Origin: a virus
IMG/VR virus record: IMGVR_UViG_3300045988_014784
Span: 1 to 5,530 of that record
DNA length: 5,530 nucleotides
Direction: 5' to 3' (one strand)
Shown here: piece after piece, positions 1-5,530 of the stretch
Numbering within the stretch: the stretch's first letter is position 1
Layout of the letters: every line of letters starts with the position of its first letter
Translations under genes and position numbers: made by a program
The notes under the pieces: model-generated
The model's input: only the letters and a program-made list of their open reading frames with translations
Told to the model about the DNA's origin: nothing
The model's database searches: none

Positions 1-55
1 ACCTCCTTTGTTTGTTTGTCAATTACCTTCCTCTGCCGCTTCCGCTGCCTGAGAA
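1..55. repeat. Terminal direct repeat, copy 1 (identical to 5476..5530); circular-contig assembly overlap
   Basis: acctcctttgtttgtttgtcaattaccttcctctgccgcttccgctgcctgagaa occurs at both ends of the window, verified base by base. Confidence 0.95.
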
Positions 56-994
56 TTTGCCTTTTCCGCCCTGGTTCCATTTGTTCTTCAGGTTGGCTAT
101 TGCTTTGTCGGCTTCGATGCCTATTCTCGGCGCTGTTGCTGTTTCTTCCGAGGATTTGTTGTTATAGGTGTTGTTTGTGGTTTGAGCGATGCTGCCAACT
201 GTTTTTGCGCTGCTTGACCCGATATTCTGCATGATACTCTGCATGTATCCGGCTTCTTCCCAGTTTTTCGTTTCTTTTGCCGTGTTGATTGCCTGCATGG
301 CGTTCTGTAGGAACTGTGCTGTGTTGTTCCCGTAATCATACATCGCTTGCATGGTGGCTGTGTGTGCTGCCGGTATGGCTGATGCCTGAGCATGGCTAAA
401 GGTTGCGTTACCGACTGCTGCCTGTCCTCCGCTGCCGCTGCTTGCTCCAAACCCGTTGTAAGCTGCCAGTGCAGGGTTCAGACCTGCTTTTTTCAGGTCT
501 TCTACTCCTCGTTGGTAGGCTGTGCTGGACATCATCTGTTGCCAGTCTCTGTTTTTCTGGCTTTCTTCTCGGTTAAAGGCCATTGCCGAGGCCTGGCTTT
601 GTGCTGTCAGCTCGTTCGCCCTGGCGTTTGACCATAGGTTCATCAGGTTGCCTAGCGCCCATTGTCCGCTCTGGAGGTTGTTTGCCGTGGTTGCCTGTCC
701 GGCGTTGAAGTTTGCCGCTGTCTGGCTGTTGTTTCCTGTGATGCCTGTCATGGCCTTTCCCAGGATATCTGCGATTCCAGATGTGTTACCCTGTGTTACC
801 TGTGCGCCTTGGGATCCTGTTGCCTGGCTCATGTTTCCGCTCATGCTGGTATTCCCAACTTGTTGGTTCATGGTGTTCTGATTCATTGCGCTGCTGTTCG
901 AGCCCTGGCTGTTGATAAAGCTGCTTGCAATGTTTCCCAGACTTCCTATCACGCTTGGCAGCAGTTGCAATGCGATTGCTCCCCATCCTCCCAT
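23..994 (-). CDS. VP2: VP2-type minor capsid / DNA pilot protein (323 aa)
   Basis: ORF lies directly downstream of the major capsid gene, with an 11-nt gap containing GGAGG 6 nt before the ATG. Hydrophobic N-terminus (MGGWGAIALQLLPSVIGSLGNIA) followed by a long N/Q/S/G/A/T-rich low-complexity body and a Gly-rich basic tail (GGKGKFSGSGSGRGR). Size, position and composition fit gokushovirus VP2. Stop TAA at 25..23. Confidence 0.85.
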   Translation of the reverse strand: MGGWGAIALQLLPSVIGSLGNIASSFINSQGSNSSAMNQNTMNQQVGNTSMSGNMSQATGSQGAQVTQGNTSGIADILGKAMTGITGNNSQTAANFNAGQATTANNLQSGQWALGNLMNLWSNARANELTAQSQASAMAFNREESQKNRDWQQMMSSTAYQRGVEDLKKAGLNPALAAYNGFGASSGSGGQAAVGNATFSHAQASAIPAAHTATMQAMYDYGNNTAQFLQNAMQAINTAKETKNWEEAGYMQSIMQNIGSSSAKTVGSIAQTTNNTYNNKSSEETATAPRIGIEADKAIANLKNKWNQGGKGKFSGSGSGRGR

Positions 995-1005
995 TGTGCA
1001 CCTCC

Positions 1006-2652
1006 TTAGATCGTATTAAGGCCCGGCACGCTGTAGATCGGCATGGGCCGTGTCCAGGTTTGATCAAAGTAAAAGTTGCAGATGAACTGATAGCTGTGAT
1101 TGGTGTCTTCAACTGCCAATGTTCTGGCGATGTTTTCTGTCCCTTCTTTGATCCAGTCGCTCGACAATCTCGGAAGTTCTGTGTAGTGATCTGCGTAGTG
1201 CCAGGCATCCAGGCTTTGTGCGTATGTGCTGCGCATTTCGGACGTTATCATGTTTGTGCGGTACCTGTAATCTGCCCAGGCTTCCTGGTAACCGAATACC
1301 TCTTCGTCCTTTTCGGTTCCCTGTGCATAGATTTCTTGGTTTAATACTGGCTGTTCTCCCAGGTTTGCAAGCATCGGGTCATAGTAGCTGAATCGTGTGC
1401 TTCTCGTCCACATCCGGCTTAATCCCTGCTGATAGCTGTGTTCCACTCGCACGCAGCACAGGCCCAGGACATAACCGTGCTCGGTTGCGCTGTAGGTGCA
1501 CATGTGTTTGGACATGGTTGTCATACTGTATGCTGCTGTGTTGCCCTGCGGGCTGATCTGGCTGCTGCTGCTCGTTTGAATGACCTGGTTGATGTTGATC
1601 GGCATTCTGTATCCGCCGATGTATTCGCTTCGGTCAAGTCGTGCATCTGGTGAGGTTACACCCCAGGCTCCTTTCAGGATCTCTTTGTACCTGGTTCCGG
1701 TTCTCGCATCGCGTTCCAGGATATGCTGCACTGCGATGGAGTTTCGGAGTTCGTTGATGCTGATTCCTGATACTGCGGTAAGGTCTGCTTGCAGGTTGCC
1801 GGTTGATGTTTTAAGCGCATTGCCGCTGGGGTCGCTGTATCCTGTGATTTTCGTTGCAATTGCGTTTGGATCATTTAAATCGTTTGAGATTGTTGATGTT
1901 GCTAGAGAGTCTGTTGTGTCCAGATAAATTACTTTATCTGTTTTTTCTCCGTTATAGGTTAGCCATACTGGTGCTAGCCCTGCTAGGCCGATTTCTACGC
2001 CCTGGCCTTTCTGTGGCTGCGGTAGACTGCTGGTGAAATAGTCTTTGTGTTTGCAGACTTTGAGAAGTTTTCCGCCTACTGCTGCTGAGTTTATTCCTTC
2101 TCCTATGTCATCATCTTTTATGTGGTTGATCGTTTTATCTTCTGTTATTACCCCTTTTGGCTGTTGCAAGTTTTCGTCTCGGAACCACTCGTTCCATATC
2201 TTCGCATATGCATTAAAAGGCATTCTGTTTATTTCCAGGCCCGGCACTTCTGTTGGGATTCCCATGTGATCCGCGATGGTTCCCACTTTCCATCCTTCTC
2301 CGCTTGTATCTTTTACTTTGGGTGTCGTGTATTCTACTTTTTCTGCCCAGTAGCTTGAATCGTTCTGGCCCATCATGTTTACGAAGTGATCCCAGAGCAG
2401 CCGACATGGCACGAAGAAGAAGAAAATATCCATGTTACAGTTATCCATAACAGGATAGAGTGGAGTGGCCATGCGTACCAGTCCGTTCACATCGATCTTG
2501 AAAGTATCGCCAGGTAATACCTCGTCCACGTAGATCGGTACCAGTTCGCCCTCGTTGATTGTGGTCAGCAGTGAAAAATCTCTTTTGAAGCGGCTTCGCC
2601 GGATTTCTGCGTGCGGTACTTGGCTGTAGTGCTGTTCAGAGTTTCTGTTCAT
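1006..2652 (-). CDS. VP1: Major capsid protein VP1 (Microviridae F-protein family, 548 aa)
   Basis: N-terminal signature RSRFKRDFSLLTTINEGELVPIYVDEVLPGDTF. Further signatures KHKDYFTSSLPQPQKG, INELRNSIAVQHILERDARTGTRYKEILKGAWGV and DARLDRSEYIGG are all typical of gokushovirus VP1. GGAGG sits 8 nt upstream of the ATG, inside the VP3 C-terminal codons. Confidence 0.97.
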   Translation of the reverse strand: MNRNSEQHYSQVPHAEIRRSRFKRDFSLLTTINEGELVPIYVDEVLPGDTFKIDVNGLVRMATPLYPVMDNCNMDIFFFFVPCRLLWDHFVNMMGQNDSSYWAEKVEYTTPKVKDTSGEGWKVGTIADHMGIPTEVPGLEINRMPFNAYAKIWNEWFRDENLQQPKGVITEDKTINHIKDDDIGEGINSAAVGGKLLKVCKHKDYFTSSLPQPQKGQGVEIGLAGLAPVWLTYNGEKTDKVIYLDTTDSLATSTISNDLNDPNAIATKITGYSDPSGNALKTSTGNLQADLTAVSGISINELRNSIAVQHILERDARTGTRYKEILKGAWGVTSPDARLDRSEYIGGYRMPININQVIQTSSSSQISPQGNTAAYSMTTMSKHMCTYSATEHGYVLGLCCVRVEHSYQQGLSRMWTRSTRFSYYDPMLANLGEQPVLNQEIYAQGTEKDEEVFGYQEAWADYRYRTNMITSEMRSTYAQSLDAWHYADHYTELPRLSSDWIKEGTENIARTLAVEDTNHSYQFICNFYFDQTWTRPMPIYSVPGLNTI

Positions 2653-2655
2653 GCT

Positions 2656-3138
2656 TTATTCCTCCTTTTTTGTTGATTCTGCTGTGTCTGGTTGTGCTGC
2701 AGCAGCGTTCTGATTCGGCATAATGCCCATATTTTTAAGCCATTCCGGATCTCCTGCGGTTGCTGCCCAGTTATCAAAGTTGTTGTTGAACCTGTTTCGG
2801 ATTTCTAGCGGCAGTGCCTCGAACTTTTCTTTCTGTTCGTTCATCATGTTCCGCCATTCGATGTAGTTTGCAGGCAGTTTGCTGGTGTCGATGTACCAGC
2901 CAGGATTCGCCATGACGGTTGTGTCACCTGCTGCATATCTTGCCAGGATGCTCATGGGGTCAACTTCGTCACGGTAGCTCTGGATTTTTTCATACGTGTT
3001 GACCTCTCCGACCTGCTCAAGGTAGGGATTTCCGTTTTCATCGTACCGCTCTTTGTATTGCGGTTCCATAATATTTCCCGGCTCGTTTGGCTTCCTTTTC
3101 GGTTTTTCATCTTCATAAGGCGTAAAGATTTTAACCAT
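2656..3138 (-). CDS. VP3: Internal scaffolding protein VP3 (160 aa)
   Basis: Size, position directly upstream of VP1, and the C-terminal pattern FEALPLEIRNRFNNNFDNWAATAGDPEWLKNMGI match the conserved gokushovirus VP3 motif (F..LP..iR..F.N.p..f..f..d......lG). GGAGG 9 nt upstream. The ATG overlaps the upstream gene by 8 nt (ATGGTTAA). Confidence 0.85.
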   Translation of the reverse strand: MVKIFTPYEDEKPKRKPNEPGNIMEPQYKERYDENGNPYLEQVGEVNTYEKIQSYRDEVDPMSILARYAAGDTTVMANPGWYIDTSKLPANYIEWRNMMNEQKEKFEALPLEIRNRFNNNFDNWAATAGDPEWLKNMGIMPNQNAAAAQPDTAESTKKEE

Positions 3139-3388
3139 CCTTTTTTTCCTCCATGGTTTTCTTGACCTGCTCGATGTTCCATTCCAGTTCCGGCATGATC
3201 GGCGTGATCAGGCCGGTTTCGGTGTCGTACTGCCCCAGATGATAGACCCGTTTATCCTCGCAGTCGCTTTTTTCCATCTCCTGGGTCATCCATTTGAAGG
3301 TGCGTTCCTTGACGATTGGATTGATTACCATGATGTTTCCGAAGGTTCCTGCCAGTTCATCCTTGATTGCATAAAGTTCAAAAGTCAT
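3131..3388 (-). CDS. VP5: VP5-like small nonstructural protein (85 aa; presumed analogue of phiX174 protein C in ssDNA synthesis/packaging)
   Basis: MTFELYAIKDELAGTFGNIMV...RTF...YHLGQYDTETGLI fits the gokushovirus VP5 pattern as I recall it (N-terminal Y.v.D......F; central R.F; LG.fD..TG.i). GGAGG 9 nt upstream. 11-nt overlap with the upstream ORF and 8-nt overlap with VP3. Confidence 0.65.
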   Translation of the reverse strand: MTFELYAIKDELAGTFGNIMVINPIVKERTFKWMTQEMEKSDCEDKRVYHLGQYDTETGLITPIMPELEWNIEQVKKTMEEKKDG

Positions 3389-3578
3389 TGTTGCTATCCT
3401 CCATAATTTCGTTGATGATATCGTTTTTGTGATATCTCATCCCATATTCGATTGCTTTTCGTGTCGCTGCCGGCACGCTGCATCCCAGATCTTCTGCCAG
3501 ATCATCAATTTCGGCTGCTGTGTCGTACCTCAGTCTGACTGTCAGTGTGCAGCATGCCATGTTCTTGATTTTCTTCAC
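3378..3578 (-). CDS. Ribbon-helix-helix (CopG/Arc/MetJ-like) putative DNA-binding protein, 66 aa, GTG start
   Basis: CTLTVRLRYD (beta strand), TAAEIDDLAEDLG (helix A), the G-x-S turn, then SVPAATRKAIEYGMRY (helix B) is a textbook RHH pattern. The GTG start at 3578 has GGGGAGGAA 7 nt upstream and forms a GTGA overlap with the stop of the preceding 39-aa gene. An alternative ATG at 3560 lacks an SD. Confidence 0.7.
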   Translation of the reverse strand: MKKIKNMACCTLTVRLRYDTAAEIDDLAEDLGCSVPAATRKAIEYGMRYHKNDIINEIMEDSNNDF

Positions 3579-3694
3579 AGTCGGATTCCTCCCCGGCTCG
3601 GTTTCGGGTTGACGTTGATTTTTTTGGTCTTTTTTGCTGTGTTGGTGAACACCTTCTTGTCGGTTTTCGGTTTAACAGTGCTGCGGTATGCCAT
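3575..3694 (-). CDS. Small basic DNA-binding protein (39 aa; ORF8 / J-like), not in the supplied ORF track
   Basis: My translation is MAYRSTVKPKTDKKVFTNTAKKTKKINVNPKPSRGGIRL. It is highly basic and has the C-terminal RGGIR(L/F) motif seen in gokushovirus ORF8-type proteins. AAGGAGGA sits 6 nt upstream of the ATG. The start overlaps the upstream stop (TAATG) and the stop overlaps the downstream GTG (GTGA). Confidence 0.75.
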   Translation of the reverse strand: MAYRSTVKPKTDKKVFTNTAKKTKKINVNPKPSRGGIRL

Positions 3695-3801
3695 TACTCT
3701 TCCTCCTTATCGAGTTCCAGTGTGTGGTAGATCTTATCCAGCATGTGCAGGATTTTTTTGAGATGTCTGAAAATCGCGTTGATGTCTTGCAAAGTTACCA
3801 A
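3694..3801 (-). CDS. Hypothetical 35-aa peptide, TTG start (predicted amphipathic helix, acidic tail)
   Basis: AAGGAGG (3817..3811) lies 9 nt upstream of TTG at 3801. There is no in-frame ATG upstream (in-frame TAG further up). Translation MVTLQDINAIFRHLKKILHMLDKIYHTLELDKEEE. The TAA stop shares its last A with the ATG of the next gene, which is a translational-coupling geometry. No homology recognised. Confidence 0.35.
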   Translation of the reverse strand: MVTLQDINAIFRHLKKILHMLDKIYHTLELDKEEE

Positions 3802-3840
3802 TGTTTTTAACCTCCTTTCGGTATTTTTGTTTACAGTTCC

Positions 3841-3868
3841 ATTCTATCAAAAAAAAAAAAAAAAACAA
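3841..3868 (-). promoter_or_regulatory. Candidate late promoter: TTGTTT (-35-like) - N16 - TGATAGAAT (extended -10), overlapping the terminator T-tract
   Basis: The minus strand reads CCACCTTG-T17(last T shared)-GATAGAATGG. TGnTAGAAT matches the extended -10 consensus at TG plus 5/6 positions, and the T-tract could act as an UP-like element. It lies about 25 nt upstream of the first late-gene SD. Only sequence logic supports this call. Confidence 0.35.
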
Positions 3869-3889
3869 GGTGGAATTTTGTCCACCTTG
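3849..3889 (-). terminator. Rho-independent terminator downstream of Rep: 9-bp perfect stem, 6-nt loop, 17-T tail
   Basis: Minus strand: CAAGGTGGA-CAAAAT-TCCACCTTG followed immediately by 17 T. On the plus strand these are caaggtgga 3866..3874, the loop 3875..3880, tccaccttg 3881..3889 and A17 at 3849..3865. Confidence 0.8.
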
Positions 3890-3907
3890 CTGATTTTATG
3901 GTTGTTG

Positions 3908-3949
3908 GCTGTCCGGTCGGCCGTGGTCGGCCGACGATTAGAGGACAGC
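3908..3949 (-). repeat. Compound GC-rich stem-loop in the Rep-distal noncoding region (outer 7-bp stem plus inner 8-bp stem with tetraloop)
   Basis: Outer stem pairs gctgtcc 3908..3914 with ggacagc 3943..3949. Inner stem pairs gtcggccg 3916..3923 with cggccgac 3928..3935, with loop tggt. The element contains a GTCGGCCG direct repeat and the 10-bp perfect palindrome gtcggccgac (3926..3935). No ORF is possible here. Confidence 0.85.
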
Positions 3950-4012
3950 GCAGCGTATAGGTTAGATTCTGGTTGGTGCTCTTATTGGCCGTTCTCGTTG
4001 TTTGTAGATGGC

Positions 4013-5116
4013 TCAGACTTCTGTGCGTATGAGTTTGCTCATTCGTTCTTGCATTTTTTTGTCTTTCAGGTTATAATAGTCCTGCATGGTCAGGCCGGTT
4101 TGCTTGAGCTGAGCAAAGAGAGCGTCGTTTGCGATTCTTCGGCGTTCTCGTTTGATTGCTTTCAGTTCTTCAGATTCGGCTTTTTCTGTTATATCTTCGA
4201 TTTTTTGAACTTCTTCATCTGTCAGTGGCTTTGCTCCATGGTCGATGTCGAACAGCTTGTCAAAATATCTTGGCGGTTTACAGATTTTTCCGTTCTTCAG
4301 CTGTATCTGATCTTTTTCGTAGATTTCTGCTGCATGGTCATAGTAGTATTGTGCACCGATTGCCGGTTTTTTGCTCATAAGGCATTGTTCCGGCATAATG
4401 CCTAATTCTTCATAAAATTTTTTGCCGTCCTTTCCGTAAATCTTTTTTGTTGTGTACCTTGCTGTGTATGCCATAGATCGCCATTCTGCTGGTGCTAGGA
4501 TGACGTGTCCCATGCCCCAGATTTTTTCTAGCCATTCGCAGTTATAGTATGTGAATCCTCTTTCTTTCTTGTAAACTTTTAAATCTTCCTGTTTTATTGG
4601 TAGATCGTAGACAATTGCGTGATAGTGTGGTCTGTGTGTCTGGCTGCCGTATTCGCCAGCTTGGAAATACATCAGCTTGCCTTTTCCTTTTTCGTGGTAT
4701 TCTATGTGCCTTCTGAGACGTTTCCAGAATTTTTGCATGTCCTCATAGCACAGACTGAGGTTTTCTGTTATTACTTCGCCTGTCAGTGTGTCCCATGTCG
4801 CTTTATATGGGACATTTTCGTTATTATAGGTGATTGTTAGGAACCATGCGTTTTTATGGTATGGCAGCTCCATTTCCATCCGGTTCGCCCAGGACGCAGC
4901 GTTTGCCATTTTGCATCCAGGACAGTGCCCGCATGGTAGCAGCTGAGCATTCTGTTCTTTGAGTAGTTTTTTAATTCGCTGTTCGTTCCACTTCTGCTGT
5001 TTTTGATCTGCGTCAAACTCTAGCTTTTCGCCTGTTTTTGACAAGTATGCCTTCAGGCTGACCACTCTTTCTTGTCTGTTGATGACGGTTCTAACCAATG
5101 GCCTCGTACATGGCAT
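4013..5116 (-). CDS. VP4: Replication initiation protein VP4 (HUH rolling-circle endonuclease, phiX174 gene A family), 367 aa from the preferred start
   Basis: RCR motif 1 FLTITY. Motif 2 RPHYHAIVY (HUH). Motif 3 AYTARYTTKK, two Tyr spaced as in phiX174 A (Y-x-x-x-Y-x-x-K). Cys cluster PCGHCPGC and the MSKKPAIG motif are also present. The preferred start is ATG at 5116 (MPCTRPLV..., the common M-x-C-x-x-P Rep N-terminus), with GGAAGGAGG 12 nt upstream. The track ORF runs 24 codons further up to 5188, through a 16-bp hairpin and without an SD. Confidence 0.93.
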   Translation of the reverse strand: MPCTRPLVRTVINRQERVVSLKAYLSKTGEKLEFDADQKQQKWNEQRIKKLLKEQNAQLLPCGHCPGCKMANAASWANRMEMELPYHKNAWFLTITYNNENVPYKATWDTLTGEVITENLSLCYEDMQKFWKRLRRHIEYHEKGKGKLMYFQAGEYGSQTHRPHYHAIVYDLPIKQEDLKVYKKERGFTYYNCEWLEKIWGMGHVILAPAEWRSMAYTARYTTKKIYGKDGKKFYEELGIMPEQCLMSKKPAIGAQYYYDHAAEIYEKDQIQLKNGKICKPPRYFDKLFDIDHGAKPLTDEEVQKIEDITEKAESEELKAIKRERRRIANDALFAQLKQTGLTMQDYYNLKDKKMQERMSKLIRTEV

Positions 5117-5140
5117 AGATGTTTCATGCCTCCTTCCCTG

Positions 5141-5181
5141 AATGGGCCCCAATAACCTTCTTGATGTTATTGGGGCCCATT
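5141..5181. repeat. Perfect 16-bp inverted repeat with 9-nt spacer, immediately upstream of the Rep SD
   Basis: aatgggccccaataac (5141..5156), cttcttgat (5157..5165), gttattggggcccatt (5166..5181). The arms are exact reverse complements. There is no T-run after it on the minus strand, so it is not a canonical terminator. Confidence 0.95.
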
Positions 5182-5256
5182 GACACAATTTTTAGATGCT
5201 GCTTGCTTCTCGTTATGGATAAATGTTGCTTCCCTGAGTGAGGCGGTAGCCGTAAC

Positions 5257-5427
5257 TCATGCTGTTTTTTGGTATCCCAGTGCTTCTGCGTATTCGTCAA
5301 TAGCATCTCTTATGATATCACTGTCGATATATTTATCATACAGTTTGCATGTTTTGATGAACTCTAGCTCTTCGATCTGTTTTTGTGTCAGGTTGATGTT
5401 CATTCTTTTTGCCATTTGACTTCTCAT
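5257..5427 (-). CDS. Small RHH-like putative transcriptional regulator (56 aa), not in the supplied ORF track
   Basis: ATG at 5427 with AGGAGGG (5440..5434) 6 nt upstream; TGA at 5259..5257. My translation is MRSQMAKRMNINLTQKQIEELEFIKTCKLYDKYIDSDIIRDAIDEYAEALGYQKTA. The pattern is a basic N-terminus, a short beta strand (RMNINL) and two helices (TQKQIEELEFIK; SDIIRDAIDEYAEAL), which is RHH-like. It is the first gene after the consensus promoter. Confidence 0.65.
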   Translation of the reverse strand: MRSQMAKRMNINLTQKQIEELEFIKTCKLYDKYIDSDIIRDAIDEYAEALGYQKTA

Positions 5428-5468
5428 GTTACGCCCTCCTACTTTAAGTGTACGATTTTTACACCCAT

Positions 5469-5497
5469 ATTATACACCTCCTTTGTTTGTTTGTCAA
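5469..5497 (-). promoter_or_regulatory. Consensus sigma70-type promoter (TTGACA - 17 nt - TATAAT) for the RHH-Rep early unit
   Basis: Minus strand: TAA(VP2 stop)-TTGACA(5497..5492)-AACAAACAAAGGAGGTG(17 nt)-TATAAT(5474..5469). Both hexamers match the consensus 6/6 at optimal spacing. The location is the 70-nt gap between the VP2 stop and the RHH-like ORF. Confidence 0.75.
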
Positions 5498-5530
5498 TTA
5501 CCTTCCTCTGCCGCTTCCGCTGCCTGAGAA
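5476..5530. repeat. Terminal direct repeat, copy 2 (identical to 1..55); circular-contig assembly overlap
   Basis: Same 55-mer as 1..55. It contains the VP2 stop codon (5498..5500 = 23..25) and the -35 box of the early promoter. Confidence 0.95.

Follow-up and report, generated by a model that had tools for sequence, protein, structure and literature searches.

Does the region between VP2 and Rep of this phage encode a regulated replication operon, and does the inverted repeat that it contains serve the regulator, the initiator or the messenger RNA? Along the minus strand, the order of elements is the VP2 stop codon, a promoter, a ribosome-binding SD sequence, a small open reading frame (ORF56), the inverted repeat, and the SD and ATG of Rep. 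To our knowledge, microviruses are usually described without dedicated regulators. The literature searched yielded no paper naming a dedicated ribbon-helix-helix (RHH) protein or other regulator in them, and the accessory genes that a large survey records for them are confined to methyltransferases, peptidases and small proteins without assignment (PMC9239249). The window, by which we mean the whole stretch of 5,530 nucleotides analysed, is a circular gut gokushovirus genome of 5,475 nt, read with a terminal redundancy of 55 nt (positions 1-55 equal 5476-5530), and its minus strand carries every gene. The closest annotated relatives in the GenBank phage collection are three partial matches with 72-79% identity in the VP1/VP3 region.

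A consensus promoter and a conserved small gene precede Rep

The transcription unit under study comprises the following features.

5500..5498, minus strand: VP2 stop codon TAA, directly after which the promoter starts
5469..5497, minus strand: early promoter with perfect consensus, TTGACA (5497..5492), 17-nt spacer, TATAAT (5474..5469)
5257..5440, minus strand: SD AGGAGGG (5440..5434) and ORF56 (ATG 5427, TGA 5259..5257), 56 aa, putatively CopG-like
5215..5228, minus strand: conserved block CAACATTTATCCAT (consensus AACAWWWATCCAT), just 3' of the ORF56 stop
4013..5135, minus strand: Rep/VP4, with SD AAGGAGG (5135..5129), conserved spacer ATGAAACATCT, ATG 5116 and stop 4015..4013
3848..3891, minus strand: intrinsic terminator, stem-loop 3891..3864 and T-run, 3' of Rep, closing the early transcription unit

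The original prediction placed a perfect TTGACA-N17-TATAAT directly after the VP2 stop and nowhere else, and this is what we find: the element is the single perfect match in the window, and none of 200 dinucleotide shuffles produced another. It has the properties of a sigma-70-type promoter, with 12 of 12 consensus positions, a spacing of 17 nt and conservation in relatives, where 21 of 24 distinct clade loci fit a looser pattern (TTGACA-16/18-TAnnnT), in most cases with TATA(A/T)T as the -10, and the remaining three are near-matches. The promoter also adjoins remote members of the RHH family.

The 56-aa reading frame was likewise correctly anticipated, and its strong SD ends six nt ahead of the ATG. 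Its family comprises 23 close clusters and, at 50% identity, 30 representatives, and in every inspected microvirus contig with visible flanking genes it lies between VP2 and Rep. Conservation at this position together with purifying selection was a check proposed at the outset; since dN/dS is 0.068 and the gene keeps its place between VP2 and Rep, ORF56 is, on this sequence evidence, a genuine gene. All elements of the cassette recur in relatives, with promoter, ORF56 and the hairpin described below retained across the clade, and they are therefore not products of chance. The CAACATTTATCCAT block is kept in 24 of 24 aligned loci despite the variable spacer around it. A second small reading frame, ORF66, is itself RHH-like; as a paralogue of ORF56 it was rejected (hhalign probability 0.2%).

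A single scan of 185k representative bacterial genomes with narrow RHH peptide patterns recovered no relatives of ORF56; its sole match, in a gidA-rsmG-parB locus, was a chance similarity to the N-terminal end of RsmG. As the genome also has no integrase, the suggestion that a regulator ahead of Rep might mark a carrier or persistent lifestyle found no backing.

ORF56 resembles the ribbon-helix-helix protein CopG

Several comparisons indicate that ORF56 is a clade-specific protein like CopG, as the RHH-like pattern noted earlier had implied. Aligned with hhalign, the family profile matches CopG over the whole beta-alpha-alpha unit (81.6%, E 1.1e-5, 40 columns), pairing KRMNINLT with KRLTITLS and S36 with the CopG serine. 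The sequence follows the RHH topology of strand, helix and helix, with alternating polar residues in the strand, and helix 2 has an S/T N-cap. The beta-strand, KR(M/V/I)NINLT, is constant in relatives, and the predicted DNA-reading residues R8, N10 and N12 are at least 90% conserved across the family. The AF2 monomer model (pLDDT 84.5) has an extended segment at about residues 8-14 and helices at 15-27 and 35-49; its N-terminal strand lacks a beta assignment, which is what one would expect of a monomer. This model came from a deeper alignment, a shallow one having given pLDDT 70.5 and no Foldseek matches.

The top Foldseek matches are almost all RHH proteins, including MazE, NikR, AmrZ, ParD and Arc, at TM 0.6-0.7 and non-significant E values of around 0.1-1; the BFVD matches include a protein named NikA. 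ORF56 falls below the Pfam RHH_1 (PF01402) cut-off, with 13.2 against 20.5 bits (E 0.091, helix 2 only), and RHH_1 is matched below threshold by 15 of 35 family members (best E 9e-4). Sub-threshold matches extend to the aCcr1, NikR and ORF56-copy-control families. The RHH assignment is weakened because these Pfam and Foldseek scores are sub-threshold or non-significant. The linker between helices 1 and 2 is 7-9 residues in this family, longer than in CopG.

A putative autorepressed operon and its candidate operator

Rep belongs to the HUH type (REP_ORF2-G2P PF23343, E 2.4e-14; phrog_942, E 5e-96), with HYHAIV as its HUH motif and YTARYTTK as its tyrosine motif, and its N-terminus, M-P-C-T-R-P, is conserved in relatives. 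One promoter stands ahead of ORF56, which is upstream of and co-oriented with Rep, and this layout is kept in all relatives with visible flanking genes. The terminator scan found no terminator-like site between ORF56 and Rep (5257..5116); the site 3' of Rep, which is also inverted repeat I1, ranks highest among the terminator-like sites of the minus strand.

The same layout is known from plasmids. In the copG-repB pair of pMV158 and the ORF56-ORF904 pair of pRN1, a small RHH gene lies immediately upstream of the initiator, as here, and both are co-transcribed from one strong promoter. In both plasmids the RHH protein autorepresses the operon and sets copy number. CopG (CopG/RepA, PDB 1b01/2cpg) and pRN1 ORF56 (PDB 2k9i) are also weak profile matches of the ORF56 in the window. 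The present case differs from both plasmids in that the replicon is an encapsidated ssDNA phage, the sequence similarity does not reach family thresholds, the linker between the helices is longer and an antisense-RNA partner is not evident.

Two further features overlap the start of this unit.

5448..5477, minus strand: GTGTA (5477..5473), GTGTA (5464..5460) and inverted TACAC (5452..5448), a conserved block over the -10/+1 region
5439..5468, minus strand: 9-codon mini-ORF (ATG 5468, TAG 5441..5439) inside the conserved block

Three of the eight GTGTA/TACAC occurrences in the genome are crowded into the 30 nt of the -10/+1 block, and the block is near-invariant in 24 aligned loci; one locus, L148, has not kept the first GTGTA repeat. 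RNA folding predicts a 5' stem-loop of the early mRNA at the same place. We infer that the block is a candidate RHH operator, an early-mRNA 5' stem-loop, or both; its conservation could also reflect just the promoter and the mRNA stem-loop. The mini-ORF is probably non-coding: its frame is open in relatives, with codon 4 changing at positions 1-2 and never at position 3, and a leader peptide was rejected on this non-coding pattern of variation and on an ATG upstream of the expected transcription start.

By a narrow balance, we favour a CopG-type autorepressed RHH-Rep operon with an embedded origin, at the front of the replication ('early') unit. The sigma-70/sigma-A consensus promoter after VP2 would transcribe ORF56 and then Rep, up to the intrinsic terminator. 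By analogy with copG-repB of pMV158 and ORF56-ORF904 of pRN1, an ORF56 dimer of dimers would most likely bind GTGTA-N8-GTGTA-N7-TACAC over the -10/+1 region, and the bound protein would repress its own promoter and thereby cap Rep synthesis. Translation of Rep looks to be limited further by a long SD-AUG spacing and by a small hairpin in which RNA folding pairs the AUG.

The inverted repeat is most likely the Rep origin

Between ORF56 and Rep lie two adjoining elements, described here on the plus strand.

5141..5181, plus strand: origin-type hairpin, a perfect repeat with arms 5141-5156 and 5166-5181 and loop 5157-5165
5181..5188, plus strand: TGACACAA box (coding strand TTGTGTCA), directly 3' of the hairpin and invariant in the clade

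What had been described as a perfect 16-bp palindrome about 75 nt after ORF56 and abutting the Rep SD is correctly located but is an interrupted repeat: its 16-nt arms are 100% complementary and enclose a 9-nt loop, CTTCTTGAT on the plus strand and ATCAAGAAG on the coding strand. It begins 75 nt past ORF56; the Rep SD follows after 5 nt and the Rep ATG after 25 nt. Folded as ssDNA it has an energy of -18 kcal/mol (z about -6.1 to -6.2). Among 12 distinct hairpins, 97.9% of cells are paired and 12 of 16 pairs are compensatory, a level reached in none of 500 shuffles, and the arm sequences vary among relatives (AATGGGCCCCAATAAC, GTGGGGGGAATAGAC, CCTAGCCCCTATAAC and others). Within the clade it is the loop and the flank that are invariant, and not the arms.

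This pattern bears on the proposal that the repeat is an RHH operator, at which ORF56 bound upstream of the Rep SD would repress Rep. RHH proteins commonly bind symmetric sites, and the repeat lies close to both the RHH gene and the Rep SD. Yet the arms change by compensation while KR(M/V/I)NINLT and R8, N10 and N12 stay constant or nearly so, the invariant parts are loop and flank, and the hairpin is found in genomes without an RHH gene, in opposite orientation and away from Rep. We regard this proposal as improbable, and the GTGTA block as the better operator candidate. Of the regulator-and-operator module originally envisaged in front of Rep, the layout, the RHH-like fold and the co-orientation thus stand, whereas the palindrome probably does not serve as its operator.

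Homologous hairpins occur in most of about 110 distinct gokushovirus loci surveyed. Many gokushoviruses have the same hairpin, loop and flank and no RHH gene, with the hairpin at other positions and, relative to transcription, in the reverse of its orientation in the window; Chp2 is also among the gokushoviruses with the hairpin and no RHH gene. In both orientation classes (see below), most of the gokushoviruses surveyed have a (G)TGACAC(C/A)A box 3' of the hairpin when the CTTGAT strand is read; Chp2 has GTGATAGCA in its place. In Chp2 (AJ270057 2904-2941) and class F the homologous module consists of stem, loop TCTACTTGAT and stem, and the Chp2 hairpin is the strongest in that genome, upstream of the ORF8/Rep block. 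Chp2 differs from the window in having CTTGAT on the gene strand and no RHH gene annotated.

The loop carries CTTGAT, the core of the phiX174 nick site, and this is conserved in relatives; we estimate arithmetically a chance of about 0.002 that this hexamer would turn up, in one strand or the other, within a 9-nt loop. PhiX174 belongs to the same virus family and has the same two-tyrosine HUH type of Rep. Its viral-strand origin, CAACTTG^ATATTAATAAC, is cut by protein A between G4305 and A4306 (CAACTTG^AT, rep_origin annotated at 4306), and the CTTGAT/ACTTGAT core is shared by the window loop (plus strand CTTCTTG AT) and the gokushovirus loops TCTACTTGAT. The phiX174 origin lies within gene A, on the coding strand and not in a long hairpin, whereas in the window a 16-bp stem presents the candidate as its loop, with the TGACAC box after it, on the non-coding strand.

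The hairpin is most likely a strand-specific DNA element, the viral-strand origin of Rep, because its loop holds the phiX174 nick core and the module is present in Chp2 and most surveyed gokushoviruses. The gokushovirus module would run stem, pyrimidine-rich loop ending in CTTGAT, stem, TGACAC box, and the HUH Rep would nick CTTG^AT in the loop as protein A does in phiX174, with the predicted nick at G5163^A5164 of the plus strand. In the window this module would lie inside the operon yet on its non-coding strand. An origin between the two genes of the operon would also set the locus apart from pMV158, where the dso is upstream.

Conserved Cap-Rep hairpins with identical loops and compensatory stem changes have been described in reekeekee- and roodoodooviruses (Olo Ndela et al. 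2022, PMC9865509). In the excerpts of that article used here, they resemble the intergenic hairpin of the window, from different clades and with different sequences, and no connection is drawn with composition, strand orientation or the nick motif of phiX. The literature searched contained no gokushovirus origin hairpin and no experimental mapping of a gokushovirus origin.

A function in the ORF56-Rep RNA, as attenuator, processing or stability element, or translational brake on Rep, would fit a hairpin that is part of the transcribed spacer, just ahead of the Rep SD, and that folds into a 16-bp stem as RNA. A U-tract is absent, however: the stem is followed by the tail TTCAGGGAAGG, and the terminator scan does not call the hairpin, so that an intrinsic terminator was rejected. 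Because homologues elsewhere are antisense to transcription, after Rep or before VP1, the conserved function does not reside in RNA. We consider the RNA reading very improbable, slightly more so than the operator proposal, though a secondary RNA effect may exist in the window's clade. A XerCD/dif-like site was also rejected on geometry, since dif sites are 11-6-11 and the repeat has 16-bp arms and a 9-nt loop. A pattern scan for TTGTGTCA-N14-18-ATCAAGAAG returned about 20 non-microvirus chance matches, which lacked the hairpin and were discarded.

If the hairpin is the origin, ORF56 could be an origin accessory factor, instead of or besides a repressor, that would bind beside the nick site and help the HUH enzyme to melt and nick. 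The gene sits between promoter and origin hairpin and beside an HUH Rep, as RHH genes accompany HUH nucleases and hairpin-associated nick sites at oriT (TraY, NikA and TrwA with their relaxases), and the NikA-named BFVD match points the same way. A GTGT core occurs in both the promoter block and the TTGTGTCA flank. The C-termini of several family members (DDLPF, EDLPF or DDDDLPF) are similar to the tip of SSB; such tails favour a role in replication over a purely transcriptional one, and the members that carry them would also recruit host SSB-partner proteins. Against this, the protein of the window has no acidic (D/E)LPF tail, and the sequence beside the hairpin shows no conserved repeat fit for an RHH tetramer and yielded no binding site of the relaxosome kind. 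An RHH gene is also missing from most gokushoviruses that carry this origin module. Because the TGACAC box and hairpin presumably work in these phages, Rep does not generally need an RHH partner. An accessory role is thus an unlikely alternative or addition to autorepression, though less so than an operator in the hairpin.

The hairpin strand and the packaged strand

In the window, CTTGAT lies on the plus strand and all genes on the minus strand, so that the putative origin is not on the coding strand. More than 50 loci, which we call class R, likewise have CTTGAT on the strand opposite the genes, and in Chp2 and class F it lies on the strand of the genes. The opposite-strand arrangement is that of the window's clade and of two other large gut clades.

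Base composition differs between the classes in the same sense. The VP1 4-fold T/A skew of the coding strand is +0.83 for the gut clade of class F and +0.85 for phiX174, in which the core-bearing strand is thus strongly T-rich at 4-fold sites (TA4), as is the core-bearing strand here; the coding-strand value is -0.47 to -0.52 in class R and -0.70 in the window, whose plus strand is 36.7% T and 16.5% A. Singleton-polarised substitutions follow suit. On the class F coding strand, C>T exceeds G>A (0.38 vs 0.08 per site, p = 5e-9) and G>T exceeds C>A (p = 1e-4), a signature of ssDNA damage. The class R coding strand has the mirrored spectrum, with G>A over C>T (0.17 vs 0.07, p = 0.0016) and C>A over G>T (p = 0.034). 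T-richness and the C>T and G>T excess hence track the hairpin strand and not the gene strand, and because the hairpin strand has these properties, they add to the reading of the hairpin as an origin.

Should Rep nick in the loop, it follows that the clade packages its antisense strand. We lean, by somewhat better than even chances, towards the reading that Rep nicks the hairpin, that the CTTGAT strand is rolled off and encapsidated and that class R (the window's clade with at least one or two further large gut clades) are negative-sense microviruses, because three independent lines agree: the strand of the nick motif, the 4-fold skew and the substitution spectrum. Class R virions would then contain the strand complementary to every mRNA, and the polarity switch would have come about through inversion of an origin module of about 50 nt relative to the genes. 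We know of no precedent for antisense-strand packaging in Microviridae, a point that tells against the origin reading, and the literature searched held nothing relevant on negative-sense microviruses.

The hairpin might instead be another strand-specific signal of the ssDNA, either a complementary-strand origin (like G4 oriC or a plasmid sso) or a packaging signal. Elements of the sso kind, too, typically combine a conserved loop with a covarying stem, and in the excerpts considered, the Olo Ndela article interprets comparable microvirus hairpins as possible negative-strand initiation sites (PMC9865509). The CTTGAT/ACTTGAT core nevertheless equals the mapped cleavage sequence of the phiX174 A protein, and we hold this alternative to be unlikely, to about the same degree as an accessory role for ORF56. 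Under it, too, the CTTGAT strand would be the encapsidated one.

Implications for gokushovirus replication

By analogy with the plasmid systems, a CopG-type RHH-Rep operon would bring plasmid-style feedback on the initiator to at least one abundant gut clade of microviruses. The shared hairpin, with its phiX174 nick core and TGACAC box, offers a concrete candidate for the gokushovirus origin. Its orientation, together with the mirrored composition and mutation spectra, raises the prospect of antisense packaging in large gut clades. If true, this would change the textbook view of Microviridae as positive-sense phages, and would have consequences for strand-aware virome methods, for the way codon usage and mutation are modelled in ssDNA phages, and for the conventions by which genomes are oriented.

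Genome organisation and the early cassette

Positions 1–55 of the window recur at 5476–5530, and we therefore read it as a circular, terminally redundant genome of 5,475 nt. All recognisable genes lie on the minus strand, and the virus is a gokushovirus-type microvirus, matched only partially by GenBank phage records (72–79% identity) that originate from pig faeces.

Features of the window (coordinates, strand, identity)
994..23, minus, VP2 pilot protein
2652..1006, minus, VP1 capsid (Pfam Phage_F, E 3e-162)
minus, VP3 scaffold
minus, VP5
minus, J/ORF8-like protein, 39 aa
5116..4013, minus, Rep/VP4 (PF23343, phrog_942)
3891..3864 plus T-run, minus, terminator after Rep
5157-5165, plus, hairpin loop CTTCTTGAT
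5181-5188, plus, box TGACACAA flanking the hairpin

The intergenic region after Rep (3802-4012) contains an A16/T16 run with a bidirectional terminator-like hairpin (3848-3907), adjoined by a GC-rich repeat/palindrome, CTGTCCGGTCGGCCGTGGTCGGCCGACGATTAGAGGACAG (~3910-3949).

The original prediction of a promoter, SD, 56-codon ORF (ORF56), inverted repeat and Rep SD, in that order, was borne out, with each element at its claimed position. Directly after the VP2 stop codon (TAA, 5500..5498), the minus strand reads TTGACA-17 nt-TATAAT (5497..5469), a site found nowhere else in the window and matched perfectly in 0 of 200 shuffles; the SD AGGAGGG lies six nt 5' of the ORF56 ATG at 5427. Aligning the cassettes of 24 distinct loci of the window clade (Rep 57–98% identical to the window), we found the SD and the ribbon-helix-helix (RHH) ORF in all 24 and the promoter, searched by regular expression, in 21, the remaining three being one mismatch off. 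These loci also share a near-invariant block, GGTGTATAWTATGRGTGTAnnAAYC..ACAC. The elements GTGTA (5477..5473), GTGTA (5464..5460) and TACAC (5452..5448) make up three of the eight occurrences of this pentamer in the genome, and the cluster is the best candidate operator of ORF56; alternatively, the block could form a 5' mRNA stem-loop.

Beginning right after the -10 element is a 9-codon ORF, MGVKIVHLK (5439-5468, minus), whose SD-like AAGGAGGTG falls within the promoter spacer. The frame remains open in relatives; we rejected it as coding, as its variation pattern points instead to constraint at the DNA or RNA level. Just past the ORF56 stop, the block CAACATTTATCCAT (consensus AACAWWWATCCAT; 5215-5228, minus) is kept in all 24 loci and is complementary to 2437-2451 inside VP1 (15 nt, 93%), probably by chance.

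Rep itself follows AAGGAGG, five nt past the inverted repeat, with its ATG at 5116 (minus), and its start M-x-C-T-R-P is kept across the 24 loci. Rep translation appears weak, since SD and AUG stand unusually far apart (12 nt) and the start codon is paired in a small hairpin in the predicted RNA fold. The spacer RTGAAACATC(Y) (5117-5128, minus) is kept across the clade, and an ORF of 24 codons starts at 5127 from an ATG out of frame with Rep; together with the long spacing, these features may reflect translational control of Rep.

Most window genes are preceded by strong AGGAGG-type SDs, which, with the canonical TTGACA/TATAAT promoter, point to a host that relies on sigma-A/SD-dependent expression, for instance one of the Firmicutes, rather than to Bacteroidota; scanning representative genomes with narrow RHH peptide patterns yielded no direct evidence of the host.

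ORF56 is a conserved gene with a predicted RHH fold

ORF56 (56 codons, 5427 to 5257, minus) is a real gene. A search of 5.8 billion proteins returned 23 clusters at 73–95% identity, whose full-length contigs, where on record, measure 5.1–5.9 kb, and, with a profile, 1.84 billion representatives yielded 30 families at 50% identity, with the consensus M(K/R)SQ.AKR.NINLT..E...L...SDIIRDAI..Y. The expected conservation and purifying selection were both observed: a homologue lies between VP2 and Rep in every inspected contig with visible flanks, including remote members at ~36–45% identity, and dN/dS among eight close relatives is 0.068 (mean dS 0.50).

The proposed RHH fold, of the CopG type, is very probable. 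The family profile aligned to pMV158 CopG over the entire beta-alpha-alpha unit (hhalign, 81.6% probability, E 1.1e-5), and AlphaFold2 with a deep alignment (pLDDT 84.5) predicted an extended N-terminus and helices at 15-27 and 35-49. ORF56 itself scored 13.2 bits against the Pfam RHH_1 cut-off of 20.5 bits and so does not formally belong to that Pfam family; 15 of 35 family members matched RHH_1 below threshold. Sub-threshold NCBIfam matches were to three RHH families: aCcr1, NikR and 'ORF56 plasmid copy control'. Foldseek returned no significant match in PDB or BFVD; its top non-significant matches were almost all RHH (TM 0.6–0.7), namely YiiF, AtaR, MazE, NikR, AmrZ, ParD, PrpA, Arc and CopG-named phage proteins. 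By profile search, the RHH gene occurs only in the window clade (VP1 at least 65% identical) and in none of the remaining ~70 gokushovirus loci of the survey, which makes it a clade-specific accessory gene.

Several homologues (family members P0024, P0030, P0033, P0034, P0036, P0040 and P0051; loci L058, L044 and L148:1582-1875) carry a C-terminal extension with an acidic run and a (D/E)LPF end (DDLPF, EDELPF, DDDDDLPF; DDDDLPY in L044), which the window protein lacks. This tail is similar to the tip with which bacterial SSB ends (DDDIPF/DDDLPF) and which recruits replication and repair proteins, a hint that the family acts in replication. Another small RHH-like protein, ORF66 (MKKIKNMACCTLTVRLRYDTAAEIDDLAEDLGCSVPAATRKAIEYG...; 3378-3578, minus), is encoded among the late genes, with the J/ORF8-like gene on one side and VP5 on the other, matches CopG (hhalign, 77%, E 2e-5; Pfam RHH_1 E 0.057) and is kept in close relatives only (25 clusters); we rejected it as a paralogue of ORF56.

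The inverted repeat is a conserved, strand-specific hairpin

The predicted 16-bp palindrome abutting the Rep SD exists at that place, 75 nt past ORF56, in the form of an interrupted, hairpin-type repeat with 16-nt arms (5181..5166 and 5156..5141) and a 9-nt loop. Its ssDNA fold has an energy of about -18 kcal/mol and a z of about -6. When 12 distinct hairpins are compared, 97.9% of cells are paired and compensatory double changes occur at 12 of the 16 pairs, a number reached by 0 of 500 shuffles. The loop ATCAAGA(A/G)G and flank TTGTGTCA are unchanged in the clade, and flank, hairpin, SD and spacer RTGAAACATC are kept in the 24-locus alignment. The family keeps the predicted DNA-reading residues R8, N10 and N12 (CopG alignment) in at least 90% of its members while the arms vary compensatorily, so the arms cannot be their target. 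This speaks against the palindrome as an RHH operator, as originally proposed, and, from sequence comparison, for a structured, strand-specific DNA element.

We surveyed about 110 distinct gokushovirus loci (L001-L145) by pattern scan and VP1. In most, the strongest hairpin shows one design: on one strand, a stem, a pyrimidine-rich loop whose last bases are CTTGAT (or ACTTGAT, CTTGT), a stem, then (G)TGACAC(C/A)A. Chlamydia phage Chp2 has such a hairpin at 2904-2941 (loop TCTACTTGAT) upstream of ORF8/Rep, SpV4 has the CTTGT variant, and the phiX174 origin (CAACTTG^ATATTAATAAC, rep_origin annotated at 4306) is cleaved at a mapped core that reads CTTG^AT. Given this common design, the cleavage core and the covarying stem, we read the hairpin as the probable Rep origin, resembling phiX174 in core sequence and Chp2 in architecture. 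It is also possible that it serves as a complementary-strand origin or as a packaging signal.

Strand asymmetry of composition and substitutions tracks the hairpin strand

Using regular expressions and a few manual corrections, we assigned hairpins to class F (CTTGAT on the gene strand, as in Chp2 and many other genomes) or class R (entire module, including the box, on the opposite strand, as in the window's own clade and further large clades from the gut). The hairpin ends 21–27 nt ahead of the Rep ATG in RHH-bearing window-clade loci, lies just past the end of Rep in a different class R clade and is mostly 27–460 nt ahead of Rep in class F; this variation in position and strand excludes a conserved RNA-level or Rep-promoter-proximal function. 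Only two orientation changes are needed on an NJ tree whose deep branches are very short, so that independent events are few. One surveyed contig, L131 (IMGVR_UViG_3300045988_001800), has CTGTCTCTTATACACATCT..., the Illumina Nextera adapter sequence, at ~5038-5167 as a perfect inverted repeat of 61 bp, an artefact of assembly in a publicly deposited viral contig.

TA4, (T-A)/(T+A) at 4-fold sites of VP1, coding strand
phiX174 gene F: +0.85
Gut class F clade (n=13): +0.83
Mixed class F clade (n=39): +0.34, range -0.61 to +0.81
Class R clade 1 (n=34): -0.52
Class R clade 2 (n=23): -0.47
Window VP1: -0.70

Singleton-polarised substitutions at 4-fold sites, coding strand
Class F: C>T 0.377, G>A 0.080 per site, p 5e-9
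Class F transversions: G>T 0.115 vs C>A 0.011, p = 1e-4
Class R: C>T 0.073, G>A 0.168 per site, p 0.0016
Class R transversions: C>A 0.073 vs G>T 0.027, p = 0.034

Over all window genes TA4 is -0.66 (plus strand 36.7% T, 16.5% A), and several environmental class F genomes (L047, L136, L144) have zero or negative skew. Spectra and skew mirror each other between the classes, placing an ssDNA-damage signature on the CTTGAT strand, whichever strand holds the genes. Deamination linked to transcription would affect the coding strand and so fails to account for class R. Because the 4-fold T/A skew and polarised C>T and G>T changes track the hairpin strand, the suggestion that whole gut clades, including the window genome, encapsidate the antisense strand is moderately supported.

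A model for the cassette

Promoter, ORF56, Rep and terminator (3891..3864 plus T-run) would form one early unit, working like a CopG-type copy-control operon. By analogy with the RHH-initiator operons copG-repB of pMV158 and ORF56-ORF904 of pRN1, the RHH protein most likely autorepresses its own promoter, thereby limiting Rep, which would nick G5163^A5164 on the plus strand.

The searchable literature describes no RHH protein or any other regulator in microviruses. Olo Ndela et al. 2022 (PMC9865509) present comparable hairpins in other microvirus clades with their function left open, and Kirchberger et al. 2022 do not mention any hairpin, regulator or skew.

Follow-up and report, generated by a model that had tools for sequence, protein, structure and literature searches.

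The origin of phiX174 is a 30-nt sequence on the gene-sense (virion) strand that lies inside gene A and reads cccccAACTTG|ATATTAATAACACTATAGACCAC, with the rep_origin annotated at 4306 (AACTTG|ATATTAAT). A GACCAC sequence follows at 21 nt from CTTG across an A/T-rich spacer, and the origin has neither a 5´ arm nor a hairpin. The nick core CTTG|ATA is reportedly common to phiX174 and the double-strand origins of the pC194/pUB110 plasmid family, which differs in its Rep_1 protein with a single tyrosine and in the lack of packaging. Within the phiX double-strand origin, the nick and binding sites are separate (PMC5714925), and the Reps of Bullavirinae and Gokushovirinae are monophyletic (PMC6668415). 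The origins of CRESS-DNA viruses (circoviruses, geminiviruses) consist of a G+C-rich stem with a 9-nt loop just upstream of rep, in which the loop is conserved and the stem covaries. In reekeekee- and roodoodooviruses, intergenic hairpins by Rep have identical loops and variable stems with compensatory changes, and were tentatively read by the authors as complementary-strand origins (PMC9865509). Here we describe a hairpin in a complete-looking gokushovirus genome of 5,530 nt (the window, by which we mean the whole stretch of DNA analysed) and its counterparts across the Gokushovirinae.

Every gene of the window lies on the minus strand. VP5, VP3 (Chlamy_scaf), VP1 (Phage_F, E = 2.8e-162) and VP2 are present in addition to the genes listed in Table 1. 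Rep has an in-frame ATG at 5116, and PF23343 is its sole Pfam match, with no helicase domain found. Residues H164/H166 and Y217/Y221 (HUH, Y-x3-Y) are invariant in the Rep alignment, and BLASTP aligns the protein with phiX174 gpA over the HUH region (E = 3e-5). Because a terminator directly follows Rep, the small ORF, the putative origin hairpin and Rep form a transcription unit of their own before the structural genes. The 56-aa ORF at the head of this unit has no match in Pfam, NCBIfam, PDB sequences or Foldseek and no informative PHROG match; its AF2 monomer (a coil and two helices, pLDDT 77) is compatible with, rather than demonstrative of, a ribbon-helix-helix (RHH) fold. A different, longer small protein occupies this slot in the relative L002.

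Table 1. Positions of the hairpin element and neighbouring features in the window, and of the corresponding elements in cultured phages.
Feature	Genome	Position	Strand	Remarks
Candidate origin hairpin	Window	5141..5181	+	5´ arm 5141-5156, loop 5157-5165, 3´ arm 5166-5181
CTTGAT core	Window	5160..5165	+	Within the loop; predicted nick G5163|A5164, by analogy with phiX174 G4305/A4306
GACAC box	Window	5182..5186	+	Candidate Rep binding/recognition site; 22 nt from C5160; counterpart of phiX174 GACCAC
Sigma-70 promoter, TTGACA-17-TATAAT	Window	5469..5497	-	Matches consensus at 12/12; upstream of small ORF, hairpin and Rep; kept in relatives
56-aa ORF	Window	5257..5427	-	From ORF list; upstream of hairpin
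Rep (VP4)	Window	4013..5116	-	Presumed HUH rolling-circle initiator of the hairpin; Pfam PF23343, E = 2.4e-14
Rep Shine-Dalgarno (SD), GGAAGGAGG	Window	5129..5137	-	From sequence; starts 3 nt past the hairpin end on the mRNA strand
Intrinsic terminator	Window	3847..3891	-	11-bp stem + T17; closes the small-ORF/Rep transcription unit
Element	Chp2	2904-2941	gene-sense	CTAGCGTATAACAG TCTACTTGAT CTGTTATACGCTAG gtgatagc
Element	SpV4	512-544	gene-sense	Loop ATTACTTGTTATA
Element	phiMH2K	3296-3335	gene-sense	Loop ..CTACTTGTTGTAA

Several further features of the region were observed. GTGTA repeats overlie the promoter -10/+1 in relatives. The interval from the small ORF to the hairpin contains a block, AACATTTATCCAT (5215-5227, minus strand; consensus AACAWWWATCCAT), that is retained in relatives with as little as 48% Rep identity and might be part of the origin region or a complementary-strand signal. 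Just past the small ORF, a second small hairpin, GATTTTGCCGGG-N4-CCCGGCCAAATC, is found in L001 (5481-5508), L002 (5492-5517), L003 (5422-5449) and L004 (5491-5518) and is absent from the window and its closest relatives. Between the Rep stop codon and the terminator (3916-3935 of the window) stands a perfect, G+C-rich palindrome, GTCGGCCG-N4-CGGCCGAC. The gap between Rep and VP5 (3378-3801, minus strand) is apparently non-coding and contains three small ORFs with no match in Pfam or PHROGs: one of 35 aa with a TTG start and a good SD; a very basic peptide of 38 aa, MAYRSTVKPKTDKK...RGGIRL, which is likely a J/VP8-type DNA-binding protein; and one of 66 aa that starts with GTG and resembles RHH proteins in its sequence pattern.

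The hairpin is the sole long perfect inverted repeat in the window. Its geometry, noted in a preliminary description of the sequence, was confirmed: the arms of 16 nt pair at 16 of 16 positions around a 9-nt loop that reads CTTCTTGAT on the plus strand of the window and ATCAAGAAG on the gene-sense (minus) strand. Folding as ssDNA gives -18.1 kcal/mol compared with -6.65 ± 1.89 for shuffled sequences (z = -6.06), and none of 200 shuffles is as stable. A terminator scan made no call at the hairpin, and the stem is not followed by a T/U run (CAGGGAAGG on the minus strand, GACACAATTTTT on the plus strand). Nor is such a run conserved in relatives, and an intrinsic terminator on either strand was rejected. 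An antisense RNA for which the hairpin would serve as the terminator, by analogy with RNAII of pMV158, was rejected on the same T-run evidence and because no antisense promoter was seen. Inspection revealed no resemblance to a dif/XerCD site. A search against Rfam 15 returned only a noise match to mir-7939 (21.7 bits vs a gathering score of 75), and a known RNA family was thus rejected. A 60-aa ORF over the hairpin (5306..5124) was judged not to be coding, since the 9–14-nt loops of relatives shift its frame.

The same structure is present 20–32 nt upstream of the Rep ATG in all 53 IMG/VR Rep relatives. Across these and four GenBank relatives (Rep 48–98% identical), the stems vary around an invariant loop. 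The four GenBank genomes, which are gut gokushoviruses (~72% identical to the window), carry an 18-bp hairpin with a 9-nt loop in the same place, with compensatory changes. Loops of the relatives measure 9–14 nt. On the gene strand the loop constantly reads RTCAAGARG and the 5´ flank TTTTGTGTCA, while the stems vary widely (GGGCCCCAATAAC, GGGCCCCTATAAC, CCTAGCCCC, GTAAGCCCC, GGGGGGAATAGAC, GGGGGGAAATGT). In an alignment of 23 distinct sequences, two-sided compensatory changes occur in 13 of the 18 stem pairs, and 95.9% of cells are paired compared with 81.6% after shuffling, a value that none of 500 shuffles equals; slid controls reach at most 45%. Wobble pairs occupy only three of 414 cells. 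Such a constant loop on a variable stem marks a folded nucleic-acid element that is read in its loop. The conservation of a stem-loop at the VP4 5´ flank, to which the preliminary description had looked for support, is thereby established.

This pattern bears on two readings that place the function of the hairpin in gene expression. The first takes it as a structure of the mRNA 5´-UTR that governs the translation of Rep or the stability of the transcript. In favour of this, the transcript carries the hairpin between the small ORF and Rep, at 3 nt from the SD; in both the window clade and L108 the hairpin immediately precedes the SD of Rep; and the stem is stable as RNA. However, in the RNA fold the SD lies outside the stem and is unpaired, which removes the SD occlusion proposed earlier. 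In addition, G.U intermediates are almost absent from the 414 cells, Rfam has no match, and in other clades the element lies on the opposite strand at up to ~1.4 kb from Rep, where an RNA would read differently. We regard this reading as very unlikely; an mRNA function is at most a secondary role in the window clade. The second takes the inverted repeat as a double-stranded operator for the small upstream protein, proposed to be RHH, or for another dimeric DNA-binding protein. The palindrome adjoins a small ORF with an RHH-like sequence pattern, and an operon of a small ORF and Rep resembles copG-repB of pMV158. An operator would be expected to have conserved half-sites and a free spacer, whereas the arms compensate each other and the spacer is invariant. 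Moreover, Chp2, SpV4, phiMH2K and many other genomes carry the element with no such ORF annotated next to it, the hairpin does not lie at the promoter, where the GTGTA repeats are better operator candidates for the small protein, and the sequence and structure searches lend no support to an RHH fold of the 56-aa ORF. The operator suggested in the preliminary description is scarcely tenable.

A strong hairpin is also found in dozens of distant gokushoviruses with Reps 30–47% identical. On the gene-sense strand these read [stem]-..CTTGAT..-[stem]-(A/G)GTGACAC, the arrangement of the window clade in reverse complement. We defined the element as a hairpin of at least 8 bp with CTTG(A/T)N in the loop and a GAC-type box 21–22 nt from CTTG; the window has such an element, and so do ~100 other contigs. 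In each of the cultured phages Chp2, SpV4 and phiMH2K, it is the strongest hairpin of the gene-sense strand (Table 1) and has the same architecture as in the window, but differs in its strand, which is gene-sense, and in its intergenic position. The location varies among genomes and includes the VP2-VP4 intergenic region, the VP3-ORF8 region and a site ~1 kb downstream of Rep. Counted from the C of CTTG, the GAC box follows at 21 nt in 27 loci and at 22 nt in 74 (together 101 of 104 loci), a spacing that holds despite stems of 9–19 bp and loops of 6–18 nt. Among 118 distinct elements with the core consensus YCCYW-CTTGAT-GTWA, CTTG is invariant, as preset by the search pattern, and the following A and T have frequencies of 0.91 and 0.97. 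Stem mismatches, read on the CTTGAT strand, are G.T in six cases and A.C in one, which are small numbers. With this strict pattern, which itself required CTTG, 92 of 264 deduplicated loci gave no element, and many of these 92 loci are partial.

The core of the element resembles the phiX174 origin, which agrees with the consensus at nearly every position. The two share the CTTG|AT core, a pyrimidine-rich stretch on its 5´ side, the T/A pattern that follows and GAC(C)AC 21–22 nt on, and the spacing in phiX174 is the same as in gokushoviruses. L128 reads ACTTGATATTA and is identical to phiX174 at 11 of 11 positions. In the window, 10 of the 12 positions of CTTGATGTTATT (5160-5171, plus strand) agree with the phiX174 core CTTGATATTAAT. 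That match alone is not significant, since 0.49 such matches are expected by chance, close to the earlier rough estimate of about 0.4, and 76 of 200 shuffles contain one; the significance of the hairpin rests on the comparative data and not on the single sequence. An additional likeness proposed earlier, between AATAACA in the arm and the phiX origin, proved to be due to chance, as this part of the stem covaries freely (ATAGAC, AATGTA and others). The pattern CTTGW-N17-GAYA matches the window once, at the hairpin element. No sense-strand copy of the CTTG/GAC element was found in the window, where the other pattern match is only the T run of the terminator. The cognate Reps of phiX174 and the window are homologous HUH proteins with two tyrosines. 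The element of the window differs from the phiX174 origin in being intergenic, in lying on the antisense strand and in its spacer, which is the 3´ arm GTTATTGGGGCCCATT of a G+C-rich 16-bp stem and not A/T-rich and hairpin-free. The comparison with CRESS-DNA origins made in the preliminary description holds for shape, that is, for the 9-nt loop with a predicted nick between positions 7 and 8 and for the G+C-rich covarying stem just upstream of rep, but not for sequence or Rep type: the loop is not NANTATTAC, Rep has two tyrosines and no SF3 helicase, and no iterons were seen. The element also resembles the reekeekee- and roodoodoovirus hairpins as these have been described.

With the CTTG motif, the 21–22-nt spacing to GACAC and the phiX174 layout conserved across the Gokushovirinae, the earlier reading as an origin has gained in strength, and from its sequence features the hairpin is quite probably an origin of replication. 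Because the distance from the loop motif to GACAC is fixed, Rep fits better than host priming factors, and we read the element as a viral-strand origin. We have moderate confidence that it is specifically a viral-strand (double-strand) rolling-circle origin, homologous to that of phiX174, that has been inverted, with the antisense strand displaced and packaged.

Alternatively, the hairpin may be a complementary-strand (single-strand) origin that folds on virion ssDNA and recruits primase, RNA polymerase or PriA, with Rep nicking elsewhere. Both phiX174 and G4 use intergenic hairpins to start the second strand. The covariation is almost purely Watson-Crick, and G.T mismatches prevail on the CTTGAT strand; both fit a structure of ssDNA. 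To our knowledge, a single 41-nt hairpin is unlike ssoA/ssoU or the multi-hairpin origin of G4, which counts against such a role. Since an element of this kind works in one orientation, it would account equally well for the link between orientation and the mutation spectrum described below, and the conserved, covarying hairpins that precede Rep in reekeekee- and roodoodooviruses have tentatively been so read (PMC9865509). However, the invariant part of the element is the phiX174 nick core at the phiX GAC(C)AC spacing, a motif that the phiX primosome site does not have, and the window has no second phiX-like nick motif at which Rep could act. We consider a single-strand origin unlikely; it would imply antisense packaging too.

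The orientation of the element relative to the genes divides the deduplicated loci into two classes: it is on the sense strand in 99 (normal loci) and on the antisense strand in 73 (inverted loci), and no locus has both. The inverted loci comprise the window clade, which is monophyletic, L107/L108, the L239 clade and L303; the independent inversions number effectively only 3–4. Trees were built by neighbour-joining and midpoint-rooted, and ancestral states were assigned by parsimony. Complementary-strand genes are otherwise unreported in the family, according to Roux et al. (PMC3394797). The preliminary description had noticed that CTTGAT lies on the strand antisense to the genes and had treated this as a caveat; the observation is correct, but the placement turns out to be the key feature of the element. 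As the whole element is inverted with respect to the genes, the strand displaced and packaged is expected to be antisense to all of them, and we propose that the plus strand is the functional, nicked strand.

Base composition at 4-fold sites differs between the classes. On the gene-sense strand of the window, A is at 0.46 and T at 0.10, compared with T 0.58 and A 0.08 in phiX174 and T 0.50 in Chp2. Normal loci have a median skew (T-A)/(T+A) of +0.37 (range -0.44 to 0.82) and inverted loci one of -0.63 (range -0.81 to -0.28), and the ranges overlap between the classes. AT skew alone is therefore not decisive for polarity, and polarised substitution spectra were used instead. Some loci have A-rich 4-fold sites despite a normal orientation (L142, L181, L284, L287, L291, L302 and L146, which is phiMH2K; skew -0.3 to -0.44). 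In these A-rich normal gokushoviruses C is far more frequent than G, and the substitution asymmetry is weak and not reversed (1.27 in the L284 group). L278 has a skew of about -0.6, and no element was found in it with the pattern used; it could be a further inverted lineage with a divergent origin. A prospective prediction from skew was successful: L194 was picked by its skew of -0.80 alone, and the full contig and seven relatives all have the inverted element.

Substitutions at 4-fold sites were polarised on the gene-sense strand and normalised per base, with the C5 group left out. The C>T/G>A ratio is 0.27, 0.28, 0.15, 0.00, 0.35, 0.37 and 0.00 in seven inverted groups and 1.54, 3.56, 4.07, 6.86, 1.71, 1.52 and 1.27 in seven normal groups, the last value being that of the A-rich L284 group (C8). 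Transitions thus part the classes completely (≤0.37 vs ≥1.27). The G>T/C>A ratio is 0.28, 0.23, 0.04, 0.67, 0.24, 0.15 and 0.61 in the inverted groups and 3.18, 2.30, 7.26, 5.90, 0.68, 13.1 and 1.57 in the normal groups (the last again the L284 group). These spectra come from synonymous sites and are tied to base composition, so that mutation bias is not fully separable from codon selection. That the single-stranded genome of ssDNA phages is biased towards C>T is an established finding (PMC3278643, PMC4032129). An excess of C>T and G>T is the expected damage signature of the strand that passes through a single-stranded phase, which in the inverted clades points to the antisense strand. The inversion of the element and the mirrored spectra together make antisense packaging the simplest explanation, and this holds for a double-strand as well as a single-strand origin since the element works in one orientation.

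The contrary reading is that the hairpin is origin-related and the polarity unchanged, with Rep acting on the sense loop or elsewhere and the asymmetries arising from the codon usage of the hosts. All characterised microviruses package the sense strand. Some normal genomes, including phiMH2K, have more A than T at 4-fold sites, and composition can thus drift for other reasons. In GC skew the inverted clades are no mirror image (median 0.01 vs 0.29). However, the inverted clades keep on their antisense strand CTTGAT and GACAC identical to the sense motif of the others, and a Rep that reads the complement is unlikely. The transition ratio splits the classes even when the A-rich normal group is included, and the skew-based prediction of an inverted element held. 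Most gut loci (L005-L142), in both orientations, come from the same metagenome (3300045988), which suggests a similar host background for those. We judge an unchanged polarity to be rather improbable, and the assumption of the preliminary description that the gene-sense strand is the viral one is disfavoured by both the orientation of the element and the mutation spectra.

It is likely, though unproven, that the window clade packages the strand antisense to its genes, which has not been reported for Microviridae. The balance tilts slightly towards a broader statement, that the window clade and at least two other independent lineages (L107/L108, the L239 clade and perhaps L303) have an inverted origin and package the mRNA-complementary strand, which would make them the first negative-sense Microviridae. 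We found no description of the element as an origin, or of antisense packaging, in the searchable literature; the genome papers of Chp2, SpV4 and phiMH2K might mention a hairpin.

Under antisense packaging from a viral-strand origin, the element would consist of the loop with the nick core CTTG|AT, the 3´ arm as spacer and the GACAC box 21–22 nt on. Rep (VP4; HUH and Y-x3-Y) would recognise the loop motif and the box. The hairpin would be extruded from the supercoiled replicative form, so that the nick site is offered in single-stranded form, and Rep would cut the plus strand of the window at the predicted site (Table 1) and remain on the 5´ end. The 3´-OH would prime displacement synthesis, and after one round the displaced plus strand would be recircularised by Rep and then packaged. 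Cleavage by VP4, the exact position of the nick and the polarity of the virion DNA are here inferred.

A precedent for the compositional effect exists in mitochondria, in which inversion of the control region reverses the strand compositional bias (PMC4182315). In both cases, inversion of the origin would swap the strand that becomes single-stranded, and the skew at 4-fold sites reverses. The mitochondrial case differs in that it concerns an organelle with strand-displacement replication, no packaging and no HUH Rep.

If the proposed reading is true, the viral-strand origin of the Gokushovirinae, long undefined, would be located in this hairpin, as a homologue of the phiX174 origin. Gokushoviruses rank with the commonest ssDNA phages of viromes from the gut and the environment. 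The hairpin, CTTG|AT and the GACAC box would provide a concrete substrate for nicking by VP4 and a landmark with which thousands of metagenomic genomes can be oriented and annotated. An inversion of ~50 nt would suffice to flip the polarity of a genome and would then reshape its codon usage from NNT to NNA. If polarity has flipped, the description of the family as positive-sense ssDNA viruses needs an exception, and the unusual A-ending codons of these clades would be explained by damage to the other strand. Knowledge of the packaged strand is needed for strand-specific ssDNA libraries, for hybridisation probes and for the synthetic rebooting of these phages. The inverted clades would then offer, like the mitochondrial control-region inversions, a natural experiment on how the single-stranded phase relates to mutation spectra.
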